This document shows positions 1 through 64,000 of a stretch of 64,000 bases of DNA, piece by piece. A model generated the notes under the pieces. That model had not been told where the DNA came from. It made no database searches and was given only the letters and a program-made list of their open reading frames with translations. Position 1 is the first letter of the stretch; the number at the start of each line of letters is the position of its first letter. Where the stretch lies: contig OZ241917.1 in the NCBI GenBank assembly GCA_965203805.1, forward strand, positions 4,640,001 to 4,704,000. The letters are read 5' to 3'. The DNA is from Candidatus Latescibacterota bacterium. GTDB taxonomy: Bacteria; Latescibacterota; UBA2968; GCA-2709665. The position numbers and the translations under genes were made by a program.

Positions 1-111
1 GGCAACCTTCCACGTTCGGAACACACGTCTGGCTCCGTCAGATCGGCCGGTGCGGCTTCGCGAATCGATTTACGCCCGCCGGCGTCCTCCACATACGATC
101 GAAAAATCCCC

Positions 112-146
112 TTGAAAGATGAACAAAGATGCACTATATTATAGTG
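112..146 (+). promoter_or_regulatory. Putative sigma70 promoter for parE-parC with an overlapping palindrome
   Basis: TTGAAA (112-117), 17 bp spacer, TATATT (135-140). The palindrome CACTATA-T-TATAGTG (132-146) covers the -10 element. Confidence 0.5.
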
Positions 147-288
147 TTGTCTTTCCCCTTTATTTCCCCGTAGTTAGGTTCAAATCAGGCCCTGTTTCGT
201 CCTGAGCCCGCGCCGGGATCGTCTGGCTCCCCTTCCGCATCATCGCCGCGCTGGATTGCGCGTTCGAGTGACCCCGAATAGGTACGCC

Positions 289-2190
289 ATGCCCAGAACC
301 GGATCGACAATCGGGAATGCGAGTCAACTGTCGCTTTCCATCAACGGGAAACCCGCCTCCACCCGGAGGTCCACCGGCAAGCGCAAGAATGGCGCATCGC
401 CGGAACACGAGTACGACGAGTCCAAGGTCAAGACGCTCAGCTCACTCGAGCACATCCGCCTCCGCACGGGGATGTACATCGGCCGGCTCGGCGACGGTTC
501 CAATCCTGATGATGGCATCTACATCCTGCTCAAGGAAGTCATCGACAACGCCGTCGACGAATTCATCATGGGCTTTGGCAAAAAGATCGACGTCAGCATC
601 GAAGAAAACCGGGTCCGGGTCCGGGACTACGGCCGCGGCATTCCGCTGGGCAAGGTGATCGACTGCGTTTCAATCATCAATACAGGCGCCAAGTACAACG
701 ACGACGTGTTCCAGTTCAGCGTGGGCCTCAACGGCGTGGGCACCAAGGCCGTGAATGCCCTCTCTTCGGACTTCCGGGCGGTTGCGTTCAGGGACGGCAG
801 TTTCTTCGAAGCGCGTTTCGTACGCGGCCGTCTGAAAGAGAAAATCGAGGGGCGGAAACCCGGCGAACCCGACGGGTCCTTTTTCGAGTTCCTGCCCGAC
901 GTACAGATTTTCGGCAAAGACTTCGCGTTCAATTTTGACTATGTCCGGCAGCGCCTGTGGAACTACGCCTGCCTGAACAGCGGGCTCTCGCTCGTTTTCA
1001 ACAAGGAACGTTTCGTATCGCGGCACGGGCTGCTCGATTTCCTGAGCCGTGAAGTGGGCGAGACGGCCCTTTACGAACCGTTGTATTACAAGTCCCAGTA
1101 CCTCGAGTTTGCGTTCAGTCACACGGTCAGCTACGGCGAAACGTACTTCTCTTTCGTCAACGGCCAGCACACCAGCGACGGCGGGGCCCACCAGAGCGCC
1201 TTTCGCGAGGGCATCCTCAAGGGCGTGAACGAATTCTACAAGAAAAACTACAACGGCATCGACGTTCGTGAGAGCATCTCCGGCGCCGTATCGGTCAAGC
1301 TCAAGGCGCCTGTTTTCGAGTCGCAGACCAAGAACAAGCTGGGGAATACGGATATTCGGGGATGGATTGTATCGGATGTCAAGAGCGCCGTGGTCGACCT
1401 CCTTCACAGGAACCAGACCGCGGCCCAGCACCTTTCCGAGAAAATCGCCCAGAATGAAAAGTTGAGAAAGGAACTCAACGCCGTCAAGAAAGAGGCCAAG
1501 GAAGCCGCGCGGAAGATTGCGATCAAGATTCCGCATTTCAAAGACTGCAAGTTCCACCTGGGCCACAAGAAGCACGGCGAAGACTCAACCATCTTCATTA
1601 CCGAGGGCCCGTCCGCAGCCGGTTCAATGGTTGCCGCGCGTGACGTCTATTCCCAGGCCATATTCGGCCTTAAGGGCGTTCCGCTGAACGTCTTTGGCAA
1701 GAACAAGGCAGCGGTGTACAAGAACGAGGAGCTTTACAACCTGATGATGGCGCTCGGCATCGAAGACAACATCGAAAACCTGCGCTTCAACAAAATTGTC
1801 ATCGCCACCGACGCGGATCACGACGGCTACCATATCCGGTACCTGCTCCTCACCTATTTCCTGAATTACTTCGAAGAACTCGTGCTCGCGGGACACCTCT
1901 ACATTCTCGAAACCCCGCTCTTCCGCGTCCGGAACGGCAAGGTTACCCGATACTGCTACAACAATCGGGAACGTGACAGCGCCCTGGAGGAGGTAAAGAA
2001 CCCTGAGATCACCCGCTTCAAGGGCCTCGGGGAGATCTCGCCCAAAGAATTCGGTCAATTCATCGGGGACGATATGCGGCTGGTCAAGGTCAACATCAGG
2101 TCCATTTCCGAAATCGCCGAAACGCTCAGGTTCTATATGGGCAAGAACACCCCCGAACGCAGGGACTACATCATCGATAACCTGATCTGA
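289..2190 (+). CDS. parE: DNA topoisomerase IV subunit B (type IIA topoisomerase B subunit)
   Basis: GHKL motifs EHIRLRTGMYIG, EVIDNAVDE, DYGRGIP and GLNGVG; Toprim motifs EGPSA and DADHDG; C-terminal RFKGLGE. The start is uncertain (ATG 289 or TTG 256). Confidence 0.9.
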   Translation: MPRTGSTIGNASQLSLSINGKPASTRRSTGKRKNGASPEHEYDESKVKTLSSLEHIRLRTGMYIGRLGDGSNPDDGIYILLKEVIDNAVDEFIMGFGKKIDVSIEENRVRVRDYGRGIPLGKVIDCVSIINTGAKYNDDVFQFSVGLNGVGTKAVNALSSDFRAVAFRDGSFFEARFVRGRLKEKIEGRKPGEPDGSFFEFLPDVQIFGKDFAFNFDYVRQRLWNYACLNSGLSLVFNKERFVSRHGLLDFLSREVGETALYEPLYYKSQYLEFAFSHTVSYGETYFSFVNGQHTSDGGAHQSAFREGILKGVNEFYKKNYNGIDVRESISGAVSVKLKAPVFESQTKNKLGNTDIRGWIVSDVKSAVVDLLHRNQTAAQHLSEKIAQNEKLRKELNAVKKEAKEAARKIAIKIPHFKDCKFHLGHKKHGEDSTIFITEGPSAAGSMVAARDVYSQAIFGLKGVPLNVFGKNKAAVYKNEELYNLMMALGIEDNIENLRFNKIVIATDADHDGYHIRYLLLTYFLNYFEELVLAGHLYILETPLFRVRNGKVTRYCYNNRERDSALEEVKNPEITRFKGLGEISPKEFGQFIGDDMRLVKVNIRSISEIAETLRFYMGKNTPERRDYIIDNLI

Positions 2191-2247
2191 AAACCGCGTT
2201 CCCGTCTTCCCTGGCGTCTTGATTTCGAACGGTAACGAGGAGAAACC

Positions 2248-4137
2248 GTGGCATACGTCGACACGCTGTACGAGAAATACTATCTCGAATTCGCCTCCTA
2301 TTCCATCAAGAACCGGGCAATTCCCAGTATCGACGACGGCTTCAAGCCGGTTCAGCGGCGCATTCTGCACGCTCTCCACGAGATGGACGACGGCAAGTAC
2401 CACAAGGTCGCCAACGTCGTGGGCCAGACCATGAGGTACCATCCCCACGGGGACCTATCAATCTTCGGCGCCCTGGTGAACCTGGCCAACAAGGAACTGT
2501 TCATCGACCGGCAGGGGAACTTCGGCAACATCTTCACGGGAGACGAGGCCTCCGCAGCCAGGTATATCGAATGCCGCCTCACGCCGCTCGCACGCGAGGT
2601 TCTCTTCAACCCGGAGACAACCGAATTCGAGGATTCTTACGACGGCCGCAACCGGGAGCCGATCGCCTTTCCCGCGAAGATCCCGGTCCTGCTCGCAATC
2701 GGCTCGGAGGGCATCGCAGCCGGGATGACCACCCGGATTCTCCCGCACAACCTCATCGAACTGCTCGAGGCGCAGATCGCCTGCCTGCAGGACATGCCCT
2801 TCCGGCTCGATCCCGACTTTCCCACGGGCGGGCTGGTGGACGTCTCGCAATATGACAACGGCAACGGAAAGGTACTCGCCCGCGCCAGACTGGATACCCG
2901 GGATTCGAAACGCATCGTCGTACGCGAACTGCCTTATGGAACGACAAGCGAATCCCTCATTGCCTCCATCGAAGACGCGGTAAAGAAAGGCAAACTCAAA
3001 ATCTCGGGTATCAGCGATTATACGACCGATGAGGTTGAAATCGAGATCCAACTCGCCCGCGGCGTGCATACGAAGGATACCGTTGACGCCCTGTATGCGT
3101 TTACGGACTGCGAAACATCGATCGCGGCGAATCTGCTGGTCATTCGCGACAACCGGCCTGAGATCACAACCGTAACCGACGTCATCGAATACAACACAGC
3201 CCGCCTGGTCGACCTTCTCAAAGCCGAACTCAAACTCGAAGAACGGCGGCTGAACGCGCGGCATCACGCGAAAACACTCGAACAGGTCTTCATCGAAAAC
3301 AGGATTTACAAGCGCATCGAAGACGAGACCACGTCCGAGGACGTCTACCGTGCCGTGTTCGACGGGCTCGAACCCTACCGGGAGGCGATCAGGGCGGAAG
3401 TTACCAGGGAGGACGTGGAGAACCTGCTCAAGATCCCCATCCGGCGCATCTCACTCTACGATATCAACAAGGCCCAGGAGGAGATGCAGGAAATCCGGAA
3501 GCGCCTGAGGGAGGTCCGGGCAAACCTCCGCGGCATCCAGGCCTTCGCCATTGCGTTTCTCCAGGACATCATCGAGAAATATCGCAACGATCACCCCCGG
3601 AAGACCGAGGTCGCGAGCATCCGGAAAGTCGACGTCCGTGAGGTCGCGCAGCGCAACCTCAAGCTGAGGTACGACAGGAGTACCGGCTACCTGGGCCACC
3701 AGGTCAACGGCGCCGCCCTTTTCGACGTGTCCCCGTACGACCGGGTTCTGGTGATCCGCAAGTCCGGAACGTACTCCGTGGTGGACGCGCCCGAGAAGCT
3801 CTTCGTGGACAAAGGCATGCTTTTCTGCAATTTCGTGGACGAAAGTCGCATCTACAATATTCTCTACAAGGAAAACAGGACCGGATATCTCTACATCAAA
3901 CGGTGCAAGATCGACAAGTTCATCCTGAACCGGGGGTACGAACTGGCGCCCGAGGGTTGCCGGGTCCTGAAACTCACGACGAAATCCGACCGTACGGTCC
4001 ACGTCCAATTCAAACCGAAACCCCGTGTGAGAATCACCGAAGAACAGTTCGCCATCGCCGACTATCCCGTTCGCGGCAACAAAGCAAGAGGGATTCGCCT
4101 GGCGGCCCGCGAGGTCCAATCCGCCAAATTCGCATGA
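2248..4137 (+). CDS. parC: DNA topoisomerase IV subunit A (short form)
   Basis: Motifs RAIP..DGFKPVQRR, YHPHGD, catalytic AARYIE and PDFPTGG. Directly follows parE. Confidence 0.9.
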   Translation: MAYVDTLYEKYYLEFASYSIKNRAIPSIDDGFKPVQRRILHALHEMDDGKYHKVANVVGQTMRYHPHGDLSIFGALVNLANKELFIDRQGNFGNIFTGDEASAARYIECRLTPLAREVLFNPETTEFEDSYDGRNREPIAFPAKIPVLLAIGSEGIAAGMTTRILPHNLIELLEAQIACLQDMPFRLDPDFPTGGLVDVSQYDNGNGKVLARARLDTRDSKRIVVRELPYGTTSESLIASIEDAVKKGKLKISGISDYTTDEVEIEIQLARGVHTKDTVDALYAFTDCETSIAANLLVIRDNRPEITTVTDVIEYNTARLVDLLKAELKLEERRLNARHHAKTLEQVFIENRIYKRIEDETTSEDVYRAVFDGLEPYREAIRAEVTREDVENLLKIPIRRISLYDINKAQEEMQEIRKRLREVRANLRGIQAFAIAFLQDIIEKYRNDHPRKTEVASIRKVDVREVAQRNLKLRYDRSTGYLGHQVNGAALFDVSPYDRVLVIRKSGTYSVVDAPEKLFVDKGMLFCNFVDESRIYNILYKENRTGYLYIKRCKIDKFILNRGYELAPEGCRVLKLTTKSDRTVHVQFKPKPRVRITEEQFAIADYPVRGNKARGIRLAAREVQSAKFA

Positions 4138-4211
4138 AGCCGATCCCGGGGTCGAAACGGAAAGCGTAAACGCAGCCGGTAGCGCATCCGTTTGCATCTC
4201 TCCAAGCGAGG

Positions 4212-4991
4212 ATGAAAGCAGCCTTTATGACACCCAAACCCCTTGCAGACCTTCTGGATCTGACCGGACAGGTCGCCATTGTCACCGGCGCCAGCCGGGG
4301 CATCGGAAAGAGCATCGCCGAGGTCTTTCACCAGGCGGGCGCCGCGCTCATGCTGGTCGCGCGCAATGCCGGCCCGTTGAAGGCGGTTGCCGATGCGCTA
4401 TCCGGGCGGGGCGACGTCCTCACGGCCCCGGCCGACGTTGCGGACGAGGCGCAGGTCAACGCCTTCGTCCAGGAGACCGTGGATACACTCGGCCGCGTGG
4501 ACATCCTGGTCAATAACGCCGGCGTATCCAGCCCCGGGCCCTATACCGGCGTCGACCATGCCGAGTGGGAGCGGGTGATCGGCGCCAACCTCACCGGCGC
4601 GTATCTCTGCTGCCTGGCGGCGGCGCCCCACATGGAAGCACAGAAGAGCGGCCGGATCATCAACATCTCCTCCATCAGCGGCCAGACCGGGGGCGTCGCG
4701 GGCGGGGTCCACTATGGAAGTTCGAAGGCAGGAATGATCGGGATGACCAAGACCCTCTCGCGCGACCTGGCATCGAGCAACGTCACGGTCAACGCCATCA
4801 CCCCGGGCGTCATCGAAACCAGCATGCAAATCCCTCCCGAGACCCGCAGCCGGATCAACGAACTCATTCCGCTGGGGTACGTCGGCCAACCCGAAGAGAT
4901 CGCTTATTCCGCCCTCTTCCTGGCCTCGCGGATGGGCGCATACATCACCGGCGCCACGATTGACGTGAATGGAGGGATATTGAAGAGATAA
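4212..4991 (+). CDS. SDR family oxidoreductase (FabG-like)
   Basis: Motifs TGASRGIG, NNAG, YGSSK and VNAITPG. Confidence 0.9.
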   Translation: MKAAFMTPKPLADLLDLTGQVAIVTGASRGIGKSIAEVFHQAGAALMLVARNAGPLKAVADALSGRGDVLTAPADVADEAQVNAFVQETVDTLGRVDILVNNAGVSSPGPYTGVDHAEWERVIGANLTGAYLCCLAAAPHMEAQKSGRIINISSISGQTGGVAGGVHYGSSKAGMIGMTKTLSRDLASSNVTVNAITPGVIETSMQIPPETRSRINELIPLGYVGQPEEIAYSALFLASRMGAYITGATIDVNGGILKR

Positions 4992-4996
4992 GAACA

Positions 4997-5107
4997 GCTA
5001 TCAGCAGTCGGCGGACCTCTCCCCCGGCCTGCCTGTCCCGTTGGAACGGCAGACAGGCCGAGTTCTGCTCGGCAGGCAGGCCCCCTCTCCCGGAGGGAAA
5101 GGGGGAG
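4997..5107. repeat. Composite intergenic repeat: TCAGC heptamers, a CCCCTCTCC hairpin repeat and a nested CCTG..CAGG palindrome
   Basis: 5014-5107 matches the reverse complement of 18193-18233 once 5028-5080 is removed. Confidence 0.7.
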
Positions 5108-5127
5108 GAAGAACAAAGGAGAATGAT

Positions 5128-6318
5128 ATGACAGTTCGTAAGGATGAATGGAAGCCAGGTCCTGAAACGATTGAATCGCTGTCCTCGCTGATCCGGTCGA
5201 AACCCAAAGAAGTGCGGTGGACCGAAATCGGCTGGGAGACGGACCTCTGGACGGCCCGGCGCCGCGCGGCCGCGGTGAACAGACCGATGTTCATCTGGGC
5301 GATGAACGGAAACCCGCTCGGCTGCGTCTGAAACAATGGCATCGCGGGCCGTGAGTCCGTTTTCTCCCATCCCGGTATTATCCGGATCCTCAACGAGTCC
5401 TACGTTTCCGTTGCGGACAACTGCAGCTACACCCAGACACAGAAAGACGCCAAGGGCGAATTCTTTCGCCTCGTGGCGGAACAGGGCCATTACGGCGGCG
5501 TCACCGAACCCACGGCCACCAGGCAGGGCCTGTACGCGTGTACCTCGGACGGCGAGTTGCTGGGGTCCATCAACACGCGGGATGCCGCCCCCCTACTGGA
5601 ACTGCTAGAGCAGAGCCTGGAGAGGTGGCGCAAGCGCCCGGCCGGGGGCGCGTCCGACGATATTCCCGAATCCTATCCCATCGATCCCAGACTCGGATGG
5701 TCCTATCCGGACAACGGCCTGGCGCTCAAAGTCACGGTCCGGGACCTCCCTCGGAATTCCAATGGCCTCGACGCCCGGCACAACATCGACTTCGCGTGGT
5801 TTACGGAAGAGGAGATCCGGTCGCTGGTGCCCGGGAACCCCCGTCCGGGGCAGACCTGGCGCGCGCCGGGCTTTTTCACCAGGCGTCTCGCCCTGCGCCA
5901 TTTCATCGACACGGTCCGCGGTCAATCGCCGGGTTGGCGGGAAGAAAACCTGAAGGAAGGAGAGATTCGCCTGACCGTCGAGGCCGTCGAAGCCGACCAC
6001 GTACGGTTCCGAATGGATGGATGCATCGAGCTCGAAGCCGAACCCACGTATGAAACCAATCCCCACAGCAAGCTTACGGTGGACAAGCCACGGGGCCTGA
6101 AACTGGACCTGTTCGGCCGCATCGGGTTCGAGCCGCGCCAGCGGCGCGTCAGCGCCTTCGACGCCGTCGCGACGGGCGACCGCTGGGGCTGTACCACGTA
6201 CAACGTGCGCTTCGACGATCCCGGCCCGGCGCCCATCGGTTTCGCGTTCGAACTCGCGTCGGACGACCCCATCGAACGCACCCCTCCCGCCTCCATCGGA
6301 CGGAATTACTTCGCCTGA
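5128..6318 (+). CDS. Putative thioredoxin-like selenoprotein (396 aa, C66-x-U68) read through UGA 5329-5331
   Basis: RBS AAGGAGA precedes ATG 5128. ORFs 5041-5331 and 5473-6318 are in the same frame, with no stop between them except the TGA. The readthrough gives GNPLGCV-U-NNGIAGRESVFSHPGIIRILNESYVSVAD. A SECIS-like hairpin follows. Confidence 0.75.
5344..5360 (+). promoter_or_regulatory. Putative bacterial SECIS element
   Basis: Stem GCGGGC/GTCCGT (4 Watson-Crick and 2 G-U pairs) with loop CGTGA (G at loop position 2). The loop starts 18 nt after the UGA. Confidence 0.6.
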
Positions 6319-6350
6319 CGCGTCATCCCCGGAACACGTAAAGCAATTCA

Positions 6351-6387
6351 CGCCCCCGCAACGGATTGTCGACACGTTGCGGGGGCG
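6351..6387. repeat. Perfect 13-bp inverted repeat downstream of the selenoprotein candidate
   Basis: CGCCCCCGCAACG, 11 nt loop, CGTTGCGGGGGCG. No clear U-tract. Confidence 0.6.
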
Positions 6388-6477
6388 CGTGTGTTGGGGC
6401 GGGGCATATCTGCACCTAACTTGACAGCCATTCAGATGGTATTCGAGCCCGCCTGTACTTGTTGAAATCCGTCCCAT

Positions 6478-6510
6478 AAAAAAAACCCCGCGTCGCGTTG
6501 CGAGGCGGGG
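6478..6510 (-). terminator. Rho-independent terminator of the NYN gene
   Basis: On the + strand an A8 run is followed by CCCCGC..TCGC/GCGA..GCGGGG, which reads as a hairpin plus U-tract on the minus strand. Confidence 0.7.
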
Positions 6511-6543
6511 CTCTTGAGAGTCGGGAGTACAAACACCGATCAC

Positions 6544-7200
6544 TTAAATCTCAAGTAGAAAGTCATTATGGATGCTGAGATCCGATTGTATTGTAGAATG
6601 CCTGAATTTCACCATACAGACACGAAGACCTTCGGTCCTCGCTAATTTCATAGCTGGTACCATATCAGAATCACCTGTCGCAAGGATTACCGTTGAAACA
6701 AGGCGTTTCAGAGCCAAGGAGGTCATATCTATACCCATCATCATGTCCACGCCTTTTTGCACGATGTTTGGTCTTATATCCTTAGCACCTGGAATGGTTT
6801 GAGATTGGGAACTATTATTGTATACTTTTCGGAGGTAGCTATGGCTAAGTGACCAACCCCTTTGAATTAATCTACCCTTCCGAATAGCAATATGGTCAGT
6901 TTTTCCCAATTTTGCGATTAAATCCGTGTTGGCAGAATGCTGTGGCGTCTTCGCAAAATCAATAACATCGTTACTATCTAATGGGTTTATTGTTATAGAT
7001 TCCAGTGGGTCTGCCGTGTAGTAAAATATCCGGTACAGCTTAAAATCAGATCCGAACTTATGGCTTGCCTGCCTCACAATGTCGAAGCTCTCTTTCTTCA
7101 TTATCGGGTAATCTGGAAAACTGCCAAACTTGGTCTGCAGACACTTCTTAAACCACTCACCATCGATCAGAACAGCTATTCTTTCGAAAAGAGAATTCAT
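6544..7200 (-). CDS. NYN domain (LabA/DUF88, PIN-fold) putative ribonuclease
   Basis: Motifs VLIDG, RIFYY, QKGVDMMMGID and TGDSDMVPA..LAR.EG, with the acidic active-site residues present. Visibly AT-richer than the flanks. Start at 7200 or 7206. Confidence 0.88.
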   Translation of the reverse strand: MNSLFERIAVLIDGEWFKKCLQTKFGSFPDYPIMKKESFDIVRQASHKFGSDFKLYRIFYYTADPLESITINPLDSNDVIDFAKTPQHSANTDLIAKLGKTDHIAIRKGRLIQRGWSLSHSYLRKVYNNSSQSQTIPGAKDIRPNIVQKGVDMMMGIDMTSLALKRLVSTVILATGDSDMVPAMKLARTEGLRVCMVKFRHSTIQSDLSIHNDFLLEI

Positions 7201-7225
7201 CAGCATTTCCCACAACAAAACGAAT

Positions 7226-7311
7226 GCCCCCTGCGCCGCGTGCGTGCCTTTTCAAGCTCGCGAACTTGAAAATTCTGCACGTCTTTGGATGGGTAACGAA
7301 GCGCAGGGGGC
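7226..7311 (-). ncRNA. Putative structured leader RNA upstream of the NYN gene
   Basis: Outer 11-bp perfect stem (7226-7236/7301-7311), middle stem CGTGC/GCACG, inner stem TTTTCAAG/CTTGAAAA, and a large asymmetric bulge. Confidence 0.55.
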
Positions 7312-7341
7312 CAGATTTCCTCAGTGGCTCCAAGTTGGGAT

Positions 7342-7372
7342 AATATATACCCCGACATTGTCTCATTGTCAA
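7342..7372 (-). promoter_or_regulatory. Putative sigma70 promoter for the leader and NYN gene
   Basis: Minus strand TTGACA (7372-7367), 17 bp spacer, then TATATATT. Confidence 0.65.
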
Positions 7373-7473
7373 GTTTATTTTATCTGAACACCCATACTCC
7401 CTTTGTGGTTTCCACCCGAACTCTGACGAAGCCGGCGTGAGAGTGGGGCAGGCATTCCTGTCTGCCTGCGTGT

Positions 7474-7713
7474 GCCAAACCTGTCATCCTGAGGAAACTG
7501 CCAAACCGACGATGTCTCCGCGCAATTGTGTTTACCGCGTTGTTGCGTAAAGGACAATCGGGAAGACGGGAGATTCTTCGCTCCGCTCAGAATGACATGT
7601 CTTGTAGTCGGCATCCGCGAAACGTCTCGGCCAAACCTGCGCTTATACTGTCATCCTGAGGAAGCTGCCAGGCCTGCCGTAGAATCAATGGCAGGCCGGC
7701 TGACAAGGGATCT
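7474..7713. repeat. Cluster of GTCATCCTGAG / CTCAGAATGAC palindromic (REP-like) repeats
   Basis: CTGTCATCCTGAGGAA occurs twice (about 7481 and 7647), with an inverted GAGATTCTTCGCTCCGCTCAGAATGACA between them. Confidence 0.65.
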
Positions 7714-8704
7714 ACTGCGGCAGACGATTCGCCTCCTCCATTCTCTCGCTGTAGCGCTCGCTCGCTGCGTCGAGCCTGGCGCGCAATTCGGCAGGCAGCT
7801 TCAGCGCCGCGCCGGCCAGCGTCTCATCCACGTGAGCCGTGGACTCGGGACCGGCCAGCACCGATGTCACTTCCGGGTGATCCAGCACCCATGCGACGCA
7901 GACCTGCGCCCGGCCGACGCCCAGTTGTCCGGCGGCCTCGTCCAGCGCCGCGTGCATCTCCGCGAGCGGGGATCCGGGGTCGGCCTCGAATCGGGGCGAC
8001 AGCTCGCCCGCATCCAGCGGGCTGTACGCAATCACGCCGATTCCCTCGGCGCGCACGACCGGAAACATTTCGCGTTCCAGTTTTCGGATTCTGGACCGCC
8101 CGTCCGGCGTGAGCGTATAACCCGCCACAGTGTAGTAATCTTCGATAACGGTCGGCTCACTCGTGCCGGCGCCCCGGGCGTGCGCGCAGCACGCCTCCAC
8201 GAAAGCCGCATCGTGATTTGACAGACCCCAGAAGCGCGTTTTCCCGGTTCGCACGAGACGATCCATCGATTCGCAGATCTCCGCGGCGGGGGTCCCCTCG
8301 TCCGGCGAATGCAGCAGATACAGATCCACGAAATCGGTGCGCAGACGCTTCAACGACGCCTCGAGGCGCCGCGCCAGGAATTCCCGGGTGAATCTCGCCG
8401 GCCCACTCGCGCCTCCATCGCGTGCGGGACGATGTGCCGGCGGTACCTTCGTGCAGATGACAGAACGGTCACGCCGGCCCTCCAATACTCTCCCGAGCAA
8501 CTCTTCCGACCCTCCCCAACCGTATTCCTGTGCGGCGTCGAAGAAGTTGACGCCCGCGTCCAGACAATGCCGCAGCACCCGCTCCGCCTGGGGGTCGCGC
8601 GCGTTCCGCTCCAGGTGACGGAAGGCCGTGCCCTGGCAGTACCGCGTGACCATGAGATCGGTCCGTCCCAGTCGCACGGGTGTCAGTGGCGAAGCATGTT
8701 CCAT
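7712..8704 (-). CDS. Aldo/keto reductase
   Basis: Motifs LGRTDL.V, GVNFFDAAQEYG.G.SEE, SLKRLRTD.VDLY.LH and YSPL. Start refined to MEHASP. Confidence 0.88.
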   Translation of the reverse strand: MEHASPLTPVRLGRTDLMVTRYCQGTAFRHLERNARDPQAERVLRHCLDAGVNFFDAAQEYGWGGSEELLGRVLEGRRDRSVICTKVPPAHRPARDGGASGPARFTREFLARRLEASLKRLRTDFVDLYLLHSPDEGTPAAEICESMDRLVRTGKTRFWGLSNHDAAFVEACCAHARGAGTSEPTVIEDYYTVAGYTLTPDGRSRIRKLEREMFPVVRAEGIGVIAYSPLDAGELSPRFEADPGSPLAEMHAALDEAAGQLGVGRAQVCVAWVLDHPEVTSVLAGPESTAHVDETLAGAALKLPAELRARLDAASERYSERMEEANRLPQ

Positions 8705-8878
8705 ATTCGTAAAATCCCTTTCCTGCCAACAGTATGGCCGAGTTGGAATTTGCCCGAAGGGCGGCGAGACATTGGCGCCGCCTCGCATCGCTAAGGCCTT
8801 GACACCGCGTGTCGCTGCGGTTTTATATGGTCGACCGTCACGCAGGACCGATGTCATCACCATTCAAGGAGGCCATCC

Positions 8879-9859
8879 GTGAACTTCCCACCCGATGACG
8901 GCATTCGCGTTCCCGTCGAAGACCTGCAGCGCCTCGTATGCGCAATCTACGAGGCCGTCCCACTACCTTCGGAGCACGCCCGGCTGATCGCCGATCTGCT
9001 GATCGACACCGAACTGCGCGGCGTGGTCAGCCACGGCGTTGCGCAGGTGGAGCGGTACGTCCGGTCGTTTCAGGAAGGCCGCGCCAATCCCGACCCTTCC
9101 ATCCGGATCCTCCACGAGGGTCCCGCGACCGCCGCGCTCAGCGGGGACGGCGGCCTGGGGATGATCGTTGCCACGCGCGCGATGCAGATGGCCGTCGCAA
9201 AGGCCGGGGACCTTGGCGTCGGCGTGGTCACCACTGTCTATCACGACCACCTGGGCAGTTCGGGGAAGTACGTGAGGATGGCGCTGAAGGAAGGCCTCAT
9301 CGGCATCAGCCTCTCCGGCCGGAACGCCGCCCCGTCGTACGACAATGCCAACAGCATCCGTGCCTCGATCCAGGGCAGCCCGCCGCTGGCCTTCGGGATG
9401 CCGGGAGGCGACGGCCAACCGGAGTTTCTGCTCGATTATGCCAGCCATTTCGTGGCGGATGACGAGGACGTCCGCAGGAATCCGGCGGTCTTCGTGAAGG
9501 CCATCGGCATGTCCCACGTGGCCAACATCCTCTCAGGGACGCTTGGGGGACAGATGCTGCCCGAATTCGACCGGCGGACAACGAGGTTCCAGGGCGCGGA
9601 TCAGTCCGGATTTCATCTGGCGCTGGACGTGGGCCGCTTCACGTCTCCTGACGCCTTCAAGGCGGACATGGACTATCTGATGGACGAGACCGCGAAGATG
9701 CAGCCGCTGCCCGGACTTTCGGATGCCGGTCTGCCGGGAAAGAGGGCCTGGCTGAAGGAGGCCGACTATCGCGAGAACGGCATTCCCATCAGCGCGAAAG
9801 CGGTATCGTCGCTCGATGGTCTGGCGCGCGAGTTCTCGCTTCCGGTCCCCTGGACGTAG
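8879..9859 (+). CDS. Ldh_2 family (malate/L-lactate/sulfolactate-type) oxidoreductase
   Basis: Motifs ELRGVVSHG, DG.GGLG and HLG, and C-terminal LPG...GIPI. Confidence 0.85.
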   Translation: MNFPPDDGIRVPVEDLQRLVCAIYEAVPLPSEHARLIADLLIDTELRGVVSHGVAQVERYVRSFQEGRANPDPSIRILHEGPATAALSGDGGLGMIVATRAMQMAVAKAGDLGVGVVTTVYHDHLGSSGKYVRMALKEGLIGISLSGRNAAPSYDNANSIRASIQGSPPLAFGMPGGDGQPEFLLDYASHFVADDEDVRRNPAVFVKAIGMSHVANILSGTLGGQMLPEFDRRTTRFQGADQSGFHLALDVGRFTSPDAFKADMDYLMDETAKMQPLPGLSDAGLPGKRAWLKEADYRENGIPISAKAVSSLDGLAREFSLPVPWT

Positions 9860-9900
9860 CACGCGCGCCGGCCGTTCAATCGGAAAACCGGCATCCTCAT

Positions 9901-11022
9901 TTACCGGAACCAGTCATAGTTCAGGCCGAGAGACCGGTCCTCGAGAGGAAGCTCGACGCGGTCTCCGCCGTGCGTCGAAGACAGCTTAAGCGCGACCTCC
10001 ACTTCCAGGGCGACCGCGATCCGCCGGCCCGAGTTCTTCGGCTCGTCCAGCCGGCCTTCCATGCAGTCGATCACGTCATTGAGCGAGTAGACCGCGCCGT
10101 ACGGAAATGCAAACTGGGGTTCAGGCCACGGCATCTCCACGCGAATGCGGCCGGTGGTCTCCAACTCCTGTCTCAGGCGCCATAGACGGTCTGTCCCGAA
10201 CACGATCTCCCCGGTGCTTCCGTCCAGGCGGACCGGCGGCGCTCCCGCCCGGAAATGCACCACCGTCCCGTCCGCCGCAACCGCGATTCCCTGGCCCCTG
10301 AATTCATCGCTTCCGCCGGGACCGCTGAACTCGTCGGTGCCCTCACCCCGCCGGGGAAGGTCGCCGGTTCCCGAGACCCAGGCCGGCGGGCTGTCCAGGA
10401 AATACGACCAGTTCTGATGTTGGGCGAACGGGGAGGATGTCTCAATCGACCGGATCTCCCCAATGGCCCCGCTCAGTACCAGTTCCCTGGCTTTGCCGAA
10501 GGAAGGGTGGGTTGTCGTGATCGCGCCGCAACTGAGGGGGACCCCAGCATCAGCGCATGTTGAAACCATGCGGTCCGCCTCGTCGAGCGTGTGGCACATC
10601 GGCTTATCGGTAACAATGCCCCGGGTGCCGCATTGCACCGCGAGACACGTCAGGTCGGAGCGTCCTTTCGTATTCGTGGCGATGGCCACGATGTCGGGAC
10701 CCTCGGCGCGAAGCATTTCTTCTGCGTCGGTATAGGTCGCTTCGATGCCGTAGCGTTCACGGAATGCCGCGAGCCGTTTCGGGTCCCGGTCGGCTGCCGC
10801 CACCAGGTCGACCTCGGGCCGGTTGTGCAGCGCTTCCGAATACGAGGTCGGATTCCCTTCGTTTCCCGGGTGATCGTGGTGGTAGAACCGGCGATGGACA
10901 TCCAGTTCGGGCGTCGGCCGGTCCACGTCTTCCACTTTGAAAAGGTCCGGGATGCGTTCCGCCAGATCGTAGAGCATGCCCATCCAGCCCAGACCGATCA
11001 CGCCCGCGCGGTATTTCGCCAT
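9901..11022 (-). CDS. Gfo/Idh/MocA family oxidoreductase
   Basis: Motifs GVIGLGWMG, PDIVAIAT, DKPM..TLDEAD.M and GAIGEI. Confidence 0.85.
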   Translation of the reverse strand: MAKYRAGVIGLGWMGMLYDLAERIPDLFKVEDVDRPTPELDVHRRFYHHDHPGNEGNPTSYSEALHNRPEVDLVAAADRDPKRLAAFRERYGIEATYTDAEEMLRAEGPDIVAIATNTKGRSDLTCLAVQCGTRGIVTDKPMCHTLDEADRMVSTCADAGVPLSCGAITTTHPSFGKARELVLSGAIGEIRSIETSSPFAQHQNWSYFLDSPPAWVSGTGDLPRRGEGTDEFSGPGGSDEFRGQGIAVAADGTVVHFRAGAPPVRLDGSTGEIVFGTDRLWRLRQELETTGRIRVEMPWPEPQFAFPYGAVYSLNDVIDCMEGRLDEPKNSGRRIAVALEVEVALKLSSTHGGDRVELPLEDRSLGLNYDWFR

Positions 11023-11054
11023 AGTCGACTCCTATCGTTGTGATACAAAAACAA

Positions 11055-11295
11055 GCTATCAGCGGTCAGCCGTCAGCCCTCAGCTTGAAGCAAGACCGAA
11101 AACCGAACGTCAACTCACGCGAAGACACAAAGGCACGAAGGAAAAGCAGCGAACAGCTGAAGGCGGTGAGAGGGTAGACGTCAGACGTGAGATGATATGA
11201 TTGCCTCGTGCGATTTCATTTCTTGCCGCAGGCAAAAAGAAATAAACAATCGGGCAAGGACGTCCTCTACCGTCTCCCGTCTTACGTCTCCCCGC
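11055..11295. repeat. Composite dispersed repeat (TCAGC heptamer array, CACGAAGACACAAAGG module and ~135 bp MITE-like unit)
   Basis: The modules recur at 16475, 17904, 18004, 22810, 27125, 48200, 54349 and 57930. Confidence 0.75.
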
Positions 11296-11456
11296 TTTCA
11301 GGCCGTTCACGTCATAAGATACTGGTATTCAAGTCGCGTTTCCAGTATGGTATACATCCCTGTTCCGCCATCAACGAGCGTTATCCCGCGCCCGTTTGAC
11401 CACAGCCCGAATCACGGGTACGGAAAACGTCAATCCTCACGTCAGGAGTCACCAAT

Positions 11457-12233
11457 ATGCGAAAAAGCAAACTGATCGCGAAGCTGCGCAATCACAGGCC
11501 GGCCCGGATATGCGGCCTCGGCCACTTCATTCCGGCCTACGTCCGGATGGCCGCGACCGCGGGATACGACTGTATCTGGCTGGACGGGGAGCACCGCTGC
11601 TTCACCGACCGGGAAATCCAGTCGATGCTCGCGTACTTCCACCTGTACGACATCGACTGCCTGTTCCGCCCCCCGACGACGGAGAGGACGAGGCTGTATC
11701 GATATCTGGAGGACGGCGCCTCCGGACTGATGATCCCCCACGTCTCCACGCCGGAGAAAGCCCGGATGCTGGTCGACGCCGTCAAGTTTCCGCCCATCGG
11801 CGACCGCGGCCAGGACGCGGCCGGGCTGGACAGCGACTTCTTTCTGGCCGACGCGGAATCCTACGTTGAGGATGCCAACCGCGAGACGTACCTCATTGTA
11901 CAAATCGAAACGCCGCAGGCCCTCGAGAATCTCGACGCGATCGCGTCCGTGGAAGGCGTCGACGGGCTGTTCGTGGGCCCCGGCGACCTTGCATTGAGGA
12001 TCGACCGGCTGAAGCCGGGCTACGCGCTTGACGAAGCCCTGCGCAAGGTCGCGAACGTTGCGGGCGAACGGGGCGTCGCGTGGGGCTGTCCGGCGTCTTC
12101 CGGCGACCACGTCAAGGAGCTCCACGACATGGGCGCGCAATTGATCGCCTACGGCAGCGAGTTCTTCGCCCTGATGCAGATGCTCGATACGTGTTCGCGC
12201 GAACTCGACGGGGTCTACGGCGACCGGTCCTGA
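11457..12233 (+). CDS. HpcH/HpaI aldolase family protein
   Basis: Motifs WLDGEH, LEDGA.G.MIPHV, KFPPIG.RG, QIET and FVGPGDL. Confidence 0.9.
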   Translation: MRKSKLIAKLRNHRPARICGLGHFIPAYVRMAATAGYDCIWLDGEHRCFTDREIQSMLAYFHLYDIDCLFRPPTTERTRLYRYLEDGASGLMIPHVSTPEKARMLVDAVKFPPIGDRGQDAAGLDSDFFLADAESYVEDANRETYLIVQIETPQALENLDAIASVEGVDGLFVGPGDLALRIDRLKPGYALDEALRKVANVAGERGVAWGCPASSGDHVKELHDMGAQLIAYGSEFFALMQMLDTCSRELDGVYGDRS

Positions 12234-12268
12234 CCCTCGCGGCGTCGCAGTCCGTTTTTTCTTCCCGC

Positions 12269-13276
12269 TCAGGTTTCCTCGAACCGGGCCAGCAGTTCGG
12301 CCGCCCGTTCCCGCATCGCCGGATCGTTGTGCCTCGCGATGATCCGCTGGAGCGCCGAGACCGCCGTGTCGTCTCCTCGTTCGGCCATGTCGAAGGCCAT
12401 CCGGTCACGCCGGTCGTGGTAACTGTTGTCGTACTCCACGACCTCCAGGTCGTATTTCTCCCAGTAGTACTTCAGCGATTCGTCATTCCAGCCCCGGTAG
12501 ATGTTCTCCCAGGTGTTCGGCTGGCTGTGAGGTAGGATGCTCCCCGGCGCGATGGGATCGCTGATCCTCTGATACCGCGCGTCGATGGACATGCGGAGGC
12601 GGTCGGAGTGGTTCGGCAGGCCCTTGTGAACCAGCATGCTGTGGAAGAAGAGGACGTCGCCCTGTTCGAACGGACTGCTGACCCAAGCGCCTTCGAGCGG
12701 ATCGGTGACCTCGATCCCGCCCGCGCCCAAGGCCGGCTTGAAGTCGTACACGCCCCGGCGATGGGAACCGGACGCCACCTGAAGGCCGCCCATCTCGAAC
12801 GGCAGGTCGCTGAGCGGAATCCACGCGGTGTACGTTTCAGCGGTTCCCTGGATGGGGATGAAGTCCTGGTGCGGTGGGGTCGTATAGGCCTCCCGTTGAG
12901 GGAAGATGGTCCTCGCGATGATCCGCGGATGGGGCAGAACCGGTTCGCCGGTCATCCGTTCGAGAAGCCGGACGATGTTCGGATGGTGCTGGAGGGCGTG
13001 AACGGACTGGATACCGTACATACCGGCGTAGACGTCCATGTAGTCCGGTTCGGGCTCGACGCAGAAGCCGTTCAGGTCCGCGACGGCCTCTTCCGCCGGT
13101 GTGTCTTTTTCTACCCATCCGGATTCCAGCGCGATCTCCAGAAACGCCCGACGCAGTGCTTCCAGGGTCTCTCCGGGCAACAGACTTCGAATATAGAGGT
13201 AACCGTCCTCCTGCATTCGTTCTCTCAGCAGACGTCCGTCGCCCGCTATATCTGTCGAATCCGTGAAAGGTTCCAA
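12269..13276 (-). CDS. Phytanoyl-CoA dioxygenase (PhyH) family protein
   Basis: Motifs DGYL, PPHQD, AWIPL, GGL...GSH and H..G.PN.S.R.R. Start refined to the TTG after GGAGG. Confidence 0.85.
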   Translation of the reverse strand: MEPFTDSTDIAGDGRLLRERMQEDGYLYIRSLLPGETLEALRRAFLEIALESGWVEKDTPAEEAVADLNGFCVEPEPDYMDVYAGMYGIQSVHALQHHPNIVRLLERMTGEPVLPHPRIIARTIFPQREAYTTPPHQDFIPIQGTAETYTAWIPLSDLPFEMGGLQVASGSHRRGVYDFKPALGAGGIEVTDPLEGAWVSSPFEQGDVLFFHSMLVHKGLPNHSDRLRMSIDARYQRISDPIAPGSILPHSQPNTWENIYRGWNDESLKYYWEKYDLEVVEYDNSYHDRRDRMAFDMAERGDDTAVSALQRIIARHNDPAMRERAAELLARFEET

Positions 13277-13365
13277 TGCCGGTCCTCCCGTCAGGTGCGC
13301 GTGAAACGTCTCGCCGGGTTTCCTGTCCTGCCTGCGCCAAACTCGGCAACATGCGCGTTTTGCTG

Positions 13366-13462
13366 CGGACGTCCTTCGCCGACCCTTCGGCCCTTCGACA
13401 AGCTCAGGGACCGCAAGCTCAGGGCGCCGCATGCCCAGGGTACGGCTCAGGGTTCAAGCTCA
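13366..13462. repeat. CCTTCGACAAGCTCAGG-type palindromic repeat cluster
   Basis: CCTTCG occurs three times, followed by repeated GCTCAGGG units, in an intergenic gap. Confidence 0.65.
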
Positions 13463-13482
13463 ATGATCTCCGTCGCGTGCGT

Positions 13483-14340
13483 TCAACTCAGGCTCCGGAA
13501 GAAAAAGCGCTGTGCCGTCCCCCACAGAATGGCGTCTTTCTCGGCGGGGCTGAGGAAATTCGCGTGGTCCCGGATCAGCGCCACGGCGGCCGGGAAGTCC
13601 GTCATCGGTTCTTCCATTTCGATGGGACCGCCGCTGTCGGACTCCCACATGCAGCGGTGGGCGCCGTACGCTTCGACCACCCGCTGGATCAATGGCAGGA
13701 CGTCGAGGTACGGGGCGCGGCGGGAGCATAGCGCCTGAAGGGGCCCGATCTTGACCATTACTTTCTCGTGCTTTGCAAATCGGAGCAGCGCGTCGAGGTC
13801 TTCCTCGCTGTAGTCGGCTTCCCGGATTCCCACGTGGCACAGGTGGTCCAGAATGACCGGCGTTTCCGGGAAGCGGGTGCACAGCCGGTCCAGGTCGCGG
13901 AGCGATTCGACCCGCATGTTGAAGCTCAGGGCGAGTTCGTGTTCCGCGCCTGCAGCGAACATCCGGTCGAATGCCGGGTGGTCCAGGCCGGAAGGCGGCT
14001 CGCGGAAGGCGAAACATCCCCGTCGCGAGAGGTCGAGCATGGTCCTGTCCGGCTCCGGATCGTCGAGACTGATCATGCCCGTGCCCGCGAAGGTCTCCGG
14101 ATCGGCTGCGATCAGATCCAGAATATAGCTGTGGTCGTACCCGTACCAGATCATCTGGACCAAGTTGATGCGCACGTTGCCCACCGAACGGCTATAGCTG
14201 AAGTACTCCTCGGGCGTGAAGGTGGGATGCCAGAGGTCTTCGACTGCGACCCCGGGCGCCAGGGGGTAGCGCGCGAAATCGTCCGTCCACACGTGGATGT
14301 GGGCGTCGACGATGCGGTGAGAGGATGCCTGGTCTGTCAT
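13483..14340 (-). CDS. Amidohydrolase_2 family protein
   Basis: Motifs IVDAHIHVW, VILDH and RCMWESD. Confidence 0.88.
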   Translation of the reverse strand: MTDQASSHRIVDAHIHVWTDDFARYPLAPGVAVEDLWHPTFTPEEYFSYSRSVGNVRINLVQMIWYGYDHSYILDLIAADPETFAGTGMISLDDPEPDRTMLDLSRRGCFAFREPPSGLDHPAFDRMFAAGAEHELALSFNMRVESLRDLDRLCTRFPETPVILDHLCHVGIREADYSEEDLDALLRFAKHEKVMVKIGPLQALCSRRAPYLDVLPLIQRVVEAYGAHRCMWESDSGGPIEMEEPMTDFPAAVALIRDHANFLSPAEKDAILWGTAQRFFFRSLS

Positions 14341-14484
14341 GGGAACGCTCCGCTCCGGGTTCCGCCTGAGTCACGGGACATCCGCGCTCCGGGTCAGCCT
14401 TTCCGCCCGTTTTGCGTCTTGCGAACGGATTGGCTATATTTGTCCGACCCGGCAGCCCCTCAATCCCACCGTCCGGAATACGAA

Positions 14485-15243
14485 ATGGCGAAAGACACAT
14501 ACGACGGCGTCTGGCAACCCGATATGCTGGACCGTTTTCCGATGAATCCCAACGTCATGGTTGCCGACCTGGACCGGGAACGGCTAGACCTTCTCCTGAC
14601 GTACGTGTCTGAAACCGGCCGCAGCGAATACCTGTCCACGTTCATATCGGGGGTCGTGGAGCGCCACCCCAAATATCTGCGCGTAAAAGAGCTCTTCGAG
14701 ACCTTCGAGGCGTACCGGCGCATCGGCCAGGCCATCTACGAACAGTGGCGCGAGGGCAACGTGGACACGGTTTTCGACCTGGCATGCGGCCACGGACTTC
14801 TGGGTGTCCTGCTGGCCTGGCGGTTTCGGAAACTGCGCGTGGTCTGCGTGGACCTGGAACGCCGATCGGCCTTCGGACACTACCTGGAAATCCTTCGCGA
14901 ACTGGCAGCGCCGATGGAGAACGTCGCGTATATTGAAAGCGACTTCAAGGACGTGGAACTGGGCCCGCGGTCCTACGTCATCTGCATCCACGCCTGCAAC
15001 GAAGGCACCCGGGATGCCCTGGATATGGCCGGCGCCGCGAATGCGGGTTTCGCGGCCATGCCATGCTGCATCCGGGACCGTCTCTACCTCCGCCGCATCA
15101 ACCACCTGGACGACGACGCCCGATATACCGCGGCAGTCGGGGTGATCGCCGGCCGCTACGGGGCCTACAAGATCACGGCGATCGACCGGCGGATCACCAA
15201 CCGCAATCTCATTCTCCTCGGCGCGCCCGCGACCGCATCCTGA
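14485..15243 (+). CDS. SAM-dependent methyltransferase
   Basis: Motifs DLACGHGLLG, HACN and MPCC. Start refined to ATG 14485. Confidence 0.8.
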   Translation: MAKDTYDGVWQPDMLDRFPMNPNVMVADLDRERLDLLLTYVSETGRSEYLSTFISGVVERHPKYLRVKELFETFEAYRRIGQAIYEQWREGNVDTVFDLACGHGLLGVLLAWRFRKLRVVCVDLERRSAFGHYLEILRELAAPMENVAYIESDFKDVELGPRSYVICIHACNEGTRDALDMAGAANAGFAAMPCCIRDRLYLRRINHLDDDARYTAAVGVIAGRYGAYKITAIDRRITNRNLILLGAPATAS

Positions 15244-15324
15244 TTCCCCGATTCTGCGCCTGCCGCGTCCTGCCGGGCAGGTCAGACCCGCGGCTGCGGA
15301 TTGTGTTCACCGGAGCGTGCGCGG

Positions 15325-16329
15325 TCACCATTGATAGTCGGGCTCTCCGGCCTCGAAGGCGGCGGCCGAAGCCATCATCGTGTCAAGGTCTCCCGTTGGC
15401 CGGTAACCGATCAGCGTCTTTGCTTTCGTGATGTCGTGGTCGTACATCCAGCGCACCGGAACCACCGCCTCAAGGGGTTCCCGCCTCCTGATTTCCCCCA
15501 GCAGCCGGGCGCCTTCGGGGTACGTAAAGGGGGCCGGGGCGCCGCCGTTGAACGACTCTCCCACCGCATCCGGAGACCGCAGCGCGCACACGATGCAATG
15601 CGCGATATCCCGCGCGTCGTTCGGCTGGTAGTACCACGGCCGTCCGGCCTCGTCCCTGACCGCGCACGGCTGGTCGCTACTCTCGGACCTCGCCTCGATC
15701 TCGTGCCACAGTTCGGTTCCGTCGGCCATAAACATTTCCGTACGCGGCCCCACCTGTCCCGCTTTCAATATCGCACAAACCCGTCCAACCGTGAACTGAT
15801 CGAAAATCGAACTGCCGGACAGCACGTGGCTGGGCCGTACGATGGAAATACGAAGCCCCGTCTCGCGGGACATCCGTTCGGCCATCAGTTCGCCGATATA
15901 TTTGGAGAGGGAATATTCGTTATCCGGCCGCTTGGGATGCATCTCGTCCACGGGATGGTACGCGCAGGCGATGTTCTCGCCGTTGTTCGGAAAAACGCCC
16001 GATGAACTCACGTAGACGTACCGCTCCAGGCTGTCGGCGAACTGCCCGCACGCCCGCGACACCTCGAGGTTGATCTGCGTGTTGATTTCGAACCAGGGGC
16101 CCACCAGGTTGGCGGTGTGGATCACGGCATCCGTCCCCGATACCGCGTTCCCGGCAAATTCCCCGTCGGTCAAATCCCCGTCCAGAATCTCCACGTCGAG
16201 GCCGTCCAGCCGGTTCAGAAAGGGATCGTCCGGCAACACGGAACCACGGACTTCATAATTCAGATCCAGTAGCTGCCGGACCAGCCGGCAGCCCACCTGA
16301 CCCGCCGCGCCCGTCACCAGAACTTTCAT
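15325..16329 (-). CDS. NAD-dependent epimerase/dehydratase
   Basis: Motifs VLVTGAAGQVG and YSLSK. Confidence 0.88.
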   Translation of the reverse strand: MKVLVTGAAGQVGCRLVRQLLDLNYEVRGSVLPDDPFLNRLDGLDVEILDGDLTDGEFAGNAVSGTDAVIHTANLVGPWFEINTQINLEVSRACGQFADSLERYVYVSSSGVFPNNGENIACAYHPVDEMHPKRPDNEYSLSKYIGELMAERMSRETGLRISIVRPSHVLSGSSIFDQFTVGRVCAILKAGQVGPRTEMFMADGTELWHEIEARSESSDQPCAVRDEAGRPWYYQPNDARDIAHCIVCALRSPDAVGESFNGGAPAPFTYPEGARLLGEIRRREPLEAVVPVRWMYDHDITKAKTLIGYRPTGDLDTMMASAAAFEAGEPDYQW

Positions 16330-16455
16330 TGAGATCCTCCTGATCGTGCAAAGGCGAGTTTTCCGTCACCCGCACGAAACCCGCCAGTCCCGCAGTCGTA
16401 ACAGGATGACCGGCACCAATATAGCGCCCGTCGTTACCGTCCGCAACATCTGGTC

Positions 16456-16684
16456 TTGCTCCCCCTCTCCAAAAGGCGGGAAGACGTGAGCCGGTAGACG
16501 GTAGAGGATAACGTTACCACGGTGTTTTCACGTTGACCGTGCCCTTTTAATTGCCGTTATCGTAACGACAAGAAAAACCATACGGCACTGATATCATCTC
16601 ACGTCTCCCGTCTCCCCTCTCACCGCTCTTGAGGGGGGAGAGGTCTGCGCCACCCGTGCATTCGTAGGGGCAACCCTTGTGGTC
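16456..16684. repeat. Composite repeat (degenerate MITE-like unit, hairpin module and GTAG-type REP)
   Basis: 16456-16505 is nearly identical to the reverse complement of about 58140-58188. GTAGGGGCAACCCTTGTGGT is at about 16664. Confidence 0.7.
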
Positions 16685-16839
16685 TCACCGCTCTTCTTCT
16701 ATTGGAAACCGGTCGTCCAATTCGCTAAATTGACGAAACGCCGCACTTGCGTTGTTCCGTAAGGTGAAACGACAGCGCGAATCCAATGTATCCCGTACCG
16801 TGCGGTCCCGCAGCCGCATGCCCTCCAGGAGCGCAGCCC

Positions 16840-17910
16840 ATGTCCGCCGCATCCCGCTTCCGCCCCGCACACATGCACGCCGTCTCCCGCAACCTGCTGA
16901 CGGCTTCCGGCGCCCCACCCCACGTGGCGGAGACCGTTTCCGAAATCCTCGTCAACTCCAACCTCTCCGGCCACGATTCCCATGGGATTCTCCGCATTCC
17001 GACCTATCTGGACGGCATCGCGGGTGGATCGATCGTTCCCGCCGCCGAACCCGAGGTCGTGCGCAAGGGAACGAATACGCTGATTGTCGACGGACACGGC
17101 GGGATGGGCATTTACACCGCGCGAAAAGCCATCGACCTCGCCATCGACAATGCCGCCGGATCGGGAGTATGCTGCATCAGTTTCAGGCGCGTGGGCCACT
17201 TCGGCCGGCTGGGCGAGTACACGGAGATCGCCGCCCGCGCCGGCTGTATCGCCATCATCACCATCGGCGTGGGGACCGTGGACGCCGTCGCGCCGTATGG
17301 CGCAACGCGGGGGCCCCTGGGCACCAACCCCATCGCCGTTGGCGTACCCACAGGCGACGCGGCGCCGTTCATCCTGGACATCGCCACCAGCATCGTGGCG
17401 GAAGGCAAGCTCCAGGTGGCGCGGGCCGAGAAAGCGTCCATCCCCGAGGGGTATATCCTGGACAAGCACGGCAACCCGAGCACCAATCCGCTGGATTTCT
17501 ACGACGGCGGATATCTCCTGCCGTTCGGGGCGCACAAGGGCTCCGGCCTTCTGCTGCTGACCTGCCTGCTGAGCGGACTGTCTGGGGTCCCGGAAGTGGA
17601 AGAGGGCACACTCTCGGGCGCCTACATGCAGGTGATCCGCGTGAGCGCGTTCACGCCGCTGGAGCCCTATCAGCGCGGGATTCGCGCCTTCCTGGATAAC
17701 ATCAAGGCCATCCCTCCGGCGCCCGGCTTCGACGAGGTCCTCGTGCCCGGGGATTTCGAACACCGCACCCGCGTGAAGCGCCTGCGCGAGGGGTTCGACG
17801 TTCCCGCGTCAATCGTGGAGCAGTTGAAGGAACGTGCCGACCGGCTTAACGTGTCCATGTCTGAGGACACCATCGAACCGGGCGATGAGGAAAGGTACGA
17901 GAAGCGGTGA
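16840..17910 (+). CDS. Ldh_2 family oxidoreductase
   Basis: Motifs NLSGHDSHG, HFGRLGEY, GTNPIA, LDIATS, HKGSGL and VLVPG. Confidence 0.9.
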   Translation: MSAASRFRPAHMHAVSRNLLTASGAPPHVAETVSEILVNSNLSGHDSHGILRIPTYLDGIAGGSIVPAAEPEVVRKGTNTLIVDGHGGMGIYTARKAIDLAIDNAAGSGVCCISFRRVGHFGRLGEYTEIAARAGCIAIITIGVGTVDAVAPYGATRGPLGTNPIAVGVPTGDAAPFILDIATSIVAEGKLQVARAEKASIPEGYILDKHGNPSTNPLDFYDGGYLLPFGAHKGSGLLLLTCLLSGLSGVPEVEEGTLSGAYMQVIRVSAFTPLEPYQRGIRAFLDNIKAIPPAPGFDEVLVPGDFEHRTRVKRLREGFDVPASIVEQLKERADRLNVSMSEDTIEPGDEERYEKR

Positions 17911-18233
17911 GACGGAAGACGTTAGACGGTAGATGACATCTTTGCCAGATTGGTTTCTCCTTTTTGCCTCCGGCAAGAAACGAAACCGCACGGGGCAATA
18001 AAACCGGTGAGACGTAAGACGGGAGACGGTAGATGACGTCCTTGCCCGATTGGCTGCTCCTTTATGCCTGCGGCAAGAGATGATACCGAACAGGCAATCA
18101 TGTCTTCTCCCGTCTTACGAACGAGACCTACCCCCTATCCCCCTTCCTGCAGGAAGGGGGAAACTGTCATCACTTGAAGACCCTTCGCTTTGCTCCCCCT
18201 CTCCCCCCGGGAGAGGGGGCTGGGGGAGAGGTC
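17904..18233. repeat. Two tandem MITE-like units plus CCCCT hairpin modules
   Basis: 17904-17999 and 18004-18119 are similar direct copies. 18125-18204 matches the reverse complement of 58174-58253. Confidence 0.8.
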
Positions 18234-18239
18234 TGCGAC

Positions 18240-18302
18240 ATAATATCCGTGCGGCGGTCCCGGAAGGAGGAGATTGAAATCTATGAAAGCGAAAGAACTT
18301 GA
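18240..18302 (+). pseudogene. 3' remnant of a BrnT-family toxin gene
   Basis: Translates as IISVRRSRKEEIEIYESERT*, a BrnT-like C-terminus that overlaps the antitoxin start. The repeat cluster occupies the position of the 5' part. Confidence 0.7.
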
Positions 18303-18531
18303 CGAAAGGTTCGACACCGGCGAAGACATCACGGAATTCCTGGAGCTAGAACGGGCGAGACGACCTGCTCAGGAACCGAAGCGGGTGAACGTCGATTTTC
18401 CGATATGGATGGTTCACTCCCTGGATCGGGAAGCCGGGCGCCTGGGTGTCACGCGGCAGTCCATCATCAAGTTCTGGATCGCGGAGAAACTGAAACTGGT
18501 GTCATCCGGAAGCGGCGTAAAGTCCGAATGA
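18283..18531 (+). CDS. brnA: BrnA/CopG-family ribbon-helix-helix antitoxin
   Basis: Sequence MKAKELDERFDTGEDI...KRVNVDFPIWM..SLDREA.RLGVTRQSIIK.WIAEKL. Confidence 0.85.
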   Translation: MKAKELDERFDTGEDITEFLELERARRPAQEPKRVNVDFPIWMVHSLDREAGRLGVTRQSIIKFWIAEKLKLVSSGSGVKSE

Positions 18532-18542
18532 ACCCATGGGCG

Positions 18543-18590
18543 CACAAAAACCGGGGGAGGAAGACTCCGCCCCCGGTTTTTGTGTTTTTT
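18543..18590. terminator. Bidirectional terminator between convergent genes
   Basis: CACAAAAACCGGGG...CCCCGGTTTTTGTG followed by a T-run. Confidence 0.8.
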
Positions 18591-18600
18591 CGCGGCGCAC

Positions 18601-19194
18601 CTATACGTGCGGGCCGCGTTCCCTGATGATCCGCAGCGCCAGGTCCGGATCGATCTGCACGATCATCTCCGGCTCGATCTTGCAATGACCGGGCAGGTCG
18701 AACCCCGCCACCGCACTCCTCGCGTGCCATCCGGACAGCGACGCGTCCATCCCGTCTTCCCCGAACCGCGACCCCGGCCCGCCGAACACGTCGTGAAAGA
18801 CCGTGCTGTACCCGTCCACGACCTGCGGCGACTTCGAGAAAGATCCGCCGCCGGCGGAATTCACCATTCCGATGCATTTTACGCAATACCACACGTCGTT
18901 GAGCGTCCCGTACGGGTCCAGCGCCCAATGCAGCGTCACGACGTGGGAAATGCCCGCTTCCCGGCCGGCCTCGAAACCGGCTTCCACGTCCGCGTCGTCG
19001 TTGGTGACCGCGCCGATCCCACCGCCTGTGCCGGACGTAAACACCAGCCCGGAAGGCGTGAACGTGGCCATGCAGATCCGCCTTCCCTGGGGCGCCGGAC
19101 ACGCGTCCTCCCTGGACCCCAGATCGATCCCGAGTTCCTTCAGCCGGTCGTAAACGTCGAAGTCACGATGCCACGAACTGTGCATTTCCGCCAT
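18601..19194 (-). CDS. RidA/YjgF-like family protein
   Basis: Motifs VFTSG, VK..GMVNS, QVVDGYS...DVFG and HARSAV...LP....E.E. Confidence 0.75.
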   Translation of the reverse strand: MAEMHSSWHRDFDVYDRLKELGIDLGSREDACPAPQGRRICMATFTPSGLVFTSGTGGGIGAVTNDDADVEAGFEAGREAGISHVVTLHWALDPYGTLNDVWYCVKCIGMVNSAGGGSFSKSPQVVDGYSTVFHDVFGGPGSRFGEDGMDASLSGWHARSAVAGFDLPGHCKIEPEMIVQIDPDLALRIIRERGPHV

Positions 19195-19340
19195 GTGCTC
19201 TCCTCTGTTTGAGATAGCGATTGAAAACGACCATTCAAAATAAAGTGTTCGTAAGCAATGTCAAGCCCCGATGACGTTACGGACTCGCGGATCCCTCCGG
19301 CAGGGAAGGTCGCCGAATCCGGGCTCTCCTTCGGGTTCCG

Positions 19341-20411
19341 CTACCAGATCGTGGCGGCGATATACCGTTCCCCGTCGGGCTCGTCGTCGTAATAATAGGC
19401 CGAGACGACCCTGCCGTCCGGACGCTGGACCGCGCGGGGATAGCCGACGTCGTGGTCCCCGCCGTCGTCCCGCAGGATCACGGGGGCGGTCCACGTCGCG
19501 CCCTCGTCTTCGCTCAACACCGCCCGGAGCCCCGACGGCGCGTCGCGGTACCCGTACACCAGACACAGACGTCCGTCACCGAGCAGCATCATCGCGGGTG
19601 GGTTGCCGCCCGTGCCGGTTTCCGCGACCGGCCGGTTCATATAGCGCCATGTCTCCGCGTTGTCGTCGGAGCCGTACAGGTCGATCCAGTTGCCGTCCCT
19701 GCTCTCGCCGCCTCCGCGGCATCGCACGGCCACGAGAATTCGGCCGTCCGGAAGCCTGACGCTGGCCGGCATGATGGCGAATCCCTCGGGTTCCGCTCCG
19801 ATCCAGGACAGGAACTCGAACGTCCTCCCGCCGTCGGTGGTCCGCGCGCAGAACGCCCTGCCCTCGCGACCGTTAGACTTGGCCGACGTCAGGAATAGCG
19901 TGCACGTATCCCTGCCATCCAGCAGATAGTCCGTCCGGGCGGCGATGCCCGGCAGTCCGAACATGGGCAGACCGAACGGACCGTCCCAGGAGCGGCAACG
20001 GTCGGTCGACGTGTAGAACCACGACCGCGCGCCGGCGGAGAGACCGGTCCGGGCACACATCATCGCGAAGTCCGGGTGGCTGAAATCGATCCCTCCCGGG
20101 TGCCCCACGGGCAGCGCGGCCGCCACTTCTGTCTCCAGCGAGCGGTTCACATGCTCGTTCGCCGATACTCCCTTACCTTCCGGAGAGGCGATCGGTATCG
20201 GTTCGACCGTCCAGTTGAGACCGCCGTCGAGACTGCGCGCCTGCATGGTTTCGAACGGCCGGTCCCGATCTCGCCGGTGAAATCCGCCGTCCGATTTGTG
20301 GTACCCCAGCGTGAACCCCACCACGATTTCGTTTTCCCACGACCAGATTCCGTAATTGGCCGGCCATCCGGCGTATCGCCCTTTTTCCTTGTAAATGACG
20401 ACATGTTCCAT
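19341..20411 (-). CDS. Sialidase/BNR-repeat family protein
   Basis: Multiple Asp-boxes (SLDGGLNW, TTDGGRTF, SDDNAETW, SEDEGATW) and DVGYP. Start refined to MEHVVIY. Confidence 0.82.
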   Translation of the reverse strand: MEHVVIYKEKGRYAGWPANYGIWSWENEIVVGFTLGYHKSDGGFHRRDRDRPFETMQARSLDGGLNWTVEPIPIASPEGKGVSANEHVNRSLETEVAAALPVGHPGGIDFSHPDFAMMCARTGLSAGARSWFYTSTDRCRSWDGPFGLPMFGLPGIAARTDYLLDGRDTCTLFLTSAKSNGREGRAFCARTTDGGRTFEFLSWIGAEPEGFAIMPASVRLPDGRILVAVRCRGGGESRDGNWIDLYGSDDNAETWRYMNRPVAETGTGGNPPAMMLLGDGRLCLVYGYRDAPSGLRAVLSEDEGATWTAPVILRDDGGDHDVGYPRAVQRPDGRVVSAYYYDDEPDGERYIAATIW

Positions 20412-20452
20412 ATTTCGCACTCCAGTTGTTAACCTGTATCTAAATGTAGTTC

Positions 20453-21007
20453 TCAACGAGAGGGGTACGGTGAATATACGGGCGTGACCTCGATTCGATG
20501 GCTGCATGTTCCGCACGTGATCAGGATTTCTACGAGCACATTCGCCATTCGATTCCGCGCCCCGCAGCCCGTGCAGCCAATTATACGCGGCGGAAGAGGT
20601 TGTGGCAAGAAACCGGCCCGAGGTGTCTTTCCAAGAGGGATCGGACATATGCTTGCGGCGGAGTCCATCGCACGCACTATTTCAGGTAAAGCCGCCTCGA
20701 AGAATTCTCTTCCGGGATTGACTCGGTATTCTTGCAAAGCCTGATGCGTAAGTCCTTCAGCAACGTCGCGGTCTGCCACGTGGACGAAGTAAACTAACTG
20801 AAACTCGCGGTATACCGACGTCGATGCACTCAATTCTGATACCCGTTCGAAAGGCGGACGCGACGACTGGCCGATCTTGAATACTGAGTCTGCAAATGAC
20901 TTGTTTCGGCATGCATATATCCAGCCAACACGTTTGTACTCGCGCCGCCTCTTATCCAGCGAAGCGATCGCGGCAAAACTCTGTTCTATCGGATCAACCA
21001 AATCCAT
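20453..21007 (-). CDS. T5orf172/GIY-YIG-like nuclease with a C-terminal zinc ribbon
   Basis: Motifs GWIY..N, FKIG.S, ERV.EL..TSV, AE..H..L and REFF; C-terminal CxxC-x13-CxxC. AGGA RBS before ATG 21007. Confidence 0.8.
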   Translation of the reverse strand: MDLVDPIEQSFAAIASLDKRRREYKRVGWIYACRNKSFADSVFKIGQSSRPPFERVSELSASTSVYREFQLVYFVHVADRDVAEGLTHQALQEYRVNPGREFFEAALPEIVRAMDSAASICPIPLGKTPRAGFLPQPLPPRIIGCTGCGARNRMANVLVEILITCGTCSHRIEVTPVYSPYPSR

Positions 21008-21489
21008 GTTCGTTGTCCTTTCCGGCAAAGAGGCCTGAGATTCAAATACAGCCAGCGACTATTATGGTTCGACTAATTCACACATATCCTTTTAGATCAC
21101 CTACATAACTGCACGCACATCGACACGTACCCAAATACTGCAGAAATAACCCTCGGGTGGGCATCGCACAGAAAGGCCATTCAGCCGCATTCACTTCATT
21201 GCCATTTGAGATTCCACCAATCAATCAGGTCTGCGTTTGTCCATTGGTTCAGATTCCCGATGAATCAGATGCCTGAAAGCCCACTTCCCTGAATTCATGA
21301 TATCGTTTCTACGAGTCGATTCGAATGCGGAGTCCCACATTCGCTTAGCCGTCAAGGTGCTTGACTCACATTCTCCTTTGGGACCGATTGGAACACCAGC
21401 CCAGCGCAAATCCGCCTTGTGCGCCGTGACAGGCGGCATTATTCTATACCGGTCACAGCAAACAGCTTCTAAATAGAAAGGACTCTTCG

Positions 21490-22134
21490 ATGGACACACT
21501 GCAACTCGCGCCGCCTCCCAACGCCTTCGTCCTGTTCAACGGCCGGGATCTCAGCAACTGGACCTCCGTCGACGGCGGCGAACCCGGCTGGTCCGTGGAA
21601 GACGGCATCCTGCAGGTCGTGCCCCGCTCCGGGAATATCGTGCATACCGAACCCCTGACCGATTTCTATATGCACCTGGAATTCCGATGCCCGGACATGC
21701 CCGAGGCCACGGGACAGGCCAAGGGCAACAGCGGCGTCTTTCTCCACGGACTCTATGAGATTCAGGTCCTGGATTCGTCGGGGATCAACATTCCGGGCAC
21801 AGGAGACTGCGGCGCCTTCTACGATCAGTCGGCGCCCCTAGTGAACGCGTGCAGACCGGCCATGGAATGGCAGACGTACGATATCTGCTTCCGCGCGCCG
21901 CGTCTGAACGAGACGGGCGAGATGTCCGAACACGCCCGCGCCACCGTTCTCCAAAACGGCATCGTGATCCAGAACAACGTGGAGATCTCAGGCCCGACGG
22001 GTTCCGCCTCGAATAAGCCGGTGGAAACCTCCGGTCCGCTGCTCCTGCAGGACCACGGAGACCGGGTCGCCTTCCGGAACATCTGGGCGGTGCCCCTTCC
22101 ACTAACGGGATCCGATACCTACGAACCGAGATAG
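21490..22134 (+). CDS. DUF1080 (3-keto-disaccharide hydrolase-like) protein
   Basis: Motifs LFNG.DL..W, GNSGVFL, YEIQVLDS and LLQDHG..V.FRNIW. Confidence 0.9.
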   Translation: MDTLQLAPPPNAFVLFNGRDLSNWTSVDGGEPGWSVEDGILQVVPRSGNIVHTEPLTDFYMHLEFRCPDMPEATGQAKGNSGVFLHGLYEIQVLDSSGINIPGTGDCGAFYDQSAPLVNACRPAMEWQTYDICFRAPRLNETGEMSEHARATVLQNGIVIQNNVEISGPTGSASNKPVETSGPLLLQDHGDRVAFRNIWAVPLPLTGSDTYEPR

Positions 22135-22208
22135 CACTCGCATCCGGGAGACTGAAATTCACGGCAGATCGGCCTGAACTGAAACAAATCCCCATTTAAT
22201 CCGGACCT

Positions 22209-22805
22209 ATGACCGACACCATGGAACTGAAAAGCCTGGATACGGACCCCCGCCTCCTCAGGTTCGCCCTCAACGGGAGCGGCGTCGACGGGCCCTCCTT
22301 CGATGCCTGGAAGCAGGCCCGATCGTTCATCGCCTCCGCGATCCACAGGCCCGGAACCCTGCTCGACATCGGCTGCGCCAACGGTTTTCTGCTGCGCTGT
22401 CTCGCCGAGTGGAGCAACCACCAACTCACCCCGTTCGGTTTCGACGCCAGCGCGGGCAGGGTCCGGGATACCGCACGGTTTTTCCCCGCGCAAAGCGAAC
22501 GGTTCGCCCGCCTTCCGGTCGAGCGGCTGGCGGAGATCGATGCTCACGGTCTTCCCAAAGCGTACGATTTCGTCTATTGGGCGGTCTGGGACAACTACCG
22601 TTTCGACAGACCCGAACGAATCGACCTTCTCGAACGTGCGTTAGAGAGCGTAAGGGACGACGGGCGGCTGATCCTGGGCTTCTACGACCGCGAGCCGGAG
22701 ACGATTGAAAATAAAATCGCCCAGATCCGGGCGCTCAACCTGGGGCATGCCGTCCGCGCGGCCAATCCGAACGGACCGCAAGTACTGCTCAGGATATCGA
22801 AATAG
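22209..22805 (+). CDS. Class I SAM-dependent methyltransferase
   Basis: Motifs LLDIGCANGFL, YDFVY and GRLILG. Confidence 0.75.
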   Translation: MTDTMELKSLDTDPRLLRFALNGSGVDGPSFDAWKQARSFIASAIHRPGTLLDIGCANGFLLRCLAEWSNHQLTPFGFDASAGRVRDTARFFPAQSERFARLPVERLAEIDAHGLPKAYDFVYWAVWDNYRFDRPERIDLLERALESVRDDGRLILGFYDREPETIENKIAQIRALNLGHAVRAANPNGPQVLLRISK

Positions 22806-22809
22806 CAAA

Positions 22810-22936
22810 GGCGGTGAGCAAAAGCGGTGAGACGTGAGACGGCCCGTCCGCCCGAATTTTCGATGTTTTGTTTGTAAAGGTTTTCCGTTTGATTTTGCTT
22901 TTGGCTGACTGCTGATAGCCGACCGCTGATCGCTGC
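22810..22936. repeat. Composite heptamer repeat
   Basis: GCGGTGAGACGTGAGACGG on the left and GCTGACTGCTGATAGCCGACCGCTGATCGCTG on the right. Same layout as 27125-27259. Confidence 0.7.
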
Positions 22937-22943
22937 CTCACCC

Positions 22944-23408
22944 TCATCTCATGATCACGTCTTCGAACTCCTGGAACATTTCGATGCTGATTCCGTCCGG
23001 ATCCAGCGCGTACATCGCGCGGGCGACCACCACCCCGTCCCGGTCCACGTCGGTGGGCGGATTGATCGAGCCGTAACCCGCCTCGGTCAGTTGTGCAAAA
23101 ATCGCATCCACGTCGTCCACCTCGAACGCAACGTGCGATGCGCCCAGATAGCGGTTTTCCTGGGGTCGCGCTTCGACTTCGGGATGCACGTACTGAACAA
23201 GCTCCAGGATGAACTCGTTCACGGGATGCCGCAGGATCGCAATCATCAAATGGACCTGATCGTAGCCCAGAATCGTATCGTACGAGGGTATGTCCTTCCG
23301 CTCGGATATCCGCACCAGTTCCATTCCGAGCAGATCCCGGTAGAACGAGACCGAACGATCCAGGTCAGATACGGTAAATCCGTGATGGTGCCCCATGACA
23401 ATGCCCAT
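22944..23408 (-). CDS. VOC/glyoxalase family protein
   Basis: Motifs HHGFTVSDLDRSV.FY.DLLG, LELVQY, HVAFEVDD and DPDGI.IE. Confidence 0.9.
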   Translation of the reverse strand: MGIVMGHHHGFTVSDLDRSVSFYRDLLGMELVRISERKDIPSYDTILGYDQVHLMIAILRHPVNEFILELVQYVHPEVEARPQENRYLGASHVAFEVDDVDAIFAQLTEAGYGSINPPTDVDRDGVVVARAMYALDPDGISIEMFQEFEDVIMR

Positions 23409-23704
23409 TTCTCTTCGCTCCCTGAAAGTGAATAGAGGCTTGCGACGCATACCCCAACAGCGCCGGTCGTGACCCGTCACGTCTTCCGCCGGCCGATATC
23501 CGGTTCGGCTAATATAAAGCCTGACCCTATAATATCAAGGCCGGCTTGAGACGGCACGGGCAGATGACGTGCGTGATCGCCAGATTCAGGGAACTCCCGG
23601 CCCGGCGCGGTCGTCTATATTGAACCAGTCGAGGCCGGGCCCGCCCAATCGTTGGGCAACCTCCCGCCCGGTCCGTTCTCATACCGTTTCAAAGGAGTTC
23701 GTCC

Positions 23705-24136
23705 ATGCGAATCCGAAGCACGCTTTCCCTGGCAGCCCTTTCCCTTCTGCTGATCGCCGGACCCGGTTTCGCGGGTGCAGTCGAGGTGCCGGGCGAAGGC
23801 GATCCGGCCCTTTACGTCGTGAAAGTACACGCCGACTGGTGCGGGTCATGTACGGCGCTGACTCCGGTCCTGGAGGAGGTCCGGGCGTCTCTTGCGGACA
23901 AGCCCGTCCTCTTTCTCGAACTCGACGTGACCGACGCGAAACGCACCGCCCAGTCCCGATTGCTGGCCGCCGCCCTCGGGATCGAGGAGCCGTTCAAGGC
24001 CAACAACAAGACAGGCCTCGTAATGCTCATCGATCCTGCCAAAAAGGCCGTCGTGGAAACCCTCACGCGCAAGAATCCCGCGGAGGAGATGACCGGAAAG
24101 ATCAAGGCGCACATCGCCATGGACGGGAAATCCTGA
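23705..24136 (+). CDS. Exported thioredoxin-like protein
   Basis: Signal-peptide-like N-terminus and HADWCGSC. Confidence 0.8.
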   Translation: MRIRSTLSLAALSLLLIAGPGFAGAVEVPGEGDPALYVVKVHADWCGSCTALTPVLEEVRASLADKPVLFLELDVTDAKRTAQSRLLAAALGIEEPFKANNKTGLVMLIDPAKKAVVETLTRKNPAEEMTGKIKAHIAMDGKS

Positions 24137-24196
24137 GCATGGATGGCTGAGCTGCGCGCGGATATGCGCGCGTCCCATCAGGGAGGGGGAGTCCGG

Positions 24197-25264
24197 ATGA
24201 TCATTGAGAAAATCACGGCCACAAGCGTCAGTATCCCCTACGCCGCACCGGTCGGACCGTACGTCGGTCGCGGCGCCGGCGGGGGCACGCTGGGCGGAAC
24301 CGGTCTCATTGTCAGGATCGAGTCGGATTCCGGGCTGGTGGGATGGGGTGAAGGCACCGGCGGTTTTGAGGCGGACCCGAACGCGATCCTGGCGGGCAGC
24401 CACGTTTCTGACATCGAAAAAGCGATCGGACGCATGGAAAATGCGGGCATCCCGAGGGGTCCGATGTCCGGCGTCGAAATGGCGCTCTGGGACCTCCTGG
24501 GCAAGCACGCCGGGCTGCCGGTATGCCGCCTGATGGGCGGTATTGTGCGCACCGAAGTCGACTTCACCGCATGCATGGGCCTGAAGGAACCCGAACAGTC
24601 CGCCGCCACGGCCCGGGAGTATATCGACCGCTGGGGGTTTCGTTTCATCAAGACGAAAGCCGGCAACGATCCAGCGCAGGACCTGGCCATTGCCGAAGCC
24701 GCCTGCAGGGAGATCGGCGACGAAGCCGTATTCCGGCCGGATGCGAACGGCGGCTACCCGCCGGAAGAAACGCTGGATATCATGAAGAAGATGGCGGACC
24801 TGGGCGTCGCGCACTTCGAAGACCCGTGCCACACCGAGCATGTGGAAACGCTCGCGCGGGTGCGCAGCGAGATCGGCACGCACATCCTCGTCAACGGAGG
24901 TGTGGCCCTGCCCGGAAGCATCCGGCCCTTCCTGGAGGGTGACGCCGCCGACTCTCTGATGCCGGATACCCCGGCCGCCGGCGCGATGCTTCGCGTCAGG
25001 AAGATCGCTGACGCGGCCGAGCCGTGGAACGTCCCCTGTTTGATGCACTGCTCGCACGACCTGGGCCTCAAGACCGCCGCGATCACCCATATCGCCGCCG
25101 CAACGCCCAACTTCTCGGGGCCCAATGACACCTGCTACCACGGGTTGGTGGACGACGTTCTGGCCGAACCCTTCGCGTTCGAAAACGGGCAGCTGAAGGT
25201 CCCTCTCGGCCCGGGCCTTGGCGTGGAAGTCGACGAATCCAAGGTTGAGAGGTACCGGGTCTGA
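24197..25264 (+). CDS. Mandelate racemase/muconate lactonizing enzyme family protein
   Basis: Motifs G.VGWGE, EMALWDL.GK, KTK, DANGG, EDP and GPGLGVEVD. Confidence 0.9.
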   Translation: MIIEKITATSVSIPYAAPVGPYVGRGAGGGTLGGTGLIVRIESDSGLVGWGEGTGGFEADPNAILAGSHVSDIEKAIGRMENAGIPRGPMSGVEMALWDLLGKHAGLPVCRLMGGIVRTEVDFTACMGLKEPEQSAATAREYIDRWGFRFIKTKAGNDPAQDLAIAEAACREIGDEAVFRPDANGGYPPEETLDIMKKMADLGVAHFEDPCHTEHVETLARVRSEIGTHILVNGGVALPGSIRPFLEGDAADSLMPDTPAAGAMLRVRKIADAAEPWNVPCLMHCSHDLGLKTAAITHIAAATPNFSGPNDTCYHGLVDDVLAEPFAFENGQLKVPLGPGLGVEVDESKVERYRV

Positions 25265-25349
25265 TCCCCGGTCGGCCCTTCGCCCGGTTGTCGCCAGGAC
25301 GGGGCCGGCCGCCTCCGCGAATATTCCGACTCAAGCCGAAAGGCCTGGT

Positions 25350-26189
25350 ATGGACGCCGTGCGCGTTGACGACCGCGACTGGTCCGCGCTGACCCTGGGC
25401 GAACGCATCCGCCAGATAGAACTCGACGGTTACGTCGTCGTGCGCGATCTGCTCACTCCGGGACATGTGGCCTCGCTAAAGGCCGAGACCGCCCGGCTGG
25501 AGACCCGGCCGGTGGACTACAGCGTCCACCAGCAGGTCTGTCCGAATCTGCAGTTCACCGGCGGGCCCATCACCGAACTCATCGCCCATCCGCCCACCCT
25601 CGCCTTCCTGAACGAACTCTTCGGCGGGGTTCCCATCTTCATGTCGTACACATATGCCCGTTCCGAACCCGGCCATCCGGGCATCAGCCTCCACACGGAC
25701 GGGCAGCCCTACGGCTCTCAGATTTTCGGGTACGGCGGCAGCGTGCCGTTCATGGTCCGGGCGCTCTATTATCTGGACGACCTCACGCGAGACGTCTCGC
25801 CGTTCCGCGTGATCCCTCGCTCCCACCTGTCCATGCACGCCGACGCGAACCCGTACAAACGCTACGAGGACCATCCCGAACAGGTGATGGTCCCCGTTGA
25901 AGCCGGCAGCGCCGTTCTGATCAACCACAAAGTCTTTCACGGGAATTTCCCGAACACCGGCGCCCACGCCCGGGAAATGCTGGCTATTGCCTACCGCCCC
26001 GCCTGGGCCGGACCGATCGATGAAGTCCCGGCGTGGGACAAGGCCGATCTGGCCGCCCTGCCCGAAACCGTGCGTCCCCTCTTCGCCGATCCCAACACCC
26101 GCCACTGGAACTTTCACGGCGGCAACAAGTCTGCCAATATGGCCAGCGAGGCCACCGGCATCAATCCCAGCCGCTGGGATCGTCGATAG
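25350..26189 (+). CDS. PhyH family dioxygenase
   Basis: Motifs DGYVV, LHTD, YYLDD, IPRSH and FHGNFPN. Start refined. Confidence 0.85.
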   Translation: MDAVRVDDRDWSALTLGERIRQIELDGYVVVRDLLTPGHVASLKAETARLETRPVDYSVHQQVCPNLQFTGGPITELIAHPPTLAFLNELFGGVPIFMSYTYARSEPGHPGISLHTDGQPYGSQIFGYGGSVPFMVRALYYLDDLTRDVSPFRVIPRSHLSMHADANPYKRYEDHPEQVMVPVEAGSAVLINHKVFHGNFPNTGAHAREMLAIAYRPAWAGPIDEVPAWDKADLAALPETVRPLFADPNTRHWNFHGGNKSANMASEATGINPSRWDRR

Positions 26190-26217
26190 CGCCCCGCGCG
26201 CAGCCGCCGGCCGCGGC

Positions 26218-27105
26218 TCACGTCAGCGAGTTCCACTCCTCGCCGAGCGCATCGAACTGCGCGTAGAATGCCTCCAGCACCGGGTCCGTGAGCGGCCCCT
26301 TCGTCGTCAATTCCAGGTTATGCCGGGCATGGTCGGGATTCGTCGTCCCAACAATGGCCGTGTCGATGGCGTCCTGCGAGAGCGTGAAACGGAGTGAAAG
26401 CTCGATGGGATCCTCCGGCGCACCGTCCGGAATCTCGATCTGCTGCGCCCGTTCCCAGTAGGCATCCGCGTATCCGTACGGCGACGCCGACTGCCCGATG
26501 GCGCCGTTCGCGATCGGCCGCTTGGCAATCACGCCCATCTCCGCGGCACGCGCCTCCGGAAGCACGTCTGCGCGCCCCTTCTGGTCCACGAGGTTGAACG
26601 ACGTCTGCAGCGTGCTGAATACGCCCATCCGGATTGCCACCAGCGCGTCCTCGCCGTCGCCGCTGTACCCCACGTACCGTGTCTTGCCGTCTTCCTTCGC
26701 CCTCATCACCGCGTCCACGGCCTCGCCGGCTCTGAGCACGTCCGCCGAACACGTATGCAGCTGGACGAGGTCCACGTGATCCGTTTTCAACCGCTTCAGC
26801 GACCGGTCGATGCTCTCCTCGATGACCTCTCTCGACCACGGCTCCCCGGTGGCATCCCCGGTCACGTGCCCGCACTTGGTTGCCAGTACGTATTCGTCCC
26901 GTCGACCGCTGATGTACCGGCCGATCAGTTCCTCGCTGTTGTGGTAGCCGGCCGCCGTGTCGACCAGCGTGATCCCGTCGTCCAGCAGCCGGTTGAGCAG
27001 ATACCCAACCCGACCGGGATCCACGTCCTCCAGCCCGATCCTCGCGCCGCCGAACCCCAGGCGGGTGACTTCCATATCGGTCTTGCCAAGCGTTCGTGTC
27101 TCCAT
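26218..27105 (-). CDS. Aldo/keto reductase
   Basis: Motifs TLGKT...TRLGFG, DTAAGY..SEE, ATKCG and SLKRLKTD.VDL.QLH. GGAGG RBS before ATG 27105. Confidence 0.9.
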   Translation of the reverse strand: METRTLGKTDMEVTRLGFGGARIGLEDVDPGRVGYLLNRLLDDGITLVDTAAGYHNSEELIGRYISGRRDEYVLATKCGHVTGDATGEPWSREVIEESIDRSLKRLKTDHVDLVQLHTCSADVLRAGEAVDAVMRAKEDGKTRYVGYSGDGEDALVAIRMGVFSTLQTSFNLVDQKGRADVLPEARAAEMGVIAKRPIANGAIGQSASPYGYADAYWERAQQIEIPDGAPEDPIELSLRFTLSQDAIDTAIVGTTNPDHARHNLELTTKGPLTDPVLEAFYAQFDALGEEWNSLT

Positions 27106-27124
27106 CGCGTAACCTCCATCAAAA

Positions 27125-27259
27125 GCCGGGAGAGGGGAGACGGAAGACGGGAGAGGAGCGCCTCCCGTCCAGGTCTCGCGTTGAAATCCTTTTTGGGATT
27201 TTGTTGTTCGGGTTTCGGTTTTGCCTTTAGCTGACTGCTGAACGCTGAATGCTGACGGC
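27125..27259. repeat. Composite heptamer repeat
   Basis: GGGAGAGGGGAGACGGAAGACGGGAGA ... GCTGACTGCTGAACGCTGAATGCTGACGGCT. Confidence 0.7.
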
Positions 27260-27483
27260 TTTCTTGTGCGGACCGTGAAGATAAGTTCAGCGAATGGATT
27301 ATGCAAGAGTTTAGCCCGCGATCCCGTTTTGGGTTGACAGAAATGCCCTGCTGGTTTAGGTTTGATTGTTGCAACGCACGAAGCCAGAAGGCCCAACAAG
27401 CCACAGGAACGGCGGGCGCTTTTGTCTAACCGGGGCGGCGTTGACACAGCCTGGAGACCCGCTACCGAGAAGGAGAAAAATCC

Positions 27484-28350
27484 ATGGAACAGACCCGCGA
27501 CCGGGTGGCCTTCGACAATTACGTGGACGACGGCGGCTACACCGCGGACCTGTACGAATATCACGAGATCGATGAAGGAATCGAAAGCCTCGACGCTTCC
27601 ACCGATGCGGACGTGGATTTTTTCCACCGGAACGGCTATCTGGCCGTCAGAAATGCGTTCACGGGCGCCGAGGTCGATGACATGCAGAACGGGCTCATGG
27701 ATCTCATCAAGGGGAAGAATCCGGAATTCAAAGGCGTGCAGTTCGAAGTCAGCTACAAGGACAGGCTGCACTCGCTGACGGACGACGAACGGTGGGACGC
27801 GGTGCGAAAGCTCCAGTACTTCATGGGCTACGACCACCGATTGACCCGTCTGGCCGAACATCCGAAGATCCTGGACATCATGGCGCGAATCATCGGCGAG
27901 GAACCGGCGCTCTATTCGCATCAGGCCATCCTCAAACCGCCGCGGGTGGGGCGTGAAAAACCCTGGCACCAGGATCACGCCTACTTCAACCTTCCGATGG
28001 GGACGACCATCGTGAGCATGTGGATTTCCCTGGACAAAGCCACACCGGAAAACGGCTGCATGCGGGTGATTCCCGGTACCCATCTGCAGGGTCCCAGGGT
28101 CCATTTCAAGCGCCGCGACTGGCAGATCTGCGACACGCACGTAGTCAGAGACCGCGTGGTGGCGGTCCCGCTGGAACCGGGCGGCTGCCTCATCTGGTCG
28201 GGCATGATTCACCACGGCACGCCTGCCAACACCACCTCCCATCGGCGCAGGGCCCTGCAGTTCCACTATTGCCCCGCGCGCGTGGAAGCGACCACGTCAC
28301 AGGAGCGCCTGGCCGTATTCGGGAGCGAAGGAAAAGACGTCACCTGCTAG
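27484..28350 (+). CDS. PhyH family dioxygenase
   Basis: Motifs NGYL, KPP, PWHQD, WI.LD.AT.ENGC and HGT.AN....RRA. Confidence 0.92.
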   Translation: MEQTRDRVAFDNYVDDGGYTADLYEYHEIDEGIESLDASTDADVDFFHRNGYLAVRNAFTGAEVDDMQNGLMDLIKGKNPEFKGVQFEVSYKDRLHSLTDDERWDAVRKLQYFMGYDHRLTRLAEHPKILDIMARIIGEEPALYSHQAILKPPRVGREKPWHQDHAYFNLPMGTTIVSMWISLDKATPENGCMRVIPGTHLQGPRVHFKRRDWQICDTHVVRDRVVAVPLEPGGCLIWSGMIHHGTPANTTSHRRRALQFHYCPARVEATTSQERLAVFGSEGKDVTC

Positions 28351-28378
28351 CGACAGTCCAGACCCGCAACCCCCATTG

Positions 28379-28418
28379 AGAAAAGCCCCGGTGAACACAC
28401 GCCCCGGGGCCTTTTTCG
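28379..28418 (+). terminator. Putative rho-independent terminator
   Basis: AAAAGCCCCGG...CCGGGGCCTTTTT. Confidence 0.6.
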
Positions 28419-28431
28419 CCTTTGTCGAAAT

Positions 28432-29262
28432 ATGGACCCCAAGCTCCACATCCTGCTCCGGATCCTCCTCGGCGGCCTTGCGCTCTACGTCCTCTACGCC
28501 GCCGTCCTTTTCTTCGCGCAGCGCCGTTTCATCTTTCCGCGACACCTGGTCCGGACGCCGCCTACCGACCTGACGGTTGCGCCGGGAATCGAGCGCATCT
28601 GGTTGAACACACGCGCCGGCCGAACGGAAGCCTGGCTGCTCCCGCCCGAAACCGACGCGGGTCCCGCTCCGGCGATCATCGTCGCCCACGGCAATGCCGA
28701 GCTCATCGACCACTGGGTCGACGAAGCGACGGCTCTCAGACGTCTGGGAATCGCCGTCCTTCTCGTGGAATACCCCGGATACGGACGGTCTGAAGGTTCT
28801 CCTTCCCAGGCCAGCGTCACCGAGGCCTTTGTGGCCGCATACGATATGCTGGCGGCCCGGGACGACGTCGACGCGGACCGGATCGTATTCCTGGGCCGCT
28901 CGCTCGGCGGGGGCGTGGTGTGCGCGCTCGCGGCCGAACGCCCGCCCGCCGCGCTGGCGCTGATTTCCACCTTCAAGAGCGTCAACGCCATGGCCGCGGA
29001 GAAATTCTTCGTTCCCCCATTCTTCGCTCGGGACCCGTTCGACAATCTGAAGACGTTGAGGAGCTATCCCGGACCCGTACTCATCGCGCACGGGACACGG
29101 GATTCGCTGATTCCGTACAGCCACGCCATCGCGCTGCACGATGCGTCCGGGCGCAGCCGTCTCATCACGTACGAAGCCGGGCACAACAACTGCCCGCCCG
29201 ACTGGCCGGCCTTCTGGCGGGAGGTGGACCGCTTCCTTCGGGAAGAGGGAATTCTCCGGTAG
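28432..29262 (+). CDS. Membrane-anchored alpha/beta hydrolase
   Basis: N-terminal TM segment and motifs HGNAE, EYPGYG.S.G, GRSLGG, HG..D and GHN. Confidence 0.9.
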   Translation: MDPKLHILLRILLGGLALYVLYAAVLFFAQRRFIFPRHLVRTPPTDLTVAPGIERIWLNTRAGRTEAWLLPPETDAGPAPAIIVAHGNAELIDHWVDEATALRRLGIAVLLVEYPGYGRSEGSPSQASVTEAFVAAYDMLAARDDVDADRIVFLGRSLGGGVVCALAAERPPAALALISTFKSVNAMAAEKFFVPPFFARDPFDNLKTLRSYPGPVLIAHGTRDSLIPYSHAIALHDASGRSRLITYEAGHNNCPPDWPAFWREVDRFLREEGILR

Positions 29263-29292
29263 GCGCCGCGCATGGGAACGGAGTAAGCCAGC

Positions 29293-30069
29293 ATGCAGGC
29301 CATCGACTTCCACAACTCCTACGTCAGCTGGCGAACGGACTGGGAGGTCCTTCCGTCCAGAACCGCCTCGCACAGACCACCCTGGACGCTGAACGACGTC
29401 CGGGTCCCGATCGACAGCTGGTGCAGGCTGACGGAAAAAGCGTCGGGCGAATCGCGTGAATTCGTCCTGGGCGCCAACTGCAAGACCGAACGCGTGGGGG
29501 TGCCAAAGGATATCTGGACGAGCCCCAACGCGGATTTCGTGCCGGTCTTCACCAACGATCGGTTTCTGATTCTCAAGACCTACGACCGGGTGGGACGGCG
29601 GGTCAGCGCGTACCCGGCCTCGCTCGGGGATCAACCGGAACGACAGACGGGCCTGTCCGCGGAGACGTTCGTGGACGTACGCATCGATATCGCAAGGAAC
29701 GAGGGACAGGTGCTGGGCAACGCCGACGACGTCATCCGGGCCGTATCCGACAACGGCCAACTGCTCGCCCGCACCGAATACGCGGACGAGCAGTATGCAG
29801 CTACCATTGACTATCCCATCCGGACGATCAACACGAACGAGCGGGACGGTTTCTTCCAGACGGATACCGGCCCACTTCTGTTCCCTGATCTGAGCAGGGG
29901 CCCCGACGAACTGATCGAAGGTATGGAACTCGCGTTCGCGGCCTTCAACTCACCGGACTGGATCGAGTTTCTCGTCCGGGTTCCGACGCCGCTGACCGAC
30001 GACGTCAGCGTTTATCACTACGCCAGGTCCGTCAGGCTGGACTGCACGAACTCGGTGATACGGATCTGA
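29293..30069 (+). CDS. Hypothetical protein
   Basis: 258 aa ORF with a GGAG RBS and host-like codon usage. No recognised motif. Confidence 0.7.
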   Translation: MQAIDFHNSYVSWRTDWEVLPSRTASHRPPWTLNDVRVPIDSWCRLTEKASGESREFVLGANCKTERVGVPKDIWTSPNADFVPVFTNDRFLILKTYDRVGRRVSAYPASLGDQPERQTGLSAETFVDVRIDIARNEGQVLGNADDVIRAVSDNGQLLARTEYADEQYAATIDYPIRTINTNERDGFFQTDTGPLLFPDLSRGPDELIEGMELAFAAFNSPDWIEFLVRVPTPLTDDVSVYHYARSVRLDCTNSVIRI

Positions 30070-30349
30070 TCGCGCGAAAGACGTTTTCTGGAACAACGCG
30101 GCGTCGCTTTTCAATGTGACCGACGATTGAACCGCCGACGTCTAGGTCGCCACACGAGTCGACTCAGAAACTGTGACACGGTGGGGTGGTTGGGAGAGGA
30201 AACGGGTGGGGCCATTATAGGAAAAATAGATAATCTATGCTGAGATCCACCACTATTATGCAGATTTAGAATAAAATTAAGTCTGCTATGGACATATCCG
30301 GCTTTAAAGACCCGCTCTCCTGTGCAGGATACTACCGGATTGCATTGAG

Positions 30350-30378
30350 TTGACATGATCGATGTACTTGGCTATACT
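30350..30378 (+). promoter_or_regulatory. Near-consensus sigma70 promoter
   Basis: TTGACA (30350-30355), 17 bp spacer, TATACT (30373-30378). Confidence 0.7.
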
Positions 30379-30711
30379 TCTCACAGCGTTTTTCGCACCA
30401 CCAACTGTGTCGAATCTCTCAAAGACTTTATAGAACGACGGATCTGTAATCTGAAACTATGGAATAACTTCAATCAGCAATATCATTAGTCGGCAACAAC
30501 ACGTGGAAACTTGAGCCCCTATTTCGGAGGACTAAAGTCTTCCGTTGCGCTTTTTGCAGATCCACTGGCGTACGCAGGCTTCTCGACTTCAATCAGGACA
30601 TCCAACGCGCCTTTGACGCTGACCGAACGCGTCTGCTGTTTCAAGCTCAGATGGAACCTGTCCGGAGGATTTCAACGTGCCAGTTATTGCCAATCCAGTG
30701 AGTTGAGGTAA

Positions 30712-31575
30712 GTGGTAATGAACTCGGGAGACGGCCCTGTCTGTGTTTCGGTAATCAATATGAAGGGTGGCGTCGGCAAAACGACGATTGCGGCGATGCT
30801 GTGCTACTATGCGCCATCCAATCTTGACGTCCTCGCTATCGACCTCGATCCACAGGCCAACCTTTCTCAAGCACTCATGGGAGATACGCGATATAGGCAG
30901 TTTTTGGACACCCAAGCCCCGTCGATCGTCGAAATATTCCGAGGGTACCAACCTCCAAGCCAAGACACGGGATCGCCAGGATTGTTGGACTCTGAAGGCG
31001 TTGTCGTAGACACGTCTCGATTAGGGGGTCCAAATGTACGAGTCATTCCTTCCAGATTTGATTTTTCCGACAATCTGATAAACTCGCTGAAGCCTGATGA
31101 AACTGTTCTCGCGCGGTGTATCGCAGAGCATTTTCAGGACAAAGACATCATCATTATAGACTGTGCACCTACCGAGTCGATATTCACGAGAGCCGCATAC
31201 CATGCATCTCGCCACGTTCTCGTTCCTGTCAAGCCCGAGTATTTCGCGACAATTGGGTTTCCTTTGCTGAACGACTCCCTCAGATCCTTCAGAGACAAAA
31301 ACCGTGGACATCAGATAGATGTGATAGGTGTTGTCATCAACAACTCATCCTATCATTACAGTGGAAACCAAGGTGGTCCTGAAAGGCGGGTCGCCTTAGA
31401 AGAAATACACGAAGAGGCTGAACAAAGTGGCTGGCACGTATTCGAGAACGAGATTCCCCTTTCCCGTGGCTTTCCAAAAATGATGCGAGGGAATTTTTCT
31501 CGCCTTGGAGACGCCGGTCAATTCCGTTTTTTTGCGGAGGAGTTCTTTCAGGCGTTAGGGTTTGACCAGGATTGA
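30712..31575 (+). CDS. ParA/Soj family ATPase (no ParB adjacent)
   Basis: Deviant Walker A NMKGGVGKTT, plus DLDPQANLS and IIDCAP. Confidence 0.88.
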   Translation: MVMNSGDGPVCVSVINMKGGVGKTTIAAMLCYYAPSNLDVLAIDLDPQANLSQALMGDTRYRQFLDTQAPSIVEIFRGYQPPSQDTGSPGLLDSEGVVVDTSRLGGPNVRVIPSRFDFSDNLINSLKPDETVLARCIAEHFQDKDIIIIDCAPTESIFTRAAYHASRHVLVPVKPEYFATIGFPLLNDSLRSFRDKNRGHQIDVIGVVINNSSYHYSGNQGGPERRVALEEIHEEAEQSGWHVFENEIPLSRGFPKMMRGNFSRLGDAGQFRFFAEEFFQALGFDQD

Positions 31576-31589
31576 GGAGGTCGGTTTCT

Positions 31590-32099
31590 ATGACCAAAGC
31601 TAATCTTAAGGAGGCGCTGCGCGGGTTGGTTCATCAGTTTGGATTCGAACAGGTTGGCAGGTCATTGCGGGAAATTCGCTACTCTGAACTAGATGACAAC
31701 AGTTCGAAACGAGCCGACGTGTTGAGTCGAACTGTTAGCGCGAAAAAGGCTGAAAAAAAGAAGCCAAAGGTAAGCGCACCGGAGTATGTCGAGAAGATGA
31801 AACTTGGCGCGGACAAGGAGCCAATAGTACTTGAACTTGCTACAAGATTTGAAGGCAAGGACTTCTTGCCAACATTTGGAGATATTGATAATTTCTGCCG
31901 GTTCTATGGGATTGATACGCCCGTGTCCAGGTCCAGAGCGAGTGCCATTCCGAGAGTCTTCAAATACATAGCAACAATGGAAATTCAAGATACCCGAAGA
32001 ATACTGGATCAAGGGATGTTTTCGGGACCATCCCGACTTAGCCCTATCTCGGACGCGATCAGGAACTACGGAAGTGCCCGTCGAGCTTCTCGGGTTTGA
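31590..32099 (+). CDS. Hypothetical protein, probably co-transcribed with the ParA-like gene
   Basis: Strong GAGGAGG RBS before ATG 31590, 14 nt after the ParA stop. Confidence 0.75.
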   Translation: MTKANLKEALRGLVHQFGFEQVGRSLREIRYSELDDNSSKRADVLSRTVSAKKAEKKKPKVSAPEYVEKMKLGADKEPIVLELATRFEGKDFLPTFGDIDNFCRFYGIDTPVSRSRASAIPRVFKYIATMEIQDTRRILDQGMFSGPSRLSPISDAIRNYGSARRASRV

Positions 32100-32470
32100 T
32101 AGTGCGCGAAGGTATTATCGTCTTGCCCACTTCAAAGTGCGACATCGATTTAGCAGTCATGGATGTGCCCGTGGCGGTAGCATTGTCGTCCCTTATTGAT
32201 CGACCGGCGCGGAAAACATCGAAGCCTATGGCGCACTGCTTCAGGAAGTAAGCTGGACCCTATTGACTTTCCATCGGGAGAATCAGCCCAGCACGGGAAG
32301 GTCGTTTTCCGTCGACGAGGCGATTGCCGACTTGTGTAGATTAGTGTGTCTGGGTCGCCTCTGCCGGCGGTACGAGGAATGCTCGGAGTGGTCGTCGCAG
32401 GATCGATATTCGGAGCCATCCTGTAATCGAACTTCATATTGGCGTCCAAGAACAGAGAATGCGACAAAAA

Positions 32471-32504
32471 CAAAGAAGCCGAGGTGAAAACCTCGGCTTC
32501 TTTG
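32471..32504. terminator. Perfect hairpin terminator
   Basis: CAAAGAAGCCGAGG-TGAAAA-CCTCGGCTTCTTTG, with a U-rich tail on the minus strand. Confidence 0.8.
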
Positions 32505-32507
32505 ACA

Positions 32508-32654
32508 TCAATTGTCTCGTGGTTCGGGCGGTGGTTGTGGCCTGGATGGCGGCTGTGGAGTTGTTTCAGGTCTTGGAGGGGGCGCCGGTCTTGGGTTATC
32601 GGGATTACGCGGTGGCCTTATCGCTCTTTCTTCTCCGCCCCTTTTCCCCATCAT
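32508..32654 (-). CDS. Proline-rich micropeptide (48 aa), absent from the ORF track
   Basis: GGAGG RBS and an ATGA overlap with the upstream stop. Sequence MMGKRGGEERAIRPPRNPDNPRPAPPPRPETTPQPPSRPQPPPEPRDN*. Ends just before the terminator. Confidence 0.6.
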   Translation of the reverse strand: MMGKRGGEERAIRPPRNPDNPRPAPPPRPETTPQPPSRPQPPPEPRDN

Positions 32655-33166
32655 GCCTCCCGGATTGAATATTGGTCTACCAGCGAATCGTCCGCTTCTC
32701 GTTGGCTTTTCCTGTTCAATTTATCGTTCACTGATATATCTGCCCAACCTGGAATGCTCGTCGCCCTCTCACCGGCTTCAATAAGGTCCATCAGTACATC
32801 GTAGGCCTCTTCATTATCGATGGCGTTGTTTTCAATCTTCGACCACAACGCTTTGTGTTTGTCCTGCAAATCGAAACACATCACGCTGACCGCGTGGAGA
32901 CTGGCGGATTTTCTTGCATGATTCCCAAGTAAGCCGAATACACTGACGGCAATTATGCCCAAATCTACCACCACTTCAGCCAGCCTGCCAATATAGTCCG
33001 AAAACATAAAACGGCCGGCTCCGGCTATCGCACACAGCGCAAGTCCTATCATGATGGCATTGTGTCGCCTGCGATAAAGGCGGGAAAGCTTATCGTAGTA
33101 TCTGGCCGCCCTTTCGACATCCAGATACTCGTTCCATGCCATCCTTCGTGTCGCGTCACTGACCAT
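32651..33166 (-). CDS. Two-TM protein, SLATT-like architecture
   Basis: Charged N-terminal helix (RYYDKLSRLYRRRH), two hydrophobic segments and a helical C-terminal region. GGAG RBS. Confidence 0.6.
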   Translation of the reverse strand: MVSDATRRMAWNEYLDVERAARYYDKLSRLYRRRHNAIMIGLALCAIAGAGRFMFSDYIGRLAEVVVDLGIIAVSVFGLLGNHARKSASLHAVSVMCFDLQDKHKALWSKIENNAIDNEEAYDVLMDLIEAGERATSIPGWADISVNDKLNRKSQREADDSLVDQYSIREA

Positions 33167-33423
33167 CGAAGCTCTCCGTTTTCAACGACATCCCGTCACT
33201 ACAGTGAAACACGGGCCTCATCCTCTCAACCAAAGGTACCGGATCGACGGCGGCGAGTCAAGCCATTATCCTTAGATACCGGCTCGGTACTGGAAGCTGT
33301 TCAACCCGGTAGGCAGATTAGCCGGCTGACTCAGATTTAACTCCGAGGGAAAGTCGCCCCAGTCTACATTTGCGCCGAGTACGCGCTATCGTTCCCCAAG
33401 TCTGAAACGCACCGACCCGCGAT

Positions 33424-34005
33424 TCATACTCCGCCCGGCTGCGCGTTCAGTAGCCGGATTCGCTTTACCATTTCTTCGATGCCGGGCGAATATCCGTCCT
33501 CGGTCGAAACATGGATCGCGGGCACGTCGAAATCGGGCGGCGTATAATCCCCCGAAGGCGCGATTTCGCCGGTCCTCCTGTAGATTTCGACGCGTCTGTC
33601 GCCATGGTAGAACTCCCGGTCCGGATCGTCCAGGCCTCGCTGCAAGTGGCGCCTGGCCGCCACCATCCCGTCGATGGCGCAGACGACAAAGACCGGCGTA
33701 CACAATTCGAGGATCCGGGGGACTCTCGGCTCCCAGATCCTGTGCTGAAACGCCGCCTCGATGATGACGGAGACCTTCGCGACGAGGTACCGGTTCACGA
33801 TATCGAAGAAGAGATCGGTGACCAACCGGTTGACGTCCGGCGGCAGCCGGTCGTGTTTCACGCCATAGGTGTTGACGTAGCCTTCCTTGATCCCGTCGCG
33901 GCTGACGACCGGCATCCGGAGTCGGTCGGCAAGTTTCCCGGATAACGTGGTTTTTCCCGACCCCGGCCGGCCCGTAACGATAATGCAGATGGGTTTGCGG
34001 CTCAT
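33424..34005 (-). CDS. P-loop kinase (AAA_33-like)
   Basis: Motifs GRPGSGKTT, VSRD.IKE and SVIIEA. Confidence 0.85.
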   Translation of the reverse strand: MSRKPICIIVTGRPGSGKTTLSGKLADRLRMPVVSRDGIKEGYVNTYGVKHDRLPPDVNRLVTDLFFDIVNRYLVAKVSVIIEAAFQHRIWEPRVPRILELCTPVFVVCAIDGMVAARRHLQRGLDDPDREFYHGDRRVEIYRRTGEIAPSGDYTPPDFDVPAIHVSTEDGYSPGIEEMVKRIRLLNAQPGGV

Positions 34006-34041
34006 ATATCCGTTGCTCGAAATGGGTGGGGAAAGCAGTGA

Positions 34042-35724
34042 TCAGTCCACCGGCAGTTCCACGCTCCTCCCGCTCTCCAGGTCCATTGTCACCGCGCGGA
34101 ATTGAAAGCCGTATCGTTCCACTCTCTCCCCCCGGGTGTCATCACCCGTATCCGGCGCCAGCACCGTCGCGCCCTTCAGGTCCGCGTCCGCACGTACTTC
34201 GTACGCGCCGTTTTCCCGAAGTCCGAACCGCACCGTACGCCGCGCGCGTTCCCACGCGTCGATCCGCTCCGCCGTCCACCACGGCATGCCCTTGTCCCTG
34301 GTATAGCCGACGATTTCCCTGAGCCCGCCGCGAACGGCCGGTTCCCAGACGTGCGCGGGGTGAAAGAGGAAATGGGCGATGCCGTGGTGCCGAAACGCCC
34401 GGTCGGCGAAACAATGCGCCAGGCGGGTGGAACACCGCTTGTGAATGTCCTGCACGGTCAGGTTCACCTCCAGCACGTCGATCGGCGGGCCGCCCGGTGA
34501 CTCGTCTTCAATCGGAAACCAGGGGTGGCATCCCCCGAAGGGAAACCCGTTGGTATAGGGCGTGTTCGGCCCCCGGCTCTGCTCCAGGGTGATGCCCGCG
34601 CGTTCGCACCAGCGGAAGAACTCCAGCCGGCCCTGCCAGCGGAGCGTGTGGTTCTTGTTGGTCGTGACCGGCCGCCCCGACGTTTCGGTGACCGTTTTCA
34701 GTTGTCCCGCCAGCTCTTCGTAACCCCACTTCAGGTGGGCGGTCTCCGGCTTCTGATCGTCCGACGCCGTCTGCCAGGTCTGCGCGTCGTAGTGCAGGGC
34801 CACCTCGGAACCGCAGTCGTGGATCGCGCGGTAGAATTCCGGCTGATAGTGCCCGGCCATGATGCACCACGTCGTCCGAATGTCAACCTCCCGGGTAAGC
34901 CGCAATAGCGACCAGCCCAGCGCTTCGTCACCGCCGTCGGAGTCGTGGGACATGTGCGCGATCGCGGGCAGGTTGTCCGGCCAGTACCACAGGACGGGCA
35001 GGGATACGCCGATCTCCCGGCAGGCGTAGAGGATGGCCTTGATGATGAGTTCCCGGAACTCGTCCGCGATCGGCTCGAGGAAGACGAGGTTTTCCTCCTC
35101 TCCCGGTACCGGCGACCGGTCGCGGTCCAGATCCAGCGCGAGCCCCTGGATCACGTCGATCCGCGTGGGACCGATCGCGGGGGGTATCGCGTGCCCCTGC
35201 TGGATATGCACAACCGTGCGGACGACGTCGGGACCCACGGCGATCGCGATGCCATTGCCGGGCCGATGCTCCACCACCCCGTCGCTGGCGCCAATCACCC
35301 TCGCCAGCGCCGTCCCATCCACGGCTTTGATCCGGCGCCCGCCGAAACAGTGAAGGCTGCTGGCGAACCCCGCCGTTACCGGATGGTCCTTCTGCGCGAT
35401 CTGCACGTATCCGTCCGCCATGTCTCCCCGGTCCGCCGCGCCGAACACGCTGTCCAGCCCCGACATGCCTCCCAGCCCGATCAGCGCGCCGCCGGATTCC
35501 ACGAAGTTCGCGAGCAGCGTCCGCTCCGCGGCCGACAGCGGCATATGCCAGGGAAGCAGTACCACGCGATATCCATCCACAGCGGACAGGGGACGTTCGA
35601 TCTCGTCATAGGGTATGCCCGCGTGTGCGAGAATCTCCCGGATGTAATACCCGCCGTAGTAATGCGAAGCGTCCGGCGCCGTCTGTCCATCCGGATCGGT
35701 CACCACGCACAACGGAAGGTTCAT
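34042..35724 (-). CDS. Hypothetical protein with a GATase-like N-terminal region and a polysaccharide-deacetylase-like C-terminal region
   Basis: VVLLP...L.NFVESGG.LI in the N-terminal part; SHDSD, EVALHY and FLFHP in the C-terminal part. Confidence 0.65.
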   Translation of the reverse strand: MNLPLCVVTDPDGQTAPDASHYYGGYYIREILAHAGIPYDEIERPLSAVDGYRVVLLPWHMPLSAAERTLLANFVESGGALIGLGGMSGLDSVFGAADRGDMADGYVQIAQKDHPVTAGFASSLHCFGGRRIKAVDGTALARVIGASDGVVEHRPGNGIAIAVGPDVVRTVVHIQQGHAIPPAIGPTRIDVIQGLALDLDRDRSPVPGEEENLVFLEPIADEFRELIIKAILYACREIGVSLPVLWYWPDNLPAIAHMSHDSDGGDEALGWSLLRLTREVDIRTTWCIMAGHYQPEFYRAIHDCGSEVALHYDAQTWQTASDDQKPETAHLKWGYEELAGQLKTVTETSGRPVTTNKNHTLRWQGRLEFFRWCERAGITLEQSRGPNTPYTNGFPFGGCHPWFPIEDESPGGPPIDVLEVNLTVQDIHKRCSTRLAHCFADRAFRHHGIAHFLFHPAHVWEPAVRGGLREIVGYTRDKGMPWWTAERIDAWERARRTVRFGLRENGAYEVRADADLKGATVLAPDTGDDTRGERVERYGFQFRAVTMDLESGRSVELPVD

Positions 35725-35829
35725 CGATGATTTCCTGTTTAGTGAATGGGCCGCCGGAATGGTGATTCACGGCGACCCACTGTGCAGGCGGAGGTCTTCA
35801 GGAATGGAATTCGTAAGCGTAAACTCCGT

Positions 35830-36843
35830 CTATTGCTCCGCCATATCCTTCAACCTGTTCAACTGCCCGTCGCTGCCCAGCGCGATGAGCACGTCGTCCT
35901 GATGAATCGTGACGCCCGAAAGCCCGGCCGAGGCCGCAGGGTCGCCCCGGGGTTTTCCGTCCGACCCGTGAATGCCCACGACAATCGCTCCCGTCCGCTG
36001 ACCGATATCGGTCTCCTTCAATTGCCTGCCGACCAGCGGCGACCCCCCGTCCACGTGAAATTGCTCGAGCCGCATCGCCGCCTCGCCCTCGCCTACCACG
36101 ACGTCGAGAAAGTCCACGATCGACGGCCGCAAAAGCACCGACGCGATTCTCCGCCCGGCCAATTGATAGGGTGACATCACCCGGTCGGCGCCTGCCGTCG
36201 TCAGCTTGCCGATGGTCCGCTCCTCCGCCGCCCGCGCCACAATCGTCAGTTCGGGATTCGCCTGTCGCGCGGAGAGCACCACGAACACGTTCAGGGCGTC
36301 CTCCCTCAGCACGGCAATCAAACCCTTTGCATTATGGATGCCGGCTTCGACCAGCACCTCGTCGTCCTCCGCGTTGCCCTCAACGAACAGGACCGTTTCG
36401 TCCCGGCCCAATTCAGAGCGTTCGGGATCCTTATCCACAATCACGAAGGGCATGCCCGCCCGTTTCAGTTCCAGCGCCACTTCTTTGCCGACCACCCCGC
36501 CGCCACAGATGATGTAATGATCTTTCAGGTTTGAGACCAGACGTTTCATTCTGCGCCCTCGCATGGCGTGGACAATCTGACCTTCGAAAACGAAACCGAT
36601 AAACGTTGTCACCGAATACCCGACGGCGATAAAACTGAACATCAGAAACAGGATCGTGAATCGCTGACCCATCGGCGAAAGCGGATGTACTTCGCCATAG
36701 CCGACGGTCGTAATTGTAATCACCGTCATGTACAGACTTTCCCAGAACTTCCATCCCTCAATCCACGCGTAGCCCAGCGTGCCGCCCAGCACCAGTAAAA
36801 CAGGAACCATGAACGCAATCGCAAAACGAACAAGCGGCGGCAT
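35830..36843 (-). CDS. Potassium channel protein with RCK (TrkA-N/TrkA-C) domains
   Basis: Two TM segments, selectivity filter TTVGYG, and HYIICGGGVVG. Confidence 0.92.
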   Translation of the reverse strand: MPPLVRFAIAFMVPVLLVLGGTLGYAWIEGWKFWESLYMTVITITTVGYGEVHPLSPMGQRFTILFLMFSFIAVGYSVTTFIGFVFEGQIVHAMRGRRMKRLVSNLKDHYIICGGGVVGKEVALELKRAGMPFVIVDKDPERSELGRDETVLFVEGNAEDDEVLVEAGIHNAKGLIAVLREDALNVFVVLSARQANPELTIVARAAEERTIGKLTTAGADRVMSPYQLAGRRIASVLLRPSIVDFLDVVVGEGEAAMRLEQFHVDGGSPLVGRQLKETDIGQRTGAIVVGIHGSDGKPRGDPAASAGLSGVTIHQDDVLIALGSDGQLNRLKDMAEQ

Positions 36844-37003
36844 CTCGAAACCCCGGAAAAGAAACCATCAACCGGAAGGCGTTGACGTCGAGCCCGACAG
36901 GGCGTCTCACAACACGACGGACACATCAGGCGGCGTATTCGAAGCGAAACGCTCCATCCGGCAAGAAGGAGGGGACGGGCTCACAGGGCAACCACGGAGT
37001 CTC

Positions 37004-38089
37004 TCACTGCCCGACGTCGGCATTTGCGACGAGGACCGGATCGCTGAGACCGTAGGCGTTGTTCCGGACTCGCGTCCGTCCGTCGGACCGCACCGACAGT
37101 TCGTCCGGCCGCTGGTAGAGCCAGTTGTGGTGGACATCCACGCCTTCTTCAGGAACGCCGCGTACCACGACGGCCGTTTGCGGGCAGCGGAACGTATTGT
37201 GATGCACCTTCATCCACGTCCCGGCGACGTCGGTCCCGTCTTTCCGGTCCCGTCCGCCGTGCATATCAAAGCAATGGCTCAACGACTCGCCGATTTCCAC
37301 GTTGTGCCGCGCTTCATAACCGCTGCCCGATCTGCCCGTGCCCGCCAGCGAGTGCCGGTTGTAGTCGAACCGGTTGTATTCGATGAGCGAGAACGCCTCG
37401 TCGTGGCTCACCCCGTATCCCAGGCCGTTGTACTGGTTGTGATGGATGAAATTGTGGTGGACGTGATGCCCGTCACCGGCGCCGAGATAGACCGCGGAGT
37501 GGCTCCAGCCCGCCACCTCGCAATTATCCACCTCCAGCCCGGGATGTCTGGTCTCGATCCCGTTGGAAATCGGAAATTTGTAATAGTACTCGTGCCCCCT
37601 CCCTTCTCGAAAGGAGCGGTTATGGTGCTCCAGGCACCGCTTGGGGTTGGGGCCCTTTATGCGCAGACCCGTGACCCGCACGTCCGGGCCCATCACCTGG
37701 ATCAGGGGTCTGGTATCGAACGTATCGCTAAGGATCATGCCGCCCTGCGATCCGTCCACGCCCCGGACGCCGGCAAGGGTGACTCCCTCGGGAATCTCGA
37801 GTACGAGGGACTCGATGTACACCCGCTCCGTGCAGTCGATTTCCGCCTCGCCATCCACCCCGATCACTTCGCCGGGCTTCGCCTGCGCCAGGGCGTCCAG
37901 CAGGTCGTCCAGCGTAGACACCGGGTCGGGCAGCGGCGATATCGCGTTCGCATACCCTTCGCCCCCTCCGATAGGCCCCTGTTCATCCGCCCGTGCGCCG
38001 CAGGATTCTCCTGCAATTTCGGTCCAGGTCTGTCCCAACGGTTCCATTTCGCTACCGAACATCGCCAGCCTCCTTTTCCGTGCGGTCAT
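37004..38089 (-). CDS. Right-handed parallel beta-helix repeat protein
   Basis: Repeated HVHHNFIHHN / IEYNRFDYNRH / VHHN motifs. ATGA-coupled to the upstream gene. Confidence 0.75.
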   Translation of the reverse strand: MTARKRRLAMFGSEMEPLGQTWTEIAGESCGARADEQGPIGGGEGYANAISPLPDPVSTLDDLLDALAQAKPGEVIGVDGEAEIDCTERVYIESLVLEIPEGVTLAGVRGVDGSQGGMILSDTFDTRPLIQVMGPDVRVTGLRIKGPNPKRCLEHHNRSFREGRGHEYYYKFPISNGIETRHPGLEVDNCEVAGWSHSAVYLGAGDGHHVHHNFIHHNQYNGLGYGVSHDEAFSLIEYNRFDYNRHSLAGTGRSGSGYEARHNVEIGESLSHCFDMHGGRDRKDGTDVAGTWMKVHHNTFRCPQTAVVVRGVPEEGVDVHHNWLYQRPDELSVRSDGRTRVRNNAYGLSDPVLVANADVGQ

Positions 38090-39048
38090 TCATTCACGGC
38101 AACCACGTATCCCTTCCTGTTATCGACCACGTTCAACAGCGGTTCGCCGTCCCGGAACCGCCGCACGTTTTCCGCGATCAGTCCGATCCGCCGATCCTCG
38201 ATCCGGTCTGAATGCGCCGCGACGTGCGGCGTGATCATCACATTCTCCATCCCCCACAGCGGGTGCCCTTCCGCCAGCGGCTCCTCTTCGAAAACGTCCA
38301 GTCCCGCTCCTGCCAGTTCGCCATTCATGAGCGCCCGCGTCAGCGCGGCGAGGTCCACCACCTTTCCCCGCCCGATGTTGATGAAGATGGCGCTCGGTTT
38401 CATCGCCCTCAGCGCTGCAGCATCAATCATCCGGTCGGTCTCGCCGGTGTGCGGCGCGCAAATCACGAAGAAATCCACCGCTCCCAGCATCGCGTGCAAT
38501 TCGTCCACGCGGTAAATCCGTTCCACGTAATCGGGACGTCCCTTCGGGGCCGGATCCAGGGCGAGTACTCGCATGCCGAACGCGTGTCCCCGTTCGGCAA
38601 CCGCCAGCCCGATGCCGCCCAGACCCAGCACGCCGAGGGTGGTGCCCGCGACGTGGATGACCGGTACGGACTTTTTCTCCCAGCGACCTTCCAGCTGACT
38701 CCGGAAATATTCCGGAATACCGCGGGCCAGGGAAAGCAGAAGCGCAAAAACGTGCTCCGCGATGACGTCGCTGTAGATCCCGCGCAAGTTGGTGACGGCG
38801 ACTTCGCTTTCATGTAATTCCGGGAAATAATAACCGTCCAGTCCGGCGCTTGTCGCCTGGACCCAGCGAAGGTTTTTTCCCGCGGCCAGCAGCGCCGGCG
38901 TCATGCGCCCGTAAAACGCGTCCGCATCCGCGATCAGATCCAGCGCCGCCGCCTCGGACTCCGCTACGCGCGTCTCCACGCCGATTTCGCGGACTCGCCC
39001 CATCCAATCCGGACTGAGCGCCGGCCAGAATACCATTTTCACCGCCAT
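38086..39048 (-). CDS. D-2-hydroxyacid dehydrogenase
   Basis: Motifs GLGGIG, INIGRG, GAGLDVFEEEPL and ITPHVA. Confidence 0.92.
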   Translation of the reverse strand: MAVKMVFWPALSPDWMGRVREIGVETRVAESEAAALDLIADADAFYGRMTPALLAAGKNLRWVQATSAGLDGYYFPELHESEVAVTNLRGIYSDVIAEHVFALLLSLARGIPEYFRSQLEGRWEKKSVPVIHVAGTTLGVLGLGGIGLAVAERGHAFGMRVLALDPAPKGRPDYVERIYRVDELHAMLGAVDFFVICAPHTGETDRMIDAAALRAMKPSAIFINIGRGKVVDLAALTRALMNGELAGAGLDVFEEEPLAEGHPLWGMENVMITPHVAAHSDRIEDRRIGLIAENVRRFRDGEPLLNVVDNRKGYVVAVNE

Positions 39049-39049
39049 T

Positions 39050-39871
39050 TCAATTCTCCTCCACCGGGATGAACGCACCCCTGTCGTCAATTCTGATCTG
39101 CCCCCAATATTGCTCCGGATCGTGCGGCCACGCGACCAGCCAGCCCTCTCCAGCCGCCTGTGTCAGCACCTGTTGCCGCACCTCGAACGTCTTTCTCGGA
39201 TACAGGTCGAACGCCATGATGTAGACTGGGTGCACGTGATGCCTCGTGGGGACCAGGTCTCCAATGAAACAGACCGTCTCGACGCCGCCCTGTACCAGGA
39301 CGGACTGGTGTGCCGTCGTGTGTCCGGGGGTCAGAATCGTCCGCACGCCGGGGCAGATTTCCGCGTCGCCGTCTAGGAACGCGAGAACGCCCGCTCGTTC
39401 CAGCGGAACCAGGTCCGACGCGGCGTGGTAGCCCCTCACCGTTTGCCGGTCCGCGCCCAGGGCGTCTTCCCACTCCTGCCGCTGAATCGTGTACCGGGCG
39501 TTGGGAAACGCGGGTTCAAATCCGCGATCCGTACGAATCGTCGTCCCGCCCGCGTGGTCCATGTGCAGGTGGGTGAGTACCACGCGGTCCACCGCCTCGG
39601 GCGCCACGCCCGCTTCAACCAGCGCTTCGATCACGCCGCGGGAGGGGTCCGTTCCGTAGATTTCCCTGTATTTCGGCGACAGCTTCGCGGCGCCGATTCC
39701 GGTTTCCACCAGCACCGTGTCGGTCGGCGTTTCCACCAGCAGGCAGTTCAGGGCGAGTTGAATCCGGTTCCGCTCGTCGGGCCGTATCTTCTTTTCCCAG
39801 ATCGACCGGGGGACCACGCCGAACATCGTGCCCCCGTCGAGACTGAACCGCCCGGCGTCCAGCGCCGTCAC
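39050..39871 (-). CDS. MBL-fold metallo-hydrolase (YtnP-like)
   Basis: Motifs LDGGTMFGVVP, THLHMDHAGG, PGHT..HQ and GDL.P. The start is uncertain (GTG 39871 chosen). Confidence 0.88.
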   Translation of the reverse strand: MTALDAGRFSLDGGTMFGVVPRSIWEKKIRPDERNRIQLALNCLLVETPTDTVLVETGIGAAKLSPKYREIYGTDPSRGVIEALVEAGVAPEAVDRVVLTHLHMDHAGGTTIRTDRGFEPAFPNARYTIQRQEWEDALGADRQTVRGYHAASDLVPLERAGVLAFLDGDAEICPGVRTILTPGHTTAHQSVLVQGGVETVCFIGDLVPTRHHVHPVYIMAFDLYPRKTFEVRQQVLTQAAGEGWLVAWPHDPEQYWGQIRIDDRGAFIPVEEN

Positions 39872-39903
39872 ACGGATATCCCCTATGGTCCTAGATTCAC
39901 CCT

Positions 39904-40018
39904 TTCGACTGGAATTGCTCACCCGATACCAACTGTGAATGGACTGCGTGAAGATTGAGGGCTGTCGAAGATCCCCGCCAAGAGTCCGCGGGTTCGACGC
40001 GGTCATGATGCAGTTATC
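39904..40018. repeat. ~115 bp diverged direct repeat, copy 1
   Basis: Aligns almost without gaps to 41861-41976 (roughly 70% identity by eye). Confidence 0.75.
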
Positions 40019-40314
40019 AACGACGGAAAGTCAAGGGCAAAAGACCGGAGGTATGGTCATCCGGAGAGTTGGGTAAACGTCCTTCCAGACGACCTTTCCG
40101 GCCAAATTCGGAAGGTTCTGTCGCGGCGCCGCGTTGCTTCTTCTGTCGAATTAAGGTTAATTGTTGGTTGGGAATGAAGTCTGTAAAGAACTTTCGGTCA
40201 GGGTGGGTCGGCTCAAGTTTCCGTTTCTGATAAAACGCGTCGCTGATTTGCCGGTAAAACCAAAGGGTCTGTCGAGGACGGCGGCAAGGAAGACACAATG
40301 AAGGAGGAACACCA

Positions 40315-41487
40315 ATGAGTATGGTACGTGCGTACGCTAAATCGAGCTCATCATATCCAATGCGTGTCATTCTGATCGCCGGGGCACTCATAGTGGGTAC
40401 TATTGCCGGGTGCGGAGGGGATCGCGTTTTGGAAGGGATACCGGATGATGAGCGCATTCCCGAAAGGCCGCTGCGATATGCAGGGAAAGTGGCGCTTGAA
40501 CTGCAAGAGACCATCGAACTTGTGTTCAATGAGGACAAGCCTGAGATCGGGTATGTCGGGTGGATGGGAATTTCACCTGAGGGCACGTTGATGGTTACCG
40601 ATTGGGATAACCATCAGGCGCATGAAATCAACTACCGGGACAATAAGTACATTCGCTCATTCGGGCGTACAGGTAGAGGTCCCGGGGAACACTTGTCGGC
40701 TCACCAGATGACGATAGATCCTGATCGAAGGGTCTATCTCGTTGATCCAGCTCGAGGACAGGTCCTCCGGTATGATCGCACGGGCCGATATCGGGATCGG
40801 ACCGAAGCTATCGGCGTATCGAAGATTCACGCCGGTCCTGAGGGAGAGATGTTCATTCTACGCGTAAACTCAAGTCTTTTCTTGGAATTACAGCGCCGAG
40901 ATCCGGCGACGTTGGGAGTTTTAGGCAGTACACCGCTTTCCAATCAAAATCAGAGTTTTGTGTCGTTTCGGATGAGAGGAATGGCGCATTTGAGTTATAA
41001 CGCATCGATGCAGGTGTTTTATTATCTCGGACCGAATGACTACATGGTCAAAGAGATCGATGCGATAACAGGCGAGATTACCGCGAAATTTGGCCGGCGC
41101 CCTAAGGGATTCGTTGCGTTGCCCGATCGCTTCCACGATATCGGGAGTGGTACTGTTGACGATTTGAGGCAATTGGATATTACCAGTGTAGGATCTATGA
41201 CATTGGTTGAGGATCGATATCTGTTCGTCTCCTTCAATAACCCGGGTACTATAATGAACGAATGGGTCGTCTATATGATAAATCCGTCCGGTCCGTTTGA
41301 TGTGTTCGATCTGGATGACGTTACGATTACAAGCCTTGAGCCATTCAGGGACCACAGCGGTGTGCCGATGCAAGCCATCACCTCTGCGCGGGAATCTGTA
41401 TTTATTTATAGACCGCCTCGTAGAGCAATTGCGGACAAATCCATCGGTACGATAGAAAAATATGCGGTTACGTTGGACCTGAATTAA
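40315..41487 (+). CDS. Beta-propeller (6-bladed/NHL-like) lipoprotein
   Basis: AAGGAGG RBS, lipobox IAG-C and FGRTGRGPGE. Confidence 0.8.
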   Translation: MSMVRAYAKSSSSYPMRVILIAGALIVGTIAGCGGDRVLEGIPDDERIPERPLRYAGKVALELQETIELVFNEDKPEIGYVGWMGISPEGTLMVTDWDNHQAHEINYRDNKYIRSFGRTGRGPGEHLSAHQMTIDPDRRVYLVDPARGQVLRYDRTGRYRDRTEAIGVSKIHAGPEGEMFILRVNSSLFLELQRRDPATLGVLGSTPLSNQNQSFVSFRMRGMAHLSYNASMQVFYYLGPNDYMVKEIDAITGEITAKFGRRPKGFVALPDRFHDIGSGTVDDLRQLDITSVGSMTLVEDRYLFVSFNNPGTIMNEWVVYMINPSGPFDVFDLDDVTITSLEPFRDHSGVPMQAITSARESVFIYRPPRRAIADKSIGTIEKYAVTLDLN

Positions 41488-41574
41488 GGATGGCAAAATC
41501 GAGATCATGTCGCCCGACGAAACCAAGGAACTCGTAAGAGACTTGGCGAAGAAGCGGTCAAAGAGGCGTCGTCC

Positions 41575-41841
41575 TTAGCCGATTGACCGCTCCCTCGCCA
41601 CCTCCACCACCCCTTCAGCGGGGCGCATGCGGACGGAATCGCTGGTGCGGATGTTCGCGAGCGGGTCGGGTTCGAGTTCTTGCATCAGCGCCACGTTGGC
41701 CAACACCGCGCCCTGTACCATCACAGGGTTCGTGCGACCGAAGATGAACCCCGCCGGGCAGGTCCCCCGCTCCACCATGTCCAGCATCATCCACGACGTT
41801 GTGACACCTTCCCTGGACATGCGGAACACGACGATTTTCCG
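41575..41841 (-). pseudogene. 5'-truncated copy of the DUF126 (aconitase X swivel) gene
   Basis: 41598-41841 is highly similar to 46677-46921. The first ~55 codons are missing. Confidence 0.8.
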
Positions 41842-41860
41842 ATGGTCCGCGAATCATGTC

Positions 41861-41976
41861 TTCGATTAGAACTCCTCACTCGATTCCGGCTGTGAATTGA
41901 CTGTGTTGGGTCTTGCGGGTCGTCGTCAATTCTCGACACGAACGCGCGGGTTCGACGCCGTCATTGTGCAAGTGTC
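41861..41976. repeat. ~115 bp diverged direct repeat, copy 2
   Basis: Aligns to 39904-40018. Confidence 0.75.
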
Positions 41977-42248
41977 GCCTGATTCCTCTCATCCGCAAAA
42001 AGCGCGAATAGCGTCGTCCGGCGATCAAAGCGTTTCCTCTGGATCTATGCGCCTGTTGATGATGGCGAACGCTCGTTTGCGATGCGATTGCGGTTCTTGT
42101 GCGACAATGGTGCAGGTTTCGCAAATACTCCTCCCTTATTCCCGCCAGATATCTCGAGTTCACGTGTAAAGGCGGATTTGGAGGGGTATTTTTTTAGGAT
42201 TTGGCCATAGCCGTCACTATTATGGTAGGAGCCTGAGTCGATGCGGGA

Positions 42249-43598
42249 ATGTTGAAGAGCGAACCCAAGCCTCTCCTTAAAAGCGGGAAACTTATGATTG
42301 GAACGCAAGAATTATTCGTCCGGAAAGTGCTGTCGGGCGATAGGGACGCATTTGAACCGCTCGTTGAGCAGCACAAAGGCACGGTTTACGCTCTGGTGGT
42401 GGGAAAGACGGGCGACTTCGCTTCGGCGGAAGATATCGTCCAGGAGACCTTCGTTGAGGCATTTCGGCAATTGAAATCCTTGAAGGACCCGGCGAAGTTT
42501 CGCGCATGGGTCCGGGGTATCGCGATGAATCTTTCCAATGAGTGGATTCGGAAACGCAAGCGGAACGTACCGATTGATGATCTGGACGATTCGAAAGAAG
42601 CGGCCTTTCAAAGCGAAGTTCTGCCGGAGTCTTTCGTTCGATTGCCTGCGGCGCCGGACAGCGACTTCGAAAAGGAAGAGATGCGGAACTACGTGCTTCA
42701 AGCCGTCGAACGACTTTCCGAGAAGTATCGTGAAGTCGTGCTCCTGCACTATATGGAGGGCCTGAAGTACAGGGAAATCGCCGAGATGCTCGACGTCCCG
42801 GAAAGCACAGTGCTCGGCAGGCTCCAGGTGGGTCGCGATCAGCTACGGGAAGAGTTGCTGCCGATCGTCGAGGAGACATTGAAGGAGCAGCAGCCGACGT
42901 CAGAATTGACGCGGAAGGTAATGGCTGCGCTGCCGCCGATGCTCCTGTTGACTCCGAACTCGATATGGGCGAGTGCAAAGCGTTTCTTTGGCCGAAGTCC
43001 ATACTGGCGAACAGGCGGTTTTCTGACGGCGGCGGTTGTTGGAACGGGGATTTACTATTCCGGCTTCGTCGCCATTGTCCAGTGGGAAAACGAAACAAGA
43101 ACCGATTCGCAGCCAGGGGCGGCCGCCGCGCCGATGGCAATCGAGATTGAAAAAGGCGACGTGTCCAACCCGGTAAAACGCCCCAAACAGGCGGAAGCTG
43201 CACTTCAGCAAAGCGCAAAGAAGGGAAACGCAAATGGGCAGGCGAAAAGCACCAATGCCGGCCAGACCAGGCAGGCAGGCGGAGCATCGACGGACAATCC
43301 TCCGAGACCGTCGATGACTCTGTCCGATTCGCCGGCCGATTCCGTGGTTACGATCAAATACACCATTCCAAAGTCAGGCTCTCAAGATTCCGTACACGTT
43401 GAACTCTGGGTCGGTAGTTGGTCGGGAGACCTGTCCGCTGTCCCTGTAAACGCGAAGAAAGTAGTGGGCACCCATGAAGTTATTCTCAAGAAACGTAACC
43501 TTCCTGACGGCACCTATTTTGTTGCGCTCAAATTAAACCGGTCCAGCACACCTGCCGAAATTCGGAGGTTGAATCTATTCTGGGAAGGCAGAAAATAG
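42249..43598 (+). CDS. ECF sigma factor with a long C-terminal extension (TM plus beta-rich domain)
   Basis: Region 2 AEDIVQETF...F.AW; region 4 LHYMEGLKYREIAEML...TV..RL; a hydrophobic segment; and C-terminal TIKYTIP...LPDGTYFVAL. Confidence 0.85.
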   Translation: MLKSEPKPLLKSGKLMIGTQELFVRKVLSGDRDAFEPLVEQHKGTVYALVVGKTGDFASAEDIVQETFVEAFRQLKSLKDPAKFRAWVRGIAMNLSNEWIRKRKRNVPIDDLDDSKEAAFQSEVLPESFVRLPAAPDSDFEKEEMRNYVLQAVERLSEKYREVVLLHYMEGLKYREIAEMLDVPESTVLGRLQVGRDQLREELLPIVEETLKEQQPTSELTRKVMAALPPMLLLTPNSIWASAKRFFGRSPYWRTGGFLTAAVVGTGIYYSGFVAIVQWENETRTDSQPGAAAAPMAIEIEKGDVSNPVKRPKQAEAALQQSAKKGNANGQAKSTNAGQTRQAGGASTDNPPRPSMTLSDSPADSVVTIKYTIPKSGSQDSVHVELWVGSWSGDLSAVPVNAKKVVGTHEVILKKRNLPDGTYFVALKLNRSSTPAEIRRLNLFWEGRK

Positions 43599-43609
43599 GG
43601 GAGGTCCTT

Positions 43610-44929
43610 ATGTTGAATTCCAAAGCAAGGATCACGGGCGGCAGGTGTCAAGTCGGTGATATCGTCCTAATGATCTTGGTCTCAGTAATGCTGATTACGC
43701 AAGCTGAGGCCGGTACGCGAACGCACTCTCGCGAGGAAATACGGCGCTTTTCGGACGCGACGCAGAAACTGATAATGGCGGAAGGCTCAGAAGCCCGCTG
43801 GAACGGTATCCTGGCTCTGGAACGTTTTCGTGCGGAGTTTCCGGAGACCTTCCTGAAAGGCGACGCTGCCGAAGCGTTGTTCCGTTCCTACAGCGATGTG
43901 GTGGATGATCCTGTTTTCCTGCTTCGTCTGGCGGAAGAAGCCATCGCGCTGCTTCCTAATAGAAATGGTTTGTATGAACAAGTGGTACAGCCTTTCGTCG
44001 AAAAGAGGATATTTCCCGATCAAACCCTGGCATATGCCCATAAGTCACTGGAATTGGCCGAGAAAATGCACGCGCAAACCGGCAGCTACAATCGCAAGAT
44101 TATAAAAAGACTCGTGCTCTTGAGCCAGGCTTATCAATTGGCGAATCAGCCAATCGAGGCGTTGACAGTGATGAGGCGAAGCTTACGAAAAGCCGAGGAG
44201 CAGCCTGCGAATGCCTTTCCGGATGAAGCAACTCGCCAGAAGGCCGTTGACGGGATTCGACTGGATTTGCTCCGGCTATACGTTGAGCAGGATCGATGGG
44301 ACCCTGCATACCAACTCGCATGCGATCTCATGAAGACCTCGGTGATCCGTGAACCCGTTTACGAACTATGGAGTAGGGCTTACGTCGGGAAGTTCGGCTC
44401 TGCGGAAGGGATTATTAACGCTTATGCCGATTTGAAGGCCGAGATTGAAGAATCGCGCAAGTCCCGCCTGATTGAAAAGCGCATTAAACGAGCGGCGCCA
44501 GCATTCGTCCTGGAGACGTTGAATGATGAAACGGTGAGCCTGGATGGGTTACGAGGGAAGGTCGTGTTGCTCAATTTCTGGGCGAAATGGTGCGGTCCAT
44601 GTCTTGACGAACTGCCGCAACTCGAAGCGCTGAACCGTACCCTCGGTCAGGAGTCGGTAGAATTCCTGGCAATCAATCTCGATACGCACGAAGACGAGAA
44701 GCGAAAGGAACTGATATCGGGAACCAGGGCGCGGCTGGCGCCCAGCCTGACCTATCTGATGGGCAATGATGAAGTGAGGCGTAAATTCGGTTTCGATAAA
44801 ATACCGTACACGTGTATTGTGGATCGAGAAGGGCAAATTCGTTACGAAAAAACCGGCCTGAGCAGCGACTTCAAGGCAACCATCAAAGATCAGCTGACGT
44901 GGGTAATTGGATTGTCTGAGGCTGAATGA
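43610..44929 (+). CDS. Exported helical-repeat protein with a TlpA/redoxin domain
   Basis: Signal-like N-terminus; APAF.L..L....VSL..LRGKVVLLNFWAKWCGPC; cis-Pro IPYT. Confidence 0.88.
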   Translation: MLNSKARITGGRCQVGDIVLMILVSVMLITQAEAGTRTHSREEIRRFSDATQKLIMAEGSEARWNGILALERFRAEFPETFLKGDAAEALFRSYSDVVDDPVFLLRLAEEAIALLPNRNGLYEQVVQPFVEKRIFPDQTLAYAHKSLELAEKMHAQTGSYNRKIIKRLVLLSQAYQLANQPIEALTVMRRSLRKAEEQPANAFPDEATRQKAVDGIRLDLLRLYVEQDRWDPAYQLACDLMKTSVIREPVYELWSRAYVGKFGSAEGIINAYADLKAEIEESRKSRLIEKRIKRAAPAFVLETLNDETVSLDGLRGKVVLLNFWAKWCGPCLDELPQLEALNRTLGQESVEFLAINLDTHEDEKRKELISGTRARLAPSLTYLMGNDEVRRKFGFDKIPYTCIVDREGQIRYEKTGLSSDFKATIKDQLTWVIGLSEAE

Positions 44930-44998
44930 CGCGAGGGATTTCAGGAGGAGAATTACCGACGTGCTGGGAATTACGGTGTTAAATATCAAATACCCAAA

Positions 44999-45040
44999 CC
45001 AAACCCCTGGACAGAACGAGTTCAGGGGTCTGGTTTTTTC
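44999..45040 (+). terminator. Rho-independent terminator of the ECF-TlpA operon
   Basis: CCAAACCCCTGGAC...GTTCAGGGGTCTGG followed by TTTTTT. Confidence 0.7.
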
Positions 45041-45215
45041 TTCAAAAGTGGGTCGGTTAATCAATCAATAGGTTACCCATGTAAATTGGATATGTAGTCC
45101 CGCGAAGAAATCCAAACCTCAAATCGTCACTTCCAAATGGCTCCATTTTGCCGATCATGGGTGGCCTGATTAGGGCGATCCGTGCCAACATTCCAACAAG
45201 CCTCCTTTGTCTGCC

Positions 45216-46013
45216 TTAATACGGACACACATTGTCGTGAATGGCACCAAGAATATCGCGTGCTTTCTGACGAATAGGGTATTGCCCTTCGACCCTATGT
45301 GGATCTGTTCTACTTACTTGTAACAAGAACTCCTCTACCTGATCATTTGGAAAATATATCAAAAGTCGAATAGCTTCATGACGAGTATCAACATTAGGTG
45401 ATTGTGCCGCTTTAAATAATGCTTCTCTTATACGTCTACGTCGAACTTGCTGTTTTTGAGCAGGCTCATAAGAAAAGAGATATTGCTCATTTATCATAGA
45501 CCGTAGCATACGTACAATCGTATTTTGTGCTTCTAGTGACTCTTCTTGACTTAGAATCTTTATCGTATGATCAACAATAGCCTCGGTGGCCACTTTACGA
45601 TAAGGAAGTTGTGGTGATTGGATGTTATATAGAAATACCCCGAATTCATCCCAAAATGGTAATGACCGTTTATCACTTTGCCAAACTAAGAGTTGATACA
45701 ACTTAAGACCTTGTCCATCATCTAATTTAGCATCCTTAAAAATATAGTATGCGCGTTGTGGCGCACCGTCTTGGACCCGATAAAAATCACCTATTTTCAA
45801 TAAGATTTCACGATATGGCTCCGGCCAAGGTTCTACCGGTAAGAGAAATAAGCTATCGATCAAGGCGTAAGTCGTAGAGTAATCCGACGCATCACTCATC
45901 GCCTGCCAGGCTCTTAGACGTTGTTCATCAGGATATTTATTTTGATCCAATTCTGCACTTGCAATACTGATCGCACCACACAAAACAACAAACCCGATAG
46001 TTAATTTACGCAT
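45216..46013 (-). CDS. AT-rich exported hypothetical protein with a HEAT-like C-terminus
   Basis: Signal peptide MRKLTIGFVVLCGAISIASA; SPNVDTRHEAIRLL...DP.....IRQKA. Confidence 0.7.
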   Translation of the reverse strand: MRKLTIGFVVLCGAISIASAELDQNKYPDEQRLRAWQAMSDASDYSTTYALIDSLFLLPVEPWPEPYREILLKIGDFYRVQDGAPQRAYYIFKDAKLDDGQGLKLYQLLVWQSDKRSLPFWDEFGVFLYNIQSPQLPYRKVATEAIVDHTIKILSQEESLEAQNTIVRMLRSMINEQYLFSYEPAQKQQVRRRRIREALFKAAQSPNVDTRHEAIRLLIYFPNDQVEEFLLQVSRTDPHRVEGQYPIRQKARDILGAIHDNVCPY

Positions 46014-46338
46014 GATCAAACCCCTTAAGATTCGGATCGGACAGTTTATTCCGTCGCACAATATTCCCAAATATTGGACTGTTTGTCAATTCCAAAAGGC
46101 AAATTAAAACCTTCTCCAACAACCCGATGCCCTGCGTGCCAATGTACAGTGAGCCATCTGTCCCAGGGAGCCTAATTTGGAATATTGGAAGGCGAGGAGA
46201 GCATCAAGTGTCGGAGGTTCAATTCCAGAGGCTACCGCCGTCTCGGTACGTGAATTTGACTGTATACGGATATTTCATCTTTATATAATGAACGAGGAAG
46301 GCGTTAAAGGCACAATGGTATTGGGCCAGGATAAACGA

Positions 46339-46521
46339 TCATCCTGGCCGTTGGCTGGTGACGGGCAAACGGGCGGAGACCAAACGTTCGTGCCGCTGGG
46401 TATTGTTGCTATTCCAGAATTCATCCGACGCTTCCTGAATCGCGGTGGCTATGGTCGACTTTCCGGATCTCGGTGCGCCATTCAGAATGATGACCTGCCC
46501 CAACCCTCTGCGTTTTTCCAT
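46339..46521 (-). pseudogene. Fragment of a chloramphenicol phosphotransferase-like kinase
   Basis: GQVIILNGAPRSGKSTIA.AIQ is a CPT-like N-terminus, but the ORF is only ~60 aa. Confidence 0.65.
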
Positions 46522-46662
46522 AGTCAATCCTGCCTCAATAGTCATATTCCAGCCATCATAGGCCGATTCCCCGATTCTGCTAGGTGTCTGGAATTTCTTC
46601 GCACCACGAGGAGAACCTGCGGATAGCCGGGAGGAATTCCTGGAACACAGTTCTTCTCGATC

Positions 46663-47082
46663 TCACGACTGACTGACCACCTCCACCACCCCTTCAGCGG
46701 GGCGCATGCGGACGGTGTCACCGGTGCGGATCGTCGCGAGCGGATCGGGTTGGAGTTCGTGCATCAGCGCCACGTTGGCCAACACCGCGCCCTGAACCAT
46801 CACCGGATTGGTGCGCCCGAAGATGAATCCCGCCGGACAGGTCCCCCGCTCCACCATGTCCAGCATCATCCACGACGTGGCCACGCCTCCCTTGGACGTG
46901 CGGAACACGACGATTCTTCCGGCGATCGACTGTCCGAAGAGCGCGTGTGTCTCCCTGCTGATGACCCCCGTGTACCGGTCATAGTCGTACCGGGCGCTGA
47001 AGCCTTCCACGCACACCAGCGCGATGGCTTCCGCATCGGGTCCGACGCCCGGATGCCCGCGTAGCGCTGCGTTCTCGGTCAT
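46663..47082 (-). CDS. DUF126 / aconitase X swivel domain protein
   Basis: Motifs D..TGVI....H.L.GQSIAGRIVVF..SKG, PAG.IF and IRTGD.V. Confidence 0.85.
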   Translation of the reverse strand: MTENAALRGHPGVGPDAEAIALVCVEGFSARYDYDRYTGVISRETHALFGQSIAGRIVVFRTSKGGVATSWMMLDMVERGTCPAGFIFGRTNPVMVQGAVLANVALMHELQPDPLATIRTGDTVRMRPAEGVVEVVSQS

Positions 47083-47130
47083 CGCCCGGACGATTGAAGT
47101 TGAACTCGCTTGCGAGGCAGGACACCACCG

Positions 47131-48048
47131 CTACGGTCCCAACTTGATCACGCCGCAGCCAATTCTTGCTCCCGCGTTTCCCGAAGGTTGCGAGACGAAG
47201 TCATCCGGCCCTGCGTGGACGACGATCGCCTTTCCGACAACGTCGATATCCGAACCTGTGTTCATCTCCCAGAGATTGGTCGTCAGCTGGAGTCTGCCGA
47301 CGCCTTGCTCGCTGGCGGTCAGATTGCCGATGTCACCAAGATGAAACTCGCCTTCTCCCCATTTTCCGTGGGCTACGCCTGTGGGATTCCAATGCCCGCC
47401 GGCCGACGTCCCGTCCGGCGCGCTGCAATCCCCTTTCTCGTGGATGTGCACCGCGTGTTGGCCCGCGGACGCGTTGTTGAGTTCGACGACGAAAGTGATA
47501 TTGTCGCCGGTCCGGGTGAACACCGCCTTTCCGGTCAGGCCGCTTGCGTTCGACTCGCCAATTATCGCGGTCGCCTGTTCAGCCGTTCCGCCAAGACCCG
47601 TGAGCTGGTACTTTCCGATGACCTGTGCCTTCCCCCTGATGGGCAGATCAATTACGGAACGGTAACCACCGTTGATCGGGATACTTGACCAGCGGCCGAT
47701 CCTCCTCCTATTCAGGAACGCGCGCGCCCGATAGTAACCCGTCGCGGAACCGGCGATTTCAATCCTCACCTGACCTCCGCTATCGGTCACCCCCGACCAT
47801 TGAAAGTTCGGGGCCCGGCCAGAGACAGCGCGCGAGAATTCGACCGTCGCGCCGTTTACGGGCGTGTCTTCCCGCAACACGGTCGCCACCACAATTGCCC
47901 GGGTCCCGTCACCGACGGCGACCTTACTCAGGACCGGCGGATTCTGTTCGCCGGACCCGGACGACATCGTTATACGTTCGCCGCCGCAGCCGCACACGAT
48001 ACCCATAACGAGCGTCAGGACGACGATACAGCGAATTCCGTTTGCCAT
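47131..48048 (-). CDS. sodC: Cu/Zn superoxide dismutase fused to an N-terminal lipoprotein/beta-rich domain
   Basis: Motifs HAVHIHEKGDCS, SAGGHWNP, HLGDIGNL, AIVVH..PDD and GNAGARIGCGVI. The N-terminal signal ends in CGCGG. Confidence 0.9.
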   Translation of the reverse strand: MANGIRCIVVLTLVMGIVCGCGGERITMSSGSGEQNPPVLSKVAVGDGTRAIVVATVLREDTPVNGATVEFSRAVSGRAPNFQWSGVTDSGGQVRIEIAGSATGYYRARAFLNRRRIGRWSSIPINGGYRSVIDLPIRGKAQVIGKYQLTGLGGTAEQATAIIGESNASGLTGKAVFTRTGDNITFVVELNNASAGQHAVHIHEKGDCSAPDGTSAGGHWNPTGVAHGKWGEGEFHLGDIGNLTASEQGVGRLQLTTNLWEMNTGSDIDVVGKAIVVHAGPDDFVSQPSGNAGARIGCGVIKLGP

Positions 48049-48199
48049 GGACGTCTCCTCCCTGTGGAGTGGTCTCGGTTTTTGATCGTTGGACTTTCAG
48101 GGGAGACGTCAAGAGCGGGAACCCCCGTCACAACGATCCACTTGTGTTCTATCCAAAAAACACCTGAGCGTTCTTCAGGCACTCATATCCTCTTCCTTC

Positions 48200-48325
48200 T
48201 CTCCGCCTCTTGCGGTTGCCCGCCTTTCGGGTGTTTCCGGGTTTCCTTTGTGTCTCCGTGTGAGCTGATTGTCGTTTTTGATCTTTGCTGACTGCTGAAC
48301 GCTGAAAGCTAATCGCTGACAGCTG
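48200..48325. repeat. Composite repeat (reverse orientation of the 54349-54437 and 57930-57995 modules)
   Basis: The reverse complement contains a TCAGC array followed by AGCTCACACGGAGACACAAAGGAAACCCGGAAACACCCGAAAGGCGGGCAACC. Confidence 0.75.
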
Positions 48326-48928
48326 TTATTCGATGATCTTCACCATATCGATAAGGTCGCAGGTCTCCCCGGAGTCCATCAAGACCCAGTCCGGGCGGCG
48401 GCCGGATTCGACGTAGCCGACCTTGCGGTAGACGTGGACCGCGGCGACATTGGCGGACCAGACGGTGAGGTACAGCCGGCGCGCGCCGAGCCGCCGGGAT
48501 TCGTTCTCAAGGGCGCCCATCAGGCGGGTACCGATGCCAAGTCCCCGGGCGAGGGCAATCAGCGCCAGGCCGATCGTGCAGTAGTCGTGACCGCTCTTCT
48601 GCGTGAATCCCTCGCCCATCAGGACGCCATCCCGTTCGACCAGGAGGTAACTCGACCGGTTCTGCTTCAGGCCGACCAGGGCCTGCGAGAGTTCCCGGCC
48701 CCCGGAATCAGCGTCGAGTTCAAGACGCCTGCACATGACTCTCTCACGCGAAAGCGTTCGGTGCATGTCGATGAATGCGTCCAGGTCCCGCCAGCACGGG
48801 TACCGGAAACGGGCCTCCGTTCCTTCAATCAGGAAAGAGTCAATGATGCGGCCTTCTTGCACGGCGGGTGTCCGGGTTGTCGTCACAGGAATTGCCACAG
48901 GTGGAATAGCCGGCCCAAAATAACCCAT
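48326..48928 (-). CDS. GNAT family N-acetyltransferase
   Basis: Motifs RGLGIGTRLM and LTV...N.AA..VYRKVGY. The start is uncertain and probably lies downstream of 48928. Confidence 0.8.
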   Translation of the reverse strand: MGYFGPAIPPVAIPVTTTRTPAVQEGRIIDSFLIEGTEARFRYPCWRDLDAFIDMHRTLSRERVMCRRLELDADSGGRELSQALVGLKQNRSSYLLVERDGVLMGEGFTQKSGHDYCTIGLALIALARGLGIGTRLMGALENESRRLGARRLYLTVWSANVAAVHVYRKVGYVESGRRPDWVLMDSGETCDLIDMVKIIE

Positions 48929-48981
48929 GCGTGGTGCGGGCGCAAGCCCCGCGGGATCTGTGCAAAAGTTCGTTTTAGGGC

Positions 48982-49010
48982 TTGACGCGCCTGTTTTCGG
49001 GTGTTAAAAT
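48982..49010 (+). promoter_or_regulatory. Putative sigma70 promoter
   Basis: TTGACG, 17 bp spacer, TAAAAT, upstream of 49065. Confidence 0.6.
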
Positions 49011-49064
49011 GCACGTCTACCGGAACCATGGCGGTATCCGCATTTCGGAGAAAAGGATCTGTGT

Positions 49065-50108
49065 ATGAAGACCTATCGTGTTGCAATTGTCGGACTGGGA
49101 CGCATGGGCAGTACCATCGATGAGGAAGTCGTGGGCTATCCGTCGATCACGCTGCCATATTCTGTCGCCGCGTCGTGCGTGGCGAGCGAACGTCTGGAAC
49201 TGGCGGCGGGTTCCGACCTTCTGGAAGAGAAGCGGCGGGCGTTCCGCGAGAAGTGGGGCGTGGAGGCGTTATACGAAGACTATCTGGAGATGATCGAGAA
49301 CGAAAAGCCCGATATCGTGGCGGTGTGCACGAAGGGGGTTCTGCACGCTGAGATGGGGGTGGCGGTCGCCCGGGCCGGCGTACCGATGCTTTACCTCGAG
49401 AAGGCAATGGCGTGCTCCATGGAGGAAGCCGACGCGGTCCGGGACGCCTGCAGGGAACACGGGACGGTCTTCAATACGGGCGTCCTGCGGCGGTTCGACA
49501 ATCGATACCAGGCGGCCAGAGCGCTGATCGCGCAGGGCGAAATCGGCAAGGTCAACGTGGCGCTGCACTTTGCCCGTTCGAATCTTCTGCATGGGCACGT
49601 TCATTCGATGGACACACTCTCCTATCTGCTGGGCGATCCGAAAATCGCGCGGGTGCGGGGAGAGCTCCTTCCCGGGGACCTGGCAATAGAGAACAACCGC
49701 CTGGACGACGATCCGGTCTCCAGGTATCATCTGGAATTCGAAGACGGGGTTGAGGCCTGGACCATCCCGGCGGGCCACTGGGAATTCGAGGTGATGGGCA
49801 GCGAGGGAGCGATCCGGTCGCGGAACAACGGCGTCGGCTGGGAGTTGCGCAAGGTCGAACCCGAGCCGGGACATCGTCCGTCCGTGGAAGCGGCCGCGTT
49901 TCCGGAGGTGGAAGCGCGAAGCGCGGTGGTCGCGTGTCTGGAGGACCTGGTGGCCGCCCACGAGTCTGGCGAGCTCTCGCTGGGCAACGTGGAGGTCACG
50001 CACCACATTACGGAAGCGTGTTTCGCCGTGGCCGAGAGCCACCGCCGAGGTGGGGCGCGGGTGGCGCCGACGGAAGTGGATAGAGGACTGTACATTTTTC
50101 ATGTATGA
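49065..50108 (+). CDS. Gfo/Idh/MocA family oxidoreductase
   Basis: Motifs AIVGLGRMG, PDIVAVCT and EKAMA. Confidence 0.88.
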   Translation: MKTYRVAIVGLGRMGSTIDEEVVGYPSITLPYSVAASCVASERLELAAGSDLLEEKRRAFREKWGVEALYEDYLEMIENEKPDIVAVCTKGVLHAEMGVAVARAGVPMLYLEKAMACSMEEADAVRDACREHGTVFNTGVLRRFDNRYQAARALIAQGEIGKVNVALHFARSNLLHGHVHSMDTLSYLLGDPKIARVRGELLPGDLAIENNRLDDDPVSRYHLEFEDGVEAWTIPAGHWEFEVMGSEGAIRSRNNGVGWELRKVEPEPGHRPSVEAAAFPEVEARSAVVACLEDLVAAHESGELSLGNVEVTHHITEACFAVAESHRRGGARVAPTEVDRGLYIFHV

Positions 50109-51265
50109 GCGGCGCGCCGTTACCGGAACGAGGGACTATGAAGATAACGCCATTGATTTCACCGGATGAATTCGTAGGGCTCGAAGGGATCACCCATCTC
50201 TGTACGGGAGGAGAGAGCCCGTGGCTGAAGGCGCAGGCGTCGGTCTATGCCGAATTCGCGCGCCTCAAGGGCGGAGGATACGACGGGCGGGGCGAGATTT
50301 ATGACATCGGGGACCGGTGCCGCCGCCGACTGAGCGAACTGTGGGGCGTGCCGTCGGAGCGGATCGCGTTCATGCCGTCCGCGGCGGAGGGAATCAACTG
50401 GCTGGCGCGGGGGCTGGACTGGCGGGCGGGGGATAACGTGGTAACGACGAACCTGGAGTTCCCGTCGGTCGCGTACGCCTGGAAGCAGTTGGATCACCTG
50501 GGTGTGGAGGTGCGGATGGTGCCGCACCGTGACTGGTTTGTCCACGAGTCCGATCTGCTGGCTGCCGTGGATTCGCGTACCCGGGTCCTGGCCGTGAGCC
50601 AGGTGAGTTTCTATACGGGACAGAATCTGGATATTGAGCGGCTTTCCGAGGGGACGCGGGGCAGAGGCGTGCTGCTTGCCGCGGACGTGACGCATGCATC
50701 CGGCGTGGTGCGGGTAAACGCCGCAATAACGGATATGACCGTAAGCAGCAGCTACAAGTGGATGCTGGCGACGCATGGCGTGGCGCCGTGTTATCTGAGC
50801 GAGCGGGCCGAGGACCAGATCGGGACCACGTGCTATGGCTGGAGGAACCTGGCGGTTTGGCCCGCCCAGCGCGCCGAGCGCCATCCCGACGTGGACGAAA
50901 AACCGATGCCGGACCGCATGGAGCCGGGAAATCCGGCCATGATGGTCGTGATGCACCTAGACAAGGCGCTGCAGGTGTTGATGTCGGTCGGCATCGATCG
51001 GATCGATACCCATGCGCGGGACATGTCGGAGCAGGTCAGCGCGGGGCTCGAGCGGCTCGGCCTTCCGGTGATCAGCCCATCAGAACGCGAGGCGCGGTCC
51101 GGAAACACCTGCTTTGCGGTCGACGACGCCAAGGAATTGGAGATGCAGCTGGCGTCGCACGGGGTGCTGTGCTGGGGCGAATACGGGCGCCTGCGGGTAT
51201 CCACGCATTTGTACAACGGCAGCGCGGACGTCGACAGACTGCTGGAGGTCCTCGGGCAACTGTGA
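50105..51265 (+). CDS. Class V PLP-dependent aminotransferase (cysteine desulfurase-like fold)
   Basis: Motifs EFPSV, DVTH, SSYKW and RVSTHLYN. Start at 50105 or 50138. Confidence 0.88.
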   Translation: MSGAPLPERGTMKITPLISPDEFVGLEGITHLCTGGESPWLKAQASVYAEFARLKGGGYDGRGEIYDIGDRCRRRLSELWGVPSERIAFMPSAAEGINWLARGLDWRAGDNVVTTNLEFPSVAYAWKQLDHLGVEVRMVPHRDWFVHESDLLAAVDSRTRVLAVSQVSFYTGQNLDIERLSEGTRGRGVLLAADVTHASGVVRVNAAITDMTVSSSYKWMLATHGVAPCYLSERAEDQIGTTCYGWRNLAVWPAQRAERHPDVDEKPMPDRMEPGNPAMMVVMHLDKALQVLMSVGIDRIDTHARDMSEQVSAGLERLGLPVISPSEREARSGNTCFAVDDAKELEMQLASHGVLCWGEYGRLRVSTHLYNGSADVDRLLEVLGQL

Positions 51266-51320
51266 GTCGGGTACGGCCCCGGATGGGCGGTTACTGGCCA
51301 TTTAACGGGAGAATGGCAGG

Positions 51321-52151
51321 ATGATGAAACTGGGCTGCATGTCGCTGAGCTACAAGGATCTTTTCGCGGCCGGAACGATGGACCTGGAAGGGTTTATCGA
51401 CCGGGCGTACGAACTGAGGCTGGACGGGATCGACGTCCATACGCGGGCGTTTGCGTCCACGGAGCCGGGTTACCTGCGGGATATCCGGATGCAATGCCTG
51501 AAGCGCGGGCTGGCGATTTCCTATATCGGTGTGAGCAACGATTTCGGGAGGCCGGAGCCTGATCTCGCCGGCGCGGTTGCAGAGGTGAAGGAATGGGTGG
51601 ACGTGGCGGCGTTTATGGGGGTCCCGATGGTGCGGATTTTCGCGGCATGGGTGCGCGGCGGCGCGACCGAGGAGGCGGTGTGGGCGCGGATGATGCCGTG
51701 TGTGAAAGAGGTCGCGGCATACGGCGAAGAGAAGGGTGTCGTGCTGGGCCTGCACAACCACAACCACGGGTGCGTCACCCGTACGGGAAAGGACGTGCGT
51801 CGCATCATTGAGACCGTGGACAACCCGTATCTCTCGCATATCCTGGACACCGGACAGTACGTCGGGTCGCCCGGCGCCAGCGGCGCGAACGGCAGGGAGG
51901 ATCCCGCGCTGGACTTTTACGGGAGCATCGCCGAGACGGCGCCGCTGGCCGTGCACGTGCGCGCGAAGATCTACAGGATTCAGACCGGGGAGGAGGCCTG
52001 GCTGGACTACCCCCGAATCTTTGAGATCCTCAGCGGCGTGGATTTTAACGGCTGGGTTTCAGTGGTCTATGAAGGGCAGGCCGTGGAGGCGGAGGAGACG
52101 GCGGTTCCGAAAGCGGTGGACTATCTCAGGCGGTTTGTCCCGGGAGGGTAG
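51321..52151 (+). CDS. Sugar phosphate isomerase/epimerase (AP endonuclease 2 TIM barrel)
   Basis: Motifs VRIFA, LHNHNH, LDTGQ, HVRAK and G.VSVVYEG. Confidence 0.85.
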   Translation: MMKLGCMSLSYKDLFAAGTMDLEGFIDRAYELRLDGIDVHTRAFASTEPGYLRDIRMQCLKRGLAISYIGVSNDFGRPEPDLAGAVAEVKEWVDVAAFMGVPMVRIFAAWVRGGATEEAVWARMMPCVKEVAAYGEEKGVVLGLHNHNHGCVTRTGKDVRRIIETVDNPYLSHILDTGQYVGSPGASGANGREDPALDFYGSIAETAPLAVHVRAKIYRIQTGEEAWLDYPRIFEILSGVDFNGWVSVVYEGQAVEAEETAVPKAVDYLRRFVPGG

Positions 52152-52248
52152 TGCTCTCAGGTTCCGATCAGCCGCTGGCGCCTCGACGAATCTGCGGGGA
52201 TGACCGGGCCAGCGGAGAAACGCCGGATCAGTCAGGGGGACCGGGGCA

Positions 52249-54333
52249 ATGGCCCAGGCGCGTTCAACGGATCACCGGGACCGTTCGGAAGACCCCATGA
52301 CCGCCTGCCTGCCGCGCCTGTCTGCAGCGCAGGGCACTGCGCAGGCAGGCACGCACGCGCAGGCAGGCAGGGCTTGGCGCAGGCAGGCGCGGGGCGGAAT
52401 CACCGCGCGGTCCGTGGTTCTGGGCCTGTTGACGGCGGCCGCGTCGGCCTATTACGGGATTGCCGGGTCGATGGTGCTGCACGTGGGGTCGCTGGTCAAG
52501 TCGAACTTTCCGGTTTCGCTGATCCTGGTATTTACAATCTGGGTGATCATCAATATGGTGATCGCCCGGGTTGCGCCCCGCAGCGTGCTTTCCCGCACGG
52601 AGATGATGGTCATCTTCGCCATGACGTGGATCGCGGGGATGATGCCCGGGGTGGGGTGGACGGGGTATATGACGGGGGCGCTTCCCGCGCCGCACTTCTT
52701 CGCGACCCCTGAGAATCGCTGGGCGGAACTGTTCCTCGACGAGTTGCCGCACTGGGCGTTCCCCGAACCGGTCCCGGAAATTGTGGACCGGTTCTATTTC
52801 GGGTTGCGCAAGGGGGAGAGCGTCCCGTGGTCCGGGTGGCTCGCGCCGGTGGGCTGGTGGCTGGCCGGCAGCCTCGCCATGGTTGGCGTGGCTTTTTTCG
52901 TTACGACGATCTTTCATCGCCAGTGGACCGACGCCGAGCGGTTGACCTATCCGCTGGTCAGTTTTCCCGCGGACCTGACCGAAGGGATCGGGCGCGGTCG
53001 CGCCATTCCAACCCTCTTCCGGTCTCCGGTGTTCTGGCTTGGCTTTTCCTGGACGGCCGGGATCATTTGCTGGAATATCATCACGTTCTGGTATCCGCAG
53101 GTGCCGCGCGTCACGCTGTTCGATTCGGTGAATACCAAGTGGATGGTGGTGGCGCAGAATTTCCCCCGGGTCTATTACCGGATTCTGCCGCTCGTGATCG
53201 GTCTGGGTTATCTGTGCCGCCTGGATCTGCTGTTCAGTTTCTGGTTCATGGGCCTGCTGGCGGTTGTGAAAGTGGGCGTGATGAACCGGACCGGGTTCAC
53301 GGTGGGCCTGGCGGGGCAGCCCTCCACGGGTAATGAAATCGTCAATCTGGAAAGCCATGGCGCAATGACGGTCCTGGTGGTGTGGTCGCTGTGGATGGCC
53401 AGGCGTCACCTTGCGTACGTCGGGAAGAAGGCCTGGGAAGGGGGCGGCGAGGGAGAGGGTCCGGTTTCCTACAGGACCGCGGTCGCGGGGCTCCTGATCT
53501 GCGCGAGCTTTGTCTGCGGCTTCTTCATGGCCGTGGGCCTCTCGTTCAGCCTCGCCCTGGGACAGATGACATTGATGTTCATCGCGTATTTCACGGTGGC
53601 GAAATACATGGCGGCCACGGGGTTCGGGTATCTCGTGCCCGTGGGCGGCAAGGGCGGATGGTGGCTGAAGTCCATCACCGGCACGGCGACGATGGATACC
53701 CAAAACCTGGTCGGGTTGGGGCTTCTGAACAGCAGCGTCTTTTTCGGAGGGGGAAGGCTGCAGACGATTCAGATGCTGCCGCACCACCTGAAGGCGATGG
53801 ACCATCTGAAGGCCCGCCGGGGATGGATTGGCGGGACGGTTTTTGTGGGATTCGTCGTCAGTTTCCTGGTTTGCGTGGGCTTCATCGTCTATTACTGCTA
53901 TACCGAGTCCGCGCTGTTTCTGCGGTCGTGGACGCTGTGGGAGGGGCCGCACGGCATATTCAATGGTCTGGCAACGTCCATCGGCGAAACGGACAGGACC
54001 GTATTCGACCCACAGAAGCTGGGGGTCTGGCTGTTCGGCGCGGCCGAGGCGGGCCTGCTCGCGCTGCTGCGGACGTGGTTCCCATGGTGGCCGCTGCACC
54101 CGCTGGGCCTGGCGTTCCAGTATACGACCGGCCCCAGGTACTATGTGCTGAGCATCATGCTCGTGTGGGCGGCCAAGTTGCTGATCGTGCATTACGGCGG
54201 GCCCCGGCTGTATGAGAAGGCCAAGCCGTTTTTCTACGGGACGGTGATCGGATATTGCGCTGGCATCGGCATCGCACAGGTCGTCGACCTGATCTGGTTT
54301 CCCGGTCATGGGCACGGGTTTCATAATTATTGA
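52249..54333 (+). CDS. Polytopic membrane protein (DUF6785/DUF6784-like, putative transporter)
   Basis: Many TM segments; RQW...ERL.YPL, WWPLHPLG and RLYEKAKPFF.G. Confidence 0.8.
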   Translation: MAQARSTDHRDRSEDPMTACLPRLSAAQGTAQAGTHAQAGRAWRRQARGGITARSVVLGLLTAAASAYYGIAGSMVLHVGSLVKSNFPVSLILVFTIWVIINMVIARVAPRSVLSRTEMMVIFAMTWIAGMMPGVGWTGYMTGALPAPHFFATPENRWAELFLDELPHWAFPEPVPEIVDRFYFGLRKGESVPWSGWLAPVGWWLAGSLAMVGVAFFVTTIFHRQWTDAERLTYPLVSFPADLTEGIGRGRAIPTLFRSPVFWLGFSWTAGIICWNIITFWYPQVPRVTLFDSVNTKWMVVAQNFPRVYYRILPLVIGLGYLCRLDLLFSFWFMGLLAVVKVGVMNRTGFTVGLAGQPSTGNEIVNLESHGAMTVLVVWSLWMARRHLAYVGKKAWEGGGEGEGPVSYRTAVAGLLICASFVCGFFMAVGLSFSLALGQMTLMFIAYFTVAKYMAATGFGYLVPVGGKGGWWLKSITGTATMDTQNLVGLGLLNSSVFFGGGRLQTIQMLPHHLKAMDHLKARRGWIGGTVFVGFVVSFLVCVGFIVYYCYTESALFLRSWTLWEGPHGIFNGLATSIGETDRTVFDPQKLGVWLFGAAEAGLLALLRTWFPWWPLHPLGLAFQYTTGPRYYVLSIMLVWAAKLLIVHYGGPRLYEKAKPFFYGTVIGYCAGIGIAQVVDLIWFPGHGHGFHNY
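52304..52387. repeat. 84-bp nested palindromic insert in frame within the CDS
   Basis: CCTGCCTGC...GCAGGCAGG termini. Removing it gives M-T-A-R-G-G-I-T. Confidence 0.7.
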
Positions 54334-54348
54334 AAAAAGGCAGCAGTT

Positions 54349-54456
54349 GGCTATCAGCTATCAGCGGTCAGCGTGAACAAAAAATCAGCTCACACGAAGA
54401 CACAAAGGAAATCCGGAAACACGCGAAAGGCAGGCAATCACGAGGGTTGCCCCTAC
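54349..54456. repeat. Composite repeat ending in an inverted GTAG-type REP
   Basis: GCTATCAGCTATCAGCGGTCAGC, then CTCACACGAAGACACAAAGG, then GAGGGTTGCCCCTAC. Confidence 0.75.
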
Positions 54457-54539
54457 AAACCAGGATTTAACGATCAGCCGTAAGATGAGACCGGCTCGCG
54501 AAACGGGTTTCTGATTGGCAACCGGGTGGAGGATGACAG

Positions 54540-55514
54540 ATGAAGGTCTTGTACCTGAACGTACCGGGCATGCTCCAACCGTGGTACGACGACTTCAGGA
54601 CTGCGGTCGGGGAAGGGCATACGGTCTGCCTGTACGATCCCGCGAAACCCATGGCGCCGCAGTTTCAGGACGTGGAGGTGGTGGTGGACCAGGGGGGATC
54701 GGTGGGCACCCGGGCCCTGATCGACGCCGCGCTGGCCGCGCGCGTGAAGCTGTGGCAGGTGCTGGGCACGGGGGTGGACCACGTGGATGTGGCGTATTTC
54801 CTCGAGAAGGGCCTCATGCTTGCCAATACGCCGGGCCCGTTCAGCGCGGTGGCGCTGGCGGAGCACGCGATGTTCCTGATGCTCTATTTCGCGAAGCGGT
54901 TTGACGAGCACGTGCGAAACATCCGGTCGAAGGTGTTCTACTTTCCGGTGAGCGAGGAGCTGGAGGGGAAGACGCTCGGACTTCTCGGGCTGGGCGCGAG
55001 TGGACAGGCCCTGGCGGCGAGGGCGAAAGCGATGGGGATGCGCATCGCGGCCGTGGACGCGCTAGATATACCAAGGGAAAGGCTGGATGAACTTGGGGTT
55101 GAAGTGTTTGCGCCGCCTTGGGAACTGAATACGGTACTCGCGCAGGCGGACTACGTGTCGCTGCACGTGCCGCTGACGTCTCAAACACGGCATATGATCG
55201 ATGCGCAGGCACTGGCGGCGATGAAGCCCACGGCGGTGCTGATCAACGTGGCCAGGGGCGAAATCGCGGATGAGACGGCGCTGGTCGATGCGTTGCGAAG
55301 CGGGCGCATCCGGGGCGCCGGGCTGGACGTGTTCGCCGAGGAGCCTCTGCCGCCCGGCCATCCGTTCCTGCAACTGCCCAACGTCGTCGCAACCCCCCAT
55401 ACCGCCGGGCAGACCTATGGCACGTCGAGGCGGCGAGGGGAGGCCTGCGCGGCGAACGTGAAGCGGGTCGCGCGCGGGCTGGAACCGCTGTACCGGATTA
55501 CCGGGGTGGGCTGA
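54540..55514 (+). CDS. D-2-hydroxyacid dehydrogenase
   Basis: Motifs GLGASG, INVARG, GAGLDVFAEEPL and ATPHTAG. Confidence 0.92.
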   Translation: MKVLYLNVPGMLQPWYDDFRTAVGEGHTVCLYDPAKPMAPQFQDVEVVVDQGGSVGTRALIDAALAARVKLWQVLGTGVDHVDVAYFLEKGLMLANTPGPFSAVALAEHAMFLMLYFAKRFDEHVRNIRSKVFYFPVSEELEGKTLGLLGLGASGQALAARAKAMGMRIAAVDALDIPRERLDELGVEVFAPPWELNTVLAQADYVSLHVPLTSQTRHMIDAQALAAMKPTAVLINVARGEIADETALVDALRSGRIRGAGLDVFAEEPLPPGHPFLQLPNVVATPHTAGQTYGTSRRRGEACAANVKRVARGLEPLYRITGVG

Positions 55515-55660
55515 GGTCCGCGTGCGGGATGTAGACACCGGTACGCGACTGTAATCACAGTCAACCGGACCGCCCAGTACTTATACAAATACACTTGACA
55601 AACAGTACAGCCTTGTTGTAATTTTTCGAATGTTGCGAAAAAGACAACCAAGGGGGAAGT

Positions 55661-56161
55661 ATGACAAGTATCGCTTTTCCACCAACAGTGATGGCATTCA
55701 ATCAGGGGATGGCAGGCATTGATGTACCTTGGGTTAGCGGGGAGGTTAGAGAAAAAGGCGTCAAATCCTTTGTCAAGATCGCGAGTGAAATGAACAGGGA
55801 TACGAAGCGACATATCGCGTTCCTGCGAAACACGTACAAAGAGGCGGTTAAGTATCCCGATAGAATTAAGCGCCTGATGCCCTATCAGGACATAGACGCG
55901 TCCGTCGAGTATATGGAAAATATCGAGGAAATGTTAAAGAACAGCCTGAAGACTTTCGGCCGGCTTCTCAATAGCGCCGGGCCGGAAACCGACAGCAGGA
56001 AGGTAGACGCGCTAAGTTCTTTGATAGAATCCATTAAAGCGATGATTGGAATGTGCCAGGACCTTCGATGGCATGTGATGATTCACGAGGCTCAGAACGA
56101 ACCTGCGTCAGAAAACGTCTGCGAGTCGCCGGAGGAATTTCTGAAAAAGCTGTGGGAATGA
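55661..56161 (+). CDS. Hypothetical helical protein, possibly antitoxin-like
   Basis: AT-richer ORF with an upstream TTGACA (55595) and a purine-rich RBS. C-terminus is SPEEFLKKLWE. Confidence 0.65.
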   Translation: MTSIAFPPTVMAFNQGMAGIDVPWVSGEVREKGVKSFVKIASEMNRDTKRHIAFLRNTYKEAVKYPDRIKRLMPYQDIDASVEYMENIEEMLKNSLKTFGRLLNSAGPETDSRKVDALSSLIESIKAMIGMCQDLRWHVMIHEAQNEPASENVCESPEEFLKKLWE

Positions 56162-56400
56162 TGGAATGGCAAACCACCAGCATTTGCCGATCAGATTGGA
56201 AGAGCCAGGCAGGAGATTCGCCAGACAAGCCCGGAAGTTGCCATAAAAATCCTCAATGCCGGCATCGGCCGCCTTCTCATGGCCGGTAAACATGACGTCG
56301 TATACGAATCTTTGAATCGCGCCAGGTAAACCCCACCCCAAGTTTAACGCTCCCTTGCAGGTATACGCCCCCCGCGGCTTTTCTTTACACTCCACGATTC

Positions 56401-57562
56401 TAGTACTTAATTGGTTAAATTAGAGTATTTTTCTTCAAGGGCTTTGGGTCGGACTTTTGTGGATTTCCACTCGAAGGGATGTGCGTTCTCGTTGTAGGCG
56501 TCAATGAAGTGATTGATGGCGGTGCGTAAGTCTCGAATCGAGGTGAAGGAGCCGCCTTTGAGCGCGCTTCTCCACAGGATGCTGAACCAGATTTCGATCT
56601 GGTTGAGCCAGGATGCGTGGGTGGGGGTGTAGTAGAAGTGGACATTGGGATGGCGTGGCAGCCAGCGGTCGTTCTTGGGCTTGTGGGTGTTCAGGTTGTC
56701 GAGGATGATGTGGAGTTCCTGATCGGGGTATTCGGCGACAAGTTCGTTCATAAAGCTCAGAAACTGGCGTCGTTTGCGCCTTTTGTAATGCCCGGCCTTG
56801 ACGAGGCCGGTGGCGACGTTCAATGCAGCGAATAAGGTGGTGGTGCCGTTTCTCTTGTATTCGTGGTTAAAGCCGGTCACGGCCTTGCCGTTGGGCAGCT
56901 TGAGCCATCCCTGTACCCTTTCCAACGCCTGGATCGCGGGCTTTTCATCGACGCACAAGACAATCGCATTTTTGGGAGGTTCCAGATACAACCCCACGAT
57001 GGCTGCGGCCTTGGTGGCAAATTCCGGATCGGTGCTGATACACCAGCTGCGCCTTCTGGCCAGCGAAATGCCGTGGTTGCGCAAGACCTGCCAGACATAG
57101 TGGACAGAAATTCCCAGCTTGTCGGCCAACAACGGACCGGTCCAGTTTCCATAGCCCTTGGGCGGGGCATCGTCCAAGGCCTCCAAAATGCGCTTTTCGC
57201 TTGACTGGTCGTACTTGGCAGGCTTGCCCGATCTCGCCTTGTCCTGCAACCCGGAAAGACCCGACTCGTGAAAGCGCCGGCGCCACTTGCACACCGTGGC
57301 CTCGCGCGTTCCCAGATCCCTGGCGATGTCCCGGTTCGCATCGCCCTGGGACGCTGAAAGAACAATCCGGGCGCGCAGCACATAACGGTGTTGCGTCTTG
57401 CCTGAACGTGTCCAACTCAACAGCGTCTCTTTTTCCTCGTCACGCAACGTGATCAACACGGCGGGGCGGCTCATAGGCGGTCTCCTCTCCACAGTTGAAC
57501 TGAGATCGATTCCCTATGAGCACAAGATATATTATTTCGCTTTTTTTGTCAAGTAAGTACTA
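56401..57562 (-). mobile_element. IS630-family insertion sequence
   Basis: Both ends read TAGTACTTA.TTG in inverted orientation, and both sit in CTAG with a duplicated TA (56401-2, 57561-2). An inward TTGACA-17-TATCTT promoter starts in the right end. Confidence 0.92.
56407..57474 (-). CDS. IS630 family transposase
   Basis: N-terminal HTH and DDE motifs VDEK, LDN and WLNQIE.WF. The stop codon lies inside the terminal repeat. Confidence 0.95.
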   Translation of the reverse strand: MSRPAVLITLRDEEKETLLSWTRSGKTQHRYVLRARIVLSASQGDANRDIARDLGTREATVCKWRRRFHESGLSGLQDKARSGKPAKYDQSSEKRILEALDDAPPKGYGNWTGPLLADKLGISVHYVWQVLRNHGISLARRRSWCISTDPEFATKAAAIVGLYLEPPKNAIVLCVDEKPAIQALERVQGWLKLPNGKAVTGFNHEYKRNGTTTLFAALNVATGLVKAGHYKRRKRRQFLSFMNELVAEYPDQELHIILDNLNTHKPKNDRWLPRHPNVHFYYTPTHASWLNQIEIWFSILWRSALKGGSFTSIRDLRTAINHFIDAYNENAHPFEWKSTKVRPKALEEKYSNLTN

Positions 57563-57929
57563 GACATCCTTAATCACCTCAGTCACCAGCATACCTGCGT
57601 TCCGACCTCACCCTCTGGACAAAACGATCCCCCTGGATGTTGTTACCCTGGGTCACAGTTCTTTTATGAGAAGCATGGATTGTGCGCCTCAAGCGTGTAG
57701 CCCCTGAATTCGACGAAGAGAGGCGAGACGCTGGCTCTTGGACAGACCGTATCGATTGGCTCACCGTAAACGATGCATTGAGTCCCCATGTTTCGGCGGC
57801 CAGTTGATAGTTATTCCTCTTAGGAATATAATCTATGTCAACTATTCGCTTTTGTATTGAATAGGATTCAGTTATCGTCTTGTCCGGGGACATCTCCCGG
57901 ATTCAATGCGTTTGGCCAGGAAAAAATAG

Positions 57930-58253
57930 GCTCACACGAAGGCACATAGGGAATCCGAAAACAACTGAAAGGCGGGCAACCAGAAGAGGCGGTGAGACGT
58001 GAGTCGTAAGACGGGAGATGAAGTGGGTACCTAAAGAACGGGTAGACGCAAGACGGGAGAGGGGAGAGATTGTCCGCCCGGTGTGGTTTCATTTCTTGCC
58101 GGAGGCATAAAGGAAGACTCAATCGGGCAAGGATGTCTTCTGCCGTCTACCGGCTCACGTCTTCCCGCCTTTTGGAGAGGGGGAGCAAAGCGAAATGTCT
58201 TCAAGTGATGACAGTTTCCCCCTTCCTTCGGGAAGGGGGATAGGGGGTAGGTC
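57930..58253. repeat. Composite repeat (CACGAAG module, MITE-like unit and CCCCT hairpin module)
   Basis: Matches to 11162-11295, 16456-16505, 18004-18204 and 48200-48270. Confidence 0.8.
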
Positions 58254-58279
58254 AACGTCGTCGCAACGAGGGAAGTAGA

Positions 58280-61200
58280 TTGACCCGCGAAATGGAAATA
58301 GAACTCGACCGGAGAGACGTTTGGCCCGCGGGGCGCGAATCCACGTTGCTGGGCGAGCTTGTCCGGATGGAAATTGCGAAGCATATCTGGGACAGCCGCC
58401 AGAGTTCCAAGCTGACCGGCTTCGAGTACGCGAAGCGCCGGGGAACGCGCAACATGATGAATCCCGCGAGACCGCGTCTGGACCGGCCCCGGGGGCGAAC
58501 GCGTGTCTTCGCGCGCTGGACAGACGAGGTATTGAGGGTCTCCGTCAAATGCGAAGGGCGCAGCGACGGTGAAGACCGCATCGTCGTGGCGATCGCCCGG
58601 GGCGCAGACAGTCTGCTCCAGTTCGAATGTCGTTCCGACGGATCACTGCGGTTGCCTGATGGAGCGGGAGGGCCGACGTTCGAAGTTGAGCAGAGGCGGA
58701 ATGGATGGTCGGCGCGCCTGACGGTACCCTGGGCGATGCTCGGCGTACGTCCACGGCCCGGGCTGCAACTTCCCGTTAACGTCGCGCGGTTCACGGAATG
58801 GACGGACGTGGCTCCGCCAGCGATGTTGCCCGACGGATTCCTGGTCAACGGATTCACGCGCATCCGTCCGGGGCTGGAAGTGAGCACCATGAGCCGGGCG
58901 GTGAGGGTTCCAACCGTAGGGGATCCGCTTCGGGCCGACCGGTTGGGCCGCCTGGTGCTGAGCCCGCGCCTGGAAATCCGGGACTTGAGGCTGCGGGACG
59001 CGGGTCTGACACAGAAGGAACTCTCGATGTATCTGAGTCCATCGGGTGCGGTGCCTGAAACGCTCGACGTTCGGGTCGCGCTTACCGATCCTTGCGGACG
59101 TGAGACTGTATTCGTGGACCGGTCCGGTAGTGAAGGCGACGTGCGGATGCGGCTGGATTATCTGTTCGGCGCATTCAGGGGCTTTCTGTATCCATACCGG
59201 CTTTCGGTTTCGGTATCCGATCCGGAAACTGGCGCGACGCTGGCCGAAGCGCAATGCGAGTTCATGCCGCCCCGGCGAGTCCGCCTGGACCCGCTGAGAC
59301 TGGGCAACGATCAGCGCGGCCGTGGCCGATTCCGTTTGGCCGGGGAAGGCTTGGCAGGTACAGAGTGGCAGGCGACGCTGGTGAACGACGCCGGCGAGGC
59401 GCTGGACAGGGGCAGCGTTCTGGCCGAATCGAACGAGGCGACGTTTGACGTGGCCATTGGCGAAGTGCCCAGAGGGCGGTACAGGCTGCGGCTGACCCCG
59501 ATGGGGTCGAACCCGGACTTCCACCTGGAATGCCCCTGTAACGTGATGGGCGCGAGGCCCAATCCCCTCGTGCTGCTGGGCCCGAAGGACGTCGCCCGTC
59601 TGCGAAATCAGGTGAAACAAGGGGGCCTGAAACCCCATTATGAGACGATGAAAGCCGGCGTTGACGAGATACTTGAACGGGGTACCATCCTGGAGCGCAG
59701 CCTCACGCTCGAGGGGACGGAGATCCGCGAGATCGCAATCGACGACCTGCTCGCCGGTGACGACCTGCTGATGCAGGGTCACCCTGAGGATACGCTCTTT
59801 CAGCGGGACCCCCACCAACTGATGGCCGCGGCGCTCGTGTATCTGATCGAGCGGGAAGACCGGTACGGCCTGCTTGCGGAAAAAATGGTGCGGGTGCTTG
59901 TCGACCACGTTCTCTGGGGAGACCCGAGGGTATACGGGGCGGACGCGGACCTGATGTGGAAGGCGATGTACTGTGCACTGGCGATGGACTGGCTGGGCGA
60001 CCTCATCGCGCCGGATGAGCGCCGGGCGCTCACGGATCGACTGGTCGAGAACGGGCTGCTTGTGTACCAGTGGGCGATGGAGAACGACCAGGCCTACTGG
60101 AAGGGACGAATCGCGAATCTAACGCCGATATCGGATAGTGTGGCATCGGCGCTGGCGCTTTGCCTTCGGGACGAAACGGTGGACGCGGACGCGGTGCTTC
60201 GAATCGCCAGAGAGGATATCGGAACGCCGATGCGCGCGTTTCCGCCGGACGGCTCGTGGCCCGAATCCGTCAACTATTGGGCGGTTTTCCTGCGGGGGGT
60301 CATCCTGCACGGCGCAGCGATGGAGTCCGCGACAGGTACCGACGACGGGGTATTCTCAATGCCCGGAATGAAGGATGCAGGGCATTTCCCCGTATATTTC
60401 ACGCCCAGGGGCGTCCCGGCGGGGTTCAACGACGGGATGAATAGCGGGGCGGCCCCCTTTCTCCACCTGCTGGCGCGACGGTTTGACGAGCCCCTGTTTT
60501 CGCTGTACGCGGACGCGTACGGCGGGGAGGGCGAAAACAGGCGTTCCGACTGGTATACGGTCATGTGGCGTTCCCCCGGTGTCCCCTACCAGCCCCCCGC
60601 TCCGTGCACTGACGTGGCCGACAGACCCGCGCCCCGGGCGCTGGGATCGAAGATGACGGGGTTGAAGCGGCTTCAGGTGTACGAGGAGATCCGGTGGGCA
60701 GCGCTCTCGTCAGATTGGCCCGATCCGGAACTGTACGTGTCATTCAAGAGCGGATACGCCGAGCCCGGTTTCGGCCATACGAGCAGAGACCTGAACGCGA
60801 TGCAGGTGGTGGCCGGAGGAGAACCGCTGATCCGCCGCAGCCACGACTACAGTACGCCGCCTGATGGATACAGCACCACGCTGATCGACGGCAAGCCGCA
60901 GGGTCCCGGAACGGGGACGTTTCTTTATTGGGACGAGGCGGTCAGGCACCTCGCGATTGCGGCGGAAGCGGACAGGTCGTTCGGAGGCGAAATCCGAAGG
61001 GTCCGGCGCCACATTGTCATGGTGGACGGCCGATACCTGGTTGTGCTGGACGAAGTGATGAGTGACAGGCCGGTCAGGGTGACGTTCATGGCGCATACGG
61101 CCGGCGAGATCCTCAACGCGGACGGGAATTGCGAGATTCGGGGAAAGAAGACGCGGCTGTATCTGGCGTTTGCGGGGTCGGAGGTGACGTTGGGCCGCGT

Positions 61201-61438
61201 CGCGCCGCCGGAGTGCGTGATGACGCAACTCACCGACCGGGTGCTGCACGCCACCACCGAGGCGGGCCGAAATGTCGAACTGATAACCCTGATCTGGCCG
61301 GAAACCCATGATGCGGGGGCGCCCGCTTGCAAATGGGACGGCGAACGGCTGGTCGTCCATCGACCGGACGGCGTAAGGGACGAACTGGTATTCGAACGGA
61401 AGGATTCCGATTTGCAATTTCTGCGCGTCCGCGCGTAG
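58280..61438 (+). CDS. Large heparinase II/III-like protein
   Basis: DGSWPES..YW, FND, and FKSG......H...D.N followed by ST.LIDG..Q and RR.I.MVDG.Y.VV.DE. The N-terminal part has a CBM9-like W.....PW..LG..P segment. Confidence 0.75.
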   Translation: MTREMEIELDRRDVWPAGRESTLLGELVRMEIAKHIWDSRQSSKLTGFEYAKRRGTRNMMNPARPRLDRPRGRTRVFARWTDEVLRVSVKCEGRSDGEDRIVVAIARGADSLLQFECRSDGSLRLPDGAGGPTFEVEQRRNGWSARLTVPWAMLGVRPRPGLQLPVNVARFTEWTDVAPPAMLPDGFLVNGFTRIRPGLEVSTMSRAVRVPTVGDPLRADRLGRLVLSPRLEIRDLRLRDAGLTQKELSMYLSPSGAVPETLDVRVALTDPCGRETVFVDRSGSEGDVRMRLDYLFGAFRGFLYPYRLSVSVSDPETGATLAEAQCEFMPPRRVRLDPLRLGNDQRGRGRFRLAGEGLAGTEWQATLVNDAGEALDRGSVLAESNEATFDVAIGEVPRGRYRLRLTPMGSNPDFHLECPCNVMGARPNPLVLLGPKDVARLRNQVKQGGLKPHYETMKAGVDEILERGTILERSLTLEGTEIREIAIDDLLAGDDLLMQGHPEDTLFQRDPHQLMAAALVYLIEREDRYGLLAEKMVRVLVDHVLWGDPRVYGADADLMWKAMYCALAMDWLGDLIAPDERRALTDRLVENGLLVYQWAMENDQAYWKGRIANLTPISDSVASALALCLRDETVDADAVLRIAREDIGTPMRAFPPDGSWPESVNYWAVFLRGVILHGAAMESATGTDDGVFSMPGMKDAGHFPVYFTPRGVPAGFNDGMNSGAAPFLHLLARRFDEPLFSLYADAYGGEGENRRSDWYTVMWRSPGVPYQPPAPCTDVADRPAPRALGSKMTGLKRLQVYEEIRWAALSSDWPDPELYVSFKSGYAEPGFGHTSRDLNAMQVVAGGEPLIRRSHDYSTPPDGYSTTLIDGKPQGPGTGTFLYWDEAVRHLAIAAEADRSFGGEIRRVRRHIVMVDGRYLVVLDEVMSDRPVRVTFMAHTAGEILNADGNCEIRGKKTRLYLAFAGSEVTLGRVAPPECVMTQLTDRVLHATTEAGRNVELITLIWPETHDAGAPACKWDGERLVVHRPDGVRDELVFERKDSDLQFLRVRA

Positions 61439-61495
61439 ACTTCCCGTGGCGCCTCTCGCGCCTCGCGGATCCACAAGTGACGGAAAGGACGATAA

Positions 61496-63707
<2,212 letters not shown>

Positions 63708-63724
<17 letters not shown>

Positions 63725-64000
63725 ACTGCGACCTGAGCGGCCTGCGCTGGCTCCGGAGAGCCGGATCGACGGGGTCGGGCGCCGCCGCTCCGTTTTTCCC
63801 CTCGTAGACCTTTGCCGCACTCAGTGCTTCCTGGAAGGCGGCCAGTGGCTGATCCGCGCCGGGGTACCGGTCGGCGTGCGTGGGGCCGTTTTCCAGCTTG
63901 AGCACGCCGCGCGGGCAGACGGCCGAGCAGATGCCGCATCCCACGCAGGACGCGCGTACGATGTTTTCGCCGCGCTGGGCGTACGCCCGGACGTCGATGC
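63708..64000 (-). CDS. 4Fe-4S dicluster domain protein (3' part; runs off the window)
   Basis: [33 protein letters not shown] contains CxxCxxCxxxCP. Confidence 0.8.

Follow-up and report, generated by a model that had tools for sequence, protein, structure and literature searches.

The region spanning positions 5128-6318 on the forward strand of the window, the 64,000-nucleotide stretch of DNA analysed here, very probably constitutes one gene for a 396-residue selenoprotein in which the in-frame UGA at codon 68 is decoded as selenocysteine (Sec), a reading to which a probability of about 0.9 is assigned. This interpretation, put forward in an earlier note on the same DNA, is supported by the occurrence of TGA at this codon in all 77 informative related loci, by cysteine at the same position in 7 of 18 read-through proteins, by a covarying hairpin downstream of the codon and by a predicted thioredoxin fold. 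Taking these comparisons together, Sec insertion at UGA-68 itself is the most likely fate of the codon.

The reading frame opens at ATG 5128, which is preceded, at a distance of 6 nt, by a Shine-Dalgarno-like AAGGAG (5116-5121, forward strand), and runs to the TGA at 5329-5331, the proposed Sec codon. Beyond it, 47 open codons lead to GTG 5473, the start of a 281-aa called ORF (5473-6318) which closes with a terminal TGA at 6316-6318; no Shine-Dalgarno sequence was seen before this GTG in the window sequence. When codon 68 is read through, a single CDS of 396 codons plus the terminal TGA results, and tblastn matches in related loci likewise cross codon 68 in one frame. The translation, in which the peptide VFSHPGIIRILNESYVSV was confirmed, has the local sequence ...NPLG-C66-V-U68-NNGIAGRESVFSHPGIIRILNESYVSV..., with Cys66 encoded by TGC at 5323-5325. 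The positions given in the earlier note for the start codon, the Cys codon, the TGA and the 47 open codons were all verified in the sequence, as were its assignment of the ribosome binding site to ATG 5128 and its description of a 6-bp stem with a 5-nt, G-containing loop 18 nt after the UGA. On the 3' side, a GC-rich 12-bp inverted repeat without a T-run (6351-6362/6377-6388, forward strand, read from the sequence) lies 33 nt past the stop codon of the gene and is a possible transcript end; a consensus terminator scan left it uncalled, owing to the missing T-run.

A scan of representative genomes, with a 12-sequence alignment as the query, returned 79 loci, of which two (L059 and L077) end at a contig edge without the codon-68 region, leaving 77 that are informative. 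These loci carry at least seven phylum labels, among them Latescibacterota, Gemmatimonadota, Poribacteria, Chloroflexota, Planctomycetota, Armatimonadota and Verrucomicrobiota (an Akkermansiaceae MAG), along with one Bacillota MAG. At the codon corresponding to position 68 every informative locus has TGA, and never TAA or TAG, and a cysteine stands two residues before it in all 77, forming the motif GC[V/T]-U-NNG; such an arrangement exceeds what chance would give. When the window is counted together with the 77 loci, Cys66 is found in all 78 sequences, residue 67 is divided equally between V (39) and T (39), NNG directly follows the TGA in 77, and the position +3 after Sec is glycine throughout (78/78). 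The Cys66 codon is TGC in 46 and TGT in 32 of these sequences, a synonymous variation which indicates that the part upstream of the TGA is translated, and protein conservation flanks the TGA on either side within one frame.

Selenoprotein genes are systematically mis-annotated, the UGA being read as a stop, and the protein databases have revealed the same pattern for this family. A word-indexed protein search found 122 relatives, while an exhaustive HMMER scan yielded at least 1,567 representative clusters (50% identity) at E <= 1e-3 and 146 at E <= 1e-30. Nearly all of the database proteins start just past codon 68, typically with MAGR..., VAGR... or MTGR...; the match begins within the first five residues at query positions 70-109 in 156 of the 263 proteins retrieved, and codon 68 is covered by only 18 of them. 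A search for shorter proteins recovered 32 N-terminal pieces, 11 of which are exactly 67 aa long, and the six 67-aa pieces examined all end in ...NPLGC[V/T]. These pieces, together with the proteins that start past codon 68, indicate that public gene calls split the gene at the TGA. It is stored as a 67-aa piece and a piece of approximately 281-325 aa, in agreement with the earlier note, where annotation as two proteins had been anticipated. With regard to the 18 proteins that do cover position 68, cysteine is present in seven, four of them with a CxC motif (P0034, P0067, P0150 and P0245) and three with a single Cys at the Sec position (P0090, P0157 and P0167), tryptophan is present in one (P0061), and ten have neither Cys nor Sec nor Trp. 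The last group indicates that the module can exist without redox chemistry. The expectation that homologues would show TGA or Cys at position 68, with conservation on both flanks, has therefore been borne out, and at the level of sequence comparison a codon that is only ever TGA, flanks that are conserved and the pairing of Sec with Cys together make up the pattern by which selenoprotein families are ordinarily recognised.

The separation of the 67-aa and 281-325-aa pieces by gene callers and public databases is what would be seen if the UGA were a true stop, in which case the region would be a pseudogene disabled by a nonsense mutation, a pair of independent small genes, or the product of a sequencing error. 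This alternative is extremely improbable, considering that the same TGA recurs in 77 of 77 informative loci over several phyla, that protein conservation extends to both sides in one frame while the flanking Cys codon varies synonymously, that GTG 5473 is without a Shine-Dalgarno sequence, and that read-through forms with Cys exist. It has also been considered that the UGA might be read as a standard amino acid, without Sec, either because the code has been reassigned (to Trp or Gly) or by leaky near-cognate read-through. The tryptophan at position 68 of the JGI protein P0061, which is represented by its protein sequence alone and may reflect a table-4 translation of TGA, would fit such a reading. 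Nonetheless, the gene in the window terminates with TGA, and the natural stops of the homologous genes are TGA in 35, TAG in 19 and TAA in 19 of the 73 complete ones (four being open at the contig end), which indicates that TGA also serves as a stop in the carrier organisms. These lineages are diverse, the in-frame codon is limited to one active-site position next to a Cys and pairs with Cys in homologues, and a covarying hairpin follows the UGA at SECIS distance, so that a standard amino acid at this position is most improbable. The comparative data contradict both the pseudogene or two-gene reading and the idea that the UGA encodes a residue other than Sec.

The bSECIS-like hairpin occupies positions 5344-5360 on the forward strand, with a stem formed by 5344-5349 and 5355-5360 and a CGUGA loop at 5350-5354. 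It starts 12 nt downstream of the UGA, and its loop starts 18 nt after that codon. When the U of the UGA is numbered 1, the hairpin extends over positions 16-32, with the stem at 16-21/27-32, a G at 23 and a U at 24. Taken alone, the hairpin of the window has an unremarkable stability (z = -0.27 over 81 nt and z = -0.33 over 40 nt), and in view of these scores its support comes from the comparison between loci rather than from folding energy. In a gap-free alignment of 75 distinct sequences, comprising 57 nt from the UGA onward, RNAalifold picks the same six pairs, joining columns 16-21 with 27-32. Standard pairs are found in 82.9% of the cells of the stem and an optional 15-33 pair, as opposed to 31-47% in controls with the 3' arm displaced by 1-3 columns. 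Changes on both sides occur in seven of seven pairs (71 cells), and the covariation score is reached by none of 500 shuffles. At pair 18-30, for example, 36 rows have G-C and 23 have C-G, and pairing extends to 329 of 348 cells among the 58 rows of the group to which the window belongs. The structure that the earlier note had described as SECIS-like is consequently conserved, with compensatory changes, among the 75 sequences. G23 is present in all 75 rows and U24 in 56; because G23 falls at the centre of an Arg codon that hardly varies, its invariance does not constitute independent evidence. The 40-nt minimum-energy fold of the window, in which a longer hairpin takes in the UGA, has been discarded, since it displays no covariation and 270 of 500 shuffles reach its score. 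No SECIS family of Rfam was matched, whether the entire window was scanned at the gathering threshold or the surroundings of the UGA at E <= 10.

A subgroup of 17 rows from Armatimonadota and Planctomycetota, characterized by Trp-79 (L051, L054-L058, L061, L062, L065-L067, L069, L073-L076 and L078), lends weak support to the in-register hairpin, which pairs 69.6% of its cells. With a hairpin moved about 4 nt downstream, 80.7% of the cells in this subgroup are paired, with little covariation. This shifted form would comprise columns 20-26/30-36 with a 3-nt loop, and it may be of more than one type within the subgroup.

In bSECIS elements of the fdhF type, a bulged U17 is required for SelB binding. 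No such bulge is predicted in the hairpin of the window's family, where the predicted stem runs without interruption and position 17, a C in 58 of 75 rows, is paired. The Escherichia coli fdhF element, according to the available text of PMC8659212, is a 17-nt stem-loop at positions 15-31, located 11 nt from the UGA and bearing G23 and U24 in its loop. The two elements are thus alike in their register, in the placement of the stem-loop 11-12 nt after the UGA and in the G23/U24 of the apical loop, whereas lower-stem pairing that includes the UGA is without covariation support here. By analogy with E. coli fdhF, the hairpin 12 nt downstream would bring SelB with its Sec-tRNASec cargo to the ribosome, and UGA-68 would thereby be recoded to Sec.

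An AlphaFold2 run with a 57-row alignment modelled the full read-through protein with a pLDDT of 94.1 and a pTM of 0.92. In the model, a thioredoxin-like domain covers approximately residues 36-168 (5233-5631, forward strand) and includes a strand at 54-59, the C-x-U loop at 66-68 and a helix at 69-76. Sec68 is placed by the model at the N-terminus of helix 1, which in thioredoxins is the place of the attacking cysteine. The predicted structure presents the beta-alpha-beta-alpha-beta-beta-alpha core with its active site at this helix end, and the motif is C-x-U rather than CxxC, CxxU or UxxC, the canonical second-Cys position (+3) being occupied by Gly. Foldseek agrees with this assignment, matching the domain to 3f9u (E 1.5e-4, target TM 0.66), 7tkv (Thioredox_DsbH domain), 3ira and 1sen, and the thioredoxin fold which the earlier note had suggested from a short segment after the UGA is accordingly present in the predicted structure. 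The likeness to domains of the Thioredoxin_7/Thioredox_DsbH type (3f9u, 7tkv and 3ira, together with ERp18/19, 1sen) concerns the fold, with a probability of 1.00 and a target TM of 0.53-0.66 over 139-153 columns. Sequence identity, on the other hand, is 13-17%, C-x-U replaces CxxC, and those structures do not have the fused beta-rich domain. Thioredoxin_7 gave weak Pfam matches in 4 of 57 members, the best (E 0.02) being below threshold, and no membership threshold of Pfam or NCBIfam is reached by the read-through protein or by the 57 family members.

Sec68 and Cys66 would form a selenenylsulfide (C-x-U) redox centre on this thioredoxin scaffold. Given the modelled location of Sec68 at the N-terminus of helix 1 and of Cys66 two residues upstream, the activity is most likely that of a thiol/selenol-based oxidoreductase, an assignment less certain than the encoding of Sec.

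The remainder of the protein includes a C-terminal beta-rich domain at approximately residues 198-396 (5719-6315, forward strand), delineated from the predicted models, which when modelled alone reaches a pLDDT of 92.0 and contains long strands. The large C-terminal domain announced in the earlier note can now be described as a beta-rich unit of about 200 residues with no match in the PDB. A Foldseek search of the PDB with the domain alone gave nothing at E <= 0.001, the best TM being <= 0.33, and a search of the PDB with the sequence profile gave nothing below E 0.15. Secretins, OmpA/Ail barrels and a haemophore were rejected as relatives of the domain on account of low probability and TM <= 0.33. 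Neighbours of the stored homologue P0003 in the ESM Atlas are solely unnamed 'hypothetical protein' clusters. Conserved motifs have been detected along the domain, namely RDLPR, NxDxxW, RFHLxDxVRG, GxRWG and GPAPIGF, and R352 and R361 are among its conserved residues. In the model the domain appears to be packed in a rigid arrangement against the thioredoxin domain (pTM 0.92), and it would probably provide a substrate or ligand site and hence specificity.

Paralogues without Sec have been found in which the two-domain module is joined to other proteins. It follows Ser/Thr kinase domains in P0150, P0151, P0165 and P0171 and a FecR domain in an anti-sigma-like protein (P0227), precedes a PQQ_2 propeller in P0135 and occurs with EF-hands in P0223; among the kinase- and FecR-fused forms, CxC is kept only in P0150. 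This suggests that the module has found a second use as a sensor domain, presumably extracytoplasmic. A signal-peptide-like N-terminus, by a crude hydrophobic-stretch test, has been detected in 28 of the 57 members, mainly in Planctomycetota and Armatimonadota, in some Poribacteria, and in none of the window's clade or Chloroflexota.

The possibility must be weighed that the protein is a genuine selenoprotein which acts as a binding or sensing module (for a metal, a chalcogen or an electrophile, or as a redox sensor) instead of a catalytic oxidoreductase. The fusions of Sec-less paralogues to kinases, an anti-sigma-like protein, a propeller and EF-hands would be in keeping with this role, as would the signal-peptide-like N-termini and the persistence of the polar C-terminal domain residues R205, D221, W224, R253, H258 and D261 in forms without Cys or Sec. 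Conversely, the placement of Sec at the start of helix 1, together with a vicinal Cys, represents the classic geometry of catalytic thiol/selenol oxidoreductases, and the retention of a costly Sec codon in 77 of 77 loci points to chemistry in which Sec outperforms Cys; a purely binding or sensing function is for these reasons rather unlikely, and the oxidoreductase is preferred. A broader proposal can be advanced tentatively, namely that the window protein is the founder of an undescribed, phylogenetically broad selenoenzyme family in which the new C-terminal fold and the C-x-U centre form an active site for chemistry new to selenoproteins, while the Sec-less descendants serve in extracytoplasmic sensors of the Ser/Thr kinase and anti-sigma kind. 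Under this proposal, which is possible and still doubtful, the recruitment of the descendants as sensor domains would imply that enzyme and sensors recognise the same ligand.

With respect to known families, Table 1 of a 2026 review (PMC13188914) contains 119 prokaryotic selenoprotein families or subfamilies, almost all of which carry a Pfam, NCBIfam or CDD identifier, and no row of that table combines the GC[V/T]UNNG motif with an architecture of thioredoxin plus C-terminal domain. A full-text search of the literature, covering the article texts, found no family having this motif and the two-domain architecture, nor does one appear in the available portions of PMC9312934, PMC2398784, PMC12013277, PMC13326102 and PMC1976440. 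BSepDB was built from known families, as stated in the accessible text of PMC13326102. A 'Hypothetical protein GOS_A' is described without motif or domain in the part of PMC2398784 available, and the present family may be identical to it. The family is therefore apparently undescribed as far as these sources extend, and it belongs to a well-known kind, the thioredoxin-fold selenoproteins with a bacterial SECIS.

The VPGUxxT family (NF041382/NF041383), which corresponds to 'hypothetical protein OS_HP5' in Table 1 of PMC13188914, shares with the present one the prediction of a thioredoxin-like selenoprotein of similar length (profiles of 349 and 287 positions) and a weak local similarity over approximately 60-70 residues at the active site, detected in 13 (NF041382) and 10 (NF041383) of the 57 members. 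Nevertheless, the scores of even the best members, 14-17 bits, fall short of the cut-offs of 350 and 275, the C-terminal domain is unmatched, the motif here is GC[V/T]UNNG, and the window protein itself has no match to either profile at E <= 1. A C-x-U Sec motif is also shared with Sec.1/PF13192, UshA-like, rhodanese form 3 and FTR families; these are different proteins, and none of their Pfam or NCBIfam models was matched.

The whole family is held in public databases as two unrelated hypothetical proteins. Its recognition would correct many annotations and would add one entry to the approximately 119 prokaryotic selenoprotein families listed. A clean collection of covarying bSECIS hairpins from little-studied phyla would be gained as well, and attention would be directed to a conserved 200-residue domain without a solved relative which is also used as a sensor module. 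Understanding of the mechanism of Sec decoding would be left unchanged.

Concerning the genomic surroundings, selA, selB, selC (tRNA-Sec) and selD were not found within the 64-kb window, and neither were selA, selB, selD or tRNA-Sec in the 79 related loci and their flanks. An inspection of 27 loci, with 107 neighbouring ORFs, revealed no shared partner and no sel gene, and as there is no conserved gene neighbourhood, no pathway is suggested; an SDR gene lies upstream of the selenoprotein gene in close relatives only. A scan of the window for a second TGA-joined selenoprotein gene gave only antisense frames or adjacent independent genes, so that no other selenoprotein in the window vouches for the use of Sec in the genome.

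One stretch considered in that scan, 23690-25262 on the forward strand, was rejected as a read-through gene, as it consists of two adjacent genes: a secreted thioredoxin (signal peptide, WCGSC motif) ending at TGA 24134, and an enolase-superfamily-like gene in the same frame from about 24190. An antisense ORF on the reverse strand (23846-25141) is wrongly preferred over this stretch by a simple longest-ORF picker. On the reverse strand, the ORFs 34042-35724 (560 aa, no Pfam match) and 33424-34005 (AAA_33 kinase-like) share one frame with a TGA and 12 codons between them; this TGA-joined frame (33424-35724) is probably a coincidence, since no Cys adjoins the TGA. The window also contains a DDE_3/HTH transposase gene (56407-57492, reverse strand), apparently an insertion sequence, and, 46 kb from the selenoprotein gene, a gene for a DUF6785/DUF6784 protein (52249-54333, forward strand). 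A gene of the DUF6785/DUF6784 family is likewise situated two genes upstream of the selenoprotein homologue in one related locus (L013:2715-4679), and its occurrence near the homologue there and in the window is likely to be coincidental.

Follow-up and report, generated by a model that had tools for sequence, protein, structure and literature searches.

A compact cassette on the minus strand of the window, the 64,000-nt stretch of Candidatus Latescibacterota DNA analysed here, pairs an intact NYN nuclease gene with a long structured leader RNA located at the 5′ end of the cassette's own transcript. The leader is well supported by comparative evidence as a structured RNA without an Rfam family, and its class is tightly linked to the NYN clade that it precedes. 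The joint conservation of leader and NYN gene across phyla and in temperate phages suggests an unrecognised RNA-restrained toxin-antitoxin (TA) or defence module. Our main reading, to which we assign a probability of roughly 45%, is a self-contained unit whose hairpin would both end most transcripts and serve as the cognate RNA of the nuclease, in the manner of AbiF/RCd22 or the type III TA systems. For this leader/NYN pair, we infer transcription termination, binding, toxicity and a role in defence.

Architecture of the NYN cassette

The cassette comprises, in minus-strand order, a TTGACA/TATATA promoter, a leader of ~136 nt (~7336 to 7201, with the 5′ end taken from the predicted transcription start), an intact NYN gene and a terminator. 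All of these elements had been proposed in an earlier sequence-only reading of this DNA and all are present, as is the AT-rich character ascribed to the unit: GC content is 38–48% within the cassette and 60–70% in the flanks, forming a low-GC island. The −35 hexamer TTGACA (7372-7367) and the −10 hexamer TATATA (7349-7344), both read from the sequence, are separated by a 17-nt spacer, and the −10 hexamer aligns with TATATT of two relatives (G006 and G019). The consensus scan left this promoter unflagged because the last base of its second hexamer is A. The position of the promoter predicts a transcription start near 7336. Upstream of the leader motif, TTGACN-N16-18-TANNNT is found at 35 of 85 unique homologous loci, compared with 0 of 1700 shuffles, and TTGAC lies within 80 nt at 50 of 85 such loci, compared with 141 of 1700 shuffles. 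Beyond the ORF, the terminator scan identified an intrinsic-terminator-like hairpin with a T-run (6476..6506, minus strand), composed of a 7-pair stem (6506-6485) containing five G-C pairs and the tail TTTTTTTATG.

The NYN ORF (6544..7200, minus strand; ATG at 7200, stop at 6544) encodes a protein of 218 aa. Pfam PF01936 matches residues 134-203 only, with 41.4 bits (E 2.6e-10) where the cut-off is 24.2, and Pfam assigned the ORF no family besides NYN, HEPN Abi_2 included. The AlphaFold2 model (pLDDT 90.1) has its best Foldseek matches in 2qip (E 1.4e-7) and the NYN domain of MARF1, pointing to an NYN/LabA-like fold; a sequence-profile search of the PDB returned nothing at E ≤ 0.01. The protein carries all 25 columns invariant in a 37-sequence alignment, including D13, D152, D158, D177 and D179, which we take from NYN/PIN motifs to be the putative catalytic residues. 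PADLOC yielded just a weak NYN match (E 1.9e-4) and NCBIfam only weak NYN-type matches. The family spans 452 clusters (50% identity, E ≤ 1e-30).

Neighbouring genes in the window are metabolic (SDR, aldo/keto reductase and Ldh_2) and form no defence island, and neither an integrase nor phage genes lie near the cassette. At 25 other loci compared, no neighbour is conserved, with mobile or defence genes in the minority.

Fold of the leader RNA

The whole leader motif, a class A long form, spans 7214..7321 on the minus strand and is matched by two covariance models, at 107.4 bits (R1) and 37.8 bits (R2, E 1.7e-10); the reverse strand of the window scores far lower, at most 17.3 bits against 37.8. 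The leader has a folding energy of −54.9 kcal/mol (z = −3.0), equalled by 2 of 200 shuffles, bearing out the structured leader of ~130 nt envisaged earlier. P1 is preceded by an A-rich 5′ flank, GGAAAUCU (7313..7320), predicted by the fold to pair with the U-rich 3′ tract; AAATC is invariant in the four genus-level sequences.

P1, the outer stem, is formed by a 5′ strand, GCCCCCUGCGCUUCGU (7296..7311), belonging to inverted repeat I1, and a 3′ strand, ACGCGGCGCAGGGGGC (7226..7241), supported by fold, inverted repeat and comparative alignment. The 11-bp GC-rich outer stem described in the sequence-only reading corresponds to perfect arms at 7311-7301/7236-7226, which comparative data lengthen to 7311-7296/7241-7226 with one U·C mismatch and one U·G pair. 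Between P1 and the inner hairpin lies a one-sided internal loop of 12 nt, UACCCAUCCAAA (7284..7295), unpaired in the fold. The one-sided bulge of that reading is thus real, but its size of ~20 nt was overestimated because UUCGU belongs to P1. AUCCAA (7290-7285) sits inside this loop as part of the core AUCCAAAG (7290-7283). The inner hairpin, likewise anticipated, is P2 (7242..7283), in which the fold contains a G7283-C7242 pair, P2a (7281-7277/7247-7243), P2b (7272-7263/7258-7249) and a CGCG loop.

Directly after P1, the U-rich tract AUUCGUUUUGUU (7214..7225), read from the sequence, accounts for the U-rich stretch previously noted before the start codon. The G+C-rich P1 followed by this tract appears terminator-like. 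The terminator scan, which requires a loop of 3-8 nt, made no call on the leader because its 'loop' far exceeds 8 nt. Tandem Repeats Finder returned 0 rows over 6400-7750, and the sole direct repeats lie outside the leader.

Conservation and copy number of the leader

The structure is kept, with covariation, before NYN homologues in many phyla. The class A covariance model finds the leader immediately 5′ of the NYN ORF, in the same orientation, at 35 of 91 loci (at least six phyla), and likewise in 7 of 80 viral loci. Across a 28-sequence alignment drawn from several phyla, pairing in P1 reaches 93.8%, with compensatory double changes at 10 of 15 pairs. The covariation score is 0.436; shuffles give 0.204, none of 500 reaching the observed score, and slid partners give 0.08-0.15. 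Compensatory changes also occur in P2a and P2b among eight long-form sequences. At two P1 positions G·U outnumbers each of the other standard pairs, in keeping with an RNA read in the NYN orientation. The unpaired core columns A, U, C, C, A and A are occupied by these bases in 25, 25, 24, 25, 28 and 26 of the 28 sequences, respectively. In the 5′ flank, alignment columns 4-7 hold A in 15-23 of the 28 sequences, and T is equally frequent (15-23) in the columns that follow P1. A hairpin with a T-tract no more than 45 nt from the start codon is found in 75 of 131 unique upstream regions; shuffles give 74 of 655, and control windows inside ORFs 6 of 131. The spacing between U-tract and start codon is as short as 0-8 nt at several loci.

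The leader is not a genome-wide repeat, as its DNA and its RNA model each match the genome once. In the RNA-model search of the genome, which scored 150 of 1334 candidates, the leader motif is the sole R2 match at E ≤ 1. Among 151 related genomes, all nine distinct loci scoring at least 37 bits precede an NYN gene or what remains of one, apart from a single locus that stands before a replaced ORF. A further R2 match in the window, with 19.1 bits at 44992-45042, proved to be a plain terminator hairpin, and two 34-bit matches in a relative (G026) are plain hairpins. Searches against Rfam found no family for the window leader (Rfam 15, 6000-8000, E ≤ 10) or for nine class A loci (E ≤ 1). Being well supported and without an Rfam family, the leader of this class is therefore worth curating whatever its mechanism.

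A second leader class in sister NYN clades

Sister NYN clades, common in prophages, bear a different leader (class B) that matches Rfam TEG147. It precedes their NYN genes, on the NYN strand, at 17 of 93 and 42 of 80 loci (59 in total), in a layout of promoter, hairpin with internal loop, U-tract and homologous NYN gene. At three loci (L143, L147 and L190), RF03535 (TEG147) matches lie directly before the NYN homologues, the L143 leader scoring 62.9 bits against a cut-off of 56.1; megablast of the L143 TEG147-NYN region against a phage collection gave no match. RF03535 has no match in the window at 6000-8000 (E ≤ 10) or in the window's whole genome (E ≤ 1), nor does the class B model match the window. 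The NYN proteins behind class A and class B constitute one family. Mapping leader class onto the NYN tree gives 14 changes, compared with ~58 when labels are shuffled, indicating that leader class follows the NYN phylogeny.

Teg147 is an S. aureus sRNA recorded as a discrete 60-nt species (PMC5826253), and the symmetric AGUA/CGA internal loop of TEG147 is named sarcin-ricin by JAR3D (PMC13085918). TEG147 has a 9-bp P1 and a symmetric loop, whereas in the window RNA P1 spans 16 positions and the loop, with its AUCCAA, is one-sided. Both occupy the position between promoter and NYN gene, the link for TEG147 being made through L143, L147 and L190 and not through the S. aureus locus. The published passages on Teg147 considered here state neither a function nor a link to NYN (PMC5826253, PMC3053349, PMC13085918, PMC7779021).

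Exchange, decay and mobility of the cassette

Within the genus, hairpin and ORF were swapped as one unit, with the promoter retained. Comparison of the window with a relative (G012) gives 0.89 for the promoter, 0.65 for the leader and 0.56 for the ORF, and comparison of G012 with G006 gives 0.57, 0.87 and 0.82, respectively. The exchange junction is positioned at a conserved GAAATCT just 5′ of P1. At one syntenic site, alleles are identical at 112 of 218 residues within flanks that are 82-89% identical. Of the 11 leader-bearing loci among relatives, eight have an ORF disrupted by different lesions beside an intact leader; promoter and leader persist beside the broken ORFs, with compensatory changes in P2. 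In one relative (G016), a 54-aa ORF is fused to the leader; Pfam gave no family for it, and a resemblance to an AbrB-type N-terminus is unsupported.

NYN homologues are present on at least 230 viral contigs and in at least 65 phage records. In Escherichia phage ev099 and Proteus phage Brookers, the homologue lies directly downstream of a cI/LexA-type repressor in the same orientation, and in Streptococcus phage Javan85 it is located between an XRE regulator and an integrase. Broken ORFs beside intact leaders, allele turnover and phage carriage together suggest a costly or mobile gene.

Proposed mechanism and alternative explanations

In the RNA-restrained nuclease module that we favour, a sigma-70-type promoter would fire ~25 nt upstream of a long hairpin composed of the 16-position P1, the AUCCAA loop and P2. 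P1, placed between an A-rich 5′ tail and a U-tract, would therefore act as an intrinsic terminator. Most transcripts would stop at the U-tract, producing a stable small RNA of ~110-125 nt, and a minority reading through would encode the NYN RNase. On this proposal, the cognate NYN protein would recognise the conserved loop, and the abundant short RNA would therefore restrain the nuclease by sequestration, as a preferred substrate or both. Were the RNA lost, for instance when transcription shuts off upon phage infection or when the element disappears, the nuclease would be released.

The sequence-only reading had likewise proposed an analogous nuclease/ncRNA pair, and the present results support it in part. 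Two outcomes that would have counted against it, a structure not conserved before NYN homologues and a leader repeated throughout the genome, are both contradicted by the comparative data and the genome searches. The AbiF/RCd22-like layout and the detection of the sister leader as an sRNA favour this proposal, whereas the lack of tandem repeats and the metabolic neighbours do not. The match between leader class and tree and the co-transfer of hairpin and ORF are also expected from simple physical linkage and are no proof of binding, and leaders kept beside broken ORFs may reflect only recent decay. More broadly, and tentatively, stand-alone NYN proteins with promoter-proximal hairpins could constitute a large unrecognised family of single-hairpin RNA-antitoxin/RNase abortive-infection systems. 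Such a family would include at least three RNA classes co-evolving with the protein across many phyla and in the lysogeny modules of temperate phages, E. coli lambdoid prophages among them, with Teg147 as one of its antitoxins.

If the leader instead acts only in cis, it would serve for attenuation, and perhaps also as a site of autoregulatory cleavage, with the short RNA a by-product and NYN an enzyme of housekeeping or phage-lifecycle RNA processing with no toxin activity. This account fits the terminator-like architecture directly before the start codon, the absence of tandem repeats and the ordinary genomic context in the window, as well as the start codons 0-8 nt past the U-tract at several loci, a spacing at which P1 could also occlude ribosome binding. 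A plain attenuator, however, has no need of a 6-nt unpaired core that stays near-invariant across phyla, or of separate loop classes matching the protein clades. The persistence of promoter and leader, with P2 compensated, next to broken ORFs also argues against it, and the RNA of the closest dissected analogue is described as working in trans as well (PMC12373285). Purely cis action is a serious but somewhat unlikely alternative. The eight loci in which leaders outlast an intact NYN gene, and the listing of Teg147 as an independent sRNA (PMC5826253), would also suit a separate trans-acting sRNA gene, or a mere insulating terminator, linked to NYN and having other targets or none. Such independence is hard to reconcile with a motif for which neither the search of the window's genome nor the strong matches in 151 relatives gave an occurrence apart from NYN genes or what remains of them, which is invariably placed just ahead of the start codon in the NYN orientation and whose loop core is conserved far past the needs of a terminator; we consider it quite improbable.

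A conserved unpaired core lies within the terminator-like stem, and the layout is formally compatible with read-through control by a small molecule or an unrelated protein that binds the loop and sets read-through into NYN. For a shared ligand, at least two structurally unrelated leader classes before one protein family would be unusual, and neither the window leader nor the nine class A loci searched match Rfam. The RNA also starts too near P1 for an upstream competitor, and the single antiterminator candidate that was assessed gains no support: this helix, pairing the inner bases of the P1 5′ strand with P2 5′ bases, is 66.4% paired compared with 61.9% in shuffles (14 of 500 reach this level), with a covariation of 0.228 compared with 0.181. 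A riboswitch or sensor is very improbable. We give scarcely any weight to a DNA-level recombination site of the integron attC kind, which would serve cassette exchange and could explain the swapping of hairpin and ORF as a unit at GAAATCT and the long imperfect hairpin with extrahelical bases. The prevalence of G·U at two P1 positions, the strand difference in score (at most 17.3 against 37.8 bits) and the conservation of U-tract, promoter and start-codon spacing all point to RNA, as does detection of the sister class as an RNA (PMC5826253). No integrase lies near the cassette in the window, and no conserved end motifs of the attC type are seen.

Relation to known systems

The closest counterpart to the favoured RNA-restrained module is AbiF/RCd22 of the C. 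difficile phi027 prophage, described as a mobile, prophage-associated module in which a sigma-70-type promoter, a conserved structured ncRNA and a Rho-independent terminator precede an RNase expressed by read-through; in cis, RCd22 halts transcription ahead of abiF, and in trans it binds AbiF directly and neutralises it (PMC12373285). The cassette in the window shares the order of promoter, structured RNA with U-tract and nuclease ORF. It differs in encoding an NYN rather than a HEPN Abi_2/AbiF protein, in having a single hairpin, without an Rfam match, rather than two abiF motif copies (RF03085) and in a basal stem that is itself terminator-like.

Type III TA systems (ToxIN, CptIN and TenpIN) are described as mobile, plasmid- or phage-associated abortive-infection systems in which the RNA lies directly upstream of the endoribonuclease gene with a terminator in between (PMC3401426, PMC8860590, PMC5772629). 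Their antitoxin is composed of multiple RNA repeats and forms a cyclic complex with the toxin (PMC8860590). The cassette in the window shares this layout in silico (RNA, terminator-like U-tract, nuclease gene), with one non-repeated hairpin in place of tandem repeats and an unrelated nuclease fold (NYN). The type III toxin cuts the antitoxin repeats into units. Among eukaryotes, Regnase-1/ZC3H12A is a PIN/NYN-type RNase self-regulated by a stem-loop in its own mRNA. It resembles the window, by analogy only, in pairing an NYN/PIN-like nuclease with a structured element of its own transcript, and differs in being eukaryotic, in the 3′-UTR location of that element and in the lack of a terminator.

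A literature search, with subscription journals and supplements outside its scope, returned no description of an NYN/structured-leader RNA pair. If the RNA restrains the nuclease, the short list of RNA-antitoxin systems, at present ToxIN-type systems and AbiF, would gain both a PIN-like/NYN toxin and a terminator-embedded RNA of one hairpin. The orphan sRNA Teg147 (Rfam TEG147) would then also acquire a function, and the presence of a gene next to the repressor in many temperate phages would be explained. RNA classes that co-vary with protein clades form a natural specificity-swap system.

In lambdoid phages, the lysogeny-module 'moron' slot corresponds to the position of rexAB in lambda; RexAB is unrelated to the NYN unit in sequence and mechanism. 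The window copy differs from this slot in being chromosomal, between metabolic genes and without phage genes nearby, while the homologues of phages ev099 and Brookers share the repressor-adjacent slot of lambda rexAB.

Architecture of the NYN cassette

The cassette occupies the minus strand, and its GC content of 38-48% makes it an island within DNA of 60-70% GC. As read from the sequence, a -35 hexamer (TTGACA, 7372-7367) and a -10 hexamer (TATATA, 7349-7344), separated by a 17-nt spacer, precede the leader. The 218-aa NYN ORF (7200-6544) starts with an ATG at 7200, ~136 nt beyond the promoter, and is followed by a hairpin and T-run (6506-6476). An ORF without assigned family (5473-6318) converges on the cassette; the perfect 13-bp inverted repeat just past it (CGCCCCCGCAACG/CGTTGCGGGGGCG, 6351-6387) is probably its terminator. 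The other flank holds an aldo/keto reductase gene (8863-7712), with SDR and Ldh_2 genes among the farther neighbours. The interval from the NYN promoter to the reductase gene includes two copies of a short dispersed GTCATCCTGAGGAAGCYGCC-like repeat (7481-7503 and 7648-7670); the genome contains 16 copies at ≤2 mismatches versus 0 for the reversed control pattern.

Sequence and predicted fold both identify the cassette protein as a NYN nuclease. The Pfam NYN profile scores 41.4 bits on it (cut-off 24.2), and its model (pLDDT 90.1) is structurally closest to LabA-like 2qip and to the NYN domain of MARF1. The protein keeps 25/25 columns invariant among 37 homologues, five aspartates included, and matches the 5.87-Mb genome once. 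Its nearest genomic relative is just 51% identical, a metagenome-contig protein is 94% identical, and its terminal branch on the NYN tree is long (1.1 versus a median of 0.34).

Fold and conservation of the leader RNA

Refolding upheld the structure proposed in the sequence-only reading (-54.9 kcal/mol, z = -3.0). Comparative data shortened its one-sided loop from ~20 to 12 nt. As refined, the minus-strand leader comprises an outer stem, P1 (7311-7296/7241-7226), enclosing the one-sided loop (UACCCAUCCAAA, 7295-7284) and a two-part inner hairpin, P2 (7283-7242), with AUUCGUUUUGUU directly after P1. In the 5.87-Mb genome the leader DNA has a single match, and so has the RNA model (150 of 1334 candidates scored for the model), which removes the concern that the structure is a genome-wide repeat.

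The covariation that the sequence-only reading would seek upstream of NYN homologues was found. The same leader, with compensatory changes in P1, precedes the NYN genes of three genus-/family-level relatives, and R1, a covariance model of these and the window sequence, recovers the motif from distant phyla as well, again ahead of NYN homologues. R2, a second model of this class (class A) from 19 short forms, matches 35/91 loci at E<0.01, all directly upstream of the NYN gene on the same strand; phyla in the record titles are Latescibacterota, Gemmatimonadota, Acidobacteriota, Myxococcota, Planctomycetota and Gammaproteobacteria. A model-based alignment of 28 class A sequences, leaving out matches below ~32 bits as well as L047 and L101, whose reverse-strand matches would have entered, shows 93.8% pairing in P1 and both-sided changes at 10/15 pairs. 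The P1 covariation score is 0.436; shuffled alignments give 0.204 (0/500 reach the P1 value) and slid partners 0.08-0.15. An unpaired AUCCAA core is present in 24-28 of the 28 sequences, between an A-rich 5' and a U-rich 3' flank. P2 pairing is kept despite varying sequence and length, and the eight long forms from the window's genus show compensatory changes in both P2a and P2b. Searches of Rfam 15 returned no family for the window leader at E≤10 or for nine short-form loci at E≤1. The leader is a conserved RNA, neither chance nor repeat. At two P1 positions G.U outnumbers the other standard pairs, and the covariance model gives the opposite strand a far lower score; the structure therefore belongs to the RNA of the NYN strand.

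A further, weak R2 match in the window (44992-45042, 19.1 bits) was rejected as an ordinary terminator, being no more than a G+C-rich hairpin and its T-run. Related genome G026 carries two identical 59-nt hairpin and T-run copies (L108, L115) to which the class A model gives 34 bits; neither lies beside NYN, and the one inspected (L108) was rejected as an apparent plain terminator, present as a repeat, whose loop contains CCAAG.

Spread of the NYN family

The NYN family (452 clusters at 50% identity, E≤1e-30) is common in mobile DNA, with homologues on at least 230 IMG/VR contigs, in 65 phage records and in 275/5426 complete E. coli genomes. After dropping loci without a findable start or too near a contig end, and duplicate upstream regions, a hairpin (40-115 nt, dG ≤ -15 kcal/mol) ≤4 nt from a T-rich octamer and ≤45 nt from the start codon was found in 75/131 unique upstream regions versus 74/655 shuffles and 6/131 in-ORF windows. 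A TTGACN-N16-18-TANNNT promoter lies ≤80 nt upstream of the motif at 35/85 unique loci (0/1700 shuffles, 2/85 reverse complements), its -10 hexamer ending 3-39 nt from the motif. Transcription from the cassette's own promoter would therefore begin with the RNA.

Flanking ORFs at 25 loci revealed no conserved neighbour; transposase/resolvase genes flank five, type I restriction, GmrSD or UvrD-like genes three, and phage capsid and tail genes one. In Escherichia phage ev099 (L198 2386-2512), the NYN homologue sits right behind a LexA-type repressor, in the same orientation, ahead of an N-like antiterminator gene. A TTGACG/TAGATT promoter of its own leads into a nested hairpin, and a T7 run lies 10 nt ahead of the ATG; the 275 E. 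coli genomes contain the same DNA. Proteus phage Brookers likewise has the gene behind a LexA-type repressor and codirectional with it, and in Streptococcus phage Javan85 its neighbours are an XRE regulator on one side and the integrase on the other. The Moraxella phage Mcat4 copy, flanked by terminase and coat genes, has promoter, hairpin, T-run and start codon in order, as does the ev099 copy.

Other leader classes and the NYN tree

A second leader class (class B), with a shorter hairpin and an AGUA...CGA internal loop, is carried mainly by phage and Firmicutes homologues, and also by some homologues of high-GC hosts. Its matches to RF03535 (TEG147; L143 at 62.9 bits, cut-off 56.1; L147 and L190 at ~35 bits) identify it, at the sequence level, as a class already in Rfam. 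The class B model R3 matches 17/93 loci of a genome set that included two phage records and 42/80 viral loci, all directly upstream on the NYN strand, and nothing in the window. PMC5826253 lists Teg147 among the bona fide sRNAs of S. aureus HG003, at 60 nt and with an unusually high GC content, and PMC3053349 gives a genomic island as its origin; for RF03535, a sarcin-ricin loop is called by JAR3D (PMC13085918). The Teg147 passages of these three papers state neither a function nor a NYN link.

A tree of 126 NYN proteins, excluding duplicates and those with no findable start or outside 150-330 aa, clusters the leader classes (14 changes versus a shuffled mean of 58; 0/200 shuffles as low). Class B forms one clade (local support 100), its sister clade is marked by a Verrucomicrobia-type leader, and the window NYN groups with L006 and L007 in a class A grade. 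At the level of sequence, this clustering shows RNA and protein diversifying together, a pattern that linkage alone predicts and that does not imply binding.

Gemmatimonadota-type leaders (L024 2897-2978, L025 2886-2965, L040 566-645) appear circularly permuted inside P1, with the small hairpin first and a (U)AUCCCAA-like stretch on the 3' side of the loop. A third form, just upstream of the NYN start in three genome contigs (L075, L030, L028) and one viral contig (L118), has a small conserved hairpin, CCGYUACGCCnGUAGGC, then a separate plain terminator hairpin and U-tract. L075, L030 and L118, the rows whose leaders were inspected, belong to a strongly supported eight-row NYN clade with L026, L036, L042, L053 and L062; L028 is outside the tree.

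Proposed role of the leader

By analogy, the closest dissected system is the C. difficile AbiF/RCd22 module, for which passages of PMC12373285 describe a SigA promoter driving a ~100-130-nt ncRNA that ends in a terminator, an RNase encoded on a minor read-through transcript, and a 17-fold rise in abiF expression upon RCd22 deletion. The NYN cassette has the same predicted layout, but its nuclease is unrelated and its RNA unrelated and simpler. This layout favours a two-part role, to which we assign a probability of about 0.45: the hairpin would act in cis by attenuating transcription; once released, the short RNA, its A-rich and U-rich ends paired, would be the cognate ligand that restrains the nuclease. 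Unlike classical type III toxin-antitoxin RNAs, the leader has no tandem repeats that we could find. No paper on a NYN/RNA pair was found in a search of openly accessible articles, supplements aside.

A leader acting in cis only, as attenuator or autoregulatory target, would share the hairpin and U-tract before the start codon, and we consider it rather unlikely. An unrelated sRNA or an insulating terminator is improbable for a motif whose 35 R2 matches at E<0.01 all directly precede NYN genes, and a sensor or riboswitch is slightly more so, given that unrelated leader classes exist and the one alternative helix examined is unsupported. A DNA recombination site, set beside pairing that belongs to the RNA strand, is very improbable.

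Evolution at the locus

The cassette occupies the same site in five same-genus genomes, with matched flanks 78-91% identical to the window's, and the NYN alleles are much more divergent than these flanks (window versus G006, 112/218 residues). G012 combines a window-type promoter region (identity to window: promoter 0.89, leader 0.65, ORF 0.56) with a G006-type hairpin and ORF (identity to G006: 0.57, 0.87 and 0.82), the exchange junction being a conserved GAAAUCU immediately 5' of P1.

Among relatives, the NYN ORF is intact in 3/11 leader-bearing loci (window, G006, G019) and broken or gone in eight, through a stop (G004), truncations (G007, G012), an internal deletion (G013), frameshifts (both G001 copies, G069) or replacement (G016); all eight keep a high-scoring leader. 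Repeated inactivation by differing lesions suggests a costly gene, although some lesions could be assembly errors, the genomes being partly metagenome-assembled. In G016 (L102 1501-1759), an unrelated 54-aa ORF without a Pfam family takes the place of NYN and is fused to the leader immediately behind the start codon; this leader is near-identical to that of G019, ribosome-binding region included.
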